Assembly (NCBI GenBank): GCA_000004695.1
Contig: CM000152.2
Span: forward strand, 1,216,001-1,280,000
Direction of reading: 5' to 3'
From: Dictyostelium discoideum
Lineage: Eukaryota
DNA: 64,000 nucleotides
In this document: piece by piece, positions 1-64,000 of the stretch
Position numbering within the stretch: the first letter of the stretch is position 1
How the letters are laid out: each line of letters starts with the position of its first letter
Notes under the pieces: model-generated
Seen by the model: only the letters and a program-made list of their open reading frames with translations
Databases searched by the model: none
Told to the model about the DNA's origin: nothing
Made by a program: the position numbers and the translations under genes

Positions 1-1
1 A

Positions 2-1558
2 GATTTAAGAGAACCACATAAATGGTATACTGAAGCTAGAAAATTTAAAAGAAATATTATATTACATGTTGGACCAACAAATTCTGGTAAAACTTATAAT
101 GCATTAAAGAGATTAATGGAATCAGAGAGTGGAGTTTATTGTGGACCATTACGTTTATTAGCACATGAAGTTTATGATAAAATGAATGAGAATGGACTTG
201 ACACATCTTTAATGACTGGTCAACTACGTATAAATAATCCAAATTCAACACATTCATCATGTACCATTGAGATGGTATCCACTGATAAAATGGTAGAGGT
301 TGCTGTAATCGATGAATTTCAATTAATGTCTGACACAATTCGTGGTCAGTCTTGGACAAGGGCAATATTGGGTATACCGGCGGTTGAATTGCATTTATGT
401 GGTGATAATACTGCAATTGAGTTGGTGAAGAAGATATGTGAGATCACTGGTGACACATTAACAATTAATAACTATGAAAGACTATCGACATTGGTGATTG
501 ATGAAGAGCCAATCGCATCGATGGGTGATATTAAAAAAGGTGACTGTTTAATATGTTTCAAAAAGAAGGATATCATATTCTACAAGAACTATCTTGAGAA
601 GCAAGGACTCAAATGCGCAGTTGTCTACGGTTCACTACCACCCACAACGCGTGTTCAACAAGCTAAGCTTTTCAATACAGATGAGAGTGTCGATGTGCTA
701 ATAGCCACCGATGCCATTGGCATGGGTTTGAATTTGAATATCGGTCGTGTGATTTTCTTAACTTTAAAGAAATACGACGGGGAGGTCGATAGGGAGCTAT
801 ACGCCTCTGAGGTGAAGCAAATCGCAGGTAGGGCCGGTAGATTCGGCACAAAGTACCCCGTTGGCTCCGTAACCACTTTCACCAGAAAGGACTTGGCAAA
901 GATTCGTAAGGATTGGCAATCACCAAATATCATCTCTGACAGGGCTGGTATTTCCCCATTATCTCAACAAATTGAGAAATTCTCATTATTACCACAATGT
1001 AAAAATTTAAAATTCTCTGAAGTTCTCACTGAATTCATGGAAAATACAAATATAGATAAACATTATTTTCTTGGAAATTTCCAAGAATTCATTACAATTG
1101 CTCAAATCACAGATTTCACAACAATGTCAGTTAAAGATAAATTCCTTTTCTCTCAATGTCCACTTAGTAATTCAAAGAATGAAATTCCAACATCTCATTA
1201 CATAAAATATGCACTTGGTTATAGTAAAGATAGAAAAGTAAATCTAGGTTTTGATATAGATAAAATTAATAACGCCGAAAAGAGATTCAATGAATCTCCA
1301 GATGACACTAAAAAGTTTTCTGAATATTTATCGACCTTGGAATCTTATTATAGTGTTACCGATATTTATCTTTGGTTATCAAATTATTTCCCAACTCATT
1401 TCATTCAAGTTAAAAATGCAATCGAACTCTCTGAATTAATTTCACAAAGAATTTCTTTAGTTTTAGAACAACAAATTCAAAAGAATAAAAAAAATTATAA
1501 AATATATGGAAACCAAAAATCAAAAAAAAAATCATCACCATCACCACACAAACTTTAA
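2..1558 (+). CDS. suv3: SUV3-like ATP-dependent RNA helicase (mitochondrial degradosome helicase), 5'-partial: ORF is open to the window edge
   Basis: Frame-2 ORF is open from nt 2 and encodes ...RNIILHVGPTNSGKTYNALKRL... (Walker A) upstream of the ORF-track Met at 116. SUV3-type core follows (LRLLAHEV, VIDEFQLM, IAGRAGRFG). TAA at 1556-1558. Confidence 0.8.
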   Translation, partial: DLREPHKWYTEARKFKRNIILHVGPTNSGKTYNALKRLMESESGVYCGPLRLLAHEVYDKMNENGLDTSLMTGQLRINNPNSTHSSCTIEMVSTDKMVEVAVIDEFQLMSDTIRGQSWTRAILGIPAVELHLCGDNTAIELVKKICEITGDTLTINNYERLSTLVIDEEPIASMGDIKKGDCLICFKKKDIIFYKNYLEKQGLKCAVVYGSLPPTTRVQQAKLFNTDESVDVLIATDAIGMGLNLNIGRVIFLTLKKYDGEVDRELYASEVKQIAGRAGRFGTKYPVGSVTTFTRKDLAKIRKDWQSPNIISDRAGISPLSQQIEKFSLLPQCKNLKFSEVLTEFMENTNIDKHYFLGNFQEFITIAQITDFTTMSVKDKFLFSQCPLSNSKNEIPTSHYIKYALGYSKDRKVNLGFDIDKINNAEKRFNESPDDTKKFSEYLSTLESYYSVTDIYLWLSNYFPTHFIQVKNAIELSELISQRISLVLEQQIQKNKKNYKIYGNQKSKKKSSPSPHKL

Positions 1559-1951
1559 AATATTCTAAATAAAGTAAAAATGGAAAAAATAAATTTTAAA
1601 ATTTCACATCTTTTTTTTTTTTTTTTTTTTTTTCCTTTTTTTATTTTTTTATTTTTTTATTTTTTTTTTATTTTTTTATTTTTTTATTTATTTTTTTATT
1701 TTTTTATTTTTTTTTTGATGAAACAATACAACACCATATGGGTTGATATTGTCACATTTTTTTTTTTTTTTTGTAAAACACCACTTCAATTTTTTTTAAA
1801 TTTTTTTTTTAATTTAATTTTTTAATTAATTTTTTTTTTTTTTTTTAATTTTTTAATTTTTTTTTTTTTTTTTTATTATTATTATTATTATTTTTTTTGT
1901 AATAAATTATTTATTTATTTTATTTATTTAAATTCACTCATTAATATTCAA

Positions 1952-1998
<47 letters not shown>

Positions 1999-2242
1999 TA
2001 ATATTTTAATATTTTAATATTAAAATATTTATATATATATACAACACTTAGCACAAAAAAAGTAATTTTTTTTTTTTTTTTTACACCCATACGCAAAACA
2101 TCCATATATAAAAACAAACATATATTTATTTTTAATTAACACACTCATACACCACTTAAATTATTTGATTTTTTTATTTTTATTTTTATTTTTATTTTTA
2201 TTTTTTATTTTTTTATTATTGTTTTTTTTATTTTGTTTTTTT

Positions 2243-2274
<32 letters not shown>

Positions 2275-2804
2275 CCTTTCTATCCAATATCAAAAAATTT
2301 ATAATAATTAAAATAATTATAATAATAATTTAATCACAAATATTAATATATAATAATAAAAATAATAAAAATAATAATTATTATAAAAATAGCCATAATC
2401 AATACCCAAAAAAAAAAAAATAAAAATAAAAATAAAAAAAAACAAAATAAAATAAAATAAAATAAATACATATAAAAATAATAGTAATAAAATCAATCAT
2501 TAATTATTCTTTTTTTATTTTTTTTTTCACATATTTTTTCTTTAAGCTTCCAATAATAATAATAATATTAACCACCTAATTTTTTTAATTTTTAATATTT
2601 TTTTTTTTCAAAAAAATAAAAAATAAAAAATAATAATAACATAATCAAATAATACACAAATATCAATAATAGAAATTTTAAAACAATTTCCTATTATTTA
2701 TTTTTTTTTATAAATTTCTTTAAAGTAAATTCTTATGTAATAATTCTTTTATTATTTTGAATAATTTTTTTTTTTTTTTATTTCTGTTTATAATTTAGAA
2801 TCTA

Positions 2805-2837
<33 letters not shown>

Positions 2838-2918
2838 AAAGAAAAGAAAATAAAATAAAAACACCTAAATATATTTGTAAACATATACATATATATATAT
2901 ATATATAAATTTTTTGAA

Positions 2919-2954
2919 ATGAAAACATCAAAGGATAGTAGTAATAGCAATTCA

Positions 2955-3009
<55 letters not shown>

Positions 3010-3825
3010 GTTTAAATGGAACATACTCATCAAAATCATTATCACCACCAACATCACCAAAACAAATGAGTGGAAATAGTATAATAAGTAATAGTACTGG
3101 CAATTTAAGTAGTGGCAGTGGTAGTGGTAGTAGTAGTGGTGGAAATAAAAAATTTATAAATAGATCATTCAATACATTTATTGATTTTATAAAGAAACCA
3201 GCAAGAAGGAATTCAAAAGCACATAATACACCTCCACCTTATCCTGAAGTTGATACTGGTTTTGGATATTTTTTAGAATTAGATAGTAAACCACCAAAAC
3301 CATTTGATGAAAAGGATGATCCCATACATAATAGTACTGGTTCAACTGATAGCTGGGAAGGTGATTTAAATTCAAGTGGTGGTGGTGGTAAACAACCCCA
3401 ACAAACACAACAACAATCAAGTGGTGAAAATTTAAATAATTCTTCAGATAGAAATAACAACAGTAATGAAAATAATCAAATAGTGGACGATAATAGTAAT
3501 GTATTTAATAAAGGAGTGGTTGTACAAACAGTTCCAATGACAGAGATTGGCTTGTTTCCAGTATCTTTAATGATGGCACAACAAAGGGCTGAACATCCAA
3601 TTAATGTTGAAGATATTGAATCGGATGTCCAAACTTGTTCAATACCAAATAGTAAACCATTATATAGTTCATTAGGTTGTTCAACAAACTCTTCAAATTC
3701 TGGTTCTTCAATTTCCGCTCCAAATATTACTTTCCAATCTTTTGGAATTTCCCCTGTAAATAACAACAACAATAATAATAATAATAGTAATAATAATAGT
3801 AATAGTAATAGTAATAGTAATAGTA

Positions 3826-3906
<81 letters not shown>

Positions 3907-4792
3907 GTACTGTAAATAGTAATAATAGTAGTTTAAATAATAGCCCAAGATATCTTAATTCTTCTTCATCTCCGAGATCTATGCAACATCTATCTTCTAA
4001 AATTACAACTACTACCACCACAACAACTACTACTACCACCACAACTTCTGATGATAATAATGGTAATACTAATAATAATATAAGTAATAATAATAATATC
4101 ATTAATAATAGCAATAATAATAGTAATAGTAATAATAATAACAATAATAATATTAATAATACAAATCATAAATTTAAAACAATGGAAAAATATTTTTCAT
4201 CAAAAGAAAATTTCCCAATACCATTTCCAAAGTTAAAAGATGAATTAGGTGTAATAATTGAAAATTCAAGTAATAAAGGATATGTTGGAGGAAATAAAGG
4301 TAGTGAAGATAGAAGAAAAAAGATTGAACAAAAAAAGAAACAAGTACCAGCACCAGAAATGAAAGCAACCAAAGAGAAATTTATAGAAACCATTACTGAT
4401 CCAACCACTTTAAATTCATTTAGATCATTCATGGAGAATACACAAAGTAATGAAAATTTAGAATTCTTTTTAGAGGTTAAACGATTTAATACAATACAAG
4501 ATCAAGTCTTATTAAAACATACTTGTGATGACATTTGGAGAAGATTCTTTGATGATCTTGCAGTTACACAATTATGTGTTGAATCATCACTTAAAAAATT
4601 AATTAATAATCGTAGAGAGAATCCAACTCATTCAATGTTTAATGAGGTTTTAGATCTTTTATTAGATGATATTGTTTGTGATGCTTTTAGAAATTATATA
4701 TCATCACCTTTTAATCCAGAATGGAAAAGTGAATTTAAAAAGAAATTTACAAATAATACATATAGTACAACAACTCAACCAATTAATAATTT

Positions 4793-4824
<32 letters not shown>

Positions 4825-6296
4825 GTTCTACTCCTCCCAATAATTATAGTAGTAGTCCAATAAAACAAAGTAATATAAATAACAATAATAATAATGCTAG
4901 CAGTAGTAATATTGCAAGCAGTAGTAATGTAAATAATAATAATAATAATAGTAATGGTAGTAACACTAGTAGTTCACATCATAGAGAAAGATTAGATAAT
5001 ATAAAAGGAAATAGAGAAAGAGTAGATAGTAATGGTAAAGAAAGATCAATTGATAATAAAGATATTTTATCATTATTAGAAAGTAATTTAAGTAACCATA
5101 GTAATAGTAGTTCAAATAGTAATGGAAAAGATAAAGATAAAGACAAAGATAAAAATGAAAACACTACTGACAATTCAAATAATAATAATAATTCAAATAA
5201 TAATTTAAATAATTTAATTATAAAAAATAATTTTAATAATATTCTTCAATCACCACAAATTGTATCAAAAATTAATGAAATTTTTAAAGATTCAAATAAT
5301 TCACAATTATCAATTTCAATAACATTAGATAATGATGAAGATCCAACAATATTTCATTTGGATGAAAGTGATATGGAAAGTTTAATTGAGGAGGTTGTAA
5401 AGGATAATATATCAGTTCATACAGAGATTAGTTATAGTGATGTTTCAATTCATAAATGGATTGCTTCGGGTTCATCTGGTAGAGTTTATAATGGACAATA
5501 TAAAGGTAAGGATGTTGCAATCAAAGTACTTGGTCCTGAAGTTTGTGTACATTTCGATTTGAATGAATTCAAGAGAGAAGTTGCTTTAATGTCAATTTTT
5601 AAACATGATAATTTAGCAAGGTGTTTGGGTGCTGGTCAATATGATGACAAATATTTTCATTTGACAGAGTATTGTCACAATGGTTCTTTGTTTAGTTATT
5701 TAAGGGATCAGCGTAATAATATTAGTTTTGGTCAAAGATTACATTTTGCATTGGGTATTGCAAGAGGAATGCGTTATCTTCATTCAATGTCAATCATTCA
5801 TAGGGATTTGAAATCAATGAATATCCTATTGACAAAGAGATTAAAAATAAAGATTGTAGATTTTGGTACCTCTAGAGTAGCAAATAAATATAATATGACA
5901 ACCCATGTTGGCACCCAAGCTTGGATGGCTCCTGAGATTTTCACTTCAAGAACCTATACGAATAAAGTTGACGTTTATTCATATGCAATCATTTTATTTG
6001 AAATTTTCACTAGAAAATCTGCATACGATGAAAATGCAAATATTAACATTCCAAATATGGTGATGAAAGGTGAAAGACCAGAACTTCCAAAAGATATGCA
6101 AACTTCAATTTCAAATATAATTAAAAAATGTTGGCAACAAAAACCTTCAAATAGACCTTCATTCATTAAAATAGTTGCATATTTAGAAAGTATAATTTAT
6201 CCATCAGTTTCAAATAGTTTAGGTTTAGTTGCCTCAACTTCTTTCTCTTCTTCTGCACTTTGGTCTGGTCAAATTTTAGCACAGCCAAAAAATTAA
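2919..6296 (+). CDS. rckA: RGS-domain-containing Ser/Thr protein kinase (central RGS domain plus C-terminal TKL-type kinase domain), single exon, 1125 aa
   Basis: ATG 2919. Long poly-N/poly-T low-complexity N-terminus. RGS fold ...FRSFMENTQSNENLEFFLEVKRFN...NYISSPF. Kinase motifs GSSGRVY...AIK, HRDLKSMNILL, DFGTSR, APE. Architecture and length match Dictyostelium rckA from memory. Confidence 0.8.
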
Positions 6297-6620
6297 ATAA
6301 TAATAATAATATTTATATATACAATTATTCATATTTATATATATATATATATTCATATTATATATATACTTTAACCTTTCAATAATCCATTGTATTATCA
6401 TTAATTTTAGTCTTTTTTTTTGTTTTTTTTTTTTTAAAGAAAAAAAAAAAAAAAAAAAAAAACATAAAGTTTAAATAATAAAATAAAAAGGTACACATTT
6501 TATATAGTTCGAAATTTAATTATTATTTTATTATTATTTTAATTATTATTTTATATTATGTTTATTAATTTATTCTCATCACCCATCATCATTTTTTTTT
6601 CTTTCTTTTTCAGTAACTTA

Positions 6621-8201
6621 TTAATTTTTTGAAATTAAAATTGCAGAAAACATCTTAATTGATGATTCATAGTTATCACTTTTATCTTGAAATATCTTTA
6701 AATCTTCCATATAATTTTCACATGCATAAAAAATTGTATGACAATTTGAAGAACTTTTTGAACCAAAATGAACTGTACGATGATTTAAAATTTCAATTTT
6801 TGGTGGAATGAAACTTTCAATTATAAATGTTGAAATTGATAATCTCTTTATATCATATATCTCTTTTAAAGCATTCCAAATTGTTAAATCTATTCCTTTT
6901 AATTCTTTTCCACTACCAGATGATTCTAATTCGGTAGTAGTGGTATTAGTGGATGAATAAGAATTTTTTAAAATTAATCCAACATTATATAATTTTAAAT
7001 CATCTTTAATTCTATTACTAATATCTTTTATAATTGAATAATTATATCTTTTGATATTATTATAAATATTGTTTTCTTCATTTTCTTCATTTAAATATTT
7101 ATAATAGTTATAATAATCAATTGATTTAATACCTTGAGAAAATTCAATTTCACTTATTGATGGGTTGAAATTCTCTTCACAATAGCCAGTATAAATAGTT
7201 GGATTGATGAATACATTGAATTTTGAAATAAATACTACACCTTTTTCAACTGGATTTATCTTTGAAATACTTTCATTTAAAAAGAATATCCAATTTGAAT
7301 AGTTTGAGTGATATATTTCATGTGAGAAATTATTATTAAATAATAATTTTAATTTATTATTATTATTATTATATTCATTATCTTCTCTTTTTCCACCCCA
7401 AATTGGTAATAATAAAACACCAATTTGAAAATTATTAATTTGATTTTCATTTCTTTCTTTTAAATGATTTACATCATATTCAACACCTTCTTGATAAATT
7501 AAAATCTTATCAAATTCAATTTTGTAATGATCTGAAAAACTTTTTAAAGGTTTATAAATTGGTTCTTTATGATAATCATTTATTCTATTTTTATTAATTT
7601 CATTTGGAAGTTGTTGTTGTTGTTGATTATTATTATTATATGGAGTTGATAATTTTAAAATTAAATTATAATTTGGACTATTTTCATCACCACATGAAAT
7701 ATTGTCAATTAAAATTTGAGATCTTTTAGATCCAAATTTTGATTTAGAATAGGATTCATATTCAATTGGTTTTGTTATTAATAGTGATAATAATTTAGAA
7801 ATTGGTATACATTGTTGATATTGGCCAATGTTTGAATTTGTGAGAACGTATCCTCTATTTCTTCCTAAACCTTCAATAAGATTTGAAATATTATTAAATA
7901 TTTTAAAATAGTCATTACACTTTGTTAAATATTTACCAAGGTTTAATTTATTAACAATGAATAAGTTCCAGCTTTTGCATACTATTTGAATAGAGTTTAC
8001 AAAATCATATAATTCATTATGTGATAATGATTTTAATCTATAATCTAGTATTTTAATTATTAAAATATTTGCTAGTTGAATATTTTCACCTTTTAAATTA
8101 ACAATTGGTAATAAATCTTCATTTTCTTCTTGATCAAATTTTCTTGTCATTGCTGTTATATACTCTGATGATACTTGTCGATTGATTGGATGTGATGGCA
8201 T
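6621..8201 (-). CDS. hypothetical protein, 526 aa, no recognised domain
   Basis: Continuous minus-strand ORF, ATG at 8201-8199 (verified), TAA at 6621-6623. Asn-rich linkers typical of Dictyostelium proteins. Confidence 0.6.
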   Translation of the reverse strand: MPSHPINRQVSSEYITAMTRKFDQEENEDLLPIVNLKGENIQLANILIIKILDYRLKSLSHNELYDFVNSIQIVCKSWNLFIVNKLNLGKYLTKCNDYFKIFNNISNLIEGLGRNRGYVLTNSNIGQYQQCIPISKLLSLLITKPIEYESYSKSKFGSKRSQILIDNISCGDENSPNYNLILKLSTPYNNNNQQQQQLPNEINKNRINDYHKEPIYKPLKSFSDHYKIEFDKILIYQEGVEYDVNHLKERNENQINNFQIGVLLLPIWGGKREDNEYNNNNNKLKLLFNNNFSHEIYHSNYSNWIFFLNESISKINPVEKGVVFISKFNVFINPTIYTGYCEENFNPSISEIEFSQGIKSIDYYNYYKYLNEENEENNIYNNIKRYNYSIIKDISNRIKDDLKLYNVGLILKNSYSSTNTTTTELESSGSGKELKGIDLTIWNALKEIYDIKRLSISTFIIESFIPPKIEILNHRTVHFGSKSSSNCHTIFYACENYMEDLKIFQDKSDNYESSIKMFSAILISKN

Positions 8202-8202
8202 T

Positions 8203-8267
8203 TCAAACTGTGTTGAATGGTTTTGAGGAACTATTAATATCGGTTGTAGAGTTTGAAGTAGGTGTGG

Positions 8268-8329
<62 letters not shown>

Positions 8330-8697
8330 GAGATTGTAGTATTTGTGGATGATATTGATTTTGTAGATGATATTGATTTTGTAGATGATATTGGTTTTGT
8401 AGATGATATTGGTTTTGTAGATGATTTTGGTTTTGTATAGGTATATTGGTTTTGTATATGATATTGGTTTTGGATTAAGTTTTGTTGTGGTTGAGGATTG
8501 GGAAGTGCTGGTAGGTATTGTGACGTTTGAAATGATTCAAACATAAAGTTCTGTTCGTTTATTGCTGATGGAAATTGATAAGTTGAGCTTTGGATTTGAT
8601 TATTATTATTATTATTATTATTTCTACTATATGGATGGTAGGAATGATAACCCGTTTCTACTGTATTATTATTGTTTTTATTGTTATTTATACCCAT
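8203..8697 (-). CDS. low-complexity ORF (poly-N, 18-bp repeat-encoded KPISST units, poly-T) abutting the 526-aa ORF in a different frame; possibly the 5' part of the same gene with a frameshift
   Basis: ATG 8697-8695 verified; TGA at 8205-8203. The next ORF's ATG starts at 8201, leaving 1 nt between them and a frame offset of 1. No room for an intron. Confidence 0.3.
8250..8470 (-). repeat. (GTT)n of about 27 units followed by about 7 tandem copies of an 18-bp minisatellite GATGATATTG(A/G)TTTTGTA (coding poly-Thr and KPISST repeats on the minus strand)
   Basis: Direct reading of 8241-8470. Confidence 0.9.
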
Positions 8698-9450
8698 CTG
8701 GGTTGGGGAAAATAAAAAGAATTTGACGATTTTTTTTAAAAAAAAAAAGATATTTTTAAAAAAAAAAAAAAAAAAAGTAAAAAATGATTTATTTTAAATT
8801 TTTTTTTAATATGGATTTAGAATATAAATATAGAATATCAAAAATACCCAAAATGATATAAAATATAAAAAAAATGAATGAAACCATAATGATTTTCCAA
8901 TTATTTGATTTTTAGAATTTAAATATTTACTTTTCATTTTTTGTAATTGTTTTTTTTATTTTGAAGGACAATGATTAGGGAATAAATTTTAGATTTTTAT
9001 GGAAAAAAATTTTTTAATTTGATTTGTTTATTGAATTTATTTATTTTTGATTTTTAAATTAAATCTGGATTATTTTATTTGTTTTTTTTTTCAATACATT
9101 TTATTTTCTTTTTTTTTTTTTTTCATTTTATTTTCATTTTTTAATATTCATCTATTTTATTTTATATTTATTCTTTTTTTATTTTTTTAAAATGCTATAA
9201 AGGGATGATTAAATAAAAAATAAAAATAGAAATAAAATTAAAATAAAATTAAAAAGATTTGGTTTCCTTTTTTTTTTTTTTTTTTTTTTTTTTCCACTTT
9301 TTATTTTTTTTTAAATTTGTTTTTTTAATTTTTTTTTTTTTAATTTTTAAATTTTTTTTTTTTTTTTTGCTCTAAAAAAAAAGATGTTATTATTATAAAT
9401 TGAAACACTATAAAATAAAAAAAAATTAAAATAAAAATAAAATAAAAACA

Positions 9451-10525
9451 ATGTTACCGAATAATAGTCCATTTTCACCTTCATACATAAGTGGTAATAA
9501 TAATAATAATAATAATAATAGCAAAAATGAAAGATCACCACCGCCACCATTACCACCAAAACCACAACAACTCCATATAAATGATTTAGGTAGTACACCC
9601 ATTAAAAAACCAATCAATAATTCATCTATAAACACACCAGATAATAAAAATAAAAATAACAATAATAATAATAATAATAATGAACAAAAACAACAACAAC
9701 AATTTAGTTATAATTCAACACCAGTGTCAACACAAAAAAATAATACTACTACTACCACCTCAACAACAGCGACACCATCACCATCTGGATCGAAACCTTC
9801 TCTAATTAAACCACGTACTCCATCATCTATTTTTAATAATTCTAGTATTAATAGCATGAATGGTAGTAAATACAATAATTTAAATTTTAATAATAATAAT
9901 AATAATAATATACCTTCATCAGCGCAACCAAGTAATATTGGTGAAGTTATACTTGAAGAATTAGTTCCAACTAATGATTCTGACTATAGCAATAAGAATA
10001 ATTTTCCTTCTTCACCATTAACACCTGCTAATGGAATGAGAAGTACTTCTAAAACACCTCGTAGGTGGAGGTTAGTACCTGCAAATTGCACTTGTTTACT
10101 GGTATGTAATTTTAATTTTAATCAATTATTGTACATAGTATATTCTTTACCATATACCAATCTTTGTAACTACTAACAATTATTATTATTATTATTTATA
10201 ATAATAGCATGAAAATAATTTAAATAGTAGTGCAAATACTAATGCAAACAACAACAACAACAACAGCAGCAGCAATAATAATAACAACAACAACAGCAAT
10301 AATAACAACAATTCATCAAGCTTTTGTCCTAGATGTAGTCAACAAATAAATAGTGATGATAATAATAATAACAATTCAAATTTTGGTAATTTAGATGAAG
10401 CATTTAAATCAAATTATAGCGTTAATAGTAGAAATAATTCAAATATAAATAATAATAATAATAACTTTAATAACAGTGGTGGTACAGGTTTGAATGGACT
10501 TAATAATAGTAGTAGTAGTAAAAAC

Positions 10526-10573
<48 letters not shown>

Positions 10574-11075
10574 TTGAATGGTGGATTTAATAGGTCATCA
10601 TCAACAACAACAACTACCACAGCCAATAATTTTTCATATCATACCCCATTAAAAAAGGTAACGTATAAAGTTGAATGTACTGGTGATTTTGAAAGAGAAC
10701 TTGATCTTTTAAAGAATGAAGTTAGTGAATTGGAAGATGAATTTGGTTTATTAAAATTAAACTCTTCATTAAATAAAAGTCATGGTCCAATTACTACAAA
10801 TTCAACTTCAATTTTAAATGATTATAATAATCTACACAACCATCAACAACAACAACAACAACACCACCACAATAATCAAAATAATCATAATAATAATAAT
10901 AATAATAGTCATAGTGGTATTAATACTAATAGTACTGATAATAGTACTAATATACCATTTAATAGAACATCATCTACTTCTTCCACTTCAAAATCACCAT
11001 TTTTTTCAAATTATACCTCATCATATTCAATTCCAAATAATAAACTACAACAACAACAACAACAACAAAAAGGTG

Positions 11076-11154
<79 letters not shown>

Positions 11155-12665
11155 TGAAGATAAAGTTCAAGAAGTTGAAAAAGATGATGAAAATAAAATT
11201 AAAAAATTTACAATAAATAAACCATATCAATATGAATTTAAAAGTAATGGAACATCAAGTAAAAATAATTTATTAGAACAAATTAGTAATTTAATTGATG
11301 ATTTAGAAAAGGAAAAGAATGAATCAGCAACTATTAAACAAGAGAGGAATGAATTTGAAAGATTAATGAAAGAACTTGAGAAAACTTTAGCATTAAAAGA
11401 GAGAGACATTACTTCTATCAAACAATTGAATCTACAAATTGAACAACAATTGATAGAGAAAGAGAAAAGTACAATTCAACTATTGAATCAATTGAAACAG
11501 TATCAAAATGAATTGATAGAGAAAGCAGTGGATTTAGAGACATTGAAAGAATTGGAGGTTGAAATTTACTCTATTAAAAATCAATACAATGAAAAGATTA
11601 ATGAACTATCTGAAAAGAATCAGCTATTACATCAAAATGAAAAGGAGATTCAACAATTGAATAATAACATCCAAAGGATGAGACTAGAGTTAACCAATCA
11701 AGAGAAAGCCGAGCAATTACTATTGGAAATTGGCAAACTAAAGAAATACATCACCGATTTAGAACATTCCTCAAAAACACTTTTAGAAAATGAATTTTTA
11801 AAATACCAATCACTAAAACAGCAATCAGACTCTGAGAAACAAAGATCAAATGATACAATCAGTCGATTGGAGCTAACAGTCGCTCAAAGGGAGAAACAAA
11901 TTCAACTATTAGAGAATGAAAAAATTGGTAAGATTTTAATTGATAAATTAGAATTTGATCAATTGAATCAAGAGATGACTTTAGCATTACAACATCTCTC
12001 TGAATTGGATATTGATCATAATCAATTGAAACATGATTATAATACTTCACAAGAACAACTTAATCAATTACATTTAGATAATCAACAAATTAATCAACAA
12101 TTATTAGATCAAAAGAAATTAATTAATCGTTTAAAATCTGAAAATGATGATATGAAGGAAAGATTATCAAAAGTTCATTTCATAGTTCAAGATTCTCCAA
12201 AAAAACAATTATCACAACATCAATTAAATCAAATTTATCAAACTCCTTATAGATCTTTAAATTTTTCAAATTCACCTTTAAATAATAATTCTAATAATAG
12301 TAATATTGATAATAAAATAAATCAATTATCTTCCTCTTCTTCCTCCTCATCACCAACAAATATTAATACTAATAGTAATAGTGGTAATAGTGGTGTTAGT
12401 GGTGGTATTAATAATTTAGATAATACCAATAACAATACCAATAATAATACCAATAATAATAGTATTAAAGTATTAAATTTTAAAGAATCACAATCAACTT
12501 CTGAAAGTATTTTCAATTCAGTATTATCAGAACATTCTACTATTTCAAATGATGATAATAATAATAATAATAGTAGTAATAATAATGATAGTAATAATTC
12601 AATTAACCAATCATTAACTCCAATTACTCCAATGTCTTTACCAAAATTAAATGGATTTTTAAATC

Positions 12666-12741
<76 letters not shown>

Positions 12742-13450
12742 TAAAAATAATAATAATAGTATCACTTTTAATATTCAAAATGATGTAAATAAAACTCAAA
12801 AACAAAATGAAGATTCAATCGTCAAAAATACAGAATATCAAATTCAACATGATGTAGATCAAAATGGTATTCATGAAAATGATAACAATCATAACAATCA
12901 TGATAATGATAACAATGATGACAATGATAACAATGATGACAATGATGATCATTTTGTTTCTGAAGAAGACTATCGTAAATATATAAATAGTGATTCAAAT
13001 CAACAAGATGAAGAATATGAACAAGAATATGACCAACAACTTTATCAACAAGATTATCAACAAGAATATGAACAAGAATATGACCAACAACAAGAAGGAG
13101 AAGAACAAGAAGAACAAGAAGAACAAGAACAAGAAGAACAACAAGAAGAAGAACAAGAACAAGAGGAGGAACAATTAGAATATAATCACAATCATGATGG
13201 TAATGAAGAACAGGAAAATTATCACAATAACCAAGATGATGAAGATGATTATATCAGTGAAGAACAAGATGATTGGAATAATAGCCTCAATTCAAAAAGT
13301 AGTAGTAGATTAAATGGTATACGAAGAAGAGATGATGATGATGATAAAGATAATGATAAAACTCTTGATGATGAATATTTTAATGACAAAGATTTTGAAA
13401 TTAATGTTGACGAGGAAAAAGATGAAGAAAAAGACGACCGAGGTTTATAA
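9451..13450 (+). CDS. large low-complexity coiled-coil protein (about 1130 aa), 2 exons: 9451..10101, 10208..13450
   Basis: ATG 9451. GTATGT donor at 10102 and AG acceptor at 10206-10207 (106-bp AT-rich intron) rejoin the frame with the 10490..13450 ORF, with no stop between 10208 and 10490. Poly-N/Q tracts, heptad-rich central segment (about 11280-12200), acidic EEQ-repeat C-terminus. Confidence 0.7.
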
Positions 13451-13631
13451 ATTATTTTTTTTTTTTTAAAAGGAAAAAAAAACCCTCAAAGAAAACCTCT
13501 AAAAAAAAAAATATATCAAAAAAAAAATATAAAAAATAAAAAAAAAAAACAGTTTTGTTGTACAATTAATATCTCCAATCAATCACGAAATTTCTCACCA
13601 AACGAGATTTTTATTAAAGTCGGTTGGACAA

Positions 13632-13663
<32 letters not shown>

Positions 13664-13685
13664 TCATATCCATATCTTGGCCAAA

Positions 13686-13925
13686 AATTTAGGGAAAAAT
13701 GATTGGTTTGAAAAAAATCCACACATGGTTTAAAAAAAAAAAAAAAATAAAAAATAAATAAAAAATAAAAAAAAATAACAAAATAAAATATCCTAATCAA
13801 ATGATTGGTTTGAAAAAAGTCCACACATGGTTTTAAAAAAAAAAATAATTTTTAATGTCTAAAGTAGGTACATAATACTTTTTTTCTTTTTTTTTTAAAC
13901 CATGTGTGGACTTTAATAAAAAAGG
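13686..13925. repeat. three copies of (A/G)TCCACACATGGTTT(T)AAAAAAA (two direct, one inverted); the direct copies extend 5' as ATGATTGGTTTGAAAAAA
   Basis: Copy 1 at 13691-13730 (+), copy 2 at 13801-13845 (+), inverted copy at about 13890-13920. Lies between the 3' end of the 9451-13450 gene and the ATG at 14143. Confidence 0.7.
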
Positions 13926-14142
13926 CTTTTTAGTTTAATTTTTTTTATTTTTTTTTTAATTTAAATTTTATTTTTATTATCCTTTTTTATAAAAAAAAAA
14001 AAAAAAAAAAAGTAAAGAAAGTAAAAAAAGTATTTTTTAGTAAAGAAACTTTTTTTTACTTTTTTTACTTTTTTTACTTTTTTTTTTACTTTTTTTTTTT
14101 ATTTTAAAATAAATACTTAAATAAATATAAATAATTTTAAAA

Positions 14143-14578
14143 ATGGTTAATAATGATAGAGAGTTATTTTTAAATATAGTTTGGAAAAGAGTAAGAGAAA
14201 AAAAAAAGAAAAAAAATAATAATAAAAAAAAAGAAAAAAAAAAATAATAATTTAACAATTAAACTCAAATTTATTTTTTTATTTATTTTCTTTTATTTTT
14301 TGTCTCTCCCTTATTTTTGTTTTTTTTAGATACATGAAATAACAAAAGAAATATCTATAATTGCTGATAATTTAAGTAAAACAGAAATTTCAAAAGAGGA
14401 AAGGGATTTTTTAAAAAATAATATAACAGAATATGCAAATCAATTAAACAACTACTTAAAAATGGTTGATATTTTAATTAATAATTCAAATGAAAATAAT
14501 TTTCCAAACGAATTATATCAAGAAATTTCATTCAACAAAATTTGCCAAGAAAAGAGTGAATATCGAGTTGGGGAATAA
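14143..14578 (+). CDS. small hypothetical protein (about 97 aa), 2 exons: 14143..14190, 14330..14578
   Basis: ATG 14143. Sixteen codons, then a GTAAGA donor at 14191. TTTTTTTAG acceptor ends at 14329. Second exon is open in phase to TAA 14576-14578 (MVNNDRELFLNIVWKR|IHEITKEISIIADNLSK...EYRVGE*). Confidence 0.45.
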
Positions 14579-14873
14579 TAATATTTTATTGTTTAAAAAG
14601 TGAGAATTCCAATAATTTGGGAAAAAAAAAAATTATTTGTGAAAAAAAATCAAGCAAAAAAAAAAAAAAAAAAAAAAAAATATATATATATAAAATATAT
14701 TATATTTTAATTAATATAATAGTAATAGTAATTTGTATCATTAGTCTAAAAAAAAAAGAAAAAAAAAAGAAAATAAAAATAAAAATAAATTATTTTCGTT
14801 GTTATCCCGAAAAAATAAGACTTTTATTTTTTTTTTTTACTTTTTAGCCAAGAGTCTTTTTTTTCATTAATTT

Positions 14874-14904
<31 letters not shown>

Positions 14905-14924
14905 CAATCAAAACCAATTAATAA

Positions 14925-15361
14925 ATGAAACCAAATGTATTCTTATTTTTAGCTTTAATTTCAATATTATTATTCTTTAAAATTGCTTCATCTTTAGAGA
15001 TGGAGATGCAGATCACATGTAACCCAAATTGCTCTGGTACCACAGCATCTTTTAATACGACCACAGGTATGAATCTTCTTTTAAAAATTTTTTTTTTTTT
15101 TTCTTTTTTTTTAGTTTTTTATTTTTTATTTCTTTTTCATTATTAATTAATTATTTGAATAAAAAAAGGTTGCACATCTGCATCTGATTTTTGTACAAGA
15201 TTACCTCTTTACAACTATATCCATGCATATACATCATCAATTTCTGTTCAATTATTTACAGATATGAATTGTCAACAACCAGCATCAACCGCCTTTACTA
15301 TTCAATGTAATCAATGTACGATCATTGGACCAATGCATTATACATTATTAACATGTATTTA
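14925..15361 (+). CDS. small secreted cysteine-rich protein (signal-peptide-like N-terminus, about 112 aa), 2 exons: 14925..15066, 15169..15361
   Basis: ATG 14925 with hydrophobic MKPNVFLFLALISILLFFKIASS. GTATGA donor at 15067 (phase 1), AG acceptor at 15167-15168. Exon 2 encodes ...GCTSASDFCTRLPLYNYIHAYTSSISVQLFTDMNCQQPASTAFTIQCNQCTIIGPMHYTLLTCI*. Confidence 0.5.
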
Positions 15362-16002
15362 AAAAAAAAAAAAAAAAGTTGTATTTCTATATATAAAATT
15401 TTTTTTTTTTTTATCAAATAAAAAATTAAATTGGATTTTCATAGTTTCAATTATCAAAACCAATATATAAATAAATTTTGTTAAAATTTTAATGGTTTTT
15501 TTTATTATTTTAAATGTGGAAAGTTCTTATTTAATGGAAAATAATAAATAAATAAATGAATCATTTTTTTACTTTTTTTTATTCTCCACAAGTATTCAAA
15601 AAACTCTATATTTTAAAATTTCTAAAGAAAAAGCAAAAGAAAATAATTTTTTTGGACAGTTAAGGAATTTTAACTCCCCAAATTTCAAATTGGAAGCTCA
15701 AAAGCTGAATTAAAATAAAAAATGATAAAATTTTTCAACTTGCCACTTTTTAAATTTCATAAATTCTCAAGACTATTTTCAAGACTGAAAAATATTCCCA
15801 AATAAGGACTAACACAAAGGAAATGAATATTTAGGAATATTAATATCATTAAAAAAACAATGATTATACTGAAAGTGATAAACAATGAATTAAAAAATCT
15901 TATAAATTGAAAAACAGTAAGATTATGGTTTACCAAATGGTTTTTTTTTTTACTAAGTTTTTTTTTTTTTTTTTTTATTATTTCTTTTTTAAAAAAATTT
16001 GT

Positions 16003-19000
16003 TTATTGAATTTTATAAACTGTTTTCATGAATTTTAATAATTGAATATCTTGTTTTGTTAAATCTTCAGACCAACCTTCTTTAAGAGCATCCAAAGATT
16101 CACGAGTGATTTTAGACATCCATTGTTTTTTATCATCAAAGTGTCTGTAAATTGTAGTTTTAGTGTTGTTATCATCGATGGCAACAGAGACGACATCATC
16201 TTTTTTGGCGAGGGTAACATCTTTTTCGTTGAGTTTAATACCAATGACTTTACCAACATCAGCGCAATTTGATTCTGGTACACAAATTGGAGTACCAATA
16301 CGAAGAGTACCTTCTTTAACACGAACACCAACAAGAATTGGATTTGAATTTCTGAAAACGTTAGTAACCTCCAAAATACATGGCCAAACACAGATACTAG
16401 CGGTTTCAGCACGAAGTTTCTCTTTGATAGCACCGAAATGTTTCTTTAATTTCTCCTCGAATAAATAGATTGTCTCATCAGAGAGAACTTGAACTTTCAT
16501 TTCATTGGCGGCTTGAATGGCAGATTCTTCAATCTTTACATCGAAAGCCAAGAGAATTGCGTATTTTGGATCCTTATCTAACATGATACTTGCGTTCATA
16601 ATGTGTTTCTTGTGAACTGGACCAATGGCGACATTGGCGACTGGAATCTTGATCTTTTTGAGGAAATTTAAAAAGGCTTCCAAAGAACCAAGAGTAGAGG
16701 CTTGAACAGACACACCAATACCAGAGGTTTCGACATCATTGAGTACAGAATCGACTTCACGTTTAGCTTCGGCTCTAATCTTTTCGATATCGTCATTTGG
16801 ACCAACGACATGAAGTGAAGTACCTGGAACAGCTTTTTCAAGGCCTGGTGCAACGATTTTAATACCCATGGCAGCACGAATACTCTTATGATTGATGAAT
16901 TGTGATTTAACACGAGATTCACGAAGTGGTGGTGGAGTGAGTAAAGAACGAATAGAAGTTTCAATTGGACCATTGAAACCGGATACTACAATCTTATCAC
17001 CTTCATTCAAAGTACCATTTACCAAGACAACATCAATGGTTGTACCAAAACCTTCGATGACTTTAACTTCCAAGAGTGTACATTGGAGTTGATTTGTGAA
17101 TTCTACTTTATCAAGCATTAACTTTTGCATCAATTGAATGACTACCAACATTAAATCTGAAATACCTTCACCAGTGTTGGCAGAGGTTGGTACGAGAGAA
17201 ACGTATTTTCTATGATCTTTATTACGCCAGTAGAGTTCAGCATTCAATTCTTGACCGGCCAAAGCTGCAATGATATCCTTAACTTTGTAATCAAATTCTT
17301 GAGCAGCAGATTTTGATTGAATCTTGTAGGCTTCTTTAAAGTCTGTATTTACACATGGCTTCCAATCGTAAATTCTATCGACTTTATTTAAGGCAACAAT
17401 GAATGGTGTTTTTCTCATACGTAAGAGATTGATGGACTCTAAGGTTTGAGCTTGTAAACCATGCATAATATCAATGACTAAAATTGCCAAATCACAAAGA
17501 CCTGAACCTCTTGAACGTAAATTGTTGAAAGATTCATGACCTGGTGTATCAATGAGTAAGAGACCTGGTAATTTAAAGTCCATTTTAATCTTTTCAGCAA
17601 ATGATTTGGTTTGTTCTTTAATTGCATCGACTGGAATAAAAGAGGCACCAATTTGTTGGGTGATACCACGTGCTTCACCACCTTGAACGTTGGTATTACG
17701 AATTTTATCCAAAAGACTTGTCTTACCTGTATCGACATGACCTAAAATACAAATGATTGGTGAACGATATGATTTATCTGCAAAGGTTGTAGTTGGATCT
17801 GTAGTTGGAATGAGTGCTGCTGCGGCTGCTGCTGCGGCTGCTTTTGCTTTCTTCTTTTCCTCTTTTGCTGCTAATCTCTGTGCTTCCTCTTCCTCCTCTT
17901 TTCTCTTGGCCTCCTCTTCCTTCTTCTTTTGAATCTCTTCAACGGTTTCATAATCATCATTATCCCAACTATCCATAACCTCAACTACGTCGTCCTTTGG
18001 TGCTGATGTTGGTTCTTCAATCTTTAATTTTTCGACTGATTCTGTAATACTTGAGACTTGATTTTGTTTTTTACCTCCACTCTTTGTTTTATTTGTTGAT
18101 TTTTCTTTCTTTTCACCGACTGCTGAAATGTTTACACCCAATTTTGCTAATTTTGCCATTCTATCAGCTTCGGCGGCTGCGCCAGCTTGTTTCTCTTTCT
18201 TTTCTGCTCTCTTTTTAGAGTTTTCAATTGACTTTAATCTTGCTTTTTCATCATCAATAATCTTTTGTTCAGCAGCACGTTTCTTCTCTTCCTCTTCTCT
18301 TATACGTTTTTCCTCCTTTTCACGTGCAATTCTTTCTTCTTCTTGTCTTTGTTTTAATAAAAATCCACTCAATACCTCTGGTTCCTCTGGTTTCTTTGGT
18401 GCTGGTTTTTTAGCTTGTTGTTTTGCTGCTGATGGTTTTGCTGCTGGTGGTTTTTTGGCATTATTTTTTTTATTATTATTATTTTGTGTTGGTTTGGTTG
18501 GTTTCTCTTCTTCCTCTGATGATGATGATTCTTCTTCACTTTCAGAAGATGATTCAACAGCTGCTGCTTTTTTAGCTGGTGCTTTTTTATTTTGTTTTGC
18601 AGCTGGTTTTGATGGTTTCTTTTTTGTGTCCTCTTCAGATGATGATTCTTCAGATTCTGATTCACTCTCTTCTGATGATGATTCTACAACTGGTTTCTTT
18701 TTATTATTATTATTATTGGTTGGTGCTACTTTCTTTGATTGTTTTGCAGCTGGTTTTGATGGTTTCTTTTTAGTATCTTCTTCAGATGATTCTTCAGATT
18801 CTGATTCACTCTCTTCTTCTTCTGATGATGATGATTCTACAACTGGTTTCTTTTTATTATTGGTTGGTGCTACCTTTTTTGATTGTTTAGCAGCTGGTTT
18901 TGATGGTTTCTTTTGAACTTCTTCTTCAGATGATGATTCTTCAGATTCTGATGATGATTCATCTACTGGTGCAAATTTAGAAGTTGGTTTTTTTTTTGAA

Positions 19001-19140
19001 ATTGGAATATCATCACTATCACTATCACTATCTGATTGTTGTTGACCTTTTTTATGAAGTTTTTCTGCTTCTTCACGATCTTTATCAGCTTCACCACTAT
19101 CCCAATAATTATCTTTTCTAACTCTTTGTTTTGGACCCAT
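16003..19140 (-). CDS. eif5b: eukaryotic translation initiation factor 5B (eIF5B / IF2 homolog), single exon, 1045 aa
   Basis: ATG 19140-19138 verified. Acidic/Ser/Lys-rich N-terminal half with three about 50-aa repeats. GTPase domain GHVDTGKTSLLDKIR...DTPGHESF...NKVD, followed by IF2-type beta-barrel domains. TAA at 16003. Confidence 0.9.
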   Translation of the reverse strand: MGPKQRVRKDNYWDSGEADKDREEAEKLHKKGQQQSDSDSDSDDIPISKKKPTSKFAPVDESSSESEESSSEEEVQKKPSKPAAKQSKKVAPTNNKKKPVVESSSSEEEESESESEESSEEDTKKKPSKPAAKQSKKVAPTNNNNNKKKPVVESSSEESESESEESSSEEDTKKKPSKPAAKQNKKAPAKKAAAVESSSESEEESSSSEEEEKPTKPTQNNNNKKNNAKKPPAAKPSAAKQQAKKPAPKKPEEPEVLSGFLLKQRQEEERIAREKEEKRIREEEEKKRAAEQKIIDDEKARLKSIENSKKRAEKKEKQAGAAAEADRMAKLAKLGVNISAVGEKKEKSTNKTKSGGKKQNQVSSITESVEKLKIEEPTSAPKDDVVEVMDSWDNDDYETVEEIQKKKEEEAKRKEEEEEAQRLAAKEEKKKAKAAAAAAAAALIPTTDPTTTFADKSYRSPIICILGHVDTGKTSLLDKIRNTNVQGGEARGITQQIGASFIPVDAIKEQTKSFAEKIKMDFKLPGLLLIDTPGHESFNNLRSRGSGLCDLAILVIDIMHGLQAQTLESINLLRMRKTPFIVALNKVDRIYDWKPCVNTDFKEAYKIQSKSAAQEFDYKVKDIIAALAGQELNAELYWRNKDHRKYVSLVPTSANTGEGISDLMLVVIQLMQKLMLDKVEFTNQLQCTLLEVKVIEGFGTTIDVVLVNGTLNEGDKIVVSGFNGPIETSIRSLLTPPPLRESRVKSQFINHKSIRAAMGIKIVAPGLEKAVPGTSLHVVGPNDDIEKIRAEAKREVDSVLNDVETSGIGVSVQASTLGSLEAFLNFLKKIKIPVANVAIGPVHKKHIMNASIMLDKDPKYAILLAFDVKIEESAIQAANEMKVQVLSDETIYLFEEKLKKHFGAIKEKLRAETASICVWPCILEVTNVFRNSNPILVGVRVKEGTLRIGTPICVPESNCADVGKVIGIKLNEKDVTLAKKDDVVSVAIDDNNTKTTIYRHFDDKKQWMSKITRESLDALKEGWSEDLTKQDIQLLKFMKTVYKIQ
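18540..18960 (-). repeat. three tandem repeats of about 150 bp in the eIF5B N-terminal region (about 50-aa acidic Ser/Glu plus KKKPSKPAAKQSKKVAPTNNKKKPVVE unit)
   Basis: Protein-level repeat is visible in the 1045-aa translation. The DNA units are near-identical. Confidence 0.8.
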
Positions 19141-19717
19141 TTTTATTATTTATTTCTTAATTAATTCTAATTTCAATTTGAATTTTAATTTAAATTTTTG
19201 AGGAAAAAAAAAAAAAAAAATTTAATAAATATATATTTATTATTATTATTATTATTATTACTACTATTATTATTTAATTTTTTTATTGTGTGTGAATTAT
19301 ATTTATATGATTACATGAATATAATAATAATAATAATAATAATAAAAACTTTACACTTTATTACTTTATTAATTATTTATTTTATTTAGGTGTTTTAATT
19401 TTCTTTTTTCTTATTGTTTTATTTATGGATAATAAAAACATATATGAATTGTTATAAAATTAAAATTATTTTTATATAAATTATAAAAATATTTGTTTTT
19501 TTTGAAACTTTAGTATTAATTGATTGAAGGTTTTTAAAAAAAAAAAAAAATATAAAATAACTTTTAAACTCTTTTTTTTTTTTATTTATCTTTTTTTTCA
19601 CACTAAAAACAACACACAAAAATTAAAAAAGAAAAAAAAAAAAAAAAATTGAAAATTTAAAAATTTTTTCGTTTTTTTTTCTCAAACCCGAACAAAATGA
19701 AAACAAATTTTGAGCTT

Positions 19718-19752
<35 letters not shown>

Positions 19753-19983
19753 AAAAAAAAAACTGGAATTTGAATTTTAAATTAAATATATGAATTAATA
19801 ACAGTAATTTTATTTATATTTTATTTAAATAAAAATTAAAAAAATTAAAAATTAATTTTTTTAATTAAAAAAATAAAATAAAATAAATATAAAAACTACT
19901 AGTAGTTTTTTTTTCTTTTTTTAAAATTTAATTTCTTTTTTTTTTATTTTTTTTTTTTAATTTAAAAAATAAATACAACATAA

Positions 19984-21920
<1,937 letters not shown>

Positions 21921-22099
21921 AATGAAAAATAAAAAAATAAAAAAAATAAAAAAAAAAGATAAAAATAGAATAATAAAAAAAAAAGATTTATTTTTTCAAA
22001 TTGTTGAAATTAACACAGATATCTATGTTAATTTTCCTAATTTTTCTTTTTCATAATTTTTTTTTTTTTTATTTTTTCATTTTTTCATTTTTTCATTTT

Positions 22100-22137
<38 letters not shown>

Positions 22138-22182
22138 CCAAAAGTTATAGCAAATACTATAATAATAAAAATTTAAATAAAG

Positions 22183-24456
22183 ATGAATCAAAATAGAACG
22201 GGTGGAGTATCAAAAGTTAAAAATAAATCGGCAGCACCAGTTCAAATTACAGCAGAACAAATTTTAAGGGTAGCACATGAAAATCAACAAACTTTACCAA
22301 AAGCACCACCAAAACAAGTTATAACGGACCAAGAAGAATTAGAAGATTATAGATTAAGAAAAAGACAACAATATGAATCATTACTTGGTAGAAATCGAAA
22401 GACAGCAGCAATCTATATAAAATATGCGGCATGGGAAGAATCACAAAAGGATTTAACACGTGCAAGATCAGTATTTGAACGTTTCTTAGATATTGATCAC
22501 CGTATTCCAACGGTTTGGATTAAATATGCAGAGATGGAAATGAAAAATAAAAATATAAATTTAGCTAGAAATATTTGGGATAGAGCAGTTTGTTTATTAC
22601 CAAGAGTTTCACAACTTTGGTTTAAATATACTTTTATGGAAGATATGTTGGGTAATTATCCAGCTGCTCGTGCAATCTTTGAACGTTGGATGCAATGGAA
22701 ACCTGAACCACAAGCTTGGAATTCTTATTTAAAATTTGAACAAAGATTAAAATTATTTGAAAATACAAGATTAATTTTTGAAAAATGTAAGTTATATATA
22801 ATAATAATAAACCAATAACAACAAATAATAGTTCAAATTATTTATTTTCTTTTATTTTTAAAAAAATTATATAGATATATTAGTACATCCATATATTAAA
22901 ACTTGGATAAAATATACAAAATTTGAAGAAAGATTAGGTAATATTGAAAATGCAAGAACTATATTTCAAAGAGCAATTGAATTTTTAGGTGAAGATGGTA
23001 ACGATGAACAATTATTTATTGCATTTGCAAAGTTTGAAGAGAAATATAAAGAGATTGAAAGAGCAAGAGTCATTTATAAATATGCAATTGATCATGTACC
23101 AAAGAGTAGAGCAAAAGATTTATTTGATACTTTTACAAATTTTGAAAAACAACATGGTGATAGAATTGGTATTGAAGATGTTGTTTTAGGTAAAAAAAGA
23201 TTTCAATATGAAGAAGTAAGTAATAATTTAAATTTAAAATTATTATTATTATAAATTATTAATTATTAATTATTATTATATAGGAAATTAAAAAAAATTC
23301 AAAAAATTATGATATTTGGTTCGATTATTTAAAGATGGAAGAAATTAATGGTGAAATTGAAAAAACTAGAGAAATTTATGAGAGATCAATTGGAAATTTA
23401 CCACCAACTAATGAAAAGAAACATTGGAAACGTTATATTTATTTATGGATAAATTATGCATTATTTGAAGAGTTAATATCAAAGGATATGGAACGTGCAA
23501 GATCGGTCTATAGTGAATGTATTAAATTGATACCACATAAAGAGTTTTCATTCTCAAAGATTTGGATTCTATATGCAAATTTTGAAATTCGTCAATTGAA
23601 TTTAGATAAAGCACGTCTAATATATGGTCAAGCGATTGGTAGAAATCCAAAGAGTAAAATATTCGATCAATATATTCATTTAGAGATTGAATTGGGTAAT
23701 TTCGATCGTGTACGTACATTATATGAAAAGTATTTAGAAATTATGCCTGATAATTGTGATGCTTGGTGTAAATTTGCTCAATTGGAAACAGAGTTGGGCG
23801 AAACTGTTCGTGCTAGAGCAATCTTTGAATTGGCAATTCAACAACCAAATTTAGATAGACCTGAAGTGGTTTGGAAAGATTTTATAGATTCAGAAATTCA
23901 ATTAAAACAATTTGATTTCGTTAAACAATTATATCGTAAATTATTAGAGAAAACTAATCATGTTAAAGTTTGGATTGGTTTCATTAAATTTGTACATTCA
24001 ATAAAAGATAAACAACAACAAAAACAACGACAACAACAACAAGAGGAAGATGGTGATTCAAATACTACTAAAAAAGATGGTGGTGATGATGATAATAATG
24101 ATGATATTAATAAACCAACTAGGGAAATTTTCATTGAAGCTCATAAATCATTATCAAACTCTGATAAAGAGGAGAGATTATTATTATTGGAAAGTTGGAA
24201 AGAATTTGAACAAACATTTGGTAATCAAGAAACTTTGAATCAAGTCCTTAAAAAGATTCCACAAAGAGTTATCAAAAGAAGAAGTGATGGTAATGGTGGT
24301 ATTGAAGAATATTTCGATTATATCTTCCCTGAAGAAGAAAAATCAACTCAAACCTCTTTGAAATTATTAGAAGCTGCTCAAAGATGGAAGAAATTAAAAC
24401 AGCAACAAGAATTACAAAAACAACAAGAATTACAAAAACAACAACAAGATTCTTAA
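22183..24456 (+). CDS. crnkl1: crooked neck-like pre-mRNA splicing factor (CRNKL1/Clf1, HAT repeats), 3 exons: 22183..22786, 22875..23215, 23284..24456
   Basis: HAT repeats throughout. Splice sites GTAAGT(22787)...ATAG(22874) and GTAAGT(23216)...TAG(23283) restore ...IFEKY|ILVHPYIKTWIKY... and ...FQYEE|EIKKNSKNYDIWFDYLKMEE..., collinear with CRNKL1 (ERFVLVHP..., EIKANPHNYDAWFDYLRL) from memory. Confidence 0.85.
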
Positions 24457-24477
24457 AAAAAAAAAAAAAATTAAAAT

Positions 24478-24508
<31 letters not shown>

Positions 24509-24642
24509 AAGTTTTAAAATTCTTTATCTGGAAATAATTAAAATCCAATCCAATTTTTTTATTATTTTTTTTTTAAATTATTATTAGAAATGTTTATCTT
24601 TAGACCAAAAGAAAAAAAAAGCTTTTTAAGTTTTGTTGGACG

Positions 24643-24682
<40 letters not shown>

Positions 24683-24716
24683 CAATGACATTAATAATTA
24701 GTTTTGAAAAAAAAAA

Positions 24717-26542
<1,826 letters not shown>

Positions 26543-26781
26543 ACAGTTGGAAATAACAAAAGTGGAATTGAAAAAAATAAAAAAAAAAAACCCTTTTTCT
26601 TCTTCTCCCAACATTACCTTTGAAATAATCACGTCTTTCACTCAAAATATATTTTATTTTCCCTTCCGCAATATAACATTTAAAATCCTTTCAAAATATT
26701 AAAAAAATTATTAAAATATTAAATAAAATTTATTTTATTAAAAGTTTATCTCTTCATCAGGATAAATAAAGGATAAAGGGG

Positions 26782-26816
<35 letters not shown>

Positions 26817-27061
26817 GAAATTAAAAATAAGACACTGTTGTGAAAAAAAAAAAAATTATTTCGAAAATTTTTTATATTTATAAAATTTCATCACTTCCAT
26901 TGTGGATCATTTGATAAAAATAATTAATCGAAATAATCACCCGTTTTTTTTTGTACATATAATTCCAACACCCAAAATAATATAAATATATATAAATTAA
27001 ATTAGATTAAATCAAATCAAATCAAAATCAAATATAATAAAATAAAATAAAATAAAATAAA

Positions 27062-27559
27062 ATGGTAAATTATCTTATGTATATTTTTTTTTTTTTTTTT
27101 TACATAGAATAAAATAGAAGCATTAGTACCAAAAGCTTTTTATATAAAAAGTGGGATCAATAAAACTAATCTTTTTTTTTTTTATTTACATAGAGCAAAA
27201 TAGAAGCATTAGCACCAAAACCTTTTTTATATGATTTAAAAGGTAAAAAGATAGCAGTTCGTTTAAAGTGGGGTGGTATGGAATATCGTGGTATTTTAGC
27301 ATCAGTTGATAGTTATATGAATTTACAAGTATGATTCAAACTTTATTTATTCATTTTTTCAATATTATTATAATATCTATATAATACTAATTTAATTTCT
27401 ATTTTTAATTTTAATTTTTAGTTAGCAGCAACAGAAGAATGGATAGATGGCGCAAATAAAGGTCCATTAGGTGAAGTTTTAATTAGATGTAATAATGTTT
27501 TATTTGTTAGAGGAATTGATGACGAGCAACAACAATCACAACAACAACAACAAGAATAA
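27062..27559 (+). CDS. snrpF: small nuclear ribonucleoprotein Sm-F, 3 exons: 27062..27064, 27194..27328, 27422..27559
   Basis: The ATG is immediately followed by a GTAAAT donor. Exon 2 (after ACATAG) and exon 3 (after TTTTTAG) give [46 protein letters not shown]|[38 protein letters not shown]..., close to human SmF ([46 protein letters not shown]...[16 protein letters not shown]). Confidence 0.75.
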
Positions 27560-27678
27560 ATTTAAATAATATCAATAATAATAGATAGTAATACTTTAAT
27601 GGGTTTTTTTATTTATTTTATTTTATTTCATTTCATTTCATTTCATTTTATTTTTTATTTATTTTATTTTATTTTATT

Positions 27679-28853
27679 TTATTTATCTCTTTTATAAATT
27701 TTTGATAATATTTTTAAAAATACGCTTGGAGGTAAATAAATACAAGTGGTTTTAATTTTATCTATTAAAAAATTGTAACTTGTATTTTCATAATCTTTGA
27801 AAATTTTTTCAAGATTAATTTCTTTATAAATCTTTTTTACAATTTCAACATCAGTTGGATTATCGAAACCATAATGTTTTTTTAATAAATTGATTTGGTC
27901 TGGAGTACCATTGAGAATTGCTTGACAAATCATCCATGAACATTTATTCTCTTCAATATCTCTACCGATTTTACCAAATACTTCTGGTGAACCATAACAA
28001 TCTAAGAAATCATCTTGAACTTGAAAATATACACCCATTGGTAATAAAATATCTTTTGCTGTTGTAAATGCTTGTTCATGGTTTATTTTGGACATTAACA
28101 TTGCTAGTGCAACTGGAAAAAAAAATGAATAATATGCTGTTTTATATTCAGTAATTCTAGTATGACTATAAAAAATAAAATTAATTAATCACACAGACAC
28201 ACATATGTTAATTAAATCTAAAACATATTAATAATAATAAAAATAATAATAATAATTATAAATACAAACTTTTTTAAATTAATTGATGAGAAATCACCTC
28301 TAATTGGTTGAGTTGTTAAATCTAATAATTGACCTAATTGAGTTTGAAATCCGGTTTTATGGAATAATTCTACAATATTTAAATAGTAGGATTCATTTTT
28401 AAAGTATTTTTCAAGTAAAATAAAAACACATGATTCAATTATAAAGGAATCATTAATTGCAGCTAAACCAACTTCTTGATCAGAGTTTGGTCTCTTTTGT
28501 TTATACCAACATGGTTTACCCCTTCTTTTTAGTGACTGATCCATTATATCATCAGAGACCAAATAGCATGCTTGAAATATTTCAACACACCAACCCAATG
28601 TTTGGGCTTGGAAAATTTCATGTCTTGTTAGAGCTCTACCTTCATTTAATGATTCCAATGATTCAAGTACACTAATTCCTCTATTCATTTTTCCACCTGT
28701 TGAATTTGCTTTTATCACGGTTTCAATCCAGTGGATTGATTCTTTTGGAAAATCAATCTTTTCCAATTCCTTTTTAATTTCATTTAATAAAATTGGGAAC
28801 AAATTAGCAAATTCTTCCAAAACTTCTTTATCATTCTTTTTCAAATTATTCAT
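27679..28853 (-). CDS. farnesyl diphosphate synthase paralog (about 356 aa), 2 exons: complement(27679..28165, 28270..28853)
   Basis: GGKMNRG, first Asp-rich motif LVSDDIMD and second Asp-rich motif FQVQDDFLD are all present. The GTTTGT donor at 28269-28268 and TTTTATAG acceptor at 28173-28166 were chosen because they keep ...GDFSSINLKN|HTRITEYKTAYYSFFFPVALAM... collinear with the neighbouring paralog and the FPPS family. ATG 28853-28851 verified. Confidence 0.8.
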
Positions 28854-28902
28854 TTCTTTTTTAAAAAGATAATCTATAAAAAATAAAAAATAAAAAATAA
28901 TA

Positions 28903-28923
28903 ATGATAATTATTATAAATAAA

Positions 28924-28966
<43 letters not shown>

Positions 28967-28980
28967 TAATAATAATAATG

Positions 28981-29041
<61 letters not shown>

Positions 29042-29050
29042 AAATAGAAA
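28903..29050. repeat. (AAT)n microsatellite in the spacer between the two FPPS paralogs
   Basis: Direct reading. Produces the artefactual ORF 28903..29094. Confidence 0.85.
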
Positions 29051-29342
29051 TGATAAAAAAAAATAAGAAATTTAAAGAAAATGAAAATAAATAATTTTTA
29101 ATGCAATTGTAAAAAAAATAATTAAATGTGGATTTAATATTTTATTTTTTTATTTTTTTTATTAGGTGGTATTAATATATAATTAATATTATCCGATAAT
29201 TATTTTTTTAAAAAAAATCTTAATGTGGTTAAAAAGGTTTGTTGTATATAATAATAAGTTTTATTATTATTTGGTAGTTATTGTAATTGAGAATTACTGA
29301 CAGGACTTACTTGTGGGATGACAATATAACCTTTAACAGACT

Positions 29343-29377
<35 letters not shown>

Positions 29378-29548
29378 TCAGTCAAAAAAATTTGGAAATA
29401 ATCACAACAGTTTAAAATTTAATTTTTGTAATTATTATTTTTTTTTTAATTATTTTTTAATTTTATTGTATTGTTATTATTATTATTATTATTTTTTTTT
29501 TTTAAAAAAAAAATTTAAATATTTTTAAAATAGAAAATAAAAAAAAAT

Positions 29549-31206
29549 TTATAAATCTCTTTTATAAATCTTTGATAATAATTTAATGAAAACTTCTTGT
29601 GGCATAATTCTAACTGATTTGATCTTACTGATAAGGAAAGCATAGGATTCATCTTCATAATCTTTGAAGATCTTTTTGAGACCAATTTCACCATAAATCT
29701 TTTTAACTAATTCTACATCAGTTGGATTATCGAGACCATAATGTTTTTTTAATAAATTGATTTGTTCTGGTGTACCATTGAGAATTGCTTGACAAATCAT
29801 CCATGAACATTTATTCTCTTCAATATCTCTACCAATTTTACCAATAACAGCTGGTGAACCATAACAATCTAAGAAATCATCTTGAACTTGGAAGAATTCA
29901 CCCATTGGTAATAAAATATCTTTTGCTGTTGAAAATGCTGGTGTACTAGTAATACCTGCCATTAACATTGCTAATGCAACTGGTAAATAAAATGAATAAT
30001 ATGCAGTTTTATATTTAACAATACGACGATAACTTTTAAATAAAAAAAAAAATATATTAGTATTTTGTATATATAATAAATATTTAATATATATATATAT
30101 ATATATATAATCTAAAAATATATATTTACGTATTTAAAGTGAATAATGAGAAATCACCTCTATTTGGTTGAGTTGTTAAATCTAATAATTGACCTAATTC
30201 AGTTTGATAAGATGTTTCATGGAAAATATCTAAGATATCAGCATAGTATGGTTCATTTCTAAAGTATTTTTTAATGAGGATATAGATGCAAGATTCCAAG
30301 ATGAAAGAATCATTAATTGCAATTGAACCAATGGTACCATTGTTTGAGATTGGATTTGCTTGTCTATACCAACATGGTTGACCTCTACGAGTGATCGATT
30401 GATCCATAATATCATCAGCAACTAAAAAGAATGCTTGAAGCCATTCGACACACCAACCTAAAACATTTGCTAAAAAGATTTCGCTACGTGATAATTGACG
30501 ACCTTCAACTAATAATTGAAGTGAGTGGAGTACGGTGAGACCACGATTCATTTTACCACCTGAAACATTAACATTGATCATCTTTTCAACCCATGCAATT
30601 GTTTGTGGTGGCATGTCCATACCTGGTAATTCCTTTAAGATTTCATTGGTTAAAATTGGGAAAATCTCCACAAAATCTGCTAATTCTTCTTTTGCTGTCT
30701 TTATTGGTGCTGATGTTTGGTTCATGTTTAATTCTAAATATAAAAACAAATATAAAAATATAGAATAAAAAAATAAAAAATAAAAAAAAATAAAAAAATA
30801 AAAAATTGTTTTTTTTTTTTTTAAACAATTAAACAATTTAAAAAAAGAAGGGGTTTTTAAATGGGATAAAAAAAAAAAAAATAAAAAAAAAAATAAAAAT
30901 TTATAAAAAAAAAAATGGGTTAATATTTTTGAGTTAAGGCACAACACAATACAAATAAGGTTATGTAAGTAACATAATAAAAAAAATAAATAAATAAAAA
31001 AAAACAATAAATTTTTTTTTTAACAAAAGAAAATAAAAATAAAAAAATTAAAAATAAAAATTTTATGATTATTAATTTTTTTTTTTTTTTTTTTTTTATA
31101 ATTTAATTAAAAATAGAAAATCTATTAATAGTTTATAATACAAACCTGAAGTTGGAGCTAAGTGTTCAGATATCATAGCAGCTCTTTGGAGTGATTGGTT
31201 GTTCAT
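29549..31206 (-). CDS. fps: farnesyl diphosphate synthase (predicted 382 aa if the 5' mini-exon is used), 3 exons: complement(29549..30032, 30130..30733, 31146..31206)
   Basis: GGKMNRG, LVADDIMD and FQVQDDFLD motifs. The GTAAAT donor (30129) / AAAAG acceptor (30033) give ...FTLNT|YRRIVKYKTAYYSFYLPVALAM. Upstream minus-strand ATG 31206-31204 encodes MNNQSLQRAAMISEHLAPTS. It joins in frame via a GTTTGT donor (31145) and TATTTAG acceptor (30734) to ...ELNMNQTSAPIK. The 412-bp intron makes this first exon less certain (about 0.4). Total 1149 nt = 382 aa, which matches my recollection of Dictyostelium FPS length. Confidence 0.8.
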
Positions 31207-31274
31207 TTGTTATTTATGACAATCGTCTATTTTTTCAAAACGTGATAAAAACAAAAATAAAAAAAAAAAAATCA

Positions 31275-31318
<44 letters not shown>

Positions 31319-31335
31319 AAAAAATGAAAAAAAAT

Positions 31336-31367
<32 letters not shown>

Positions 31368-32050
31368 TAAAATAAAATAAAGGTTTCCCACTTATCAATG
31401 ATTGAAAGTTATTTGTTCTATTTTTATTTATTTTTATTCATTTTTTTATTTTTTATTTTTTATTTTTTTATGTTCTGTTTTAAATTTAATTTAAAAAATA
31501 AACCAATTATGATAATTGTAGACTCCAATTTTATTTTGAATTAATTTTTTAATTTTTTTTTTTGAAAACACACAATTTTGAATTTCCCGCTTTTTTTTCA
31601 CAGTTATAATTTGAAAAAAATGTTTTTATTTTTTTCTTTTTTTTTTTAATTAAATTAATTTTTTTCTTTTTTTTTTTTAATATTTTTTTTTCTTATTCTA
31701 ATTTTTTTTTTTTTTTTTTTTTTTTTTTCTCTATAATTAATTAAACTGAATATCAATCTATATATTAATTTTTAACAAACAAATAAACAAAAAAAAAATA
31801 AAAATAAAAATAAAAAAAAAAAAAAAATAATAAATTAATAAATTAATTGGAAAAAAAAAAAAAAAAAAAAAAAGAAATAATAAATCGGAACATGTAAGTT
31901 ATACAACACTTTATCAATTTTAATTTTTTTTTTTTTTTTTCCTATATAAACATATAAATACATAGATGGGATTCGAAGTTAACTTTTTTTTTTTTTTTTT
32001 TTTTTTTTCCAATTAATTTATACATCATTTTTAATAGTAAAATTTAAAAA

Positions 32051-32314
32051 ATGGCAACTCCATCAAAATCTACAAAAATTTTAAAAAACAAAGAAATTAA
32101 GATCATTGAAGAGAGAAGTAAAGAAAATGTAATCACTGATAAAGAGAATATGAGTTCAATGACACCTGGTTCAAAGAAAAATTGTATGAAAGAATATTTA
32201 AAATCATCTTTATTAAATGATAATAAAAATAATCCACTAAAAGAAAATAATAATTTATTAAATCAATTAAATAATGCCACTAATAATAATAATAATAATG
32301 AAATTAAAAAACAA

Positions 32315-32347
<33 letters not shown>

Positions 32348-34768
32348 AAACAACAAAAACAAAATTTACAAACAAACTCACAAAGACAAGAACAACCAAA
32401 ATTTAAATCATTATTAGATAATGATGGTATATTTTTTGAACAATCAACATTAACTGAAAAAATATTAGCCAAAATGGTTAAAAGAAGAGGTTCAGTTTTA
32501 ATCGATGATCCAGCCAAAATGAAAAGGGAGATGATTATCGAATCATCTACAATTATTCTTCAATCATTCTTTAGAATGATCCATCAAAGAAAAATATATC
32601 AAAGAACAATTAAAGAAAACAAAGAGAGATTGGAAGCTGAACGCCTCGAAAAAGAGAGATTAGAAGCTGAACGCCTCGAAAAAGAGAAATTAGAAGCTGA
32701 ACGTTTGGAAAAAGAGAAATTGGAAGCTGAACGTTTAGAAAAGGAGAGGTTAGAAGCTGAACGTTTTGAAAAAGAGAGATTAGAATCTGAACGTCTCGAA
32801 AAAGAGAGATTAGAAGCTGAACGTCTCGAAAAAGAAAAATTAGAGGCTGAACGTTTGGAAAAAGAGAAATTAGAAGCTGAACGTCTCGAAAAAGAGAGAT
32901 TGGAAGCTGAACGTCTCGAAAAAGAGAGATTAGAAGCTGAACGTCTCGAAAAAGAAAAATTAGAAGCTGAACGTTTAGAAAAAGAGAAATTAGAAGCTGA
33001 ACGTTTGGAAAAAGAGAAATTAGAAGCTGAACGTCTCGAAAAAGAGAGATTAGAGGCTGAACGTTTGGAAAAAGAGAAATTAGAAGCTGAACGTTTAGAA
33101 AAAGAGAGATTAGAAGCTGAACGTCTCGAAAAAGAAAAATTAGAAGCTGAACGTTTGGAAAAAGAAAGAATTGAAAATGAAATATTGGAAGCTGAACGTT
33201 TGGAAAGATTGGAAATGGAAAAAATTGAAATTGAAAGATTGGAAAAACAACGTTTACAAGAGGAACAAATCAAAGAAAAAGAAATGAAAAGATTAGAGAA
33301 AGAAAAAAGATTAGAGCACCAAAAGGAATTGGAAAGACTCGATAGAGAAAGAATAAGAGCCGAACGTTTGGAAAAAGAAAGATTGGAGGCTGAGCGCCTA
33401 GAAAAAGAGAGACTTGTAATAAAGAAATTAAAAAAAGAAAAAGAGATTCAATTAGAAAATGAAAGATTACAATCACTTAAACAAAAACAAAAACAAGAAG
33501 AAGAAGAAGAGGAAGAAGAAGAAGAAGAGGAAGAAGGAGAAGAAGAAGATGATGATGATGAAATTGAAGAAGAAGAAGAGGAAGAACAAAAATCAAATGT
33601 AGAAGAGGGAGAAGAAGAAGAAGAAGAAGAGGAAGAAGAAGATGATGATGAGATTAAACAAGAAGAAGAAGAAGAGGAAGAGGAAGAGGAAGATTCAATA
33701 ATAACTCCAAAAAATTCATCAATAATTAAAGAGGAGGTTACATCAGATATTGAAGAATTAGAAACTGATACATCATTTCAATATTCATCAGCCAACTCTT
33801 CAATGATGACTGCTGATCAAGATGAGGAAGAAGAGGATAAGGATGATAAAAAGAAGAATGAGTCATCAAAAGGTGTAACAAAAACTCATAAAGTTGATGA
33901 TCCAAAAGTATTATCAACAAAATCTTCAACTTTGGCAGCTACTTCCACAAGTAGACAATCTACATTACCAAAAACAACTATTACATCACCAATCAATTCA
34001 TCCTTTTCAAAGAAATCGCCAACTTTATCCACAACTGAAATTGATAGTAAATGGAAAGCAAAAATTGAGTCAATAAAATCAAAAACAACCACTGCATCAC
34101 CAACAACAACATCAACAAAAACTTCACCAACAACAACAACAAAAACAAAAACATCTCCAACAACAAATACATCACCAGTTTTAAAAAGTTCAACTGGTTT
34201 AATTTCAACCCCTCGTGTGATAATGACAAGATCAAAAACAGTTGCTCCACTTCCAGATAAGATTGGTTCTTCAGTTCTTTCAACAAAGAAAAGACCACTT
34301 CAATCTCCTGATACCCAATTGGAAGATCCAAATAAAGTCCAAAGGACCTCAACCAATTTGGCAGCATCAACTAACTTGGCAACAGCATCAATTGAAGAGA
34401 AAAGAAAAAAATTGATCGATTTACAAAATTTAAAGAAAAAAATTACAGAGAAAAGTGTAAATCCTACCACTACCACTACCACCACCAATACTACTCCCAC
34501 TAATAATACGACTACAAAGACAGTTTCTCCAATTCCATCACCAACTTTAACTTCATCAGTTGGCACCAAATCAAAATCTATTCCACCAATTAGTATCACA
34601 TCTAATGCTACAACAACTTCAAATAGATCAACTGCCAGCACACTTTCAACTGTAAAAAGACCAATTGTCAGAAAAACAGCAACAAATCCAAGCTTGGTTT
34701 CTTCAAAAGGTTCTCTCAAAGAACCAATTCCAAAGACTTCATCAACTTCAAAGAAATCAACAAAATAA
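32051..34768 (+). CDS. hypothetical protein (905 aa) with about 17 tandem 11-aa LEAERLEKE(K/R) repeats, poly-E acidic block and Ser/Thr-rich C-terminal half
   Basis: Single ORF, ATG 32051 verified, TAA 34766-34768. Encoded by a 33-bp tandem DNA repeat 32629-33180. Basic IQ-like segment [15 protein letters not shown] precedes the repeats. Confidence 0.75.
32629..33180 (+). repeat. 33-bp coding tandem repeat (about 17 copies) GAAGCTGAACGyyTsGAAAAAGArArATTrGAA encoding LEAERLEKE(K/R)
   Basis: Near-perfect tandem units are visible line after line. Third-position variation (CGCCTC/CGTCTC/CGTTTG) suggests purifying selection on the peptide. Confidence 0.9.
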
Positions 34769-35131
34769 TTTTTTTAAAAAAAAAAAACAAAAAAAAAAAC
34801 AAAAAAAAAAAAAAAAAAAAAAAACATTGTTGCTTAAAATCTATATCTAATCTCAATTTTCTTATACCTATTCTTTTTTTATATAAACATAGTTAAAATT
34901 TGGCTTTTTCAACTAAAATTTAAATAAAATCATTATTTTTTAAAAATATCTTTTCATTTTAGATTTATTGGTTTTTTTTTTGTTATTTTATTTTTAAAGT
35001 GTTTTTTTTTTTTTTTTTTTCATTATTTTTCACTTTTTTTTCATTTTTTTTTTCATTAAATTAAAAAAATAAAAAAATCAATAATATATATATTACACAC
35101 CTTCGTTTCTTTTTTTTTTTTTATTTTATTT

Positions 35132-35172
<41 letters not shown>

Positions 35173-35220
35173 TTCTCAACTATAGGAATATAGGAATATA
35201 TATATATATATAAACAGAAA

Positions 35221-36764
<1,544 letters not shown>

Positions 36765-36778
36765 ATTGTTTTAATAAA

Positions 36779-36809
<31 letters not shown>

Positions 36810-36982
36810 AATAGTAAAATAGTAAATATACCCTATTTTATTTTATCTTTAAAAATATCTATGTTTTTATTATGTATCTATTTTATTGGTTTGTTTTAAA
36901 TTACATATATATATTTTAGAGAATGGTTTTTATTTTTTTATTATTTATTATTTATTATTTATTATTTATTTATTATTTTATT

Positions 36983-39900
36983 TTAATGATCAAAATTATC
37001 ACTGAATTTTTGGATATAACGTTTTGCAACACCAGAGAAAGCTAAACTAATTGGACTATCTGGATTACGTCTGGTTAAAGCAGTTGCAATAACTTTTAAT
37101 ATTAAAGAGAATTCTTTTAAAAGAGTCCAAAGATCACTTTCTTTAATTTTGTTATCTTCAATTAATGGTTTCTTTTGTGAGTGTTTATAAAAATCCAAAA
37201 GGTATGAATTAACTGGAGAACCATCGACATTACAATAAGGTAAGATACGAGTTGAGAAATAAGTATTCGAACCAAGGATATTTTTCAATTTCTTTAAATT
37301 TGAAACCTTGAAAATACCAGAAAGTAAATCACCAGTATTGAAATTTTCAGTGGATGGTTTTAACTTTTCAAAGTTTTCATTCCATTTGTTTGTAATTGTT
37401 GATGTTGTCGCTGTTGTTGTTGTTGTTGTTGTTTTTTGAGAGTCTTTTAAATCATTTGATGAAAATGGTAAGAAATCATTGGTAGACTTTAAATATTTCT
37501 TATAAACGTAAAGGTAGGTTGAAAATGTTTTTAATAATCTATCATTATGATTTTTTATAATTTTGTGGACAGTTGGTGGTAATGGAGGAAGTATTAAAAT
37601 TGAAGGTGATCTAACATAAATTGATGGAATATTTTGAACACAAAATAAGTATGAAAGGATATGAATAATGAAGTAATCACAATCCTTTTGATTGGTTGGT
37701 AAATTATCAAATACACCACCCTTTAACAATGAAACAAAAGTAAAGTTAAATGGTTCTAAATAACTGAGATGGGTGACAATACCACTAAAGTTATCCATTG
37801 GAACACAGTCTTTAGATAAATAAGTTTCTCTATACAAATAATCAATTGAAAAAAGGAATTGGAATTGAACTTGAAGTGGATTACCTAAAAAGAATGAATT
37901 ATTTAAAAGTGATTTTGTTGATTTCTTTAAAATTTGAACATCTAATATATCTTCAGAACTTAATTTTTTTAAGCTTGTAGTTGTAGGTGTTTTTGTGGTT
38001 GTTGTAGTTGCTGGTGTATTTTCAGTTGTTGTAGTTGTAGGTGTAGTTGCAGGTGTTGTTTTGGTTGATTCCGCTGTTTCTTCTTCGTCATCATCCCAAT
38101 TATCAGCAACAGTAATTTCTTTTTTATCATCATCATCATCCCAATTATCAGCAATAGTTTCTTTCTCTTTCTCTTTTTCTTTTTCTTTTTCTTTTTCTTT
38201 TTCTCTTTCTTTTTCATTTTCTTTAACTTGAACTTTATTTTCTTCATTTGATTTATTAGCTGAGCCATTGGTAGAATAATCATATCTACTAACTAAAGAT
38301 AAACATAATGATGGAGAGACAACTGAATTACCAATGATATTTGATAATCTTGAATTAAGTAATCTGTTTATTTTTTGTTTTGGTAAGCCTACGAAAATTA
38401 CATTACCATAGTTATCAAAACCACGTCTACCAGCTCTACCAGCACATTGTTTTGAGGTTAAAACATTTAGATAAGGGCTATCACCTAAAAATACAGAGGA
38501 TTTAGCGGGAGCGTTAACACCAACGGCAAGTGTTGAAGTTGCAAATACCACTTGAATCTTTTTACTTCTAAATAGATATTCAACATTTCTAAGATAGTTT
38601 TTATCACAACCACCATGATGTGCGGCAATACCTTGTGTTAAAGCAGGTGCAAGTGGATCTTTCTTTACCTTTTCATCTATATCTGATGATAATAAATTAC
38701 CAAATTGAGGTTTTAAATAATCTAAAGAGGCTCTTTTTGCTTTTAATCTCTCCAATTCCATCTTTTCTGGATCATTTGGTTCTAAATCAGCCAAAGCACG
38801 ACCTAATGATTTTTGGAATCTTTCAATGACTAGATCCAATTGTTTCTTCTCTTCAATGATATTTGGATTTGTATTTCTATGAGTGATATCATTATATACT
38901 CTTTGAGCCAATCTAGAACATAAACTACGATTGAATGAAAAGAAAAGAGCTGGTAAAAGATCTTGCTTTTGAAGTTCCAATACAATATTTGTAATTTCAG
39001 AGGCCCAATCAAATTTCAATGAATCATTATATTTTGGACTAGTTAAAGCTTTGACAACCAATTGTTTCTCTGTCATAGATGGTAAGTTTGTGTAGAATTG
39101 TTTCAATTCTGCCTGATAGATTTCTATGTGTTGTTTCTCTAAATTGAATTGTTTATTTGGAATATTTGCAAAGAATTTAACAGGATCCAAATGGTTTACT
39201 TTTTCATAACCAAGCTTTTCTTTCAAAACCTGATACATTTGAATTGCTTCACCAGCTATTAATTTCAAATCTGGTGATATATCAGAGAGACCAGTTTTCT
39301 TTTGATCTAAAGTTGCCATTGGATGTAATGGTTCAATGGTATAGGTTGGAAAGCTCTTATTATCTTTTGCAGGAGTTTGACAAAGGAAAAAGTTTTTCAA
39401 ATCATTGAAACGACTTTGATAATGAATCAATGATACTTTTCTATTTGGATCAATCTTTTTCAAAAAGTTATGAAAATCTGTTAAATTACCCAATGTGGCT
39501 GATAATGCTAAAAATGGAGCAGGATTGAAAACTAACAATCTCTCCCAAATGGCACCATCGACAGAGGAAGCAATTTGATGAACTTCATCAAAGATTATAT
39601 ATCTACAACGTTGAATAAAGTGAGTGTTCATAATGGAGAGGAATAAAATCTCTAAACATTGTGGAACTGTAATTAAGATTTGACAAGTTTCAATGTTTAA
39701 TCTAAAATCTCTTGTGAAAACACCTACCATTTTATGATTTGATGGTCTATGATTTATAGCTTGATAGTTCTTATCATATCTACCCAATACTTCTGCATAC
39801 ATTTGGTTGACCAATGCTTTTGTTGGACAAACGAAAACAACGATACCATCATTACTTTCTTTTAAAATTTGTTCAAAACAATAGAAAGAAATAAAAGTTT

Positions 39901-41357
39901 TACCACTTGATGTACTTGCACAAATTAAAGCTGATTCTCTTTTATCAACAATATCCAACAACTCTACTTGCCAAGCATCAGGTTTAAAATGTCTAACTCT
40001 TGAATCTTCAACTGAACCTGTATTTCTAATTAAAGTATCTGGAGAATGTTTCAATTGAAACTCGATTGAATTCTTTAATTGTTGATTACCAACATCAGAT
40101 TCATCCAATTTTGGTAGTTTCAATTTCCAATGATCATTGATAAAATTTGATAAATCTGATAAACCTATCAATGATTTTGAAATTGTATAAAAACGATTTG
40201 CAAAATCAATTTGTAATTTTGTTGATAAAATTTTAGATTTTTCAGTGATGAAAGATCTTAAATACTTTTGAATCATTTGATAAAATTGTGATTTTTCTTT
40301 AATACCCAATTCGAGTGAAGTTTCAATTTCTTTTTCTTCATACTCTGATAATTCAATATGTGTCTTAGTTTTCGATTGTTGTTTACGTTCTAATAGAATT
40401 GTTCTTTTCTTTTCTTCAATTAAATCTTCTTTTTGTTTCACCAAGAAATTAATTAAATGATCAAAATATTGTAAATACAATTCTGGTAATGAAGTTAATA
40501 AATCTAAATTATTTAAAAACTTTAAAAATGATTTTATTGATTTACAATCATCCAATTCTGATTCATATCTTTTTTTATCTTGATTTAATCTACTCTCCAA
40601 TAGTTTACCTATTTCACTCTTTGGTTTAATAGTTGATGAAGTTGTTGTTGAAGTTGTTGTTGTTGATGATGACGATGATGATGATGATTGTTTTTTATAA
40701 GATTTTTTTGAATCTTCTTTTTCTTTTTTAATTCTTTCTTTTTCCAACTCTTCTTTTGTTGGATTTAATTTATTGATAATTAAAATATTTCTTGGATCAT
40801 TTAAAGAGTCTGCATACTTTTTAAATGAGCCAACTGATTTATCCTCTGCACGTTGTTTATGTTTTTTAGTCTTAAAAGTGGTCTCTTTTAATTTGATACT
40901 GAATGCATCTGGTTCAATTGTACGTGTTGAATGAAAATGATAATTATCAATGAATCTTGTATTGATTGTTGATTCAGCATCTGGATAATTTTCACTTTGG
41001 AATGGTTTTAAATATTCATAAGCCTGTGGTGCAACTGATCTAATGAAATCATTCTCTACTAAATAGATACTATTATCAATTGAATTAATCTCTTTTGTTC
41101 TTCTTTCCATTTCTTGAATAATATCATTTAAATTATTATTTCTATCTTGAAAATTTGAAAATAATTCAAAATTATCAAATTCACCAATATCATAACCAAA
41201 ATCTTTTTTTACATTATTCCAAATTAATTTTGATTTAATTATAATTTCTTCACCAAATATATTATTTAATTCATTTAAATCTTTTGGTAATTTAATTTGA
41301 ATTTGAATTAAAATTTGATAAAATAATTTAAAATCTAAATAATCTAAATTTATATTT

Positions 41358-41403
<46 letters not shown>

Positions 41404-42539
41404 TACTACTACTACTACTATCACTAACTTGTTGTAAATATAATAAATTTTTATATGAAGCATTGTCTAAAAAATTTAAAACATTTTCATCAATTTTATA
41501 ACATGTTGGTAATATAAAACCTCTATCTCTAATTGATAATGATTCTAATAAAACTAAATAAATACAATAGATTCTATTTAAATTATTTGATATATCATTA
41601 TTGAACATTGTTGAAATAAGTAAATTAATTTCATTATCTCTATTTTCACTTTGTTGTTGATTAAATAAAATTTGATTTTGATCTTTAAAACTTAATTTAT
41701 CAGAATTAAAATTTTCAAATTCATTATTATAAAATGAATCAATTTGTTTGAAAAATTCTTTATTACAAAAGTATGGATAACCTCTTTGAAACATTGTTCC
41801 TTTTCCATAAATTATAGTTTCAATACATGAACCTTCAAATGAGATTGAATTAAATTCTACAACATAATCTAAAAATTTCATTGTTTTTAAAATAAATACC
41901 TCTTGAATATCAACTCGATAATATTTTTCAAATGATTCTTGTGCTGGAAATAAAACCAACATAAATGAAAACATATTCTCTAAAAGATATGATTCAATAC
42001 TACTAAAATCTTCCCACCATTTTGATTTAATTAATGTAAATTGAACATTTGAATTATTTAAAACATTTTTTTTATCATTATTAATATAATAATCAATACA
42101 AATTTTTCTAATTAATTTCTTTTTTAATTTTTAAAAAAAAAAATAAAAAAATTAAAAGTATTAATATTAGTAAAAAGTTTGAAAAAAAATTATAATTTCT
42201 AATTACTAATTATTAATTACTTACTAATGTATTATTTTTATAAAAATATTGATTTTCATCAATAAAAAATATTTGAAATTTTGTTTTTCTATTTAAAACA
42301 TTTGCAATAAAAGATTCGAAATAATGAAAGAATAAAATTGATTGACATTTATCTGTTGATAATAATTGTTTATCTTTTATTTTATGTGATGAAATATTAA
42401 ATGTTGAAAATAGATATAAAATTAAAGAATCACCATCAATAAGAAATGGTTCATCTGCTCCAAAATCTGATAAAACATTAAATGTTTTTGTTGGAAATAA
42501 TAAATCACCTAACATTAATTTTTTTTCAATATTTTCCAT
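36983..42539 (-). CDS. giant DExH-box helicase, DDX60-like (about 1816 aa), 2 exons: complement(36983..42118, 42225..42539)
   Basis: ATG 42539-42537 verified. GTAAGT donor after ...YFYKNNTL (42224) and AAAAAG acceptor (42119) continue in frame into the 1663-aa ORF. Central helicase core: PDAWQVELLDIV...CASTSSGKTFISFYCFEQIL (motif I), IIFDEVHQI (DEVH), and a downstream helicase-C region. Acidic KE/EKE repeats and poly-T/S near the C-terminus. The DDX60-like assignment is from remembered architecture (central helicase in a >1700-aa protein). Confidence 0.7.
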
Positions 42540-42615
42540 TGTAAAAATTATTTGTATATTATTATTATTATTATTTTTAAAAAAAAAAAAAAAAAACTTA
42601 TTTTTTACAGTGAAA

Positions 42616-42647
<32 letters not shown>

Positions 42648-42941
42648 TTGTGTATAATATTTTGAAAAATAAAAAATAAAAAAAAAATAAAAAAAAAAAT
42701 TTTATTTAATAGGTTTAGGGAATCTGTATTTTTACAAATTTGGTTTTTTCCAATAATTGAACAAAACATTTTAATTTTAAAAAATCCAAATTTGGTTACC
42801 TATGTTTAATTTAAAAAATTTAAACATAATTTAACGAATAAAAATAAAAATTAAATTTTAAAAAAAAAAAAACATCGATTTAATTTTTTTAAATCTAAAA
42901 TATATATTTTTATTTTTATTTATTTATTTATTTATTTATTT

Positions 42942-43964
42942 TTAATTAGTTGTTGTTGATTTTAAATTTGATTTTAAAATCATTTCATTTAATTGAATTG
43001 ATTTTAAATGATTATTACCATATACTAAAACTGAATGATTATAAGAATTTGTATAACATTGATTAATAAATTTTAATAAATTTTTAATATCAGAATTTAA
43101 TTTATCAATATCAAGATCTTGTTTATTTTGATTTTGTAATTTTAATTGATTGAATTGATTTCTTTGTTTAATTAATGATAATAGATATTTCTCATTAATT
43201 CTACCTAAATGGTAATAACAATCAACCAATTCACCAGATGTTGAAGATTTGAAAATCGATTCAACATGTCTGGTTAACTCTTTATAATGTTGAATTGATT
43301 GAACCAAGTAATCGAAATTATTGTAAACCAAAGACAACTTTTCAAAAGTTTTCGATAACTTTATATGATAAATTAACCAACATTGATGATTCAAATTCAA
43401 TCTTGACAATACATCTCTTTCAAATTTTAATAATCTTTTTAAAATATTCTCAATTATTGGCATCTCCTGATCAGCAGTTGACAAATTAACATCATTGAAT
43501 AACAATTGCTCACTATTGATAAACTCTTTAAATTCATTGATTCCTGCTAAAATCAATACCAATTCTGGATCCTTATTTCTCTTATTTTGTTTCTTTTTAT
43601 TGAATTCACAAGTGTTACTTGTATTTGAACATTTCCAATTCTCTTGTAATTTCTTTGTATCTTTATTAAAATAAATTTCTGGTGAAATAAATTCAACACC
43701 ATCATTACAATGGAAACAATAAATTGATGATAAATATCTTTCATCCTCTGTTGAATCACTACATCTTGAACATTTACATAAAAAGTTTTTACTATTATAT
43801 AATATTTTTTGTCTTTCAATTGTTGGTAATAATAAATCAACATATGAATCAACAATTTCTTCATCTTTTTCAATTTTTTTACATGCTCTCATTTCTAAAT
43901 TTTTATCTATAAAAAAAAAAAAAAAAAAAAAAGGAGAAATTTTTTATAAAAAATTAGTAATAAT

Positions 43965-43998
<34 letters not shown>

Positions 43999-44744
43999 AA
44001 TCCCCTTTGAACTATACCTTTAATTGTAAAAAATATATTTGGTTCACAAGAATGATTTAATAAAGCTGGTTTATAGAAATAACCATTTGAAATTGGTTTA
44101 CGATTAAAGTCATTTGAAAGACCAGAGAATGAATTAATATAGATTGAAGAAATTATTTGTAAAAACTCATCTTTATTAAAGATTGCTAATAATGATGGAT
44201 CAGAATTCTCTTGTTGTAATTGATTGATAAATTGTTGGAAATTAATATCATACTTTTCAATGAATGATTTATTAATTTCAATGAATTTCTCTAATTGATT
44301 TGAAAGTTTACCAACTGTTTCTTGATATTTATCACTTTCAATCTTATTTCTAATCATTATTCTCAATGCCAATAAACATGTTGATACATCACATTCATTC
44401 TTTATTGATGATTCAATCAATTTATTAATGAATGAACATTCCAATTGATGTGTCATATCATTTGAACAAATTTCTGAACAAAACCACATATTACATCCAA
44501 ATTTACATTGAATTGATTTATTATTTGTTTGTTGTGGTTGTTGGGATGGTTGTTGTACTTGTTCAACTTCCGATTGTTTACAACATAAGAAACAGTAATC
44601 TTTGTTCATATGAAATTCTAATGGAATTGATGCAAATGATTCTTCTGGGAATAATAATTCTCCAACTTTAATTTCATTTGTAGCTACAACAAAATTTCCT
44701 CTTTCATCATTATTATTTACTAATTTACATTTATCTGTAATCAT
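42942..44744 (-). CDS. SET and MYND domain-containing (SMYD-family) lysine methyltransferase-like protein, 2 exons: complement(42942..43906, 44018..44744)
   Basis: MYND-type zinc finger (CFLCCKQ...CKFGCNMWFCSEICSN...HQLEC) is inserted in the SET domain. ...NHSCEPNIFFTIK is then split by a 111-bp intron (GTATAG 44017 ... TTTTTATAG 43907) from |DKNLEMRACKKIEKDEEIVDSYVDLL... (post-SET signature). A Cys cluster CKCSRCSDS follows. Confidence 0.75.
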
Positions 44745-45225
44745 TTTTTTGATTATTGTTGGAAATTAGAAAAAAAAAAAATAAAAAAAAATAAAAAAAA
44801 AAAAATTTTCGTTCGTTTTTTTTTTTTTTTATTTTTTTTTTTATTTTTACCTTTCCTTTTTTTTTTTTTTTTTTTTACCACACACACGTCATTATTTATT
44901 TTTATTTTTTATTTTTTATTTTTTGTTTTTATTTTTTTTATTTTTTTTTTTTTAAGTAAATTACAGGGTGTTACTATTTTTATTTTTACTATAAATTTGG
45001 TTTTTTTTTTGTTTTGTTTTTATTTTATTTTTTACTATTTTTTTTTTTTTTTTTTGTGAATTTTCAAATTAAAAAAAGATTTTTATTTTTAATTTTTTTT
45101 TTTTTTATTTTTAATTTTTTTTTTTTTTTAATTTTTTAAAAATTTTTTTTTTTTTTTTTTCCTTTTTTTTTTTTTATTCAAAATTTTATAGGTTTATAAA
45201 TATATATATAAAGAAAATAAAAAAA

Positions 45226-45756
45226 ATGAACGGTCAAGGAAAGTATGTAGGATTTGGAAATGAAAAATCATCATCAGATTCACCATTTCCAGAATTACGT
45301 TCCAATTGGAGGGAACTCATTTATTTAAGATCTTGGCAAGCATCAGGTTTTGTTACAGTTTTATATTATTTCAGCTTTTTAGTTGGATTAATGTATTTCA
45401 TTCAAAACATTGTATTATTCACTAGAGACCTTGGTGCAGGTGGTTTCTTCCTTGGTTTACTCTATGGTACTTTGTATTTCATTAGTTTTATTTTAGCCGC
45501 TCGTATCGTTTCAGAAATCGTTTTATCAATTTTCGATATTAGAGATAACATTTACAGAATTTCAGCAAGCTCTGGTCCATCCATTGTTTCAAGTGGTCCA
45601 TCAACTTCATCATATCAAGGTTCATACCAACAACCAACTTATCAACCACCACAACCATCCCAACAACAACAACAACCATCCCAACAACAATCTTACCAAC
45701 AATCATCTTCAACTGAATTCCCAAAATACCAAGAACCATATCAAGGTAACCTTTAA
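45226..45756 (+). CDS. small membrane protein (two predicted TM helices, Gln/Pro-rich C-terminus); possibly DUF4282-like
   Basis: Single 176-aa ORF. Hydrophobic segments FVTVLYYFSFLVGLMYFIQNIVLF and GGFFLGLLYGTLYFISFILAA, then RIVSEIVLSIFDIRDNIYRI. The domain guess is from memory only. Confidence 0.55.
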   Translation: MNGQGKYVGFGNEKSSSDSPFPELRSNWRELIYLRSWQASGFVTVLYYFSFLVGLMYFIQNIVLFTRDLGAGGFFLGLLYGTLYFISFILAARIVSEIVLSIFDIRDNIYRISASSGPSIVSSGPSTSSYQGSYQQPTYQPPQPSQQQQQPSQQQSYQQSSSTEFPKYQEPYQGNL

Positions 45757-45827
45757 ATAATTTTTTATTTATTTAAAAATCAAGACCAAATGAAAATAAA
45801 AAAAAAAATAAAAAAAAATTAAAACAA

Positions 45828-45860
<33 letters not shown>

Positions 45861-46148
45861 AATTGTTTTGTAAGACTTAATTTTTTATTATTATTTTATT
45901 TTATTTTATTTTATTTTTTTCTTTTCTTGGTGTGAAAATTATTTAAAAATAATAATAATAATAATATTGATAATAATAATAATTATGTGATCAAATTTGA
46001 TGGATTTTATTTTAAGATATTTTTTTTTTTTTTTTTTTTTTTTCTTTGGTTGCAAATCTATGGAGAGAAAGCTGGTTTGTTAAGAATATTTATTAAAAAA
46101 TGGTATAAAATAAATTAGTATTATTTTATTTTATTATTTTATTTTTTT

Positions 46149-46283
46149 TTAAAAAAAAAAAAAATTACAATTTGGTTTTTTTTTTGGTTGCGTAACCAAG
46201 GGTGCGGGGGGAGCAACTGCTGGCTTTGGAATTGTAGCCCTCATATTGTTAGAATTTGTTACACCATTTCCTGCAAAATTCAT
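46149..46283 (-). CDS. putative small ORF a (44 codons, MNFAGNGVTNSNNMRATIPKPAVAPPAPLVTQPKKKPN...) overlapping an unusually GC-rich island; alternatively a structured ncRNA
   Basis: Minus-strand ATG 46283-46281. GC-rich core 46186-46242 (GGTTGCGTAACC hairpin, CCCCCC run) uses codons that are rare for this genome. A conserved upstream element lies about 160 bp 5' on the minus strand (plus coordinates 46441-46452). Confidence 0.2.
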   Translation of the reverse strand: MNFAGNGVTNSNNMRATIPKPAVAPPAPLVTQPKKKPNCNFFFF

Positions 46284-46618
46284 TTTTTTTTTTTATTTCT
46301 ATTGTTTGTTGTTTTTATTAAAAAAATTATAATTAAATTAGAAAAATAAAAAAAATTTTTCACTCAAAATAATAAAAATATTGACCAAAAAAAAAAAATA
46401 AAAAAAAAAAAAGAAAAAAAATATCTAAAAAAAAAAAAAATCTAAAATATCTTTTTGTTGTGATCCTTACAGGATATTGGAAAAAAAAATATTCATACGA
46501 AATTTTTTTTTTTATTTTTTTATTTTTTTATTTTTTTATATTTTTATTTTTTTATATTTTTTGTTTTTAATTTTTTTTTTTTTCTTTAAACTTTGTCAAC
46601 ATTTATTTGACCAAATAT

Positions 46619-46649
<31 letters not shown>

Positions 46650-46787
46650 TGAATTAATAAATATATTTTTTTGAATTTGTAATTTCTTATAAGGCAAATT
46701 TTTTTGGATCTTTTGAAATTGATAATTAAATTTTTTAAATTTTAGTGATTGTTAAATAATTATTTTTTAGAATTTGTTTTTTTATTA

Positions 46788-46895
46788 TCAATTATAAAAC
46801 TTACCAATTGTAATTACACCATTTGGAGGTGAAATTTTTTTATTGCCACCATTTCCTTGGTGATGAAGATTTGGGGAAATTTTTATTTTTAACAT
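46788..46895 (-). CDS. putative small ORF b (MLKIKISPNLHHQGNGGNKKISPPNGVITIG...), contains a GTAAGT donor after codon 30
   Basis: Minus-strand ATG 46895-46893. Shares the strings GGAAATGGTG / AAATGGTGTAA with ORF a. Conserved upstream element about 140 bp 5' (plus coordinates 47033-47047). Confidence 0.2.
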   Translation of the reverse strand: MLKIKISPNLHHQGNGGNKKISPPNGVITIGKFYN

Positions 46896-46939
46896 TTTAT
46901 TTTAATTGATTATGGAAGTATATTTTTGTGTTTCAAGAA

Positions 46940-46975
<36 letters not shown>

Positions 46976-47359
46976 TTTTTTTATGTTTACAAAAAAAATA
47001 AAAATATAAAAATTAAAAAAAAAAAAAAAAAAAATCTAAAAATATCTAGGTTTGTATAAAATACCAAAAATTTTAATCAAAAAAAAAAAAATATTGGTTT
47101 TTTGATTTATTTTAATTTTTAATAGACATGTTTAAGCTGTGAAATTATCACCATTATCTATTATTATTATCATTATTATTATTGTTATTATTATAATTAT
47201 TATAGATTAAATAGAAAAACTTTTTTTAATTTATTTAAATATTTAATAAATGTGAAACACCTTTTGGTATTTGTTTAGATTGTAAAACTAGGACTTCCCT
47301 CTATTAAAAAAAAAAAAAAAAAAAATTAATAAATGATCTAATTAATTACTATTCCACTT

Positions 47360-47494
47360 TTTATTTTAAAGATTGGTTGATATACAAACTTCCTGGTTTT
47401 GGTGCTGCTGCTGGTGGAGTGGGTTTAAAAAAGATTTGATTTTTATTACTATTTCCTCCTGGACAGATTGCAGTGGATGGCAGAGTGAAAGTCA
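47360..47494 (-). CDS. putative small ORF c (MTFTLPSTAICPGGNSNKNQIFFKPTPPAAAPKPGSLYINQSLK)
   Basis: Minus-strand ATG 47494-47492. Pro/Ala-rich KPTPPAAAPKPG resembles IPKPAVAPPAP in ORF a. Conserved upstream element about 150 bp 5' (plus coordinates 47643-47657). Confidence 0.2.
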
Positions 47495-47610
47495 TTGTTG
47501 AGAAATAAAAAAGTAATGATGATGGGAATGAAATAAAAAAAAAAAAAAAAATTAAAAAAAATAAGAGTTATTATTGTGTGGGATGAAAAAAAAAAATAAA
47601 AAAAAAAAAA

Positions 47611-47644
<34 letters not shown>

Positions 47645-48353
47645 TCTGAAAATATCTTTTTTATTTGTACATTTGCACTTTTTTTAAAAAAATATTTTCA
47701 TTTTTATTTTATTTTTTTTTATTTTCCATTTATATTTATTTTATTGTTTTTTTAAAAAAAAAGATAATTGATTGGATATAATTAAAATAATTAAATAGTT
47801 ACCTCTCTTATTTTTAATTATTATTATTATTTTTTTTTAATTTTTAAATCCAAATAAATGAATTGAATCTGGATTATTATAGGTTTTTTTTCTTTTTAAT
47901 AATTAAATTAGAAATAAAAAAAAAAAAAATATATTTATATATACCGATTCAGTCAAATAAATTATATTATTTTATTTTATTTATTTTTTATTCAAAATAA
48001 TCTATTTTTTTTAAATAAAATATATTCCCTCTCCTTTTTCCTCAAAATATAAAACAATTACAAAAAATGAATAATAATTAAATTCTAAAAATGAAATTTT
48101 TGATTAAAAAAATAAATAAATAAAATAAAAATAAAAATAAAAATTGATGATTAAAATAAGTTTTTATTCTTTTTTTATTTATTTGAAAAGGTGACACATT
48201 TATTATTTTTTAATTTTTTTAATTTTTTCAAAAAAAAAAAAATAAAAAAAAAAAAAAAAAAAAAAAATTGAAAAAAAAAGAATAAAAATATTTATTTTGT
48301 CATTGGCAATACCAATAATATAACTTTTCATAAAACAAGTTTTATCTCTAAAA

Positions 48354-48486
48354 ATGTGGATTTCCAAAACCAGTAAACCTAATGGATTATTTTTATTTTT
48401 TAGGCCAATATTAAGAAACCCATATTTTGTACTTGAAAAACAAAATACAAATTATTTAATCACAGGTAACATTACCTTCAATAATT

Positions 48487-48520
<34 letters not shown>

Positions 48521-49280
48521 TTTACTTATTTTTTAAAAAAAAAACAATTTTCCTAACTAATAATTTTTTTAAAAAAAAAAGATAAAAGATTTTTACCAAA
48601 AGAATTTTTTTCAAATAAAAATTTTCAATCAAGTATTATTAAAAATAAAAATGATGATGATTATGATTATGATAGTAATAATAATGAAAAATCAATAAAG
48701 AATTTTTTTAAAACATTAAAAGATAAAGATATTAAAGGTGCTTTCAAGGATTTCAAAGAGAAACAAGCTTCAATCACATTAGGTTTCAAAGAGAATAAAG
48801 AAGAATTTGCAAATTTACAAAAAATGCATGACCAAAAACCATTACCACCATTAAATGAAAATGATAAAAAAGCAATGGAACAATTTGGTTTACCAGGTAA
48901 TGATATAATGGTACCATTTATATCATTAACAAATAATGGAAATAATAATAACAATAATAATAATAATAATAACAATAATAATATGATGGGACCAAGACAA
49001 TATAGTTTTTTAACCAAATTGTGGGTTCGTATTATTCCATATGTACCAGTATCATGGTTATTAAGACCAAATGAATCTTATAGAATCCTTTCAACCATTG
49101 ACCCATTAGAACCAACTTTAATATCAACCTCTTCAAATTTTAAAGATATTCAACATCATTGGAACCTTATCGATAAAGAACTCTATAATAGTTTAAAGGT
49201 CTTACCAACAACCTTTGAGAAAAATCATCGTTTAGATTCTTTCTTAAATATTAAACTTCATTCTTTTCCAACTCGTCCTG

Positions 49281-49291
<11 letters not shown>
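48354..49291 (+). CDS. hypothetical protein (about 272 aa) with presequence-like N-terminus, 2 exons: 48354..48465, 48588..49291
   Basis: ATG 48354 (MWISKTSKPNGLFLFFRPILRNPYFVLEK...). GTAACA donor at 48466 (phase 1). Of two nearby AGs, only the acceptor ending at 48587 keeps the frame of the 48824..49291 ORF. Poly-N tract. C-terminal WVRIIPYVPVSWLLRPNESYRIL. No family recognised. Confidence 0.55.
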
Positions 49292-49323
<32 letters not shown>

Positions 49324-49393
49324 ATAGTTTTTTTTTATTTTTAAATAATAAATTTATTATTATTATTATTATTATTGTTTTTTTTTTTAAATT

Positions 49394-51160
49394 TTAAGAT
49401 GCCTCTGGAGAATCGAATAGTTTTTTACATTCATCTTCCATAAAATCTTTATAAACTTCGAATCTATGATTTAAGGATTTTTCAGTATGAATTTTTAGAT
49501 AGGAACCCAAGCCACCATCTCTACTACTTGAACCATATACAACTCTTTTAACTCTACTATGAACTAGAGCCATTGAGCACATTATGCAGGGCTCTTTAGT
49601 TATAAATAAATGAAAGTTTGTCGCTAAATATTGTCCAAGATTTACAAAACTTAAAATATTACATTCTTCTTTTTCTTCTTTTTCTTCTTTTTCTTCTTTT
49701 TCTTTTTCTTCATCATTATCATTACAAATTTCATTTTCATTTTTATTTTCATTTTTATTTTCATTTTCGTTTCGATTTTCAAATTGTTTCTCTTTTTCAA
49801 ATTTTTTTTGTTCTTTCATTTGTTTTTTAATATCATCAACTTGTTCAGTTGATAATTTATTGGTTATTGTCATTATACAATGAGAAATGATTGGTGAAAT
49901 ATATTGAGTCTCTGAGATTTCAGGTGTTTCGTCCACTGATATTCTATTGGTTTGATCATATGATGTTGCAACGATTTTATTAGTATTTGGGTCAATTAAA
50001 ACTGCACCAATTCCTTTATGACCTCTCTTTTTACCAATCTCAGCTTGCTCAATAGCTAATGACATATACTTTCTCATTTCTAATAATGTTTCATCTTTTA
50101 CATTTGATATTAATGGTGTTGAACTATTATTATTATTAATATTATTATTATTATTATTATTATAAAGATGGTTAGTACAAAACAATATGAATAAAAAAAA
50201 AAAAAAAAGAAAATAATAAAAAAATAAAAAAATCATACAAAATATGAGCTCTAAATACACATGGCCAAATATTATAATTCCAATCCTCCCATATTTCATA
50301 AAGCAAAGGTGGATATTTTGGTACTTTTTCAATTGAAACTATAAAATCATTACTTTTTATAAATTTAATAATTCCTTTTTGTTCATTTGATAATGATTGA
50401 TATTCACTATCATCATCATTACCTATAAATTTAATTTCACCCAACTCTTTATCATATTCAACATTCTCTAATATAATCTTTAAATTCTTAAATCTAGATT
50501 CACCACAAATTAATAATTGTAATAAATTACCTGTTTGTGATGATTGTTTTGTTGAATTTTTTGAAACTTTATTATCTTTTTCTACTTCTTCTTCTTCCTC
50601 TTCTTTATGTTTATCTTTTTCTTTATCACCATCAACAATTGTAGTTGATGGTGGAGGTGGTGATGGTTTCTTTTTTATTTTCTTTAAATGATTAAATTCA
50701 GAGGTGAAATCATCATTAATAATGTGTGATAATGTTTTTATATGTTTATTTGCTGTTTGTGCTAATATATCAATCACATATATATTATCTAATAATATTA
50801 TTAAAGAAGTGAGAATTAGAACTTGAGATGTTTTTTTTTTAATCTTTTAATTTTTTAATTTTTTTTTTTTTTTTACAAACCTAAAACCAAACCATATTCC
50901 TCAAAATCGTCCAAAACTGGTTTAACTTGAGTTTTTATTCTTTTTAAAAATTCATTTTCTTCTTCGGTGAATTTTGGTGTTTCAACTTTATTTTTATTAT
51001 TTTTACTGGTGTTTACTTTCTTTTGTTTATTTGATTCTTTTTTATTATTTTCACTTTTATTTATATTATTATTATCATCAATTATTTTAGTATTAATATC
51101 TAAATTAGTTTCTGATTGTTGTGTCATTTCATTATGATCTCTTTTATGAATACTACGCAT
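49394..51160 (-). CDS. adat3: tRNA-specific adenosine deaminase subunit 3-like (ADAT3/Tad3; CDA fold with His-Cys-Ile in place of catalytic H-A-E), 3 exons: complement(49394..50123, 50239..50788, 50881..51160)
   Basis: C-terminal exon has GAVLIDP...SHCIMT...PCIMCSMALVHSRVKRVVYG. The middle ORF 50172..50777 has no ATG anywhere (the track's M is GTG), so it must be an internal exon. The upstream 95-aa ORF ends in a G|GTTTGT donor (50880). It joins through a TTATTAG acceptor (50789) in frame: ...KPVLDDFEEYGLVL|DNIYVIDILAQTANKH, which resembles the Tad3 N-domain (PVLSE..VELVLAYAAPVLDK). Second intron: GTATGA 50238 ... AATAATAG 50124. Confidence 0.7.
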
Positions 51161-51359
51161 AGTTATTTGTATACATTAAAAAAAAAAAAAAAAAAAAAAT
51201 AATAAAAAAAAAGTTATAAGAACGAGAAATGAAAAATTAAAAAATTAAAAAAAACGTTTGGGAAATTTTTTTTTTATGTTTTTTTTTTTTTTTGACCCAC
51301 AATTTTTGGTGTATATATTTATTTATTAAAGGAAAATCTTAATTTTATTTTATTTTTGG

Positions 51360-51390
<31 letters not shown>

Positions 51391-51447
51391 TAAGAATTGA
51401 AAAAAAAAAAGAATTGAAAAAAAGAAAAAAAAAAAAAAAAATTATTA

Positions 51448-52800
51448 TTATTTCATAGATTTTGGTACAGATTTTTTATAATATGGTATTGAATTTGATT
51501 CTTTTAATCTTCTATAAGCTTCTCTAATATGTCTTGGACGAATTGGTCCAGTTTCTCTCCATTCTTCCATGATTGATCTTGCCAATTCAACTATTTCACC
51601 AACGAAAACCTTTGCAATACCACCCATAACAATTGCAGAGGTTTGATTTACAGGTGCAGATAAAACTGATTGCATAACTTTTTTAATATTTGCACGTTGA
51701 AATGATGATCTTTTATAATATTCGAATCTAGTTTGTTGATCTTCTGAAAAATGTTTAATCAATGTATTCATTTGAGTATTCTCTCTAACTTGCATTTCTG
51801 AAAGATTGAATGTTGATTCATCATCGTCATCATCATTACCCTCACCTTCTGATGAATCAGAGTCTGAATCAGAGTCAGAATCAGAATCAGAATCAGAGTC
51901 AGAATCATCTGAATCCGATTCGTCAGAATCCGAATCATCAGAGTCTTCATCAGAATCTTCATCACTACCACTACCACTTCCATCTTCATCGTCATCGTCT
52001 GATTGTAATCTACCTCTATTTTTATTTTTTTGAAATATTTTTTTTCTTTTTCTATTACTTTTTTCAAAATCTGAATCACTTTCACTTTCTTCATCTTCAT
52101 CTTCATCCTCATCTTCTTCATCATTATTATTATTGTTATTTTTCTTTTTATTTTTTGAATTATTATCATCGTCATCATCATCCTCATCTTCATCATCATC
52201 GTTATCAGCACTTTCATCATCTTCAGATTGTTCTATTTTTTTTGAAGTTTTATTTACTGTTGGTTTTTTATTAGCCGATGCTGTTGAAGGTGTTGATATA
52301 CGTTGTTTCTTTGTTGATTGTGAAGGTGATGGTAAATCTAAAATACTTGGTGTACTTGGTTGACTATTAGATGTTGATGTAGATGATGTTGAGGTTGTTG
52401 CTGTTGTGGTGGTTGTGGTTGCTGTTGTTGGTGGTGGTGGTGTACCTAATGGAGGTGCAACTGTTGTAACTGATTGTTGTGCTGCTAATTGTTTCTTTGT
52501 TAATTTCTTTGGTTTTTGTTCTTTTGTATCTTTTTGATCTTTTGGTTCTTTAGGAGTTGCAGGTGTTTTCTTTTCTTTTGATACCTTTGGTTCTTTTGAT
52601 TCTTTTGATTGTTTTGGTTGTTTTGGTTCTTTAGTTTGTTTTGGTTCTTTTGGTTGTTTTGGTTCTTTAGTTTTTGTTACTTTTGGTTCTTTAGGTGTAG
52701 TTGTTTTCTTTTCTTTATTCTCTTTAGCTTTTGGTGTTTTCTTTTCTTTACCAGTTGATCCTGGTGAAGCTATATCCATCATTGGTTGTGATTCTGACAT
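51448..52800 (-). CDS. taf11: TFIID subunit TAF11 (histone-fold), with long Lys/Pro-rich and acidic Ser/Asp-rich N-terminal region
   Basis: ATG 52800-52798 verified. C-terminal FEYYKRSSFQRANIKKVMQSVL...QTSAIVMGGIAKVFVGEIVELARSIMEEWRETGPIRPRHIREAYRRLK matches the TAF11 histone-fold (YRRSAFPKAAIKRLIQ...VIAMSGISKVFVGEVVEEA...HMREAVRRLK). Confidence 0.8.
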   Translation of the reverse strand: MSESQPMMDIASPGSTGKEKKTPKAKENKEKKTTTPKEPKVTKTKEPKQPKEPKQTKEPKQPKQSKESKEPKVSKEKKTPATPKEPKDQKDTKEQKPKKLTKKQLAAQQSVTTVAPPLGTPPPPTTATTTTTTATTSTSSTSTSNSQPSTPSILDLPSPSQSTKKQRISTPSTASANKKPTVNKTSKKIEQSEDDESADNDDDEDEDDDDDDNNSKNKKKNNNNNNDEEDEDEDEDEESESDSDFEKSNRKRKKIFQKNKNRGRLQSDDDDEDGSGSGSDEDSDEDSDDSDSDESDSDDSDSDSDSDSDSDSDSDSSEGEGNDDDDDESTFNLSEMQVRENTQMNTLIKHFSEDQQTRFEYYKRSSFQRANIKKVMQSVLSAPVNQTSAIVMGGIAKVFVGEIVELARSIMEEWRETGPIRPRHIREAYRRLKESNSIPYYKKSVPKSMK

Positions 52801-53373
52801 CTTTTTTTTAAAAATTTATATATATTTACTTATTTATTTATTTAAATTCAAACTCATTTATACAAATACAAAGTTTGAAAATAATTAAAAAAAAATGAAA
52901 AAAATAAAAAAAAAAAAATAAAAAAATTTTGGGTGTGAAAATGAAAATTAAAAAAAAATAAAAAAATAAAAAAAATTATGGTATTTATTAATTACAACTA
53001 GTTTTATTTATTTTAAATAATTTTTGTTTTAAATTAAGTAGTTTTTTTTTTTTTTTTTTGTTTCAAATACAATTTTCTTTTTATTTATTTTTTTTAATAA
53101 AATTTTTATATTAAAAAAAAAAAAAATTTAATTTAAAAAGAGTATTTGAATTTTAATCTAGGAAAAATTTGTGAAATTAAATAATAACTTTATATTTAAT
53201 TCGTTATCTGAAATTTTTCCAAAAAAAAAATAAAACAAAAATTATTATTAAAATAGATAAGAAACTAAAAAAAGTAATTAAAAAAAAAAAAAAAAAAATA
53301 ACAAACTATAAAAAAAAAAAAGGAAAAAAATAATAAATATTATTTTATTATTTTTATTAATTTAACACATAGA

Positions 53374-57426
<4,053 letters not shown>

Positions 57427-58785
57427 TTGACAAGTATATTCTTTTTTTTAATCTTTTTTTTTTTTTAATCTTTTTTTTTTTTTTTTTTTTTTTGGATAAA
57501 AAAAAAAAAAATTAAATATTGAAAAAAAGAAAAAGAAGAAAAAAAAAAAAAAAAACAATTTAGTATAAGTGATACACTATTATTTATAAATACCACAAAT
57601 ACAGAAAATTGGTTTTTTATTTTTTTATTTATTTCTTTTTTTTTATTTGTGTGTGTTTTTAATCGATTTATGTTACTGAAAAAAAAATAGAAAAAAAAAT
57701 TTTTTTTGAAAAACAAAAAAAAAAAAAAATGAAAATAAATAAAAAAAAAAATAACTAACTATCGTGAGAGCTTAAAATTTTTTAAAATAAAATAAAATAA
57801 AATAAATATTAAGTTAAAAAAAGGAAAAAAAAGAAAAGAAAGGGAAATTTTGACCAACAACCTTTTTTGGTTTTTTTTTTTTTTTTTTTTCTTTTTTTTT
57901 TCTTTTAACTTATTATTTTTTTTTTTTTTTTTTTTTTATTTTTTTTTTTCTTTTTATTTTTAAAATTTATTTTTAAAATTTATTTTTATTTTTTTTTTTT
58001 TTTTTTTTTTTTTTTTCCCAAATGGAAATAATTAAAAATAAAATTTAAACAAATCAAAAAATAAAAAAAATTCTTTTTTTGGTATTGAAATAATAATTTT
58101 TATTATTACAAACTTAATTTAAATTAATTAATTAATTTTAAATCACACTTTATAATTGTTAACTATTTTTATTATTATTTTTTTATAATTTTTGGTTTTA
58201 TCTTAAAAATAAAATAACCAAACGTAATGTAATAGATAATCTGATTATTAATATATTTGCAAAGAAAAAAAAAAAAAATCAAAACTATTTAAATGAGTTA
58301 TTTGAAAATTATCTCTTTTTTTTTTTTTTTAATTTGTTTTAATTTATTTTTCATTTTGAAATTTTTTGATTAACTTTGAATTCAAGTTTTTTTTTTTTTT
58401 TTTCCCAAAAATAAACAATCTAATAATAAAAATAAAAATAAAACTACAATTACATATTTAAAGATGAAGAAGAAACTACAACAAATGATGCCAACTATAA
58501 TATACATGTAGCATATGATTCAGGTAGGAATGTGTTGCTCAAACTCATTAATTAAATCAACACCAAGTAATACTCTCCGCTTAACATCAAAAACAAAATA
58601 AAATAGAAAATTTTTTTTTTATTTTTTTTTTTTTAATTTTTTTTTATTTTTTTTTTATTTTTTTTTTTTTTTTTAAATTAAATTTTTTTAATGAACATCA
58701 AAAATTTTTTTTTTTTTTTCAATCAATTTTTTTTTTTTTTCATAAAATTTTTACACACACATATATATTTATATAAATTACAAAA

Positions 58786-59953
58786 ATGTCACGTAGTGGA
58801 ACAGCAGGTTATGATATGAGTATTATTTTCTCACCACAAGGAAAATTATACCAAATTGAATATGCATTCAAAGCAATTAAAACTGGTGGTTTAACATCAG
58901 TTGGAATTCGTGGTAAAGATTGCGTTGTTGTAGCAACTCAAAAGAAAATCCCAGACAAGTTAATTGACCCAAAATCTGTCACATCACTCTATAAATTAAC
59001 AGATTATATTGGTTGTGTTCAAACTGGTATTGTTCGTAAGTATTTATAAATAAAAATATTCATTATTATTATTATTATTATTAATTACTAACATTATAAT
59101 AATAATAATAACAATAATATAACAATGATAATGATAATAATGATAATGATAATAATGATAATAATGATAATAATGATAATAATGATAATAATAATAATAA
59201 TAATATTAATGATAATGATGATAATGATGATAATATTAATAAATGATGATAAAATTCAATAGCGGATTCAAAATCACAAGCAAGTAGAGCAATTCAAGAA
59301 TGTGCAACATTCCATCATAAATTTGGTTACCAAATTCCACCAAACGTTTTAGCAAAGAGAATGGCTGATATTGCTCAACTTTCAACACAACACGCTTCAG
59401 CACGTCCATTAGGTGTTGGTATGTGTTTCATTACTACTACTACTACTACTATATAGGTGTGTAAATTAATTATAAATTAAAATTAACATTTCTTTTTTTT
59501 TTTTTTATTTTTTTTTTTTTTTTTAAAAAAATCAATAGCTATGATTCTTATTGGTATTGATGATGAATTAGGTCCACAACTTTTCAAAGTAGATCCAGCT
59601 GGTGTTTTTACAGGTTATAAAGCAACTGCTGCTGGTGAAAAAGAACAAGAATCAACAAATTTCCTCGAGAAAAAGTTTAAATCTAATCCACAATTATCAA
59701 AAGATGAAACCATTCAAGTAAGTTTAATAGTAGTAATAATAATAATAATAATTAAAATTGAAAGGAATTTACTAATACTTTTAAATTATTTTTTTAAAAG
59801 ATGGCAATTTCAACATTACAAAGTGTACTTGGAGCAGATCTTAAATCATCAGATTTAGAGATTGGTATTTGTACAATGGATAATAGAAAGTTTGTTATTA
59901 TGACTGATGAAGATATTGATAGTCAATTAACTAAATTAGCTGAAAGAGATTAA
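58786..59953 (+). CDS. psmA6: proteasome subunit alpha type-6 (PSMA6, alpha-1/iota), 4 exons: 58786..59035, 59263..59418, 59539..59717, 59801..59953
   Basis: [31 protein letters not shown]...[15 protein letters not shown] is collinear with human PSMA6. Donors GTAAGT 59036, GTATGT 59419, GTAAGT 59718. Acceptors AATAG 59262, AATAG 59538, AAAAG 59800. The C-terminal exon ...[21 protein letters not shown] matches PSMA6 ...[21 protein letters not shown]. Confidence 0.85.
59095..59245 (+). repeat. intronic minisatellite (GATAATGATAATAAT)n with AAT/ATT runs inside psmA6 intron 1
   Basis: Direct reading of 59095-59245. Lies between the GTAAGT donor at 59036 and the acceptor at 59262. Confidence 0.8.
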
Positions 59954-60261
59954 AGAAGAATAAATTAAATTAATGAAATAACATAAATTAATTGTGATAG
60001 TATATAATATATTAATAAAAAAAAAAAAATAAAAATAAAAAAAAAAAATAGAAAATAAAAAATAAAAAAATAAAAAACAACAATAATAATAAATCAGTTT
60101 ACTGTAAATAGATTATAAATTTTATACTTTCAATGATTAAAAAAAAAAAAAAACCTATATTTTTTATTTAAATGTTTATTTATTTATTTATTTGTTTATT
60201 TGATACTATATGTTATTATTGTTTTTTTTTATTTTTATTTTTTTTTATTTTTTTTATTTAT

Positions 60262-62082
60262 TTACATAGCACCATATTTTGGACCACCACCACCTTCTGG
60301 TACAGTGAAATCTATATTTTGAGTTGGATCTTTAATATCACAAGTTTTACAATGTAAACAGAATACACTATTTCTAACTAATTCTTTTTCACCTTTTTCA
60401 CCTTCAACCCATTCATAGACACCAGCGGGACAGAATCTACCTTCTGGACCATCGTAAATATCACGATTTACTTTTTTAGCTACTTCCATATCTCTAACCT
60501 TTAAGTGAATTGGTTGATTTTCTTCATGATTTGTACCAGATCTCATGACGGAGGTCATAAGATCAAAAGTGATTTGGCCATCTGGTTTCTTGTATTCAAT
60601 CTTTTTACATTCGGCAGCAGGTTTTAAACGTTCATTATCAGGTTTACCATTACTAAGAGTCCATGGAGTATGACCACGGAAAATATACATTTCCAAAGCA
60701 CCATAAATTAATCCTGGTATAGTACCCCAATGAAGACTTGGACGATAGTTTCTAACTTCTCTTAATTCTTTCCAAACCCAAGATTTCTTTAATTCTTCAG
60801 GATATTCATTAATTAATAATGGTTCAACTGATGGTTTATCTTGCTCTTGTTCTTGTTCTTTTTCTTGTTGAGAAATTAATTGTGGAAAAGCAGCTTCAGC
60901 AGCCAAGATACCAGTTTTCATTGCATAATGTGAACCTTTAACTTTTGGTACATGAACGAAACCTGCAGTACAACCAACTAAAGCACCACCTGGGAAAACA
61001 AGTTTTGGAATTGATTGGAAACCACCTTCATTGATGGTTCTAGCACCATATTGAATACATGTACCACCCTCTAACATATCCTTTACCATTGGATGTAATT
61101 TAAGTTTTTGAAATTCTTGATATGGATTTAAGTATGGATTTGAATAATCTAAACCAACGACTAAACCTAAATTAACAGTATTATTCTCTGCATGATAAAT
61201 AAAACTACCACCTAATAACTCATCACTCAATGGATAGCCCAATGTATGAATTACCAAACCTTGTTGATGTTTCTCTGGTTTAATTTCCCATGTTTCTTTA
61301 ATACCCAAACCAAAGGTTTGTGGTTCACATTCATCACGTAAATTGAATTTTTCAAATAAACCTTTAGTTAAACTACCTCTACACCCCTCGGCGAATATTG
61401 TTAATCTTGCATTCAACTCCATACCTCTAGTGAAATTGGAGGTCAATGAACCATCTTTAGCAATACCCATATCGTTGGTTGCAATGCCTCTGACAGCACC
61501 ATTATCGTGGTATAACACCTCTGATGCTGCAAAACTTGGATAAACCTCAACACCCATTGACTCTGCTTGTTCACCTAACCATCTGACAACATTACCTAAA
61601 CTAATGATATAGTTACCCTCGTTATGCATTAATCTTGGTGTTGGTAATCTTAATGATCTATTCTCTGTTAGAAAGTAGAATTTATCTTGTTTCACTTCGG
61701 TTATCAATGGTGCACCTTTCTCTTTCCAATCTGGTATTAATTCATTCAATGCTTTTGGATCCATTACTGCACCTGATAATATATGTGAACCAACTTCTGA
61801 ACCTTTCTCAACAACACATACTCTTAAATCTTTACCTGCTTTCTCTGATAATTGTTTTAATCTAATTGCTGTTGATAAACCTGATGGTCCTGCACCAACA
61901 ATAACAACATCAAATTGATCTGAATCTCTTGGTGGTAATTCTTGTTCACTTGAAAAAAATCTAATTGATGAATAAATTGATTTCATATTTTGATGATTTT
62001 TTCCAAATAAAAATTTATTTGATGATGATAATGAAACATTTTTGGTAATATTTTTACCAATTAATGAAAATGATTTTAACAT
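60262..62082 (-). CDS. etfdh: electron transfer flavoprotein-ubiquinone oxidoreductase (ETF-QO), mitochondrial, single exon, 606 aa
   Basis: ATG 62082-62080 verified. Presequence-like N-terminus. FAD motif VVIVGAGPSGLS. C-terminal 4Fe-4S ferredoxin-type CLHCKTCDIK...GGGGPKYGAM* typical of ETF-QO. Confidence 0.9.
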   Translation of the reverse strand: MLKSFSLIGKNITKNVSLSSSNKFLFGKNHQNMKSIYSSIRFFSSEQELPPRDSDQFDVVIVGAGPSGLSTAIRLKQLSEKAGKDLRVCVVEKGSEVGSHILSGAVMDPKALNELIPDWKEKGAPLITEVKQDKFYFLTENRSLRLPTPRLMHNEGNYIISLGNVVRWLGEQAESMGVEVYPSFAASEVLYHDNGAVRGIATNDMGIAKDGSLTSNFTRGMELNARLTIFAEGCRGSLTKGLFEKFNLRDECEPQTFGLGIKETWEIKPEKHQQGLVIHTLGYPLSDELLGGSFIYHAENNTVNLGLVVGLDYSNPYLNPYQEFQKLKLHPMVKDMLEGGTCIQYGARTINEGGFQSIPKLVFPGGALVGCTAGFVHVPKVKGSHYAMKTGILAAEAAFPQLISQQEKEQEQEQDKPSVEPLLINEYPEELKKSWVWKELREVRNYRPSLHWGTIPGLIYGALEMYIFRGHTPWTLSNGKPDNERLKPAAECKKIEYKKPDGQITFDLMTSVMRSGTNHEENQPIHLKVRDMEVAKKVNRDIYDGPEGRFCPAGVYEWVEGEKGEKELVRNSVFCLHCKTCDIKDPTQNIDFTVPEGGGGPKYGAM

Positions 62083-62473
62083 TATTTAATTATTTTATAT
62101 TATATAATATGTTAACCCAAACACACTAAATAAAAATAAATAAAATAAAAAATAAATAAATAAAAAATTAAAAAATTAAAAAATTAAAAAAAAAAAAAAA
62201 ATAAAAAAAAAAAAAAAAAAAATGAAAATTGAAAAAAATAAAAAAATAAAAAAAAAAAAATAAAAATTAATTTATCCGAAAATGAACTCATTCTAAATAT
62301 TTCAAGCTGGAAATTTCCGGAAAAATAAAAAAAAAAAAAAAAAAGTTATTTATATAATCAATTATTATTATTTGAAAAGAAAAAAAAAAAAAAAATCATT
62401 TTAATTTTTTTTTTTTTTATTTGGTTAGTTTTTTTATTTATTTGTTTTTTTTTCTTATTTTTTTATTTATTTT

Positions 62474-64000
62474 TTAATACGTAAATAAACTAATATAACC
62501 ATCATCACCACCACTAACTACCATATCAGAACTTGAAGAAATATCAAAGAAATTAATTGGAGTACCTGGAAAAGGTTTATGTTCTAAAGTTTTAATTAAT
62601 GGTTGTGATGAACTGATATCCCAAAGTCTAACACAACCATCATCAGCAGAGGTTGCAAAGAAATCACCATTTTTTGACCATTGAGCATGAGTTACAATCT
62701 TTGAGGCTGGATTATAGTTTGAATCATAAATTTTATGTCTTAATTCGTGAAGTGGTTTCTTACTATTTCTAGCATCAAATACGAATGAACAATTTACCGT
62801 ACCAGATAAAGAGATATAATTTGCACAAGGACTATAACAACAAATGTTTACATCCAATTGACCGGTTTTAATAGTGACTGCACGTACAGTGGTTCTAATA
62901 TCATAGACGCAAATTGATTGATTGATATCATTTGAAGCTGAGGCCACGACATCATGATTCCTAGGATTCCAAGCCACCGATGAAACATCTTTCTCTTGAA
63001 CGAATAGATTTAAATAACGATCGGGTTTATTGATATCAATGATTGTTACGAAACCTTTAACTGGTTCATCAGTGATCGAACCGATACCACCTGCAATCTT
63101 ATCGCAATTCTTACCATAACCAAAGGACAAATCAGTGACAGCACATGGCCAAGACGCCATATCTTGACTATTATTGACATTGATATAATCTTGACTTGTG
63201 TAATTGTATAGGTAGATTGACTTATCTTGAAAGCCGCCAACCGCCAAATCCAAATAACGATGCAACGATAACCTCAAGCAAGGACTATGATTCTCGTGTT
63301 CAAAATAGCCCAACACCTCACCCCCGTCAACTGACCACACTGTAATAGTGCCGTCCTTACTGGCAGTGATAACTCTATAGCCATCCAATGAAAAATGACC
63401 CTCGTTACATTGCTTTGATTGGAATTTCAAATGTTGAATCGACTGATTGCCGTAATCGTAGAGGAAGGCATTACTTGAGCCCTTTGAAAGTGCCAGAATC
63501 TTTTTAGATTTATTAGTTGGGTCGAATTTAACATCCAATATATTCTCACCACCAGATCCAAACATATCAATCTTATTCATTCTGTTCGCAATTGTCTTTA
63601 TGATTCTACTCTGATTATATTTAATTCCATTGACACAAGCATTTGCCTTTCTCCCCAACTCATCACCGATCATTATCTGCTCAAATTGTTTTTGATTTAT
63701 ATCTCGTTGTTGAATCTGTCTCAATTTCTCTTGATTCAAGTCATAGTTAATATCAAGTCGTTTATTATTATTTACATCCCTTTCGAATGGATTCATTGAT
63801 TCACCATCGATACCAATCGATGCATCAACTCTACCACTCAATCTCTTATTTCTATTAACTAATCTTGAATCTTTTTTCATCTCTTTTAAATCTGTAAAAT
63901 ATCGAATTATATCAATCGGTGCTCTACCTGGTAACTGTTTACAAAGTCTATTCAATAATCCTAATCTATACCTTAACCCAATTGCACTATTTGTAATTAT
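62474..64000 (-). CDS. WD40-repeat protein, 5'-partial: ORF is open to the window edge; family not recognised
   Basis: The ORF-track start at 63955 is TTG, not ATG. The in-frame sense codons continue to nt 64000, so the true start lies outside the window. Several WD repeats (...TASKDGTITVWSV, ...SASNDINQSICVYDI, ...SADDGCVRLWDI). TAA at 62474. Confidence 0.7.
   Translation of the reverse strand: MITNSAIGLRYRLGLLNRLCKQLPGRAPIDIIRYFTDLKEMKKDSRLVNRNKRLSGRVDASIGIDGESMNPFERDVNNNKRLDINYDLNQEKLRQIQQRDINQKQFEQIMIGDELGRKANACVNGIKYNQSRIIKTIANRMNKIDMFGSGGENILDVKFDPTNKSKKILALSKGSSNAFLYDYGNQSIQHLKFQSKQCNEGHFSLDGYRVITASKDGTITVWSVDGGEVLGYFEHENHSPCLRLSLHRYLDLAVGGFQDKSIYLYNYTSQDYINVNNSQDMASWPCAVTDLSFGYGKNCDKIAGGIGSITDEPVKGFVTIIDINKPDRYLNLFVQEKDVSSVAWNPRNHDVVASASNDINQSICVYDIRTTVRAVTIKTGQLDVNICCYSPCANYISLSGTVNCSFVFDARNSKKPLHELRHKIYDSNYNPASKIVTHAQWSKNGDFFATSADDGCVRLWDISSSQPLIKTLEHKPFPGTPINFFDISSSSDMVVSGGDDGYISLFTY

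Follow-up and report, generated by a model that had tools for sequence, protein, structure and literature searches.

Two Abutting Reading Frames in Dictyostelium discoideum Most Probably Represent One Gene Split by an Extra Base in a Coding Minisatellite

Introduction

Gene models of Dictyostelium discoideum AX4 are known to hide frameshifts through truncation of the affected open reading frame (ORF), and four such cases have been shown to be errors in the genome sequence (Goldberg et al., 2006; PMC1420674). In that work, masked loci were sorted into genome-sequence errors and true pseudogenes, and the disrupted kinase loci comprised 15 real pseudogenes and 4 sequence errors (Goldberg et al., 2006; PMC1420674). 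A later comparison of resequenced AX4 lines with the reference uncovered 1,916 common discrepancies and a single true new mutation; the authors ascribed the discrepancies to reference errors or to differences of the ancestor clone (PMC3466296).

The locus described here, DDB_G0278939, resembles the masked AX4 loci of Goldberg et al. in that it contains one frameshift and in that a 509-aa model starting at Met183 hides a protein of 691 aa. It differs from them in two respects: the gene does not encode a kinase, and its lesion lies in a coding minisatellite, where it was pinpointed by periodicity. The finding itself is an ordinary one, the most likely cause being a sequence error. A second point of comparison is provided by the Q/N-rich tracts typical of D. 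discoideum. As in those tracts, the repeats of this gene consist of CAA, AAC, and AAT codons together with in-frame minisatellites, the difference being that one unit is out of register here, while the rest is usual. Neighboring genes in the window (the whole 64,000-nucleotide stretch of DNA that was analyzed) carry the same kind of repeat-encoded Q/N-rich tracts.

Organization of the Locus

Two ORFs, of 164 aa (ORF1) and 526 aa (ORF2), had been described as lying on the same strand in differing frames at a spacing of 1 nt, and rechecking of the minus-strand layout returned the same coordinates (Table 1). The gap between the ORF1 stop and the ORF2 ATG consists of a single A at position 8202, and ORF2 is in the +1 frame relative to ORF1, as (8697-8201) mod 3 = 1. 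Upstream of its ATG, the ORF2 frame remains open for 91 codons, up to the TAA at 8477-8475, and both frames are open together over approximately 275 nt. The 1-base spacing is meaningless per se, because the first out-of-frame stop (ACA GTT TGA) adjoins the first Met of the true frame (CAG TTT GAA ATG). Likewise, the TGA at 8205-8203 is no true gene end.

Table 1. Features of the DDB_G0278939 locus, in window positions
Feature	Position	Strand	Remarks
Whole gene, DDB_G0278939 locus	6621..8697	minus	2077 nt in the window; intact allele 2076 nt
ORF1, 164 aa	ATG 8697 to TGA 8205-8203	minus	
ORF2, 526 aa	ATG 8201 to TAA 6623-6621	minus	
Non-repeat N-terminal coding segment, residues 1-74	8476..8697	minus	start codon ATG 8697-8695
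Substitution	8693	minus	GGT (Gly2) in the window, GAT (Asp2) in GCA_054883475.1
TAA in the ORF2 frame	8475..8477	minus	upstream edge of the two-frame open zone, 8477-8203
18-bp coding minisatellite, 7 units	8346..8472	minus	encodes QNQYH[IL] in the true frame
Extra base	8442	minus	A on minus, T on plus; first base of codon 86
Triplet repeat (CAA)n	8263..8330	minus	polyQ (22 Q) in the true frame; polyT when shifted
TGA ending the shifted reading	8203..8205	minus	first out-of-frame stop; part of TTT GAA in the true frame
ATG 8201 (claimed ORF2 start)	8199..8201	minus	internal Met166 of the intact protein
Start ATG of the AX4 annotation (MTRKF..., 509 aa)	8148..8150	minus	Met183 of the intact protein
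F-box-like motif NILxIKILxY...LxxVCKSWN, conserved in the family	7932..8078	minus	approximately ORF2 residues 42-90; from family alignments
Degenerate 2OG-Fe(II)-oxygenase/prolyl-hydroxylase-like core	7197..7526	minus	approximately ORF2 residues 226-335

The original prediction had pointed to the orthologous locus in other strains or species as a check, and another D. discoideum assembly indeed carries an intact allele between the same neighbors. This assembly, GCA_054883475.1, is separate from that of the window and 99.8% identical to it. It lacks window base 8442, and the gene is called there as one uninterrupted 691-aa ORF (691 codons plus the stop) at L001:9703-11778; the call at L006:20434-22509 is likewise a single 691-aa gene. 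When the window was aligned with this gene, only two differences were detected, at 8442 and 8693; the GCA_054883475.1 copy is thus intact, with Asp2 instead of Gly2 and a minisatellite unit 2 of 18 nt. In silico removal of 8442 from the window joins both parts into a single 691-aa ORF, the product of which equals that of GCA_054883475.1 except for G2D. The suggestion of a single frameshifted gene is thereby borne out, deletion of one base being sufficient to restore it. The proteins encoded by the neighbors of the locus, an RGS-kinase and eIF5B, are identical in GCA_054883475.1.

The site of the extra base was predicted from the repeats and then matched by the two-assembly alignment. Analysis with TRF yielded 7.2 copies of the minisatellite at 8342-8472 with 92% matches, which confirms the seven 18-bp copies reported earlier; the accompanying (GTT)27 tract proved to be shorter than claimed, with 21 pure copies at 8267-8329 (22.7 by TRF). 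In the window, minisatellite unit 2 (8454-8436) measures 19 nt, whereas the other units measure 18, and the repeat phase changes exactly at this unit: units 1-2 match ORF1, and units 3-7 match ORF2. The 19-nt form of the unit reads TATACCTATA at 8436-8445, and the 18-nt form reads TATCCTATA; in a wider context, the window form with the extra A is ...CAATATACCTATA..., and the 18-nt form is ...CAATATCCTATA... An indel had been anticipated near 8200-8210. Its existence is upheld, but not its location, as the extra base lies approximately 240 nt upstream, in minisatellite unit 2.

The data establish both that the structure is that of a single gene and where the lesion lies, and the window very probably holds one D. 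discoideum gene, encoding 691 aa when intact, that is split here by extra base 8442. According to the proposed mechanism, this base would lengthen unit 2, otherwise of 18 nt, to 19 nt, and the frame would slip from codon 86 onward. After the slip, the repeats would be read as TKPISS and polyT in place of QNQYHL and polyQ, up to the stop at 8205-8203. Because this out-of-frame stop adjoins the codon of internal Met166 (8201), the locus takes on the look of two abutting ORFs, and the AX4 annotation has concealed the break by means of its shortened 509-aa model. Within the repeats, none of the three frames is closed by a stop, a consequence of composition: G is absent from the minus strand across 8300-8499.

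Another option raised at the outset was that the upstream ORF is non-coding DNA that happens to be open. Tests of coding character are informative outside the repeats and uninformative within them. In the non-repeat segment 8697-8476, the GC content is 29%, compared with 13-15% just upstream; the codon score reaches +0.19 in the segment's own frame, whereas the two others score -1.0 and -2.0; and the open run of 74 codons has a p of ~0.004. These values speak against an accidental origin, and a non-coding upstream ORF is effectively excluded. Coding character, as judged from frame-specific codon scores and GC, is seen in both halves, ORF1 and ORF2.

The 164-aa ORF is annotated nowhere, and the AX4 annotation contains no upstream ORF. 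Exact look-ups of both window ORFs and of the annotated 509-aa protein retrieved no record in the assemblies. A search for a curated correction or pseudogene flag for DDB_G0278939 found none, and a literature search with this identifier and the GCA_054883475.1 accession returned nothing.

The Encoded Protein and Its Relatives

The N-terminus of the intact protein spans approximately 165 aa and is Q/N-rich; it contains the Q22 tract as well as the minisatellite-encoded (QNQYH[IL])7 repeat. Lys and Arg are absent from it between R25 and R173, whereas the frameshifted product would be marked by the tryptic peptides PISSTK and SISSTK. In common with the dictyostelid F-box-like/2OG-Fe(II) oxygenase (PF13640) proteins, the protein has an NILxIKILKY...VCKSWN motif, a central beta-rich core, and an FSAIIIS C-terminus. 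Examples of this family, such as D. purpureum DICPUDRAFT_17092 and D. citrinum KAN0018403.1, share 27-33% identity with it. Among the family members compared, the Q/N-rich N-terminus of ~165 aa is confined to the D. discoideum protein; the N-terminus of the D. purpureum homologue is short.

No Pfam F-box or F-box-like domain scored above threshold in the target, and the D. purpureum homologue gave a sub-threshold F-box-like match (E 0.032, 14.5 bits versus a cut-off of 24.3). PF13640 was not matched above its gathering score in either the 526-aa or the 691-aa protein; it passes in two paralogues, P0003 and P0004 (34.7 bits versus a cut-off of 27). Two proteins depart from the rest of the family: in the target and in D. 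purpureum DICPUDRAFT_74907, other residues stand at the HxD...H...R positions, and both fall below the Pfam threshold. At the aligned positions of the target, HID is replaced by NHL, H by S, and R by V. Judging from these replacements, the prolyl-hydroxylase-like core would lack its iron-binding residues and is probably non-catalytic. The predicted structure is of low confidence (mean pLDDT of 55.5), and the best Foldseek matches of this low-confidence model, all of them prolyl hydroxylases (P4H, PHD2), are weak (E of at least 1.9e-3, TM 0.2-0.5).

Sequence-profile comparison with solved structures produced nothing meaningful, a search for paralogues inside the window found none, and metagenomes scanned with the protein and with a 30-nt repeat-junction pattern yielded no match. 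A sister-species orthologue was also sought by synteny, and none was recovered. The gene that follows the RGS-kinase orthologue in D. purpureum is an unrelated Cys-rich one, and the family members of D. citrinum and D. dimigraforme are not syntenic and are thus paralogues.

Origin of the Extra Base

We regard extra base 8442 as probably a base-calling or assembly error in the AX4-reference-like sequence. Clean substitutions between the two assemblies occur at ~1.7e-4 per base in the 29 kb compared, a rate of the same order as that of published reference discrepancies (PMC3466296), which favors an error. So does the local grouping of the differences: of 26 in total over these 29 kb, 5 fall at 8442-9329, and none falls between 1860 and 8441. 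The precedent of AX4 models that mask frameshifts, with four cases being genome-sequence errors, points in the same direction, although the excess of real kinase pseudogenes (15) over sequence errors (4) in the same survey argues against it (PMC1420674). Two further considerations weigh against an error. GCA_054883475.1 is not error-free itself, being shorter at 15 of 16 indel differences, with homopolymers systematically shortened. Moreover, position 8442 lies outside any homopolymer, and homopolymers are the commonest context of sequence errors.

Alternatively, the AX3/AX4 lineage may truly carry the extra A at 8442 as a genuine strain-specific frameshift allele, a possibility that we consider real but doubtful. 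Translation from the ATG at 8697 would then yield 164 aa, of which 85 would be native and 79 out of frame, and the F-box-like/P4H-like body would go largely unmade, leaving either a hypomorph or a unitary pseudogene of recent origin. The lesion is present in the sequence as given and away from homopolymers, genuine frameshifted pseudogenes behind truncated AX4 models do exist (PMC1420674), and the loss of a fast-evolving, probably non-catalytic family member without a close annotated orthologue could be tolerated. However, there is one lesion in 2 kb, a second disabling change being absent, and the discrepancy rate between the assemblies matches that reported for the reference (PMC3466296). 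In addition, the mutation rate measured for the species is very low, at 2.9e-11 per site per generation (PMC3466296), and real differences between closely related laboratory lines should accordingly be rare. The strain behind GCA_054883475.1 is plausibly AX2-214 (PMC12745789); should it instead be another natural isolate, an ordinary polymorphism could account for the indel. It is also conceivable, but very improbable, that the AX4 lineage is frameshifted yet makes the F-box-like/prolyl-hydroxylase-like body, through reinitiation at UGA-A-AUG or from an internal promoter. If so, the product of the reference strain would lack the Q/N-rich prion-like N-terminus, AX2-type strains would express the full protein, and the two would constitute a natural experiment on the role of such low-complexity domains.

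The converse reading, in which the window is correct and a deletion error in the Nanopore-based GCA_054883475.1 has fused an upstream repeat ORF (non-coding or separately coding) with a 526- or 509-aa gene, is improbable. It would accord with the deletion-prone character of that assembly, with the absence of the upstream ORF from the AX4 annotation, and with the family members of other species, which begin shortly before the F-box-like motif. The sites prone to deletion, however, consist of long A/T homopolymers, to which 8442 does not belong. A random 1-base loss would also have to hit the 275-nt zone of double opening and exactly restore the 18-nt periodicity, the chance of which is ~0.02 given two non-homopolymer indels in 29 kb. 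Furthermore, a 500-bp block of 30% GC would have to stand amid intergenic DNA of ~13% GC, and segment 8697-8476 displays coding-type GC and frame-specific codon usage.

Regulated recoding, whether by +1 ribosomal frameshifting in the overlap or by termination-reinitiation at UGA-A-AUG, might be read into the one base between stop and ATG and the ~275 nt of doubly open frames, but its probability is close to nil. A plain in-frame gene in a 99.8%-identical genome means that the two-ORF layout is no conserved arrangement, composition accounts for the openness of the repeats in every frame, and UGAAAUG in the intact allele represents the ordinary internal codons UUU GAA AUG. Judged by eye, GUU UGA A around the ORF1 stop also appears unlike known +1 shift sites. 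Programmed frameshifting, which the original prediction had listed among its options, is thus effectively excluded. Termination-reinitiation between separate cistrons was rejected on similar grounds, as the intact allele has the same bases as internal TTT GAA ATG.

Equally negligible is an intron across the junction that would join the frames of ORF1 and ORF2 by splicing. On paper, 46 GT...AG pairs restore the frame, but none of the 46 has a GTAAGT-like donor. The candidates have a GC of 0.24-0.40, and most are 380-580 nt long, whereas Dictyostelium introns have a GC of <15% and usually measure 60-250 nt (PMC1420674). The minus strand is, as noted, devoid of G across 8300-8499, and the gene of GCA_054883475.1, exactly 2076 nt long, contains no introns. 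With all frame-restoring pairs enumerated and none of them Dictyostelium-like, the earlier statement that the junction leaves no room for an intron stands. An upstream mini-exon (ATGAAAA/GTAAAT at 8937, joined to the C-rich CAG before ATG 8697) was considered separately and rejected by eye; its splice would read ATG AAA AAT GGG TAT AAA TAA.

Conclusion

The practical value of the single-gene reading is confined to annotation. AX4 model DDB_G0278939 (Q54XQ1, 509 aa) is probably 182 residues short, the true product having a Q/N-rich N-terminal domain, and knock-outs, tags, and expression constructs based on the reference model would begin at an internal Met. As a rule for similar loci, a coding-minisatellite unit whose length is not divisible by three pinpoints a frameshift far better than the abutment of ORFs does. 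If the extra base is real in AX4, it would add to the genetic differences that separate the AX4 laboratory lineage from that of AX2, and the gene affected would be a probably non-catalytic member of the dictyostelid F-box-like/prolyl-hydroxylase-like family.

A Single Extra Base Splits One Gene

The original prediction described two minus-strand ORFs, one nucleotide apart and in different frames, as a possible frameshifted single gene, and ORF reading confirmed this layout in a window of Dictyostelium-like composition (23% GC). Together, the 164-aa upstream ORF (ORF1) and the 526-aa downstream ORF (ORF2) span 2077 nt, and only an A at 8202 lies between the ORF1 stop and the ORF2 ATG. The ORF2 frame stays open for 91 codons upstream of 8201, back to a TAA at 8477-8475, with no ATG in that stretch. 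Both frames are thus open together over ~275 nt, and a shift of frame at any point in this overlap would join them.

Positions of the two ORFs and of their differences from GCA_054883475.1
Feature	Window position	Strand	Remark
ORF1, 164 aa	ATG 8697 to TGA 8205-8203	-	ORF reading
ORF2, 526 aa	ATG 8201 to TAA 6623-6621	-	+1 frame relative to ORF1
Minus-strand A, absent in GCA_054883475.1	8442	-	unit 2 becomes CAAAACCAATATCCTATA (QNQYPI)
Substitution, G (window) versus A (GCA_054883475.1)	8693	-	Gly2 versus Asp2

Of the repeats reported upstream, the 18-bp minisatellite was recovered (7.2 copies at 8342-8472), but the (GTT)27 tract proved shorter, with 21 pure copies of GTT (22.7 in the TRF estimate). 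Within the minisatellite, units begin at 8472, 8454, 8435, 8417, 8399, 8381, and 8363, giving spacings of 18, 19, 18, 18, 18, and 18 nt; unit 2 (CAAAACCAATATACCTATA, 8454-8436) thus carries one base in excess. Units 1-2 lie in the codon phase of ORF1 (QNQYHI QNQY...) and units 3-7 in that of ORF2 (QNQ[NY]HL). The 19-nt unit and the switch of phase between units place the lesion at ~8442-8436 from the sequence alone, rather than at 8200-8210 as first proposed.

Comparison with another assembly, in the spirit of the check on other strains suggested at the outset, located it exactly. An exact look-up of the neighboring RGS-domain kinase (window 2919-6296, plus strand) led to a single further public assembly, GCA_054883475.1 (locus L001 on contig CM142509.1, 6.43 Mb), in which the minus-strand neighbor of the kinase is a single called gene of 2076 nt and 691 aa. 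A look-up via eIF5B (window 16003-19140) again returned this assembly and the 691-aa call. Global alignment of the gene revealed only the two differences tabulated, and once 8442 is deleted, the window sequence encodes the 691-aa protein, G2D being the sole change. The lesion is thus a single extra base within the minisatellite and lies away from the ORF junction. At 8202, the one-base gap arises by coincidence, where the first out-of-frame stop (ACA GTT TGA) adjoins the true-frame CAG TTT GAA ATG. The ATG at 8201 is Met166 of the intact protein, and the shifted ORF1 encodes 85 native residues and then 79 that are out of frame.

Coding Character of the Upstream Part

The proposal that the upstream ORF is merely non-coding 5' sequence was not supported for its non-repeat segment (8697-8476). 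GC content here is 0.29, versus 0.13-0.15 in the 200-600 bp preceding the ATG. A codon table derived from 14 long ORFs in other parts of the window gave the segment a score of +0.19 per codon when read in the ORF1 frame, versus -1.0 and -2.0 for the remaining frames, a pattern like that of ORF2 (+0.37 in frame versus -1.7 and -1.0). At this composition, 74 open codons are seldom obtained by chance (p ~0.004; 73 of 20,000 shuffles). The repeats are uninformative on coding, because the minus strand lacks G across 8300-8499 and all three frames are open inside them. A start at 8697 is also consistent with the gene arrangement, in which the gene converges with the RGS-domain kinase and diverges from a gene starting at 9451 across 750 bp of ~12% GC.

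A C-rich tract ending in CAG directly precedes this ATG (within 8698-8937, minus strand), and ATGAAAA/GTAAAT at 8937 (minus strand) resembles a mini-exon and donor. Splicing of this mini-exon to the CAG would lead to a stop after six codons; it is therefore probably unused.

Origin of the Extra Base

An intron could in principle join the two frames, and 46 frame-restoring GT...AG pairs are present. All have weak donors and 24-40% GC, however, whereas Dictyostelium introns have <15% GC and measure 60-250 nt (PMC1420674); moreover, the gene in GCA_054883475.1 is intronless, in line with the original view that the junction holds no intron. For comparison, a real Dictyostelium intron is well exemplified locally by the single 102-nt one (GTATGA...AAAAAG) of a small gene at 14925-15362 (plus strand), which encodes a Cys-rich, probably secreted protein of 111 aa whose N-terminus is hydrophobic. 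Programmed frameshifting or termination-reinitiation might likewise couple ORF1 and ORF2, but the in-frame gene in a 99.8%-identical genome indicates that the split is not a conserved design.

A further possibility is that GCA_054883475.1 itself lost a base in error. Across window 1-29179, 26 differences between the two assemblies were found (10 substitutions and 16 indels). In 14 indels, the assemblies differ in the length of long intergenic A/T homopolymers, the window being longer in 13 of these by 1 to 10 bases. This pattern looks like systematic compression in the long-read assembly (L001, L006), and its intergenic A/T-run lengths are thus not to be trusted. The assembly does lose bases, but in a homopolymer context unlike that of 8442; outside homopolymers, indels occur only at 1784, in intergenic DNA, and at 8442. 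In addition, a deletion arising by chance would need to hit the 275-nt stretch open in both frames and bring back the 18-nt period (chance ~0.02). An error in GCA_054883475.1, with the window correct, is thus very improbable.

Of the 26 differences, five lie close together in 8442-9329 (8442, 8693, 8848, 9259, and 9329) and none in 1860-8441, which suggests that one of the assemblies is locally weak and of low quality here. Outside the gene, the only coding difference in 29 kb is a substitution at 10817 (plus strand; A in the window, T in GCA_054883475.1), which changes Asn to Tyr in a large low-complexity coiled-coil protein (1297 aa in GCA_054883475.1). GCA_054883475.1 may be the chromosome-scale Nanopore and Illumina AX2-214 assembly of Holland et al. 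(karyotype AX4/AX2), for which they reported 99.5% identity to AX4 at another chromosome-3 locus (PMC12745789).

Both reference errors and true lesions have precedents in AX4. Goldberg et al. described frameshifts masked "by truncating the ORF", counting 15 kinases as true pseudogenes and 4 genes as genome-sequence errors (PMC1420674). Among AX4-derived lines, Saxer et al. identified 1,916 shared candidate differences relative to the reference, which they ascribed to reference errors or ancestor-clone differences, and one true new mutation, estimating a mutation rate of 2.9e-11 (PMC3466296). Their discrepancy rate of ~1e-4 agrees with the 5 clean substitutions observed across the 29 kb compared. 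On balance, we favor an error in the window's sequence as the source of the base at 8442; a genuine frameshift specific to the window's strain is a possible but less probable origin.

Protein Family and N-Terminal Extension

HMMER searches of 1.8 billion representative proteins returned only five relatives, from D. purpureum, D. citrinum, D. dimigraforme, and a Thecamoeba transcriptome. The gene (ORF2 portion at 6621-8201, minus strand) falls in a small dictyostelid/amoebozoan family whose proteins unite an F-box-like N-terminal motif and a 2OG-Fe(II) oxygenase core of prolyl-hydroxylase-like type. Conserved in the alignment are an N-terminal NILxIKILKY...LSLVCKSWN (F-box-like, with Pfam support limited to a sub-threshold match in the D. 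purpureum homologue), the central core, and a FSAIIIS C-terminus. In paralogues P0003 and P0004, the core (GGHFDxHID...H...R) exceeds the Pfam threshold for PF13640 (2OG-FeII_Oxy_3). In the target and D. purpureum DICPUDRAFT_74907, the HxD...H...R residues are replaced and Pfam gave no match; with these residues lost, both are probably pseudoenzymes. Foldseek matches of the low-confidence AlphaFold model (mean pLDDT 55.5) are weak (E >= 1.9e-3), and all are prolyl hydroxylases (P4H, PHD2). Together, these results point to a body that is probably a non-catalytic relative of a dictyostelid family characterized by an F-box-like motif and a core resembling prolyl hydroxylases.

In D. purpureum, the homologue is found on a different scaffold (L003). 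The corresponding slot beyond the RGS-kinase orthologue, on its downstream side (L002:12786-13280, minus strand), is occupied by an unrelated Cys-rich gene, whose 164-aa length, shared with ORF1, is a coincidence.

The intact protein begins with ~165 aa containing 50 Q and 28 N. The homologues have no counterpart; in that of D. purpureum, the motif is preceded by about 43 residues, and the upstream DNA has 8% GC. Judged by this comparison, the N-terminus is a lineage-specific low-complexity extension of a type common in D. discoideum. Residues 26-172 of the true frame (about 8622-8180) lack Lys and Arg between R25 and R173, rendering this region invisible to tryptic proteomics. The shifted frame would yield short PISSTK and SISSTK peptides, a simple mass-spectrometry discriminator between the two frames.

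Implications for the Gene Model

The AX4 annotation contains neither the 164-aa ORF nor the 691-aa form. Its model, DDB_G0278939 (XP_641979.1, Q54XQ1; 509 aa from MTRKF), coincides with ORF2 residues 18-526 at 100% identity, the expected output of an automated caller on frameshifted sequence. The model starts at the second Met of ORF2 (MTRKF, 8148-8150, minus strand; Met183 of the intact protein), not the first (MPSHP, 8199-8201), a choice for which no reason was found. The phenomenon is ordinary, a reference error or young strain-specific lesion masked by a truncated gene model, and through the call in GCA_054883475.1 the intact gene is already on public record. The practical gain is a corrected model of DDB_G0278939.

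What the first reader, a model, noticed from the sequence alone, without database searches (positions are those of the whole stretch)
13686..13925. Triplicated CCACACATGGTTT element (two direct, one inverted) upstream of a small gene
ATGATTGGTTTGAAAAAA(A/G)TCCACACATGGTTT(T)AAAAAAA occurs twice, 113 bp apart, on the plus strand. Its 15-nt core recurs once inverted 75 bp further on. The array sits 220-460 bp upstream of the ATG at 14143, in otherwise homopolymeric spacer. A GC-containing 15-mer conserved three times in such a background is a strong candidate transcription-factor binding site or the remnant of a small dispersed element.
Basis: seen in the sequence. Interest (0 to 1): 0.5.

Follow-up and report, generated by a model that had tools for sequence, protein, structure and literature searches.

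The report
Young triplicated promoter box, Dictyostelium
A 14-15-base GC-containing box really does occur three times (two direct, one inverted) upstream of a small uncharacterised Dictyostelium discoideum gene. It is a young, lineage-specific local duplication, most likely a cluster of transcription-factor sites, and is fairly ordinary.

Summary
The window is D. discoideum AX4 chromosome 3. The repeat lies in the 692-bp spacer between an upstream + strand gene (stop at 13450) and DDB_G0278811 (ATG 14143, 98 aa, no known family).

TCCACACATGGTTT occurs exactly three times (13718+, 13820+, 13897-) and nowhere else in about 140 kb examined. The direct units are 102 bp apart, not 113.

Each direct unit pairs an NF-Y-type CCAAT box (AACCAATCA on the minus strand) with the core.

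Orthologous promoters from five other genomes date it:
- c3 is the oldest copy; AAACCAT...CTTTATTTA is present in D. citrinum and D. dimigraforme.
- c1 is an inverted duplicate of c3 placed beside an older CCAAT box.
- c2 is a direct duplicate of c1.
- All three copies are confined to the D. discoideum clade.
- c2 is decaying in the sister genomes.

Within the clade, c1 and c3 keep 12 of 12 G/C sites, against about 60% for the rest of the promoter. Every core substitution hits one position.

Best reading: a homotypic cis-regulatory cluster undergoing turnover (confidence about 0.42). Rivals are a neutral duplication, a c2/c3 hairpin RNA (not in the published miRNA lists searched), and a transposon remnant (largely excluded). 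Function is inferred, not shown.

The parts
13697..13746 (+). Copy c1, a composite unit: AAATGATTGGTTTG (CCAAT box on the minus strand), A7 spacer, core TCCACACATGGTTT (13718-13731), then an A16 run.
   Evidence: (D11). Present in L002 and L004. The CCAAT half is kept in D. citrinum and D. firmibasis.
13700..13708 (-). CCAAT box of c1. It reads AAACCAATCAT on the minus strand and matches RRCCAATSR.
   Evidence: ACCAATCA is conserved at this position in five of six genomes.
13799..13848 (+). Copy c2, a direct duplicate of c1 (94% identity, 102 bp downstream). Core GTCCACACATGGTTT is at 13819-13833, and its CCAAT box is at 13802-13810 (minus strand).
   Evidence: In L002 it carries ATTGG>ATTGA and CCACAC>CCGCAC. 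In L004 the core is deleted. It is absent in D. citrinum, D. firmibasis and D. dimigraforme.
13897..13914 (-). Copy c3, the inverted and founding copy: + strand AAACCATGTGTGGACTTT, preceded by the run T7CT10 (13879-13896).
   Evidence: Orthologous AAACCAT-N6-(A/T)CTTTATTTA is present in D. citrinum and D. dimigraforme.
13816..13914 (.). Potential hairpin or cruciform formed by c2, its A-run, a loop, the T-run and c3 (stem of about 28 bp).
   Evidence: MFE -37.6 and -35.2 kcal/mol for the 136-nt segment on the two strands, z -5.6 and -5.8. L002 z -4.2, L004 z -4.7, D. citrinum z -1.0.
13575..13581 (+). A third CCAATCA heptamer of this promoter, inside the deeply conserved block at about 13550-13631.
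13632..13658 (+). T27 run about 160 nt upstream of the hairpin's 5' arm. It is a possible upstream start-site tract.
   Evidence: Liao et al. 2018 (PMC6161686) describe pri-miRNA and mRNA start sites just after runs of 21-26 T.
13976..14047 (+). Probable core promoter of DDB_G0278811: TATA-like ATTATCCTTTTTTATAAAAA (13976-13995) and the invariant box AAAAAAGTATTTTTTAGTAAAGAA (14024-14047).
   Evidence: Alignment A2. The box is identical in six genomes. Its role as core promoter is inferred.
14143..14579 (+). DDB_G0278811, the presumed regulated gene: exon 1 14143-14190, intron 14191-14329, exon 2 14330-14579; 98 aa.
   Evidence: 100% identity to the AX4 protein. No Pfam family.

Best explanation
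The three copies form a young, lineage-specific cluster of binding sites in the upstream activating region of DDB_G0278811.

Inferred history:
1. An old promoter element, c3 (T-run + AAACCAT...CTTTATTTA), already existed in the ancestor shared with D. citrinum and D. dimigraforme.
2. In the ancestor of the D. discoideum clade, about 34 nt of c3 were copied in inverted orientation next to an older CCAAT box (TGATTGGT). This made the composite unit c1.
3. The composite unit was then copied 100 bp downstream, probably using the pre-existing ATGATT and A-run as microhomologies. This made c2.
4. Gene conversion or template switching has since kept the copies alike. c1 and c2 share derived spacer changes in AX4 and L002. 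An AX4-specific A>T change made c3 a perfect complement of c2.

Inferred function: the CCAAT halves are bound by the NF-Y-type CCAAT factor. The TCCnCACATGGTTT cores are bound by an unidentified sequence-specific factor that does not read position 4. Multiple sites give redundancy, which lets c2 decay in the sister lineages (binding-site turnover).

Shown: the repeat structure, its position, its age, the order of duplication, and the pattern of conservation. Inferred: protein binding, the identity of the factors, and the target gene.
For: Real and non-random:
- Three exact copies, none elsewhere in 64 kb + 75 kb.
- It is the only such inverted repeat in the window.

Position:
- 232-444 bp upstream of the ATG.
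- About 110-330 bp upstream of a 24-nt box that is invariant in six genomes.
- The only gene start facing this spacer is DDB_G0278811.

CCAAT half:
- It matches RRCCAATSR.
- ACCAATCA is kept at c1 in five genomes.
- CCAATCA occurs 1-3 times per orthologous promoter against about 0.03 expected.

Constraint on the cores:
- The 13 fixed core positions show 0 substitutions against 2.7-5.3 expected (P 0.005-0.07).
- 12 of 12 G/C sites in c1 + c3 are invariant, against 59-65% of other G/C sites in the same promoter (P 0.002-0.006).
- All three core substitutions fall on one position.

Wider context:
- CATGG/ACCAT words recur in five of six orthologous promoters at changing positions.
- The whole promoter diverges about half as fast as the neighbouring spacers.
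- History is read from alignment A4 and the L004 c1/c3 arms of 53 nt at 89% complementarity.
Against: - No binding, expression or start-site data were available.
- The full core is absent from the D. citrinum, D. firmibasis and D. dimigraforme promoters.
- c2 is mutated in both boxes in L002 and has lost its core in L004.
- Taken as whole units, the copies diverge at about the background rate: 3-12% against 7.5-13%.
- Concerted evolution makes c1, c2 and c3 non-independent. The constraint P-values could be as weak as about 0.06 (my estimate, 0.62^6).
- The variable position changes more often than the neutral rate predicts, which hints at a mutational mechanism rather than a simple 'free' base.
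- No other promoter among the roughly 25 genes in the window carries the core, so there is no regulon-type support.
Confidence: 0.42

Rival explanations
1. A neutral by-product of local DNA repair or replication. Template switching and ectopic gene conversion between short similar A/T-flanked sequences created an inverted and a direct duplicate. These are drifting and occasionally homogenised, and the duplicated core itself has no function. The older CCAAT box and AAACCAT element may still be functional.
For: - The duplicates are young and clade-restricted.
- c2 decays freely in L002 and L004.
- Whole-unit divergence is about background.
- There are clear signs of concerted evolution: the shared derived spacer TTTGAAAAAAG in c1 and c2 of AX4 and L002; the L004 c1 flank identical to the ancestral c3 flank; and the AX4 change that perfects the inverted repeat.
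- The single hypervariable position changes faster than the neutral rate, as expected of a quasipalindrome hotspot.
Against: - 12 of 12 G/C sites are invariant in c1 + c3, against about 60% elsewhere in the same promoter. This is despite the strong AT mutation bias expected in a 23% G+C genome (window G+C).
- 0 substitutions against 2.7-5.3 expected at the 13 fixed core positions.
- Gene conversion alone does not lower the long-term substitution rate (inference from population genetics).
Confidence: 0.28
2. A young hairpin-RNA or proto-miRNA locus. A transcript through the spacer, perhaps starting after the T27 run at 13632-13658, folds c2 against c3 into a near-perfect stem of about 28 bp that Dicer-like DrnB could process.
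For: - Strong fold on either strand: z -5.6 and -5.8, about -0.35 kcal/mol/nt, which passes the -0.2 criterion quoted by Liao et al. 2018.
- A hairpin persists in L002 and L004 but not in D. citrinum.
- D. discoideum miRNAs are mostly intergenic, species-specific, and transcribed from start sites that follow runs of 21-26 T lying 116-281 nt upstream (PMC6161686; PMC11014262). Here a T27 run lies about 160 nt upstream.
- In every clade genome, c3 plus at least one complementary left arm is retained.
Against: - The core 10-mers are absent from the held supplement text of the two main miRNA catalogues. The tables carry no coordinates, so this negative is only moderate.
- There are no compensatory changes. 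The only varying pair is A-U in AX4, G.A in L002 and C.A for c1/c3 in L004. The flanks of the arms diverged non-complementarily in AX4 and L002.
- Much of the z-score comes from an A-run pairing with a T-run.
- The fold is weaker per nucleotide than all listed D. discoideum miRNA precursors (-0.43 to -1.05).
- There is no G at the position following the T27 run.
- This model does not explain conservation of c1's CCAAT half.
Confidence: 0.13
3. A remnant of a small mobile element (MITE-like, or a 5'-truncated retroelement with a poly(A) tail), with c2 and c3 as terminal inverted repeats.
For: - 18-nt perfect inverted termini lie about 95 bp apart.
- The direct copies end in A-runs.
- D. discoideum has small palindromic thug elements, mentioned in PMC6161686.
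Against: - No other copy exists in 64 kb + 75 kb, and there were no real matches in metagenome contigs.
- There is no target-site duplication: the flanks are AAAAAA and TTTAAT.
- c3 and the interior have orthologous, gradually diverged counterparts in species lacking c1 and c2. L004 keeps the interior without the c2 core.
- Both direct copies start at the same base next to a pre-existing ATGATT, which is unlike independent truncated insertions.
Confidence: 0.05

Closest known systems
Homotypic clusters of transcription-factor sites with binding-site turnover (general promoter evolution)
   Same: - Several copies of one short G/C-containing box, in both orientations, lie within 200 bp upstream of a core promoter.
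- Copies are gained by local duplication and lost in sister lineages, while at least two persist.
- Related short words (CCAATCA, AACCATG) move position between species.
   Different: No factor, binding or expression data exist. The copies are unusually long and identical (15-18 nt exact, 50-nt units), and they show concerted evolution, which is not a usual feature of site turnover.
NF-Y / HAP CCAAT box (consensus RRCCAATSR; established knowledge)
   Same: c1 and c2 read AAACCAATCAT on the minus strand, a full consensus match. The heptamer is strongly enriched and conserved in this promoter across six species.
   Different: It lies about 335-440 bp from the ATG, rather than the -60 to -100 typical of animal promoters. 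I found no paper on CCAAT-box function in Dictyostelium. It accounts for only the left third of the repeat unit.
Dictyostelium GBF G-box / CA-rich element, (T/G)G(T/G)G(T/G)G(T/G) (PMC2257962)
   Same: In AX4 all three cores contain TGTGTGG, a perfect heptamer, in both orientations, in a promoter.
   Different: - The sister-genome copies read TGTGAGG (c3 in L002 and L004) and TGTGCGG (L002 c2). These break the consensus at exactly the variable base, although the copies are otherwise perfectly conserved.
- GBF sites are described as closely spaced pairs, whereas these lie 63-100 bp apart.
- The conserved core extends well beyond the heptamer.
D. discoideum intergenic miRNA hairpins (PMC6161686, PMC11014262)
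   Same: An intergenic, lineage-specific hairpin of about 100 nt, downstream of a long T-run, that passes the folding-energy threshold.
   Different: It is not in the published lists searched. It has no small-RNA evidence and no covariation. The stem is largely A-run against T-run, and it is weaker per nucleotide than the annotated precursors.
Quasipalindrome template-switch mutation / ectopic gene conversion (established mutational mechanisms)
   Same: An imperfect inverted repeat became perfect in AX4 by a single change at the mismatched pair. The paralogous copies share derived changes.
   Different: This explains how the copies stay alike, not why they exist. It is inferred from three genomes only.

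Membership tests
NF-Y-type CCAAT box | Sequence matches RRCCAATSR | tested here: met
   Minus strand at 13700-13708 and 13802-13810: AACCAATCA.
NF-Y-type CCAAT box | Conserved in orthologous promoters | tested here: met
   At c1, ACCAATCA is kept in L002, L004, D. citrinum and D. firmibasis but not in D. dimigraforme. At c2 it is lost in L002 (ATTGA) and L004 (ATTGT).
NF-Y-type CCAAT box | Bound by the NF-YA/B/C trimer and needed for promoter activity | not testable with these tools
   Needs EMSA, ChIP or a reporter assay. I found no Dictyostelium CCAAT-box study.
GBF G-box / CAE | Heptamer (T/G)G(T/G)G(T/G)G(T/G) | tested here: inconclusive
   AX4: TGTGTGG in all three copies. L004 c1: TGTGGGG, which fits. 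L002 c2 TGTGCGG, and c3 in L002 and L004 TGTGAGG, do not fit (consensus from PMC2257962).
GBF G-box / CAE | Two sites closely paired | tested here: not met
   The cores are 102 and 78 bp apart start to start. No second G/T heptamer lies adjacent.
GBF G-box / CAE | Post-aggregative, GBF-dependent expression of the gene | not testable with these tools
   No expression data for DDB_G0278811 were found.
miRNA / hairpin-RNA precursor | Stable hairpin (below -0.2 kcal/mol/nt) with at least 60% of the duplex paired | tested here: met
   About -35 kcal/mol over about 100 nt, with an 18-bp perfect core stem. Criteria as quoted in PMC6161686.
miRNA / hairpin-RNA precursor | Discrete 5p/3p small RNAs with a 2-nt overhang, DrnB-dependent | not testable with these tools
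   No read data were available. The sequence is absent from the held supplements of PMC6161686 and PMC11014262.
miRNA / hairpin-RNA precursor | Pairing preserved by compensatory change in relatives | tested here: not met
   The only varying pair is A-U (AX4), G.A (L002) or C.A (L004 c1/c3). The arm flanks diverged non-complementarily in AX4 and L002.
MITE / TIR transposon remnant | Terminal inverted repeats flanked by a target-site duplication | tested here: not met
   The inverted arms exist, but the flanks AAAAAA and TTTAAT are not a duplication.
MITE / TIR transposon remnant | Multiple dispersed copies | tested here: inconclusive
   None were found in 64 kb + 75 kb, and the metagenome hits were chance. 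The whole AX4 genome could not be scanned with these tools.
MITE / TIR transposon remnant | Clean empty site in relatives that lack it | tested here: not met
   D. citrinum and D. dimigraforme carry a diverged c3 and interior rather than an empty site.
Dictyostelium ncRNA gene with DUSE promoter / Rfam family | DUSE (A/T)CCCA(C/T)AA about 60 nt upstream, or a covariance-model match | tested here: not met
   There is no DUSE in 13400-14200. Rfam gave no hit at gathering thresholds and only chance-level hits at E up to 10. There are no tRNA genes. The DUSE consensus is recalled from my own knowledge.

The most novel reading that the evidence does not exclude
The locus is a miRNA or hairpin-RNA gene caught at birth. 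An inverted duplication of a promoter element, perfected in D. discoideum by a template-switch mutation, created a stem of about 28 bp downstream of a T27 start-site tract. This would show how species-specific amoebozoan miRNAs arise from promoter DNA.
Probability: 0.1. Interest if true: 0.5.

Novelty: new member of a known kind. Interest (0 to 1): 0.2.

Why it matters
If the cores do bind a factor, this promoter is a compact and datable example of cis-regulatory sites created by inverted and then direct micro-duplication, kept alike by gene conversion, and lost again in sister lineages. The organism's AT-rich spacers make such boxes easy to see.

It would also supply a candidate new Dictyostelium motif (TCCnCACATGGTTT) and evidence that CCAAT boxes are used there.

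Practically, it affects one uncharacterised 98-aa gene. Nothing suggests a new kind of system.

Tried and rejected
- **Rfam and tRNA scans.** Gathering thresholds on the whole window, and a permissive scan of 13400-14200, gave nothing meaningful. ARAGORN found no tRNA genes, so a tRNA-targeted retroelement context is unlikely.
- **DUSE ncRNA promoter motif.** None lies near the locus.
- **ATTGGTTT over-representation.** The 21 copies, including the cluster at 8390-8463, turned out to be mostly coding, and that cluster is a minus-strand coding tandem repeat.
- **Literature string searches.** The 10-mers returned only primers from unrelated organisms, and none with Dictyostelium. DDB_G0278811 is not mentioned in any held paper.
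- **miRNA supplements.** No match. The candidate table has no sequences or coordinates.
- **Metagenome scan.** AARTCCNCACATGGTTTAAAA gave three chance hits at 35-43% G+C in unrelated contexts.
- **Conserved block at 13550-13631 as a structured RNA.** Consensus -3.96 kcal/mol with one covarying pair, so rejected.
- **CCAC enrichment.** Only marginal.
- **Not attempted.** I did not translate the repeat into peptides to fish for other genomic copies in the protein database. The sensitivity would be very low for a costly search. The bacterial sigma-70 promoter and terminator scanner is not applicable to this eukaryote.

Full report
**Where we are**

The window is Dictyostelium discoideum AX4 chromosome 3. 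The spliced product of exons 14143-14190 and 14330-14579 is 100% identical to the hypothetical protein DDB_G0278811. The neighbouring 1045-aa ORF is eIF5B.

The finding lies in the 692-bp spacer between the stop of a long + strand gene (13450) and the ATG of DDB_G0278811. This is the only gene start that faces the spacer. The protein has no Pfam family and is not mentioned in any held paper.

**The observation**

- TCCACACATGGTTT occurs exactly at 13718 (+), 13820 (+) and 13897 (-). No further hits appear even with two mismatches allowed.
- From composition I estimate about 1.5e-4 chance copies of this 14-mer per window, so the copies share descent.
- The direct repeat is a 50-nt unit (13697-13746 and 13799-13848) at 94% identity, spaced 102 bp and not 113.
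- The inverted identity is 18 nt exact, at 13816-13833 versus 13897-13914.
- A scan of the whole window for GC-containing short-range repeats finds no other inverted repeat of 13 nt or more. The only comparable direct repeats are coding tandem repeats.

The feature is therefore real and locally unique.

**Anatomy**

Each direct unit has four parts: ATGATTGGTTTG, an A6-7 spacer, (A/G)TCCACACATGGTTT, and an A-run.

- On the other strand the left part reads AAACCAATCAT, a full match to the NF-Y consensus RRCCAATSR (the consensus is established knowledge).
- On the other strand the right part reads AAACCATGTGTGGA. This contains TGTGTGG, which fits the Dictyostelium GBF heptamer (T/G)G(T/G)G(T/G)G(T/G) (PMC2257962).
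- c3 is a core alone, in inverted orientation, preceded by a T-run.

**Comparative evidence**

Using the small protein and eIF5B as anchors, I fetched the syntenic spacer from six further genomes:

| Locus | Genome |
|---|---|
| L001 | second D. discoideum assembly, identical in the region |
| L002, L004 | two 'D. cf. discoideum' genomes |
| L005 | D. citrinum |
| L006 | D. firmibasis |
| L003 | D. dimigraforme |

*State of the copies*
- L002 keeps all three copies. Its c2 has ATTGG>ATTGA and CCACAC>CCGCAC, and its c3 has GTGTGG>GTGAGG.
- L004 keeps c1 (GTCCCCACATGG) and c3 (GTGAGG) but has deleted the c2 core.
- D. citrinum, D. firmibasis and D. dimigraforme have no full core.

*What survives further out*
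- ATGGTTT plus the A-run (on the other strand, T-run + AAACCAT) is invariant in all 12 copies and orthologues aligned (A4).
- c3 is recognisable in D. citrinum (AAACCATttaagaACTTTATTTAAATA) and in D. dimigraforme (AAACCATcaagagTCTTTATTTA).

*Order of duplication*
- In L004, c1 and the reverse complement of c3 share TTTAAATAAAGTCCnCACATGGTTTAAAAAAAAA. The arms are 53 nt at 89% complementarity.
- That flank is the ancestral c3 flank. So c3 is the founder and c1 is an inverted duplicate of it.
- c1 was placed beside a CCAAT box (TGATTGGT) that already existed, as D. citrinum and D. firmibasis show.
- c2 is a direct duplicate of c1. It landed where the outgroups already have ATGATT followed by an A-run.
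- c1 and c2 of AX4 and L002 share the derived spacer TTTGAAAAAAG, which indicates gene conversion.
- The AX4-specific A>T change in c3 turned an A.A mismatch into a perfect c2/c3 complement. That is the signature of quasipalindrome template switching (inference).

**Constraint**

Promoter divergence per site:

| Pair | Substitutions per site |
|---|---|
| AX4-L002 | 0.075 |
| AX4-L004 | 0.134 |
| L002-L004 | 0.121 |

- This is about half the rate of the two neighbouring spacers.
- Taken as whole units, the repeats diverge at about the background rate.
- Inside the core, all three substitutions among the eight surviving copies fall on one position, TCC[N]CACATGGTTT.
- The other 13 positions have none, against 2.7-5.3 expected (P 0.005-0.07 depending on the background used).
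- Restricting to G/C sites avoids misalignment in homopolymers. These sites should also decay fastest in a 23% G+C genome. On that test, c1 + c3 are 12 of 12 invariant across three genomes, against 59-65% for other G/C sites of the same promoter (P 0.002-0.006).

Caveats:
- The copies exchange sequence, so they are not independent. With six effective sites, P is about 0.06 (my estimate).
- Sites identical among paralogues are more likely to be ancestral.
- The variable position changes more often than the neutral rate predicts, which suggests a hotspot.

**Promoter-wide words**

- CCAATCA occurs 1-3 times in each of the six orthologous promoters against about 0.03 expected. In AT-rich parts of the window it is almost confined to this promoter.
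- One box, ATATCCCAATCA in D. citrinum and D. firmibasis, is degenerate in the discoideum clade (CCTAATCA), where c2 supplied a new box.
- CATGG and ACCAT words are also enriched in five of six promoters, at shifting positions.

This pattern is what binding-site turnover looks like.

**Hairpin rival**

For:
- c2, its A-run, a loop, the T-run and c3 fold into a stem of about 28 bp on either strand (z -5.6 and -5.8).
- L002 and L004 also fold well (z -4.2 and -4.7), while D. citrinum does not (z -1.0).
- D. discoideum miRNAs are mostly intergenic and lineage-specific. They are transcribed from start sites that follow runs of 21-26 T, 116-281 nt upstream of the hairpin (PMC6161686). Here a T27 run sits about 160 nt upstream.

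Against:
- The sequence is absent from the held supplements of the two main catalogues. Those tables lack coordinates, so this negative is only moderate.
- There is no compensatory change.
- The arm flanks diverged non-complementarily in AX4 and L002.
- Much of the stability comes from an A-run pairing with a T-run.
- The CCAAT half is left unexplained.

**Mobile-element rival**

- There is no target-site duplication.
- There are no other copies in about 140 kb, and the metagenome hits were chance matches.
- Species that lack c1 and c2 have orthologous diverged sequence in place of an empty site.

The whole AX4 genome could not be searched with these tools, so this test remains open.

**Verdict**

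The element is a young, clade-restricted micro-duplication family in the DDB_G0278811 promoter. It was built from an older AAACCAT element and an older CCAAT box.

| Reading | Confidence |
|---|---|
| Redundant cluster of factor-binding sites undergoing turnover | about 0.42 |
| Neutral duplication kept alike by conversion | about 0.28 |
| Nascent hairpin RNA | about 0.13 |
| Transposon remnant | about 0.05 |

This is a new instance of a known kind of feature, of modest interest.

Noticed in passing
window 13550-13631: An 80-nt block about 100 nt past the stop codon of the upstream gene is conserved in all six dictyostelid genomes, more deeply than the repeat itself. It contains a CCAATCA heptamer. 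Consensus folding gives no support for a structured RNA (-3.96 kcal/mol, one covarying pair). It could be a 3'-UTR or polyadenylation element, or a distal promoter element.
   Followed up: partly
window 13976-14047: The TATA-like ATTATCCTTTTTTATAAAAA (13976-13995) is conserved in five of six genomes. The 24-nt box AAAAAAGTATTTTTTAGTAAAGAA (14024-14047) is invariant in all six. This is probably the core promoter of DDB_G0278811.
   Followed up: partly
window 13988-14032 and 14057-14101: A second inverted repeat has 45-nt arms at 91% complementarity, (A7GT)n against (ACT7)n, bracketing the invariant box. It draws weak, chance-level Rfam miRNA-family hits (E 0.2-5).
   Followed up: no
window 13721, 13823, 13907 (position 4 of the core): A single hypervariable base: A/A/A in AX4, A/G/T in L002, C/deleted/T in L004. 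The 13 other core positions never change. It varies faster than the neutral rate predicts and remains unexplained; it may be a free base or a quasipalindrome hotspot.
   Followed up: partly
window 13791-13798 vs L005 and L006: ATATCCCAATCA, a forward CCAAT box in D. citrinum and D. firmibasis, is ATATCCTAATCA in AX4 and L004 and ATATCCTAACCA in L002. The box was lost in the same clade that gained the c2 CCAAT box next to it.
   Followed up: partly
window 8360-8470; 18590-18940; 32600-33210: Coding tandem repeats: an 18-nt period in a minus-strand gene, units of about 147 nt in the acidic N-terminus of eIF5B, and a 30-nt period (repeats of ...AGAAGCTGAACGTCTCGAAAAAGA...). They explain most short-range direct repeats and the apparent ATTGGTTT enrichment.
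   Followed up: partly
window 29651-30458 vs 28000-29179 (L001 585-1396): A second, 79%-identical copy of the polyprenyl-synthase-like gene lies next to the first. This looks like a diverged tandem gene duplicate.
   Followed up: no
L001, L004, L005 (orthologues of window 14143-14579): The DDB_G0278811 orthologue is intact in these assemblies but is not among their called genes. The D. dimigraforme model is 154 aa against 98 aa. Annotation of this small gene is inconsistent.
   Followed up: no

What the first reader, a model, noticed from the sequence alone, without database searches (positions are those of the whole stretch)
27065..27240. Intronic decoy: partial tandem duplication of the snrpF exon-2 acceptor and exon start
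Intron 1 of the Sm-F gene contains an about 48-bp near-copy (27096-27150: T-run + TACATAG|AATAAAATAGAAGCATTAGTACCAAAAGCTTTTTATAT) of the genuine acceptor and beginning of exon 2 (27176-27240: T-run + TACATAG|AGCAAAATAGAAGCATTAGCACCAAAACCTTTTTTATAT). It is about 92% identical. Using the upstream copy would yield a truncated peptide ending in a stop within about 30 codons. A duplicated polypyrimidine tract and AG inside an intron of a core spliceosomal protein gene is an unusual arrangement. It could be a regulated or unproductive alternative 3' splice site (an autoregulation-style decoy) or a recent slippage scar.
Basis: seen in the sequence. Interest (0 to 1): 0.55.

Follow-up and report, generated by a model that had tools for sequence, protein, structure and literature searches.

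The report
Dead exon-start copy inside Sm-F intron
Intron 1 of the Dictyostelium discoideum Sm-F gene really does hold a decaying copy of the acceptor and start of exon 2, but it is a species-specific insertion placed where the spliceosome should ignore it, so it is most likely a harmless scar and not a regulatory decoy.

Summary
The repeat is real. Window 27083-27145 matches 27169-27232 at 57 of 64 columns (89%); without the T-run the score is 63 against 17.2 +/- 2.7 in 2,000 shuffles. It lies in intron 1 (27065-27193) of the annotated 91-aa Sm-F gene, whose exon 1 is only the ATG.

The regulatory reading is not supported:
- **Not conserved.** The copy is absent from D. dimigraforme, which is close enough for promoter and introns to align, and from D. 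purpureum, Heterostelium album and Tieghemostelium lacteum.
- **Insertion.** Against D. dimigraforme it is a ~50-nt insertion between an apparently ancestral T-run and the conserved branch block.
- **No branch site.** The only ACTAAT motif (27165-27170) lies downstream of the decoy AG and 24 nt upstream of the real one. The decoy intron would be 43 nt.
- **Decaying.** The copy has a frameshift and has lost the invariant Pro of PKPF, but keeps the ancestral Asn-2 codon.

Best reading: an old, neutral, lineage-specific pseudo-acceptor and pseudo-exon. No RNA data could be examined.

The parts
27062..27064 (+). Sm-F exon 1 coding part: the ATG only
   Evidence: ATG followed by GTAAAT. The spliced model translates to the annotated 91-aa AX4 protein, a 100% match to P0001. 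The same ATG|GTAA structure is found in four other dictyostelids.
27065..27193 (+). Intron 1 (129 nt), phase 0, GTAAAT...ACATAG
   Evidence: The orthologous introns are 109, 117, 84 and 56 nt.
27084..27101 (+). Upstream T18 run, probably ancestral intron sequence and not part of the copied segment
   Evidence: TRF reports it. It aligns to the (TA)n-T9CTTCTTT stretch of the D. dimigraforme intron. Removing only 27102-27150 gives a better interspecies alignment (score 78.8) than also removing the T-run (46.8). This is low-complexity sequence, so the assignment is only probable.
27102..27107 (+). Pseudo-acceptor ACATAG (AG at 27106-27107), identical to the real acceptor hexamer
27108..27145 (+). 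Pseudo-exon: decayed copy of the first 39 nt of exon 2. It keeps the ancestral AAT (Asn-2) codon and carries GCA>GTA, CCT>GCT (invariant Pro of PKPF) and a 1-T deletion that shifts the frame.
   Evidence: Alignment. Changes were polarised against D. dimigraforme, D. purpureum, H. album and T. lacteum.
27146..27164 (+). Spacer. AAAAAGTGG is of unknown origin. GATCAATAAA is orthologous to the D. dimigraforme intron block GATTGTTCAAATTAAA.
   Evidence: No significant similarity to exon 2 or to the 5' flank. Interspecies alignment.
27165..27170 (+). ACTAAT, the only branch-site consensus in intron 1. The predicted branch A is 27169, 24 nt from the real 3' splice site and 105 nt from the 5' splice site.
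   Evidence: It is conserved as AAAACTAAT in D. dimigraforme. ACTAAT is the commonest 3'-intron hexamer in D. discoideum (PMC2483917). The branch point has not been mapped experimentally.
27170..27187 (+). Polypyrimidine tract of the real acceptor (TCT12ATTT)
   Evidence: Read directly from the sequence. No AG occurs between 27151 and 27191.
27188..27193 (+). Genuine acceptor ACATAG (AG at 27192-27193)
27194..27328 (+). Exon 2. Its first 39 nt (27194-27232) are the source sequence of the copy. Codon 2 is derived, AGC (Ser).
27329..27421 (+). Intron 2 (93 nt), with ACTAAT 31 nt from its acceptor
27422..27559 (+). Exon 3 through the TAA stop
   Evidence: LSM domain PF01423, E=1e-19.

Best explanation
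The feature is a non-functional pseudo-acceptor plus pseudo-exon. In the D. discoideum lineage, after its split from D. dimigraforme, about 45-50 nt comprising the acceptor hexamer ACATAG and the first ~39 nt of Sm-F exon 2 was copied into intron 1. It landed next to a pre-existing T-run, upstream of the branch site. This lengthened the intron from roughly 66-80 nt to 129 nt.

The spliceosome should ignore the copy. [quoted passage not shown] The decoy AG would also define a 43-nt intron with no usable branch point. The copy has since drifted as ordinary intron sequence while the functional exon evolved on.

Shown: the repeat, its absence in relatives, its decay, and the signal geometry.
Inferred: non-use in RNA, neutrality, and the copying mechanism (template switching or slippage at the T-runs).
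For: 1. The repeat is real: score 63 vs 17.2 +/- 2.7 in shuffles, 0 of 2,000 reaching it, and two exact pattern hits with 0 expected.
2. The gene model using the downstream AG equals the annotated AX4 protein, and it aligns over its whole N-terminus with orthologues MNKIEAL.PKPF....
3. The duplication test of intron 1 against acceptor plus exon 2 gives z=24.2 in D. discoideum and -1.0, -0.9 and 2.3 in D. purpureum, H. album and T. lacteum. D. dimigraforme intron 1 (109 nt) has no exon-like copy.
4. The anchored Ddis/Ddim alignment places a ~50-nt D. discoideum-specific insertion between the (TA)n-T-run and the conserved GAT..TCAA..TAAAACTAAT block. The locus is orthologous, with polyprenyl synthase downstream on the minus strand in both.
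5. These introns are rich in indels: 34 gap columns against 73 aligned in intron 2, plus other 13-15-nt indels in intron 1. A 50-nt insertion is therefore not out of character.
6. In ten introns (i1 and i2 of five species), 9 have WCTRAY 13-37 nt from the 3' splice site. The 5'ss-to-branch-A distance there is 43-105 nt, and no intron has an AG between branch motif and acceptor. All six extra AGs of D. discoideum intron 1, including the decoy, lie upstream of ACTAAT.
7. The 43-nt decoy intron contains only TCTTAT, with its A 13 nt from the 5' splice site.
8. ACTAAT is the top D. discoideum branch-region hexamer, and the median intron is 103 nt (PMC2483917). [quoted passage not shown]
9. The copy shows no coding constraint: a frameshift, A8V, and P11A at a Pro invariant in all five species.
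10. The copy keeps AAT=Asn-2 as in D. dimigraforme, D. purpureum and H. album, whereas the functional exon has derived AGC. The copy is therefore a fossil of the ancestral exon.
11. There is no special RNA structure (z=-0.15).
Against: - No transcript data could be examined, so low-level use of AG 27106-7, or an effect on splicing efficiency, is not excluded.
- The decoy has a very strong T18 tract and an acceptor hexamer identical to the real one, so U2AF-type binding is plausible.
- The copy is still 89% identical despite a substitution load suggesting it is not young. The numbers are too small to tell drift from weak constraint or gene conversion.
- The branch point is predicted from a motif, not mapped.
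- Only one close relative was available, so loss in D. dimigraforme instead of gain in D. discoideum cannot be strictly excluded.
- The minimum functional intron size in D. discoideum was not established here.
Confidence: 0.82

Rival explanations
1. Regulated unproductive alternative 3' splice site. The upstream AG is used in a fraction of transcripts and yields a mRNA with a premature stop that is degraded. Sm-F output is thereby tuned, as in SNRPB-type AS-NMD.
For: - A strong T18 tract plus the identical ACATAG acceptor.
- Use would create a stop after 32 codons.
- Core spliceosomal genes are known to autoregulate through PTC-containing alternative exons (PMC4109005).
- Competing 3' sites do occur in D. 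discoideum: 39 events among 4,246 EST loci (PMC2397502).
Against: - Absent in D. dimigraforme and three other dictyostelids, whereas known AS-NMD elements are highly conserved.
- No WCTRAY branch motif lies upstream of the decoy AG. The only YTNAY is 13 nt from the 5' splice site, and the intron would be 43 nt, against 56-129 nt for every orthologous intron 1 and a 103-nt species median.
- The predicted 32-aa product is not in the 15-billion-protein collection.
Confidence: 0.04
2. A decoy that is never spliced. The T18-ACATAG element binds U2AF or a related factor upstream of the branch point and slows or modulates removal of intron 1 (decoy-exon or intron-retention style), as a D. discoideum-specific adjustment of Sm-F expression.
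For: - The acceptor-like element is intact, with hexamer and +1 base identical to the real site.
- Intron retention is the main splice variation in D. discoideum (PMC2397502).
- Nothing here measures splicing efficiency.
Against: - It is lineage-specific, with no conservation test possible beyond its absence in relatives.
- A T-run at this place already exists in D. dimigraforme without the AG or exon copy.
- The exon-like part is decaying.
- No structure signal.
- It is a more elaborate account than neutral insertion in an indel-rich intron.
Confidence: 0.08
3. Chance similarity in AT-rich low-complexity DNA, or an assembly artefact.
For: - The window is 23% GC and full of simple repeats.
- Part of the reported repeat, the T-run, is indeed low-complexity and probably not homologous by descent.
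Against: - The non-T-run core scores 63 vs 17.2 +/- 2.7, with 0 of 2,000 shuffles reaching it.
- Only 4 loci in 64 kb have any comparable non-simple local repeat.
- The copies differ at 7 positions, which a collapsed or expanded assembly error would not produce.
Confidence: 0.01

Closest known systems
Internal (partial) gene duplication spanning an intron-exon junction. This is the class discussed for intron gain or extension by tandem genomic duplication (review PMC3443670, which cites Gao & Lynch 2009 and Hellsten et al. 2011).
   Same: - A short direct duplication inside one gene duplicates a splice signal.
- The mRNA is unchanged because the authentic pair of sites is still used.
- Former exon sequence becomes intronic and the intron grows (66-80 nt to 129 nt).
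   Different: - It is not strictly tandem. The copy is separated from its source by the ancestral branch-site block and a 9-nt filler.
- No new intron is created and no AGGT pair is involved.
- An existing intron is merely extended upstream of its branch point.
- The Gao & Lynch paper itself could not be read here, so the comparison with its categories rests on my recollection.
SNRPB (SmB/B') autoregulatory PTC-containing alternative exon, and AS-NMD of splicing factors in general (PMC4109005)
   Same: - A core Sm protein gene with an intronic element.
- If spliced in, the element would introduce a premature stop.
   Different: - The SNRPB element is a complete cassette exon with both splice sites. 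It is highly conserved across mammals and experimentally shown to respond to Sm levels.
- Here the element is absent from the nearest relative, lacks a branch site and a credible donor (AAA|GTGGGA), and shows decay.
Cryptic or pseudo 3' splice sites upstream of the branch point, outside the AG exclusion zone (PMC1431707)
   Same: - AGs upstream of the branch point are not selected against and are not used.
- The zone from branch point to acceptor is AG-free (27151-27191 here).
[quoted passage not shown]
   Different: - Most such AGs are isolated dinucleotides. This one comes with a full acceptor hexamer, a long T-run and recognisable exon sequence, because it is a copy of the real site.
- The rule was established in mammals and is assumed here for Dictyostelium.

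Membership tests
Sm-F / LSM-domain protein gene (host gene) | Encodes an LSM/Sm-fold domain and is orthologous to SNRPF | tested here: met
   PF01423, E=1e-19 at 70 bits against a 23.4-bit cutoff. 100% identical to the annotated D. discoideum AX4 small nuclear ribonucleoprotein F, Q54XP2.
AS-NMD autoregulatory element (SNRPB type) | Inclusion or use introduces a premature termination codon | tested here: met
   In silico only: use of AG 27106-7 gives a stop after 32 codons.
AS-NMD autoregulatory element (SNRPB type) | High sequence conservation of the element across related species | tested here: not met
   Absent in D. dimigraforme. Duplication z-scores are -1.0, -0.9 and 2.3 in three other dictyostelids.
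AS-NMD autoregulatory element (SNRPB type) | The element is actually spliced into a fraction of transcripts and responds to the factor's level or to NMD | not testable with these tools
   No RNA-seq or EST access. The predicted peptide is not in the protein collection. No literature on this gene's splicing was found.
Competing (alternative) 3' splice site | Polypyrimidine tract followed by AG | tested here: met
   T18 followed by ACATAG, with a hexamer identical to the real acceptor.
Competing (alternative) 3' splice site | A usable branch point upstream of the AG, at workable distance from the 5' splice site | tested here: not met
   No WCTRAY lies in 27065-27101. The only YTNAY (TCTTAT) has its A 13 nt from the 5' splice site, against 43-105 nt in the ten family introns. 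The sole ACTAAT is downstream, at 27165-27170. This test is motif-based, not experimental.
Tandem genomic duplication across a splice junction | Two direct copies within one gene, the copy containing the intron-exon junction | tested here: met
   27102-27145 vs 27188-27232 match at 40 of 45 columns, and both contain ACATAG|A.
Tandem genomic duplication across a splice junction | Copies directly adjacent (head-to-tail unit with no unique spacer) | tested here: not met
   The 23-nt spacer has no significant similarity to either flank (p=0.15 and 0.39). Part of it is orthologous to the ancestral intron.
Tandem genomic duplication across a splice junction | Coding sequence of the mature mRNA left unchanged | tested here: inconclusive
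   The annotated protein and all orthologues fit the downstream-AG model, but no transcript was examined.

The most novel reading that the evidence does not exclude
The copy could be a D. discoideum-specific decoy 3' splice site. Its T18-ACATAG, upstream of the true branch point, would recruit U2AF-like factors non-productively, or be used at a low level to give an NMD substrate. Removal of the first intron of Sm-F, and hence Sm-F dosage, would then become sensitive to spliceosome availability. That would be a newly evolved autoregulatory loop in a core Sm gene, created in one step by junction duplication.
Probability: 0.05. Interest if true: 0.55.

Novelty: new member of a known kind. Interest (0 to 1): 0.15.

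Why it matters
As a neutral scar it matters little for Sm-F biology. It has modest value in three ways:
- **Intron growth.** It is a clean, datable example of a short intron growing by capture of a copy of its own acceptor and exon start.
- **Natural test of splice-site choice.** A perfect acceptor hexamer with a longer T-run sits 86 nt upstream of the real acceptor, and by inference it is ignored because it lies upstream of the branch site.
- **Sequence fossil.** It preserves the ancestral Asn-2 codon, which shows that the Ser-2 of D. discoideum Sm-F is derived.

If the decoy were shown to be used or to modulate splicing, it would be a rare case of a newly born autoregulatory element in a core spliceosomal gene.

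Tried and rejected
- **Strain-level or closer-species DNA.** Exact-product look-ups found nothing for the AX4 protein or for two neighbouring ORFs.
- **Collection scans.** Two metagenome scans and one prokaryote-genome scan with conserved exon patterns gave 0 hits.
- **Longer duplication.** I tested whether the duplication extended further into exon 2 with an internal deletion (shared AAAGTGGG). It is not significant (p=0.15).
- **Whole 5' end duplicated.** I tested whether the unit included the ATG and donor. It is not significant (p=0.39).
- **RNA structure** across intron 1: none (z=-0.15).
- **Unanchored alignment.** The MAFFT alignment of the two species misplaced the ATG in low-complexity sequence. 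It was replaced by an anchored intron-only alignment.
- **Literature.** Nothing on this gene's splicing, and no figure for the minimum D. discoideum intron length. Gao & Lynch 2009 and the D. discoideum genome paper are not held.
- **Cassette-exon reading** (acceptor at 27107, donor at 27151 AAA|GTGGGA). Rejected: the donor is poor, it needs the same 43-nt intron, and the 43-nt exon shifts the frame.
- **Discarded data point.** My first coordinates for H. album intron 3 were wrong, so that row is ignored.

Full report
**Observation**

The window is AT-rich (23% GC). The region is the Sm-F (snrpF) gene of Dictyostelium discoideum AX4.

The repeat finder reports 27083-27141 and 27169-27227 as a 59-nt direct repeat at 90% identity, 86 nt apart. 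A gapped alignment extends it to 27083-27145 vs 27169-27232, with 57 of 64 columns identical, 6 mismatches and one 1-T indel. Without the T-run, the core (ACATAG plus the exon-like part) matches at 40 of 45 columns. It scores 63, against 17.2 +/- 2.7 (maximum 31) in 2,000 dinucleotide-preserving shuffles. A degenerate pattern of the core hits exactly these two places in the window, with 0 expected. Only four loci in the 64 kb contain any non-simple local direct repeat of comparable quality. Identity is about 89%, not 92%.

**Gene model**

| Feature | Coordinates | Note |
|---|---|---|
| Exon 1 | 27062-27064 | ATG only |
| Intron 1 | 27065-27193 | 129 nt |
| Exon 2 | 27194-27328 | |
| Intron 2 | 27329-27421 | 93 nt |
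| Exon 3 | 27422-27559 | ends in TAA |

This gives a 91-aa protein. It is 100% identical to the annotated AX4 small nuclear ribonucleoprotein F (P0001 / Q54XP2) and has an LSM domain (E=1e-19). The ATG|GTAA one-codon first exon is shared by D. dimigraforme, D. purpureum, Heterostelium album and Tieghemostelium lacteum.

**Splice-signal geometry**

- Intron 1 contains one branch-site consensus, ACTAAT at 27165-27170. Its predicted branch A (27169) is 24 nt from the real acceptor and 105 nt from the donor.
- ACTAAT is the most frequent 3'-intron hexamer in D. discoideum (18.7% of 17,300 introns; median intron 103 nt, mean 143 nt; PMC2483917).
- I compared ten introns, i1 and i2 of five species. 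Nine have a WCTRAY motif 13-37 nt from the acceptor, and there the donor-to-branch distance is 43-105 nt. None of the ten has an AG between the branch motif and the acceptor.
- In D. discoideum intron 1, all six additional AGs (27106, 27116, 27119, 27125, 27134, 27150) lie upstream of ACTAAT, and 27151-27191 is AG-free.
- The decoy AG would define a 43-nt intron whose only YTNAY (TCTTAT) has its A 13 nt from the donor. That is shorter than every orthologous intron 1 (56-129 nt).
- Non-use of the decoy is an inference from this geometry. No RNA data could be examined.

**Comparative evidence**

The decisive comparison came from a cluster look-up, which revealed a D. dimigraforme orthologue (P0121, 108 aa, [12 protein letters not shown]...). 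Its locus (L004) is syntenic, with polyprenyl synthase downstream on the minus strand. It is close enough that non-coding DNA aligns: 88% identity in the promoter, 92% in intron 2 and 90% in the intron-1 branch-to-acceptor block, all over gap-free columns.

Its intron 1 is 109 nt and has no exon-like copy. An anchored alignment shows the following layout:

- D. discoideum: GTAAAT...(TA-rich)-T18-[ACATAG + pseudo-exon + AAAAAGTGG]-GATCAA-TAAAACTAAT-Py-ACATAG
- D. dimigraforme: GTAAAT...(TA)n-T9CTTCTTT-[nothing]-GATTGTTCAAATTAAAACTAAT-Py-AAATAG

So there is a ~50-nt D. discoideum-specific insertion between a T-run that seems ancestral and the conserved branch block. Removing only 27102-27150 gives the best interspecies alignment (78.8), against 46.8 when the T-run is removed too. 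The polypyrimidine tract was therefore probably not duplicated, with the caveat that this is low-complexity sequence.

The formal duplication test is z=24.2 in D. discoideum, and -1.0, -0.9 and 2.3 in D. purpureum, H. album and T. lacteum. The introns differ by many other indels: 34 gap columns in intron 2, and 13-15-nt gaps in intron 1.

**Polarity and age**

| Site | Upstream copy | Functional exon | Relatives | Derived in |
|---|---|---|---|---|
| Codon 2 | AAT (Asn) | AGC (Ser) | AAT in D. dimigraforme, D. purpureum, H. album | Functional exon (two substitutions) |
| Codon 8 | GTA | GCA | C at second position in all relatives | Copy |
| Codon 11 | GCT | CCT | Pro in all five species (PKPF) | Copy |
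| T-run in codons 12-13 | T5 | T6 | T6 in D. dimigraforme and D. purpureum | Copy (frameshift) |

These comparisons draw. The copy is thus a decaying fossil of the ancestral exon start and is under no coding constraint.

Its two substitutions in 39 nt (~5%) are of the order of the per-lineage non-coding divergence from D. dimigraforme (about 4-6%). It is probably old on a population time scale, not recent. The numbers are very small, so this is a rough inference.

**Origin**

The 23-nt spacer has no significant similarity to the sequence after the real copy (p=0.15) or before the upstream copy (p=0.39). Part of it is ancestral intron. The event was therefore not a clean head-to-tail duplication.

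Two routes fit the structure:
- A template switch between the two T-runs of the intron, copying T-run/ACATAG/exon start and returning upstream of the branch block.
- A tandem duplication of branch block plus acceptor plus exon start, followed by T-run-mediated deletion.

I cannot tell them apart. The 9-nt AAAAAGTGG is unexplained.

**Function**

The autoregulatory-decoy idea resembles SNRPB. There, a PTC-containing alternative exon is highly conserved across mammals, has both splice sites, and responds to Sm levels (PMC4109005). Here the PTC criterion is met in silico. Conservation is not met, a usable branch site is not met, and use in RNA is untestable.

Competing 3' sites are rare in D. discoideum ESTs (39 events in 4,246 loci; PMC2397502). 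The region has no special RNA fold (z=-0.15). The predicted 32-aa product is not in the protein collection.

I therefore rate a neutral, lineage-specific pseudo-acceptor and pseudo-exon at about 0.82. A never-spliced factor-binding decoy is about 0.08, a used AS-NMD site about 0.04, and chance or artefact about 0.01.

**Comparison with known kinds and verdict**

The closest known kind is an internal gene duplication across an intron-exon junction that extends an intron without changing the mRNA (review PMC3443670). This case differs in being non-adjacent to its source and in not creating a new intron. It is also a textbook-like cryptic acceptor lying outside the AG exclusion zone.

It is a new instance of a known kind and of low interest (0.15). 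Junction-read counts, population genotyping, branch mapping and a deletion would settle the residual regulatory possibility.

**What led nowhere**

- Look-ups for other assemblies.
- Metagenome and prokaryote-genome scans.
- Literature on this gene's splicing and on the minimum intron length.
- Two papers that are not held.
- An unanchored alignment that misplaced the ATG.

Noticed in passing
window 13694-13851: A second two-copy non-simple local repeat: AAATGATTGGTTTGAAAAAA[A/G]TCCACACATGGTTT, each copy followed by an A-run, 102 nt apart, in what looks like non-coding DNA. It could be a duplicated promoter or regulatory element, or another neutral duplication.
   Followed up: no
window 26974-27063 and 27607-27684: The Sm-F gene is bracketed by mutually reverse-complementary microsatellites. 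(AAAAT)~18 ends directly at the ATG, and (TTTTA)~15.6 lies just after the stop. D. dimigraforme also has an AAAAT-rich stretch before its ATG.
   Followed up: no
window 26855-26975 vs L004 2318-2432: An upstream non-coding block is 88% identical between D. discoideum and D. dimigraforme. It has long invariant stretches (TTTCGAA, ATTTCATCAC, GATCATTT, AATCACCC, TTTTTTGTACATATAATTCCAA), which are candidate promoter elements of Sm-F.
   Followed up: partly
window 27194-27196; 27527-27556; L004 2930-3020: Two protein-level changes. D. discoideum Sm-F has a derived Ser at residue 2, where D. dimigraforme, D. purpureum and H. album have Asn. Its C-terminal Gln-rich tail is much shorter than in D. 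dimigraforme (91 vs 108 aa), a typical CAA-repeat length change.
   Followed up: partly
L002 1373-1475: Heterostelium album Sm-F has a third intron (~103 nt, GTTAGT...AATAG) splitting LIR|CNN. It is absent from the four other dictyostelid genes, so it is an intron gain or loss within the family.
   Followed up: no
window 32616-33414 and 18580-18935: A long 30-nt-period array (GAAGCTGAACG[C/T]CTCGAAAAAGAGAGATTA..., apparently coding an E/R/L/K-rich repeat) and a 144-153-nt-period repeat. These are presumably repeat-containing protein genes.
   Followed up: no
window 24717-26541 (+) and 27679-28853 (-): The neighbours are an adenosine-deaminase (editase, A_deamin) domain gene upstream and a polyprenyl synthetase gene downstream on the opposite strand. 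The polyprenyl synthetase-Sm-F adjacency is conserved in D. purpureum and D. dimigraforme, and the A_deamin-Sm-F adjacency in H. album.
   Followed up: partly

Follow-up and report, generated by a model that had tools for sequence, protein, structure and literature searches.

Two farnesyl-diphosphate synthase genes in tandem

The window, a 64,000-nucleotide stretch of the Dictyostelium discoideum genome (contig CM000152.2), contains two farnesyl-diphosphate synthase (FPPS) genes arranged head-to-tail on the minus strand. Gene models rebuilt from the sequence place 695 bp between the stop codon of the upstream gene (copy B) and the ATG of the downstream gene (copy A), close to the 700 bp or so given in a preliminary description of the locus. 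Copy B is fps, with three exons and a product of 382 amino acids identical to XP_641990/UniProt Q9NH03 of D. discoideum AX4. Copy A is DDB_G0278823, with two exons and a product of 356 amino acids identical to XP_641989/Q54XP1 of the same strain. The preliminary models, in which a GTTTGT...TATTTAG intron joins a 20-codon upstream exon to copy B and copy A has no such exon, thus yield both database products exactly. The pair comprises the two annotated FPPS genes of D. discoideum, and the observation holds but is largely known already. Q9NH03 is named 'farnesyl diphosphate synthase' and Q54XP1 'Probable farnesyl diphosphate synthase DDB_G0278823', the latter name resting on homology only. In the library searched, no experimental work on DDB_G0278823 was found, its mention being limited to an accession listing; papers on terpene synthases or IDS enzymes and Dictyostelium likewise yielded nothing on this gene. 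No non-coding RNAs were identified by tRNA and Rfam scans of positions 26500-32000, and the 47-aa 'transposase-like' members of the fps protein cluster were discarded as unrelated sequences and a database artefact. The features of the locus, in window coordinates and in the order of transcription, are as follows.

31146..31206, minus strand: fps exon 1 (mini-exon), codons 1-20 and the first base of codon 21; rebuilt gene model
31159..31185, minus strand: fps peroxisomal targeting signal type 2 (PTS2) nonapeptide RAAMISEHL, codons 8-16; pattern match and experiment in PMC3465988
30734..31145, minus strand: fps intron 1, 412 nt, GTTTGT...TATTTAG, phase 1; gene model
about 30845-30960, minus strand: conserved element within fps intron 1; cross-species comparison
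30130..30733, minus strand: fps exon 2; gene model and Pfam PF00348 match
30726, 30426-30431 and 30402-30416, minus strand: within fps exon 2, the ATG of Met24, F122-F123 and the first Asp-rich motif DDIMD, respectively
30033..30129, minus strand: fps intron 2, 97 nt, phase 2; gene model
29549..30032, minus strand: fps exon 3, stop codon included, with the second Asp-rich motif DDFLD at 29867-29881; gene model
29726..29941, minus strand: gene-conversion block, fps side; 90-97% of nucleotides identical to its copy-A counterpart
28854..29548, minus strand: intergenic region, presumed copy-A promoter, 10% G+C
28896-29039: (AAT)48 microsatellite between fps and copy A
28270..28853, minus strand: copy A exon 1; gene model, product Q54XP1
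28563-28568 and 28539-28553, minus strand: within copy A exon 1, C96-Y97 and the first Asp-rich motif DDIMD, respectively
28166..28269, minus strand: copy A intron, 104 nt, phase 2; same position and phase as fps intron 2
27679..28165, minus strand: copy A exon 2, stop codon included, with the second Asp-rich motif DDFLD at 28000-28014; Pfam PF00348 match
27859..28074, minus strand: gene-conversion block, copy-A side, holding a 62-nt identical run

The paralogs are 67% identical overall, with 59.3% protein identity (115/194) in the N-terminal exons and 77.0% (124/161) in the C-terminal exons, for which about 60 and about 80% had been estimated. Both match the polyprenyl synthetase family (PF00348, cut-off 27 bits), fps with 258.9 bits (E = 5e-77, residues 67-337) and copy A with 245.6 bits (E = 6e-73, residues 41-311), and both match avian FPPS across the full fold (copy A, E = 1e-90; fps, E = 6e-102 to 1FPS). 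The two Asp-rich motifs, DDIMD and DDFLD, are kept in both copies, as are the residues binding isopentenyl diphosphate (IPP) and the allylic substrate, namely GGKxNR, the Q preceding the first motif, RRG, KT, FQ, two downstream Lys and a basic C-terminus, which agrees with the earlier impression that both look catalytically competent. In an alignment of 37 sequences, the motif aspartates of copy A (D101/D102/D105 and D246/D247/D250) fall in invariant columns, and the invariant G54, K55, N57, R58, Q94, R110, R111, K203, T204, Q243, K260 and K269 are kept as well. The AlphaFold model of copy A (pLDDT 90.7, pTM 0.90) has the all-helical FPPS fold and superimposes on human FPPS with a TM-score of 0.91-0.96 and an rmsd of 1.6-1.8 A (Foldseek). 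Copy A departs from family positions conserved in at least 90% of sequences at F97Y, T109K, Y144F, Y210F, L211F and I258F; its open reading frame is intact, with no disabling frameshifts or stop codons, and all invariant catalytic residues are present. As these residues and the predicted fold are kept and purifying selection persists (see below), copy A most likely functions as a short-chain prenyl-diphosphate synthase. The alendronate resistance conferred by the FDPS-GFP fusion implies that fps is active (PMC3465988).

A peroxisomal targeting signal in fps and its absence from copy A

The fps mini-exon encodes residues 1-20, including the nonapeptide RAAMISEHL (residues 8-16), which fits the N-proximal PTS2 pattern (R/K)(L/V/I/Q)xx(L/V/I/H/Q)(L/S/G/A/K)x(H/Q)(L/A/F) except for a single mismatch, the Ala at position 2; the corresponding peptides of D. 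purpureum (RVAMISEHL), Polysphondylium violaceum (RISVISEHL) and Acytostelium (RVAIISSHL) agree with the consensus throughout. RAAMISEHL has been shown to act as a PTS2 directing FPP synthase to peroxisomes (Nuttall, Hettema & Watts 2012, PMC3465988). In that study, FDPS-GFP was peroxisomal, residues 1-22 alone targeted GFP to peroxisomes while residues 11-22 were insufficient, the R8A and H15A mutants mislocalised and import was Pex7-dependent in yeast (PMC3465988). The D. discoideum FDPS investigated there, which is also the target of nitrogen-containing bisphosphonates, is copy B, its 382-aa sequence being identical and its PTS2 lying inside the mini-exon; neither the intron/exon layout of the gene nor the adjacent paralog is discussed (PMC3465988). 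The first exon of fps serves to encode the PTS2, and the published experiments show that recognition of this signal by Pex7 leads to import of the enzyme into the peroxisomal matrix.

Six species share the mini-exon; in five of them its length and phase are kept and all variable sites (11/11) are third codon positions, a strong coding signature. D. purpureum, P. violaceum, Acytostelium and Planoprotostelium also have an FPPS with a PTS2-bearing N-terminus, a distribution indicating that it is ancestral, which makes copy A the derived paralog lacking PTS2. The differential targeting proposed in the preliminary description therefore stands for fps, where the PTS2 is proven experimentally (PMC3465988), but its direction is reversed, as the exon is ancestral and was not gained by copy B. 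Intron 1 of fps is mostly unalignable across species apart from the single conserved element. No ATG occurs downstream of this element, an absence that is not statistically meaningful because the whole intron contains only one to three ATGs; a promoter within intron 1 giving rise to a PTS2-less short fps isoform is purely conjectural.

Scans with strict and loose PTS2 patterns gave no credible match, either in copy A or in three-frame translations of the intergenic DNA from five species. Candidates for a cryptic PTS2 exon were limited to stop-interrupted, low-complexity matches in the intergenic DNA of these species and were rejected, as was a possible relic splice acceptor, TTTTTATAG, 20 nt upstream of the copy-A ATG, which is not conserved in other species. 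An in-frame ATG upstream of copy A is absent, and none of the copy-A orthologs has a PTS2 exon. Homology to avian FPPS begins at residue 12 in copy A vs residue 35 in fps (PDB match), the first helix of the copy-A model begins at residue 8, and the C-terminus, KRDK, is not SKL-like. For want of a targeting signal, copy A would be cytosolic by default.

A different localisation is conceivable in view of the partly peroxisomal distribution of PTS2-deleted or R8A FDPS-GFP, which its authors explained by dimerisation with the endogenous enzyme (PMC3465988). FPPS is dimeric and the two paralogs share the same fold and two thirds of their residues, such that copy A could form heterodimers with PTS2-bearing fps and piggy-back into peroxisomes as an alternative or modulatory subunit. 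The partial import of the PTS2-less fusion and the dimeric nature of the enzyme count against a purely cytosolic copy A. However, divergence within the pair is greatest in the N-terminal exon, and import by dimerisation is inefficient even for an identical protein, so that we regard a piggy-backing copy A as quite improbable.

Duplication, gene conversion and unequal constraint

The tandem pair is kept in five Dictyostelium lineages in the order fps, copy A and an LSM gene, whereas D. purpureum encodes the PTS2-bearing gene only, with fps directly followed by LSM. The phylogeny of both copies that the preliminary description had called for is firm in one respect and unstable in another: in neighbour-joining protein trees copy A forms a monophyletic clade with 100% bootstrap support, but its placement relative to D. 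purpureum flips with the conversion block in or out (44% vs 2% support for a position 'after D. purpureum'), likely from long-branch effects. Copy A probably arose when the catalytic part of the gene, but not the PTS2 exon, was duplicated in tandem, no later than the common ancestor of D. discoideum, D. citrinum, D. dimigraforme and D. firmibasis.

Gene conversion has homogenised the two copies over a 216-nt block (27859-28074 vs 29726-29941) that surrounds the second Asp-rich motif. An identical run within it measures 62 nt (27905-27966 vs 29772-29833) and exceeds chance expectation (codon-shuffle p = 0.003); the identical stretch reported earlier at 27900-27960 vs 29770-29830 is real, although the two ranges given are offset from each other by about 3 nt. 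Within species, copies A and B show third-position distances of 6-18% over the block and of 33-45% elsewhere, while copy-A orthologs of different species differ by 12-24% in the block, the closest pair (5.6%) excluded. Sites supporting orthology number 119-191 outside the block and 1-9 inside, and in one example the ratio of sites for orthology to sites for concerted evolution is 133:4 outside and 2:4 within. Gene conversion explains the identical DNA runs and is largely responsible for the high C-terminal identity, which does not stem from differential constraint alone. The pair represents a compact case of mosaic paralog evolution, in which a conversion tract adjoins fast-diverging sequence.

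The open reading frame of copy A is intact in at least eight genomes and, in five diverged lineages (between-species dS about 0.35-0.47) and several strains, retains its length and intron position with no frameshifts or stop codons. Its dN/dS is 0.14-0.49 vs 0.03-0.05 for fps and significantly below 1 in every pair (Fisher p 3e-7 to 2e-24), including the youngest, D. discoideum vs D. cf. discoideum (0.24, p = 3e-8). Copy A is hence under purifying selection that is much weaker than that on fps. Its protein evolves about 10 times faster than the highly constrained fps, 12-14 of its residues differ among D. discoideum strains vs a single residue in fps, and its GC3 is 0.12-0.15 vs 0.20-0.26, reflecting weaker codon bias. 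These asymmetric rates contradict the symmetric subfunctionalisation after duplication that had been proposed. A protein evolving at some 10 times the fps rate, high polymorphism within the species and weaker codon bias mark copy A as probably an auxiliary enzyme, whose lower expression is suggested by its codon usage.

Raised dN/dS, low codon bias and high polymorphism would also fit a dispensable duplicate and in this respect count against an auxiliary role. Copy A could be redundant and drifting to loss under relaxed constraint, with no distinct role and its likeness to fps propped up only by gene conversion. Such decay would be in line with the 10-fold dN/dS and the amino-acid differences among strains, the six replacements at highly conserved family positions, the D. 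discoideum stem, where dN/dS rises to about 1.2, and the lack of literature found on the gene. It would, however, be difficult to reconcile with an open reading frame, length and intron position kept in five diverged lineages, with dN/dS significantly below 1 even in the youngest pair and with the retention of all invariant catalytic residues, and we therefore consider it unlikely. The explanation that we favour for the pair as a whole, with a probability of about 0.6, is that fps is the peroxisomal housekeeping FPP synthase and copy A an untargeted, probably cytosolic, auxiliary synthase.

Chain-length positions and comparison with known systems

In FPPS, the product is capped at C15 by a pair of aromatic residues lying five and four positions before the first Asp-rich motif (-5 and -4). 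The residues found there are F122-F123 in fps and C96-Y97 in D. discoideum copy A, the latter aligning with F112-F113 of avian FPPS. The C-Y pair is confined to the copy A of D. discoideum and D. cf. discoideum (five proteins of the D. discoideum lineage among 124 homologs), while the copy A of D. citrinum, D. dimigraforme and D. firmibasis has F-F. Small residues at -5 occur elsewhere among these homologs as C-F in Paraphysoderma ERG20 and once each as S-F and V-F. The stem of D. discoideum copy A carries 29 polarised replacements vs 5 on the converse branch, with a dN/dS of about 1.2 (confidence interval 0.56-4.8) followed by purifying selection. A burst of active-site-proximal replacements, F-F to C-Y included, may speculatively have shifted the product or substrate range of the enzyme in this lineage.

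At these two positions, the F112A/F113S exchange in avian FPPS yields longer chains (PMC7887238), and an insect FPPS becomes a GGPP synthase on the change F95M/F96S (PMC6140472). The differing chain-length specificity suggested in the preliminary description remains only a lead for the D. discoideum lineage, with the F-F of the other three species speaking against it as a general property of copy A. In D. discoideum, copy A could have been neofunctionalised through loss of the aromatic residue at -5 into a cytosolic prenyl-diphosphate synthase with changed products, for instance GGPP or a C15/C20 mixture, given that longer products result when these positions are non-aromatic (PMC7887238, PMC6140472) and that the stem replacements were followed by purifying selection. 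Several observations make us doubt such a change: only one of the two aromatics is lost and the Tyr at -4 is still bulky, the C-F, S-F and V-F homologs come without evidence of altered function, and the stem interval includes relaxed neutrality. Moreover, with F-F in three species the change was not the original reason for retention of the duplicate. If it did occur, the cytosolic pool made by copy A would feed protein prenylation or terpene synthases, apart from the peroxisomal FPP pool for sterols.

Dictyostelids are known terpene producers. Loss of an aromatic before the first Asp-rich motif is also a hallmark of insect terpene synthases of the isoprenyl-diphosphate synthase (IDS) type (PMC6140472). 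By analogy with insect FPPS and fungal GGPPS paralogs, copy A might have become an IDS-like terpene synthase, but both DDxxD motifs and the IPP-binding residues (GGKxNR, RRG, KT, FQ and the basic C-terminal tail) are intact, only one aromatic position is changed and the orthologs of other species are canonical, which renders this conversion highly improbable.

With the two genes annotated and the targeting signal already published, the finding itself holds little novelty; what this analysis adds for copy A is its lack of a PTS2, its faster evolution, its conversion block and its C-Y pair. The main interest lies in the contrast between a peroxisome-targeted FPP synthase and an intact, signal-less paralog beside it in a model organism. 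The pair offers a clean genetic handle on the old, unsettled questions of which compartment gives rise to FPP-derived products and by what route diphosphate intermediates and bisphosphonate drugs pass through the peroxisomal membrane. Published work on FDPS and bisphosphonates in Dictyostelium did not consider the paralog; an active and cytosolic copy A would bear on the interpretation of drug-resistance and localisation experiments.

Plant FPS1L/FPS1S and human mitochondrial/cytosolic FDPS are compartment isoforms produced from one gene via alternative 5' ends. As in Dictyostelium, a short N-terminal extension sets the compartment while the catalytic body is unchanged; in contrast to these isoforms, the signal-bearing and signal-less forms of Dictyostelium come from two tandem genes. 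The vertebrate type-I enzymes (avian 1FPS and human FDPS, e.g. 2F7M) share with copy A the fold, the Asp-rich motifs and the substrate-binding residues at 41-42% identity. Unlike fps, the chains matched in their solved structures stop short of the PTS2-bearing N-terminus, and they have F-F at the chain-length positions where D. discoideum copy A has C-Y. The avian mutants (PDB 1UBV-1UBY, with 1UBX being F112A/F113S) and the insect F95M/F96S enzyme are altered at the same two positions as copy A, whose natural change is partial, to C and Y as opposed to the two small residues of the avian mutants, and whose effect on the product we only hypothesise.

Gene models and the PTS2 module of fps

Exons were put together by reading the minus strand across 27400-31500, which yielded two FPPS genes in head-to-tail arrangement:

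31206-31146, 30733-30130 and 30032-29549, minus strand: exons of copy B (fps, the upstream gene), assembled from sequence; 382 aa
Between these exons, minus strand: copy B introns of 412 nt and 97 nt, both GT...AG
28853-28270 and 28165-27679, minus strand: exons of copy A (DDB_G0278823, the downstream paralog), assembled from sequence; 356 aa

The single 104-nt intron of copy A shares its codon position and phase with the second intron of copy B. The two minus-strand genes, placed about 700 bp apart in a preliminary description, are separated by 695 bp between the B stop codon and the A ATG (10% G+C, including an (AAT)48 microsatellite). Protein identity between the copies is 59% for the N-terminal and 77% for the C-terminal exons, close to the earlier estimates of about 60 and about 80%, and the Asp-rich motifs DDIMD and DDFLD are present in both, intact as described. 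Furthermore, the Pfam polyprenyl_synt domain spans the full length of both proteins, and avian and human FPP synthase match across the whole fold (E = 1e-90 for copy A, 6e-102 for copy B). In D. discoideum AX4, the 382-aa product exactly matches XP_641990 (UniProt Q9NH03, FPS_DICDI, 'farnesyl diphosphate synthase') and the 356-aa product XP_641989 (UniProt Q54XP1, 'Probable farnesyl diphosphate synthase DDB_G0278823'). Because of these exact matches, the models drawn by eye represent the accepted annotation, including the 20-codon upstream exon proposed for copy B only. No entry for a 359-aa form of copy B initiated at the second-exon methionine (Met24) was present in the protein collection searched.

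The product of this mini-exon, MNNQSLQRAAMISEHLAPTS, contains RAAMISEHL at fps residues 8-16, which fits the consensus of the peroxisomal targeting signal PTS2 at all but position 2 (Ala). Differential targeting, one of the outcomes previously proposed for this gene pair, has been directly tested for fps, with the mini-exon signal leading to peroxisomes (Nuttall, Hettema & Watts, Biochem J 2012, PMC3465988). In that study, D. discoideum FDPS-GFP overlapped a peroxisomal marker, FDPS residues 1-22 alone took GFP to peroxisomes but residues 11-22 did not, most FDPS was mislocalised to the cytosol in R8A and H15A mutants, and import in yeast needed Pex7 and not Pex5 (PMC3465988). The 1-22 fragment reaches across the boundary between exons 1 and 2. 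D. cf. discoideum, D. citrinum, D. dimigraforme and D. firmibasis retain the 61-nt exon with the same phase and GTTTGT donor, and all variable sites among the five 61-nt exons (11/11) fall at third codon positions; the D. purpureum mini-exon is 64 nt long. fps is a PTS2-targeted, peroxisomal and highly constrained FPP synthase, with the mini-exon as its targeting module. A PTS2-bearing N-terminus is also found in FPPS of Polysphondylium violaceum, Acytostelium subglobosum and Planoprotostelium fungivorum, and its common occurrence in these sequences indicates that the signal is ancestral in Amoebozoa and copy A a derived form without it.

Several database records touch on this N-terminus. In D. 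dimigraforme (locus L004:2884-5135), the model deposited for the gene preceding copy A has 447 aa and no recorded Pfam hit; it is probably wrong, because a homology-based model (3404-3464, 3937-4543, 4652-5135) yields a normal 383-aa PTS2-bearing fps. Two eukprot dictyostelid FPPS models (P0022, 371 aa; P0023, 366 aa) lack the PTS2 N-terminus of their relatives, most likely through a mini-exon overlooked in gene prediction. The 90%-identity database cluster of fps also contains 47-52-aa 'transposase-like' JGI peptides, which share zero sequence with fps and represent a clustering artefact.

Conserved non-coding elements were also identified. A 34-nt element just upstream of the fps start codon (31213-31246, minus strand; ATCACGTTTTGAAAAAATAGACGATTGTCATAAA) is near-identical across five Dictyostelium lineages amid unalignable AT-rich flanks, which makes it a possible conserved element of the 5'UTR or promoter. 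Intron 1 of fps is unalignable across species save for one element at about 30960-30845 (minus strand), consisting of CTCAAAAATATTAACCC, a T-run and ATCCCATTTAAAAACC, which can be recognised throughout the five D. discoideum-group lineages, though weakly in D. dimigraforme. The next ATG 3' of it, with none between, is Met24, just past the splice acceptor and aligned with the copy A start; the element could, on weak statistics, act as an internal promoter from which an fps isoform lacking PTS2 is transcribed.

Absence of targeting information in copy A and age of the duplication

Homology to avian FPPS begins at residue 12 of copy A versus residue 35 of fps, and the first helix of the copy A AlphaFold model (pLDDT 90.7, pTM 0.90) starts at residue 8. 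Upstream of copy A there is no in-frame ATG, intergenic DNA of five species gave no credible PTS2-like peptide whichever frame was read, and the C-terminus (KRDK) is unlike PTS1. The four copy-A orthologs (356-359 aa) have a common aligned start position. For lack of a signal, copy A would be an active paralog that is cytosolic by default. Alternatively, it could piggy-back into peroxisomes as a heterodimer with fps, a rival consistent with the residual import of PTS2-less FDPS (PMC3465988).

The (AAT)48 microsatellite (28896-29039) adjoins the copy A ATG on its upstream side; an (ATT)n array occupies the equivalent site in D. dimigraforme, with none in D. cf. discoideum, D. citrinum or D. firmibasis. 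The intergenic DNA also contains a relatively G+C-rich island (29270-29346, minus strand; GTCTGTTAAAGGTTATATTGTCATCCCACAAGTAAGTCCTGTCAGTAATTCTCAATTAC), loosely similar to a G+C-richer island in D. cf. discoideum, which may be a candidate copy A promoter element. In neighbouring plus-strand ORFs (20775-21920 and 32051-34768) there are very long tracts of homopolymer or low complexity, including poly-Asn of ~70 residues and a long coiled-coil repeat of a 10-residue unit. Such tracts are typical for D. discoideum.

In D. discoideum, D. cf. discoideum, D. firmibasis, D. citrinum and D. dimigraforme alike, fps is followed by copy A and then by an LSM-domain gene. In D. purpureum the LSM gene directly follows fps at a distance of 227 bp, with no second FPPS within 8 kb either side of fps, and no copy-A-type protein from any further species was found among the best 120 homologs. 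The copy-A clade has 100% support in NJ trees; its placement relative to D. purpureum shifts once the conversion tract described below is removed, so these trees cannot place it. Outside the tract, third-position divergence between A and B (33-45%) is as large as that between D. discoideum-group and D. purpureum fps (32-38%). The gene-order and divergence data therefore date the duplication to the D. discoideum-D. firmibasis ancestor at the latest; an earlier origin and subsequent loss in D. purpureum are possible. In Acytostelium subglobosum (proteins P0024 and P0044), a 400-aa FPPS bears a PTS2 (RVAIISSHL), and a second, short one of 348 aa, flagged 'partial', branches apart from copy A; this species may have an independent targeted and untargeted pair.

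Gene conversion and asymmetric evolution

Across most of the CDS the copies share 58-75% of their nucleotides, with a sharp rise to 90-97% within a 216-nt block around the second Asp-rich motif:

27859-28074 (copy A) and 29726-29941 (copy B), minus strand: conversion block

Within the block, the third-position A-B distance in one genome (6-18%) is comparable to or below that of copy-A orthologs between species (12-24%; closest pair D. discoideum-D. cf. discoideum, 5.6%), and smaller than that of fps to D. purpureum fps (22-28%). Four-sequence comparisons gave 119-191 orthology versus 1-7 same-species-paralog sites outside the block and 1-9 versus 1-4 inside. This pattern is the signature of at least one conversion event that postdates the divergence from D. 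purpureum; some of the events were probably lineage-specific. Gene conversion explains much of the 80% versus 60% exon identity gap and the identical DNA stretches reported previously, which are real (a 62-nt run) but lie at 27905-27966 and 29772-29833, slightly displaced from the coordinates first assigned. The catalytic-core segment of copy A would be periodically overwritten by fps.

Over the same species pairs, dN/dS is 0.03-0.05 for fps and 0.14-0.49 for copy A, the latter significantly <1 in every pair tested (Fisher p 3e-7 to 2e-24), and D. discoideum strains differ at 1 residue in fps and 12-14 in copy A. Copy A keeps all residues that are invariant among 37 aligned FPPS sequences (both Asp-rich motifs, GGKxNR, RRG, KT, Q94, Q243, K260, K269), and its model superimposes on human FPPS with TM 0.91-0.96. 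Copy A could be a dispensable, slowly decaying duplicate; from sequence and model, we conclude that it is probably no pseudogene and encodes a functional enzyme, with constraint weaker than on fps. A change to an IDS-type terpene synthase is much less likely. GC3 is consistently lower in copy A (0.12-0.15) than in fps (0.20-0.26), as is C3. Since codon bias is linked to expression in Dictyostelium, this suggests a lower expression level for copy A, which would serve as an extra-peroxisomal source of prenyl diphosphate with lower expression than fps.

Changes in copy A were polarised with fps and the other copy-A orthologs. Of the otherwise-conserved positions, 29 were altered on the D. discoideum plus D. 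cf. discoideum copy-A stem versus only 5 on the converse branch. On this internal branch, copy A has dN = 0.078, dS = 0.064 and dN/dS of about 1.2 (bootstrap 0.56-4.8), falling to 0.24 after the stem; the equivalent fps value is 0.01. Among the stem changes is the replacement of F-F by C-Y at a residue pair upstream of the first Asp-rich motif, aligned to avian F112 and F113 (1UBX, matched in the alignment, is the avian F112A/F113S mutant). T to K/I beside RRG, E-F to V-Y immediately ahead of the second Asp-rich motif, and a number of Y/F swaps also fall on this stem. Replacement of the aromatic residues aligned to F112 and F113 leads to a longer product (PMC7887238; PMC6140472). Among 124 close homologs, C-Y is confined to five D. 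discoideum-lineage copy-A proteins. However, C-F, S-F and V-F each occur once in other FPPS-family homologs without evidence of changed function, and copy-A orthologs of three species keep F-F. Altered chain length in D. discoideum copy A is therefore a reasonable but unproven lead, and cannot account for original retention of the duplicate. A shift in copy A specificity in the D. discoideum lineage is speculative.

Comparison with previous knowledge

No papers on DDB_G0278823 were found in the literature searched, where four points appear unreported: copy A without PTS2, the ~10-fold rate asymmetry, the conversion tract and the D. discoideum-specific C-Y. These are incremental. Databases and literature already cover both genes with their models and what the mini-exon does, and the mini-exon/paralog finding is correct and was essentially explained before.

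Follow-up and report, generated by a model that had tools for sequence, protein, structure and literature searches.

The question raised by this locus is what, if anything, occupies positions 45757–48353 of a 64-kb window (the whole stretch of DNA analysed) from chromosome 3 of Dictyostelium discoideum AX4. There is no long open reading frame in this interval, the longest being a low-complexity ORF of 65 aa on the plus strand, in agreement with a sequence-only reading that had described the stretch as gene-less and had drawn attention to three short minus-strand ORFs. These ORFs, which we refer to as units A, B, and C, are present in the ORF listing with the 35–44 codons and the peptide strings given to them in that reading: unspliced, unit A extends over 47495–47361 (44 aa), unit B over 46895–46788 (35 aa), and unit C over 46283–46149 (44 aa). 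The start codons previously placed at 46895 and 46283 are correct, and the one placed at 47494 is off by a single position, the unit A ATG being at 47495. The reported repeat spacing of about 600 bp corresponds to ATG-to-ATG distances of 600 and 612 bp, and the reported shared strings are likewise found, GGAAATGGTG / AAATGGTGTAA in units B and C, and CCAGCAG in units A and C.

We propose, with a probability of about three in four, that the units are three tandem, same-strand, independently promoted two-exon mini-genes encoding small basic peptides. Each would start with a pair of RGAT(A/T)TTT half-sites one helical turn apart and about 150 nt before the ATG, followed by a long oligo(dT) tract, a coding exon 1 (91–127 nt across the genomes compared), an AT-rich phase-1 GT-AG intron (77–135 nt), and an exon 2 with 14–26 coding nt and its own AATAAA. 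A shared factor acting at the paired element would give the three genes a common growth-phase / early-starvation expression.

The description of the stretch as gene-less fits five other assemblies, whose 2025-era annotations have no gene in the gap, and does not fit AX4. In the AX4 reference, unit C is DDB_G0278833 and unit A is DDB_G0278837, the AX4 models being entered as uncharacterized proteins Q54XN4 and Q54XN2. A further model, DDB_G0278835, sits between these two and, from the order of identifiers and accessions, presumably corresponds to unit B. The DDB_G0278837 model uses the same ATG as unit A and predicts a 57-aa protein with junctions shifted by 4 nt and 2 nt relative to those that we propose; the DDB_G0278833 model reads past the unit C donor into the unspliced 44-aa ORF, and no contigs encoding this 44-aa product are on record. 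Ten alternative models of unit B were looked up exactly, and none is in public protein sets. In a sixth assembly (strain ACTFIR) the sole call in the gap is a 118-aa gene, which we reject as an artefact: its model needs a 40-nt 'intron' and draws on an (AAT)n tract expanded in that strain only.

The ATG, in-frame stop, and AATAAA are separate for each unit (Table 1), and all three start codons lie in an A-rich context, as is typical of Dictyostelium genes. The predicted products are 43 aa for unit A (MTFTLPSTAICPGGNSNKNQIFFKPTPPAAAPKPGKGSPSFTI), 37 aa for unit B (MLKIKISPNLHHQGNGGNKKISPPNGVITIDPKKFAL), and 42 aa for unit C (MNFAGNGVTNSNNMRATIPKPAVAPPAPLVTQPKKKPNSFSP), with the phase-1 intron placed 5–9 codons before the stop in all three. 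An alignment of three genomes shows conserved blocks that agree with this structure. A phase-1 GT-AG intron could be modelled first in 12/12 copies and then in 24/24. The GC content of exon 1 is 30–42% compared with 9–16% in the introns (nine measured), and the exon 2 blocks are conserved islands of 22–53% GC within surroundings of 9–16%. The unit A donors (GTTTGT, GTTGGT, GTTAGT) are unusual in having T at +3, and both the donor, A/GTTNGTA, and an acceptor following a T-tract are kept in all species. Only the proposed junctions yield a C-terminus that is conserved in all species, and we infer that the introns are spliced there. The unspliced ORFs of 35–44 codons are thus not likely to be the products, the last few codons of each probably being replaced by those of the tiny exon 2.

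Table 1. Features of units A, B, and C in the AX4 window; exons and introns are as predicted, and element-to-ATG distances are counted from the element's first base.
Feature	Position	Strand	Details
Unit A element	47640..47657	-	AGATATTTTCAGATTTTT; two RGATWTTT half-sites 10 nt apart; 162 nt upstream of ATG
Unit A exon 1, coding part	47390..47495	-	ATG 47495; 106 nt; ends in phase 1
Unit A intron	47301..47389	-	89 nt; GTTTGT...AATAG; 15% GC
Unit A exon 2, coding part	47275..47300	-	..KGSPSFTI, stop
Unit A AATAAA	47230..47235	-	Within conserved block TTAAATATTTAAATAAA; 39 nt past stop
Unit B element	47030..47047	-	AGATATTTTTAGATTTTT; 152 nt upstream of ATG
Unit B exon 1, coding part	46805..46895	-	ATG 46895; 91 nt; phase 1
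Unit B intron	46710..46804	-	95 nt; GTAAGT...CAAAAG; 12% GC
Unit B exon 2, coding part	46687..46709	-	..DPKKFAL, stop
Unit B first AATAAA	46602..46607	-	79 nt past stop
Palindrome ATCCT-GTA-AGGAT	46463..46475	-	Opposed GGAT half-sites, directly upstream of unit C element
Unit C element	46418..46452	-	AGATATTTTAGATTTTT plus third half-site AGATATTTT (46426-46418); 169 nt upstream of ATG
Unit C exon 1, coding part	46169..46283	-	ATG 46283; 115 nt; phase 1
Unit C intron	46072..46168	-	97 nt; GTAATT...ACCAG; 9% GC
Unit C exon 2, coding part	46058..46071	-	..SFSP, stop
Unit C first AATAAA	46006..46011	-	46 nt past stop

We compared the AX4 units with those of seven further genomes, comprising D. 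discoideum strains, D. cf. discoideum, D. citrinum, and D. firmibasis. The sequence-only reading had named lack of conservation in other dictyostelids as a finding that would count against it; however, all 24 copies (three units in eight genomes) are intact, with ATG, frame, and stop retained. Exon-1 lengths in these copies fall into 10 classes, every one of which is 1 mod 3, whereas intron lengths fall into 20 classes spread across all residues mod 3, and the reading frame survives no fewer than 10 indel classes. All 12 spliced coding sequences are open in frame 0, and of the 24 readings in the remaining two frames 23 are closed. Substitutions at codon positions 1, 2, and 3 number 239, 199, and 271, and the codon changes (104 synonymous versus 321 nonsynonymous) are in about neutral proportion, so that the synonymous excess denoting purifying selection on the amino acid sequence is not seen. 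Residues are kept only in short islands (CPGGNSNK, QGNGGNKK, MNFAGxGVTNSNNM, and the C-terminal F-T-I / GFTP), the C-terminal F-T-I / G-F-T-P motif being conserved across species and units in the coding frame only. The peptides are 37–49 aa long across the genomes (37–43 aa in AX4), basic, hydrophilic, and rich in Gly, Asn, Pro, and Lys, and share a conserved C-terminus, F-(T/S/A)-(I/L/P).

None of the three products has a signal peptide, a Pfam scan matched no family, and the exact spliced peptides have no match in a collection of 15 billion proteins. A profile of a 12-peptide alignment searched against 5.8 billion proteins recovered only the two AX4 models, those of units A and C, and there are therefore no detectable annotated relatives elsewhere. 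In D. purpureum, synteny is lost directly past the DUF4282 gene and no tblastn match rises above chance level, a negative that is uninformative because the peptides diverge fast. A proteome paper covering the life cycle has no peptide of the units in its supplementary tables, but peptides this small readily escape detection. From the comparison of genomes we infer that the units are protein-coding and the peptides translated; near-neutral residue divergence with strict ORF maintenance would fit young, fast-evolving micro-proteins.

Two other interpretations of the transcripts bear on this proposal. The units could be short spliced lncRNAs in which the ORFs are incidental and the blocks are conserved for an RNA- or DNA-level function, an interpretation that would accommodate the near-neutral amino acid divergence, the proteome study lacking the peptides, the absence of a domain, and the low complexity of the peptides. 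We consider it improbable, as it leaves unexplained the retention of ATG, frame, and stop in every copy, exon-1 lengths constrained to 1 mod 3 beside unconstrained introns, the single open frame, the A-rich start contexts, and the restriction of C-terminal conservation to the coding frame. There is also no Rfam match: an Rfam 15 cmscan of 44000–50000 at E up to 5 gave two chance-level matches, to unrelated viral and bacterial cis-regulatory models. The earlier suggestion of a small-RNA gene finds no support in this result or in the preservation of the reading frame through the indel classes. The units do resemble DUSE-dependent small non-coding RNA genes (Class I RNAs, snRNAs) in being small, in lying in AT-rich intergenic DNA, and in having a conserved upstream motif, and there is a DUSE-like TCCCACACAA about 80–90 nt upstream of the unit A ATG; however, neither D. 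citrinum nor D. firmibasis conserves that string, and unlike those genes the units lack an Rfam match and have conserved spliced ORFs. Alternatively, the AX4 models may be right, with unit C an unspliced 44-aa gene and unit A a 57-aa gene with the shifted junctions. These are the reference models, the unit A donor that they use (GTATAT) looks more canonical than GTTTGT, and the 57-aa frame is open in D. cf. discoideum too. But the corresponding unit A product stops at once in D. citrinum (..KQS), which also has a 5-nt indel inside the extra coding region, and has no D. firmibasis equivalent; the unspliced unit C tails (..CNFFFF, ..CNVFFFSKKTNKII) are not conserved, whereas the spliced tails (SFSP / GFTP / GFQP) are; and the exon 2 blocks are conserved and richer in GC than what surrounds them. 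We regard the AX4 models too as unlikely to be correct.

The three two-exon units have the architecture of a tandem family, sharing strand, spacing, intron phase and position, and the upstream element. Peptide similarity is significant between units A and C (z = 5.8; none of 300 shuffles reaches it) and not between A and B (z = 1.8; 11/300 shuffles) or B and C (z = 0.1), such that the paralogy of unit B rests on architecture. Nucleotide alignment of the three units and repeat finding are dominated by A/T runs and establish no homology beyond the element. In D. firmibasis a DDE transposase gene lies between units B and A, which are 3.7 kb apart, and each unit retains its own element. Local duplication is the most likely origin of the three units. 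The earlier proposal of duplicated small-peptide transcription units thus stands as regards the separate ATG, stop, and AATAAA of each unit and an element found in 23/24 promoters, and needs amending in the unspliced ORF structure it assumed.

The element had been described as the same in front of each ATG, and this is borne out. The pattern AGATATTTT(N0-1)AGATTTTT has exactly three matches in the 64 kb, all on the minus strand (47657, 47047, and 46452) and 152–169 nt from the ATGs, and no match in 100 dinucleotide-preserving shuffles. A relaxed pattern, RGATWTTT-N0-8-RGATWTTT, finds only these three in the window versus 0.5 expected. Half-sites on their own are frequent, with 45 in the window, and it is therefore the pair that is the specific feature; the pair is absent from every other promoter in the window. 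In other Dictyostelium loci (L001–L005, ~71 kb, both strands) all matches to the pair are upstream of a unit, and across the eight genomes the 23 promoters with the pair have it at -126 to -218. The unit A element is at -135 to -165 in all eight, with strain ACTFIY having one half-site only. Identical bases make up 81–91% of the element compared with 45–74% of other intergenic sequence. Its conserved letters are a G and GAT core repeated at one helical turn, and in AX4 unit C the half-sites abut with no spacer base. The palindrome upstream of the unit C element is retained in 8/8 genomes, and the D. firmibasis version, ATCCA-GTT-TGGAT, carries a compensatory change. Strain ACTFIZ has the pair in inverted orientation ahead of units A and B, at an unchanged distance, and the genes are intact. 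Because the element stays with its unit, notably past the transposon inserted in D. firmibasis, and occurs inverted in one strain, its behaviour is that of a transcription-factor site independent of orientation and not that of a splice site. Non-random, promoter-associated, conserved above background, position-constrained, and orientation-tolerant, it has the properties looked for in a cis-element.

The other possibility raised in the sequence-only reading, in which the element serves as a 3' splice site (TATTTTTAG) and the units are exons of one spliced transcript, is accordingly rejected as very improbable. The TTTTTAG/TTTTCAG in the element does resemble a polypyrimidine tract and AG, but what follows the AG is 14–25 T's and then ~150 nt at 7–15% GC, with no exon. 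Nor does TTTNAG appear to be the conserved part, because AX4 unit C (AGATATTTTAGATTTTT) is spacerless and the D. firmibasis sequence is GGATATTTTATTTTGGAT. Separate starts, in-frame stops, and AATAAA signals in each unit, the D. firmibasis transposase gene that parts B from A with both elements kept, and the ACTFIZ inversion, which would destroy an acceptor, all argue in the same direction. It is somewhat easier to imagine, though still unlikely, that the element is a core promoter (a TATA-like box plus oligo(dT)) and not a regulatory factor site. Dictyostelium promoters reportedly comprise a TATA box, then oligo(dT), then the start site, and the element is rich in A+T, runs straight into oligo(dT), and keeps a fixed distance to the ATG. 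However, it has no TATAAA match, its G and GAT core recurs at one helical turn, it is missing from all other promoters in the window, and its retention after inversion in one strain is unexpected for a directional core element.

We therefore return to the paired element as a putative binding site of a transcription factor shared by the three mini-genes, for which a GATA-type zinc-finger protein or a SHAQKYF-type MYB is the most plausible class. Read as its reverse complement, the AX4 element is AAAAATCT-N-AAAATATCT, which we take to be, letter for letter, the CCA1-binding site AAAAATCT and the evening element AAAATATCT of plant SHAQKYF-class MYBs. A plant-type MYB specificity in Dictyostelium would be speculative. 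Dictyostelium does have SHAQKY-family MYBs, such as MybE (PMC2845816), the only one with a published site; its consensus, AAC(a/t)GTT, is missing from the element, and we reject MybE itself as the factor. Similarities to clusters of GATA sites (WGATAR and GATC/GATT variants) include the (A/G)GAT(A/T) core with its one-helical-turn repeat, the additional GGATC and opposed ATCC at unit C, and a promoter-proximal, orientation-independent location. Unlike WGATAR, half-site 1 (AGATAT) has T in place of R and half-site 2 is AGATTT, with unit C also having GGATCA, so that the half-sites are compatible only with relaxed GATA / GATC / GATT specificities. The Dictyostelium protein GtaC recognises GATC in vitro and a GATA-like motif in vivo (PMC4506546), and the supplementary tables on GtaC contain none of the three genes.

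Published expression data place the three genes together. DDB_G0278833, DDB_G0278835, and DDB_G0278837 are listed consecutively in DOWN_Hr04_gradual and DOWN_Hr05_gradual for cells in suspension (PMC4403905, Additional file 7), i.e. among transcripts falling at 4–5 h of starvation. Within that study they occur in the suspension 'DOWN' lists only and are absent from the filter-development lists, and cell-type RNA-seq supplements do not mention them. The units are thus co-regulated, unit B by way of its presumed identity with DDB_G0278835.

Units of this kind are not without parallel. Lineage-restricted tandem families of 'hypothetical proteins' in Dictyostelium include these same loci, as short ORFs in an AT-rich gap that are transcribed and appear in developmental RNA-seq differential-expression tables (PMC4403905), although the reference structures of units A and C are unsupported across species. 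Like eukaryotic smORF micro-proteins, the predicted products are shorter than 50 aa, lack a domain, have a disordered composition and a narrow phylogenetic range, combine near-neutral divergence with ORF maintenance, and are easily overlooked by ORF-length annotation. Unlike them, the genes are spliced, tandemly duplicated, equipped with a dedicated cis-element, and maintained in every genome of the clade examined, with translation here a prediction. We found no description of the family relationship, the common phase-1 intron, or the shared promoter element in the literature searched, and nothing relevant in that on the gene identifiers, the motif, or Dictyostelium smORFs. The trio appears to be a tidy and fairly ordinary lineage-specific gene family of modest novelty, and would hold little surprise for a specialist. 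A more adventurous reading, which we consider a long shot, is that these are clade-specific cationic, Pro/Gly/Asn-rich growth-phase micro-peptides under diversifying and not purifying selection, jointly shut off early in starvation through a dedicated GAT(A/T)TTTT-pair enhancer that works in either orientation. If so, the peptides could serve in defence or signalling and leave the cell with no signal sequence, proline-rich antimicrobial-like peptides and a pre-starvation / density signal being two examples, and the element would define an undescribed growth-phase regulon and its transcription factor.

On the reading that we favour, of three independently promoted mini-genes, the value lies in annotation and regulation rather than in a new kind of system. 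It would provide evidence-based structures for three micro-protein genes, at least two of which are mis-modelled in AX4 and all of which the newest Dictyostelium annotations omit, and would illustrate how synteny-guided comparison in the D. discoideum / citrinum / firmibasis clade rescues two-exon ORFs of fewer than 50 codons. The trio would also offer studies of young genes a clear example of ORFs that are maintained while their residues turn over at a near-neutral rate. A cis-element as compact, highly specific, and tolerant of orientation as this is rarely pinned down in promoters of 85–90% A+T, and it could help to find the factor responsible and further members of a growth-phase / early-starvation regulon.

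The gap at 45757-48353 begins immediately after DDB_G0278831 (45226-45756, + strand), a transmembrane gene identified by exact protein look-up as encoding a DUF4282 protein of Dictyostelium discoideum AX4. Its GC content is 9-26%, and three local GC peaks coincide with short ORFs. The three minus-strand ATG ORFs described in the sequence-only reading were all recovered by ORF listing, although the start codon placed at 47494 should read 47495; we refer to them as units A, B, and C (see table). When the syntenic gaps of AX4, D. cf. discoideum, and D. citrinum are aligned with MAFFT, conserved islands of three kinds (the ORFs themselves, an upstream element, and a further small block 77-103 nt 3' of each ORF) stand out from otherwise poorly alignable A/T sequence. 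A GT directly follows each ORF and a T-rich tract with an AG precedes each 3' block, such that joining the two always generates a phase-1 intron and a short, stop-ending exon 2. This model fits 9/9 copies, 12/12 when D. firmibasis is added, and 24/24 with four further genomes, and exon 1 has a GC content of 30-42% versus 9-16% for the intron. Judged from these alignments, the units are predicted to be two-exon genes rather than single short ORFs.

Enumeration of every nearby GT/AG combination shows that only the proposed junctions or their in-frame equivalents give a C-terminus conserved across all species, namely ..(S/N/G)F(T/S)(I/S) in unit A, ..(K/I)F(A/T/L)(L/I/P/M) in unit B, and ..(S/G)F(S/T/Q)(P/L) in unit C, and the units are presumably spliced there. 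Two other structures were rejected: the 57-aa unit A frame of AX4 runs straight into a stop in D. citrinum, lacks a D. firmibasis counterpart, and includes a 5-nt indel, and the unspliced tail of the unit C ORF is not conserved between species.

Features of the Cluster of units A-C and related loci (window coordinates unless a locus is named)
Feature	Coordinates	Strand	Remarks
Unit A ATG ORF, unspliced	47495-47361	-	44 aa, ORF listing
Unit B ATG ORF, unspliced	46895-46788	-	35 aa, ORF listing
Unit C ATG ORF, unspliced	46283-46149	-	44 aa, ORF listing
Unit A CDS, AX4	47495-47390 + 47300-47275	-	43 aa, predicted
Unit B CDS, AX4	46895-46805 + 46709-46687	-	37 aa, predicted
Unit C CDS, AX4	46283-46169 + 46071-46058	-	42 aa, predicted
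Palindrome ATCCT-GTA-AGGAT just upstream of unit C element	46463-46475	-	kept in 8/8 genomes
ACTFIZ inverted element, unit A	L006 (ACTFIZ locus) about 6459-6438	-	
ACTFIZ inverted element, unit B	L006 about 5839-5818	-	
DDE_Tnp_4 transposase gene, D. firmibasis	L004 (D. firmibasis locus) 11010-12364	+	393 aa

The stretch had been regarded as gene-less, which holds for five recent annotated assemblies without a gene call in the gap (the assemblies behind this count being a second D. discoideum, two each of D. citrinum and D. cf. discoideum, D. firmibasis, and D. discoideum ACTFIW) but not for the AX4 reference. DDB_G0278833 (EAL68018 / Q54XN4) corresponds to the unspliced unit C ORF, and DDB_G0278837 (EAL68020 / Q54XN2), which emerged when the peptide alignment was used as a search profile, is a model of 57 aa whose start is the unit A ATG but whose splicing differs. 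The accession gap EAL68019 together with the identifier DDB_G0278835 implies a third protein-coding model between these two, presumably unit B. At least two units are thus already AX4 gene models, with wrong structures. All three micro-protein genes of the 2005 AX4 annotation are missing from the 2025 gene sets of the D. discoideum, D. citrinum, D. cf. discoideum, and D. firmibasis assemblies compared (gene tables of syntenic loci L001-L004 and L006-L008), which suggests that new gene sets systematically lose genes of <50 codons. D. discoideum strain ACTFIR has a 118-aa model annotated in the gap, which we reject as a microsatellite-driven annotation artefact: it combines an AX4-type junction with a 40-nt 'intron' leading into an (AAT)n tract whose expansion is strain-specific and which codes for poly-Asn. 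This microsatellite, located 3' of unit A (window about 47140-47210), is greatly expanded in ACTFIR (L009 5914-6400, - strand).

Each of the 24 copies keeps its ATG, frame, and stop, and the start codons lie in an A-rich context. Exon 1 occurs in ten length classes (106/109/112/127 nt in A, 91/97/103 nt in B, and 103/112/115 nt in C), every one 1 mod 3, and exon-2 coding lengths differ by multiples of 3, whereas the 20 classes of intron length represent all residues mod 3. Once spliced, the CDS is free of stops in frame 0 in 12/12 copies, versus stops in 23/24 for frames +1 and +2. Between AX4 and D. citrinum, exons are 72% identical with 4% gaps, versus 68% and 34%, respectively, for alignable intergenic DNA. 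Differences at codon positions 1/2/3 number 239/199/271, and the 104 synonymous versus 321 nonsynonymous codon changes are in about neutral proportion; coupled with the intact frame, this indicates that selection acts on the frame and on a few motifs, whereas most residues are replaced rapidly. The predicted peptides are basic and hydrophilic (pI 9.7-11.3, net charge +2 to +6), with G+N+P+K+S+T contributing 53-72% of residues. They have no match in a Pfam scan, a profile search of 5.8 billion proteins returns only the two AX4 models as relatives, and no peptide evidence for any of them was found in a 2026 life-cycle proteome; their translation is inferred.

Transcription, on which the sequence-only reading depended, is seen for each gene ID, rather than at the level of start sites or junctions, in Additional file 7 of Rosengarten et al. 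2015 (PMC4403905), a listing of differentially expressed genes by reference time. In its sheet 'suspension_DOWN', DDB_G0278837, -835, and -833 directly follow one another in two columns, which the header row and a count of columns along the rows identify as DOWN_Hr04_gradual and DOWN_Hr05_gradual; DDB_G0278833 is additionally in DOWN_Hr03_gradual, and none of the three is in any filter or UP sheet of that file. Transcripts of all three models are accordingly present in growing or early-starved cells, and their levels drop together within hours of the onset of starvation under cAMP pulsing.

The observation that the same element precedes each ATG is upheld. The sequence AGATATTTT(N0-1)AGATTTTT has exactly three matches in the 64-kb window, all on the minus strand (47657, 47047, and 46452) with the first base 162, 152, and 169 nt upstream of the A, B, and C ATGs, and zero in any shuffle of the window. 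A relaxed RGATWTTT-N0-8-RGATWTTT search finds the same three alone, versus an expectation of 0.5 from a second-order Markov null. Single half-sites number 45 in the window, and AGATATTTT alone 12 versus about 6 expected; specificity therefore resides in the pair. Scanning both strands of the window and L001-L005 locates pairs only upstream of the units, and across genomes a pair lies at -126 to -218 in 23/24 promoters, with a start-to-start spacing of 9-14 nt, a core of (A/G)GAT(A/T), and conservation above its surroundings. In D. cf. discoideum strain ACTFIY, unit A retains one half-site, the second being lost (AGATATTTTTAATTTT), and the unit B promoter has a 79-bp local duplication (L003 7781-7860, - strand) through which the element is present twice, as identical copies of CAAACCAAGATATTTTTAGATTTTTATTTCC. 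Unit C has a third half-site as well as a conserved palindrome, ATCC-N5-GGAT; the palindrome is ATCCT-AAA-AGGAT in D. citrinum and, through a compensatory double change, ATCCA-GTT-TGGAT in D. firmibasis, and it could be an opposed GGAT half-site pair or a hairpin. Some 80-90 nt ahead of the unit A ATG, CATCCCACACAATAA (47571-47585, - strand) is the first non-T sequence after ~60 nt of T-runs 3' of the element; its D. firmibasis counterpart is CCACCCAAGCAATAA, and in D. citrinum it lacks clear conservation. A single mismatch separates CATCCCACACAATAA from the consensus of the Dictyostelium upstream sequence element, [AT]CCCA[CT]AA, and it could mark the start-site region.

In D. cf. discoideum ACTFIZ the pair is inverted upstream of A (AAATATCT-AAAAATATCT) and B (AAAAATCT-AAAAATATCT) relative to all other genomes, while unit C is not inverted; the usual ATG distance and a 10-nt half-site spacing are kept, and the genes are intact. 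Such a pattern implies that either two inversions of ~20-25 nt arose in one lineage or gene conversion spread a single inversion. The alternative that the units are exons of one spliced transcript, with the element as a 3' splice site, is contradicted by these inversions, by the presence of a separate ATG, stop, and AATAAA in each unit (the AATAAA of A lying inside a conserved block, 39 nt past the stop), and by D. firmibasis, where a transposase gene separates B from A, 3.7 kb lie between their ATGs, and both units keep their own elements at -154 and -185. The D. firmibasis gap is about 6 kb through this insertion, which disrupts neither unit nor element. Moving with its downstream gene, constrained in position, conserved above its surroundings, and tolerant of inversion, the element is best seen as a candidate orientation-independent transcription-factor binding site; a splice acceptor would not be expected to behave in this way, nor would an RNA signal or a directional core-promoter box.

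Candidate readers are GATA-type zinc fingers and SHAQKYF-class MYBs; for the MYBs, the reverse complement of the element equals the plant evening element plus the CCA1-binding site. The Dictyostelium factor GtaC occupies GATA-like motifs in vivo, and its in vitro target is GATC (PMC4506546); the three genes are not listed in the GtaC supplementary tables. MybE, the one characterised Dictyostelium SHAQKY MYB, is unsupported as a reader, as its published consensus, AAC(a/t)GTT, differs (PMC2845816).

Architecture points to paralogy: all three units share strand, ~600-bp spacing, the element and its distance, and a phase-1 intron that interrupts the CDS 5-9 codons ahead of the stop. The A and C peptides are significantly similar (z = 5.8; 0/300 composition-preserving shuffles reach the observed score), A versus B is marginal (z = 1.8), and B versus C is not significant (z = 0.1); A and B have the motif G-x-(G/S)-N-K-(N/K)-x-I in common. 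The simplest account is local duplication followed by rapid divergence, the paralogy of B being based on structure and not sequence. Between the 3' end of B and the promoter of C (46503-46600, + reading) is a low-complexity tandem array of 8-nt period (TTTATTTTTTTA-like) that varies between species.

The family is conserved in other dictyostelids within the D. discoideum / citrinum / firmibasis clade, having been found in D. discoideum (three strains plus AX4), D. cf. discoideum (two), D. citrinum (two), and D. firmibasis. Synteny with D. purpureum stops directly after the DUF4282 gene, and the 16.8-kb D. purpureum locus has no peptide or element match, which does not prove absence because the peptides diverge fast. 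The proposal of duplicated small-peptide units with a shared element was essentially right, with the corrections that the genes are predicted to have two exons and that AX4 models already exist. All three gene IDs are already in published differential-expression tables. The trio forms a tandem family of putative micro-protein genes, lineage-specific and sharing a cis-element, of a kind already familiar and here better defined.
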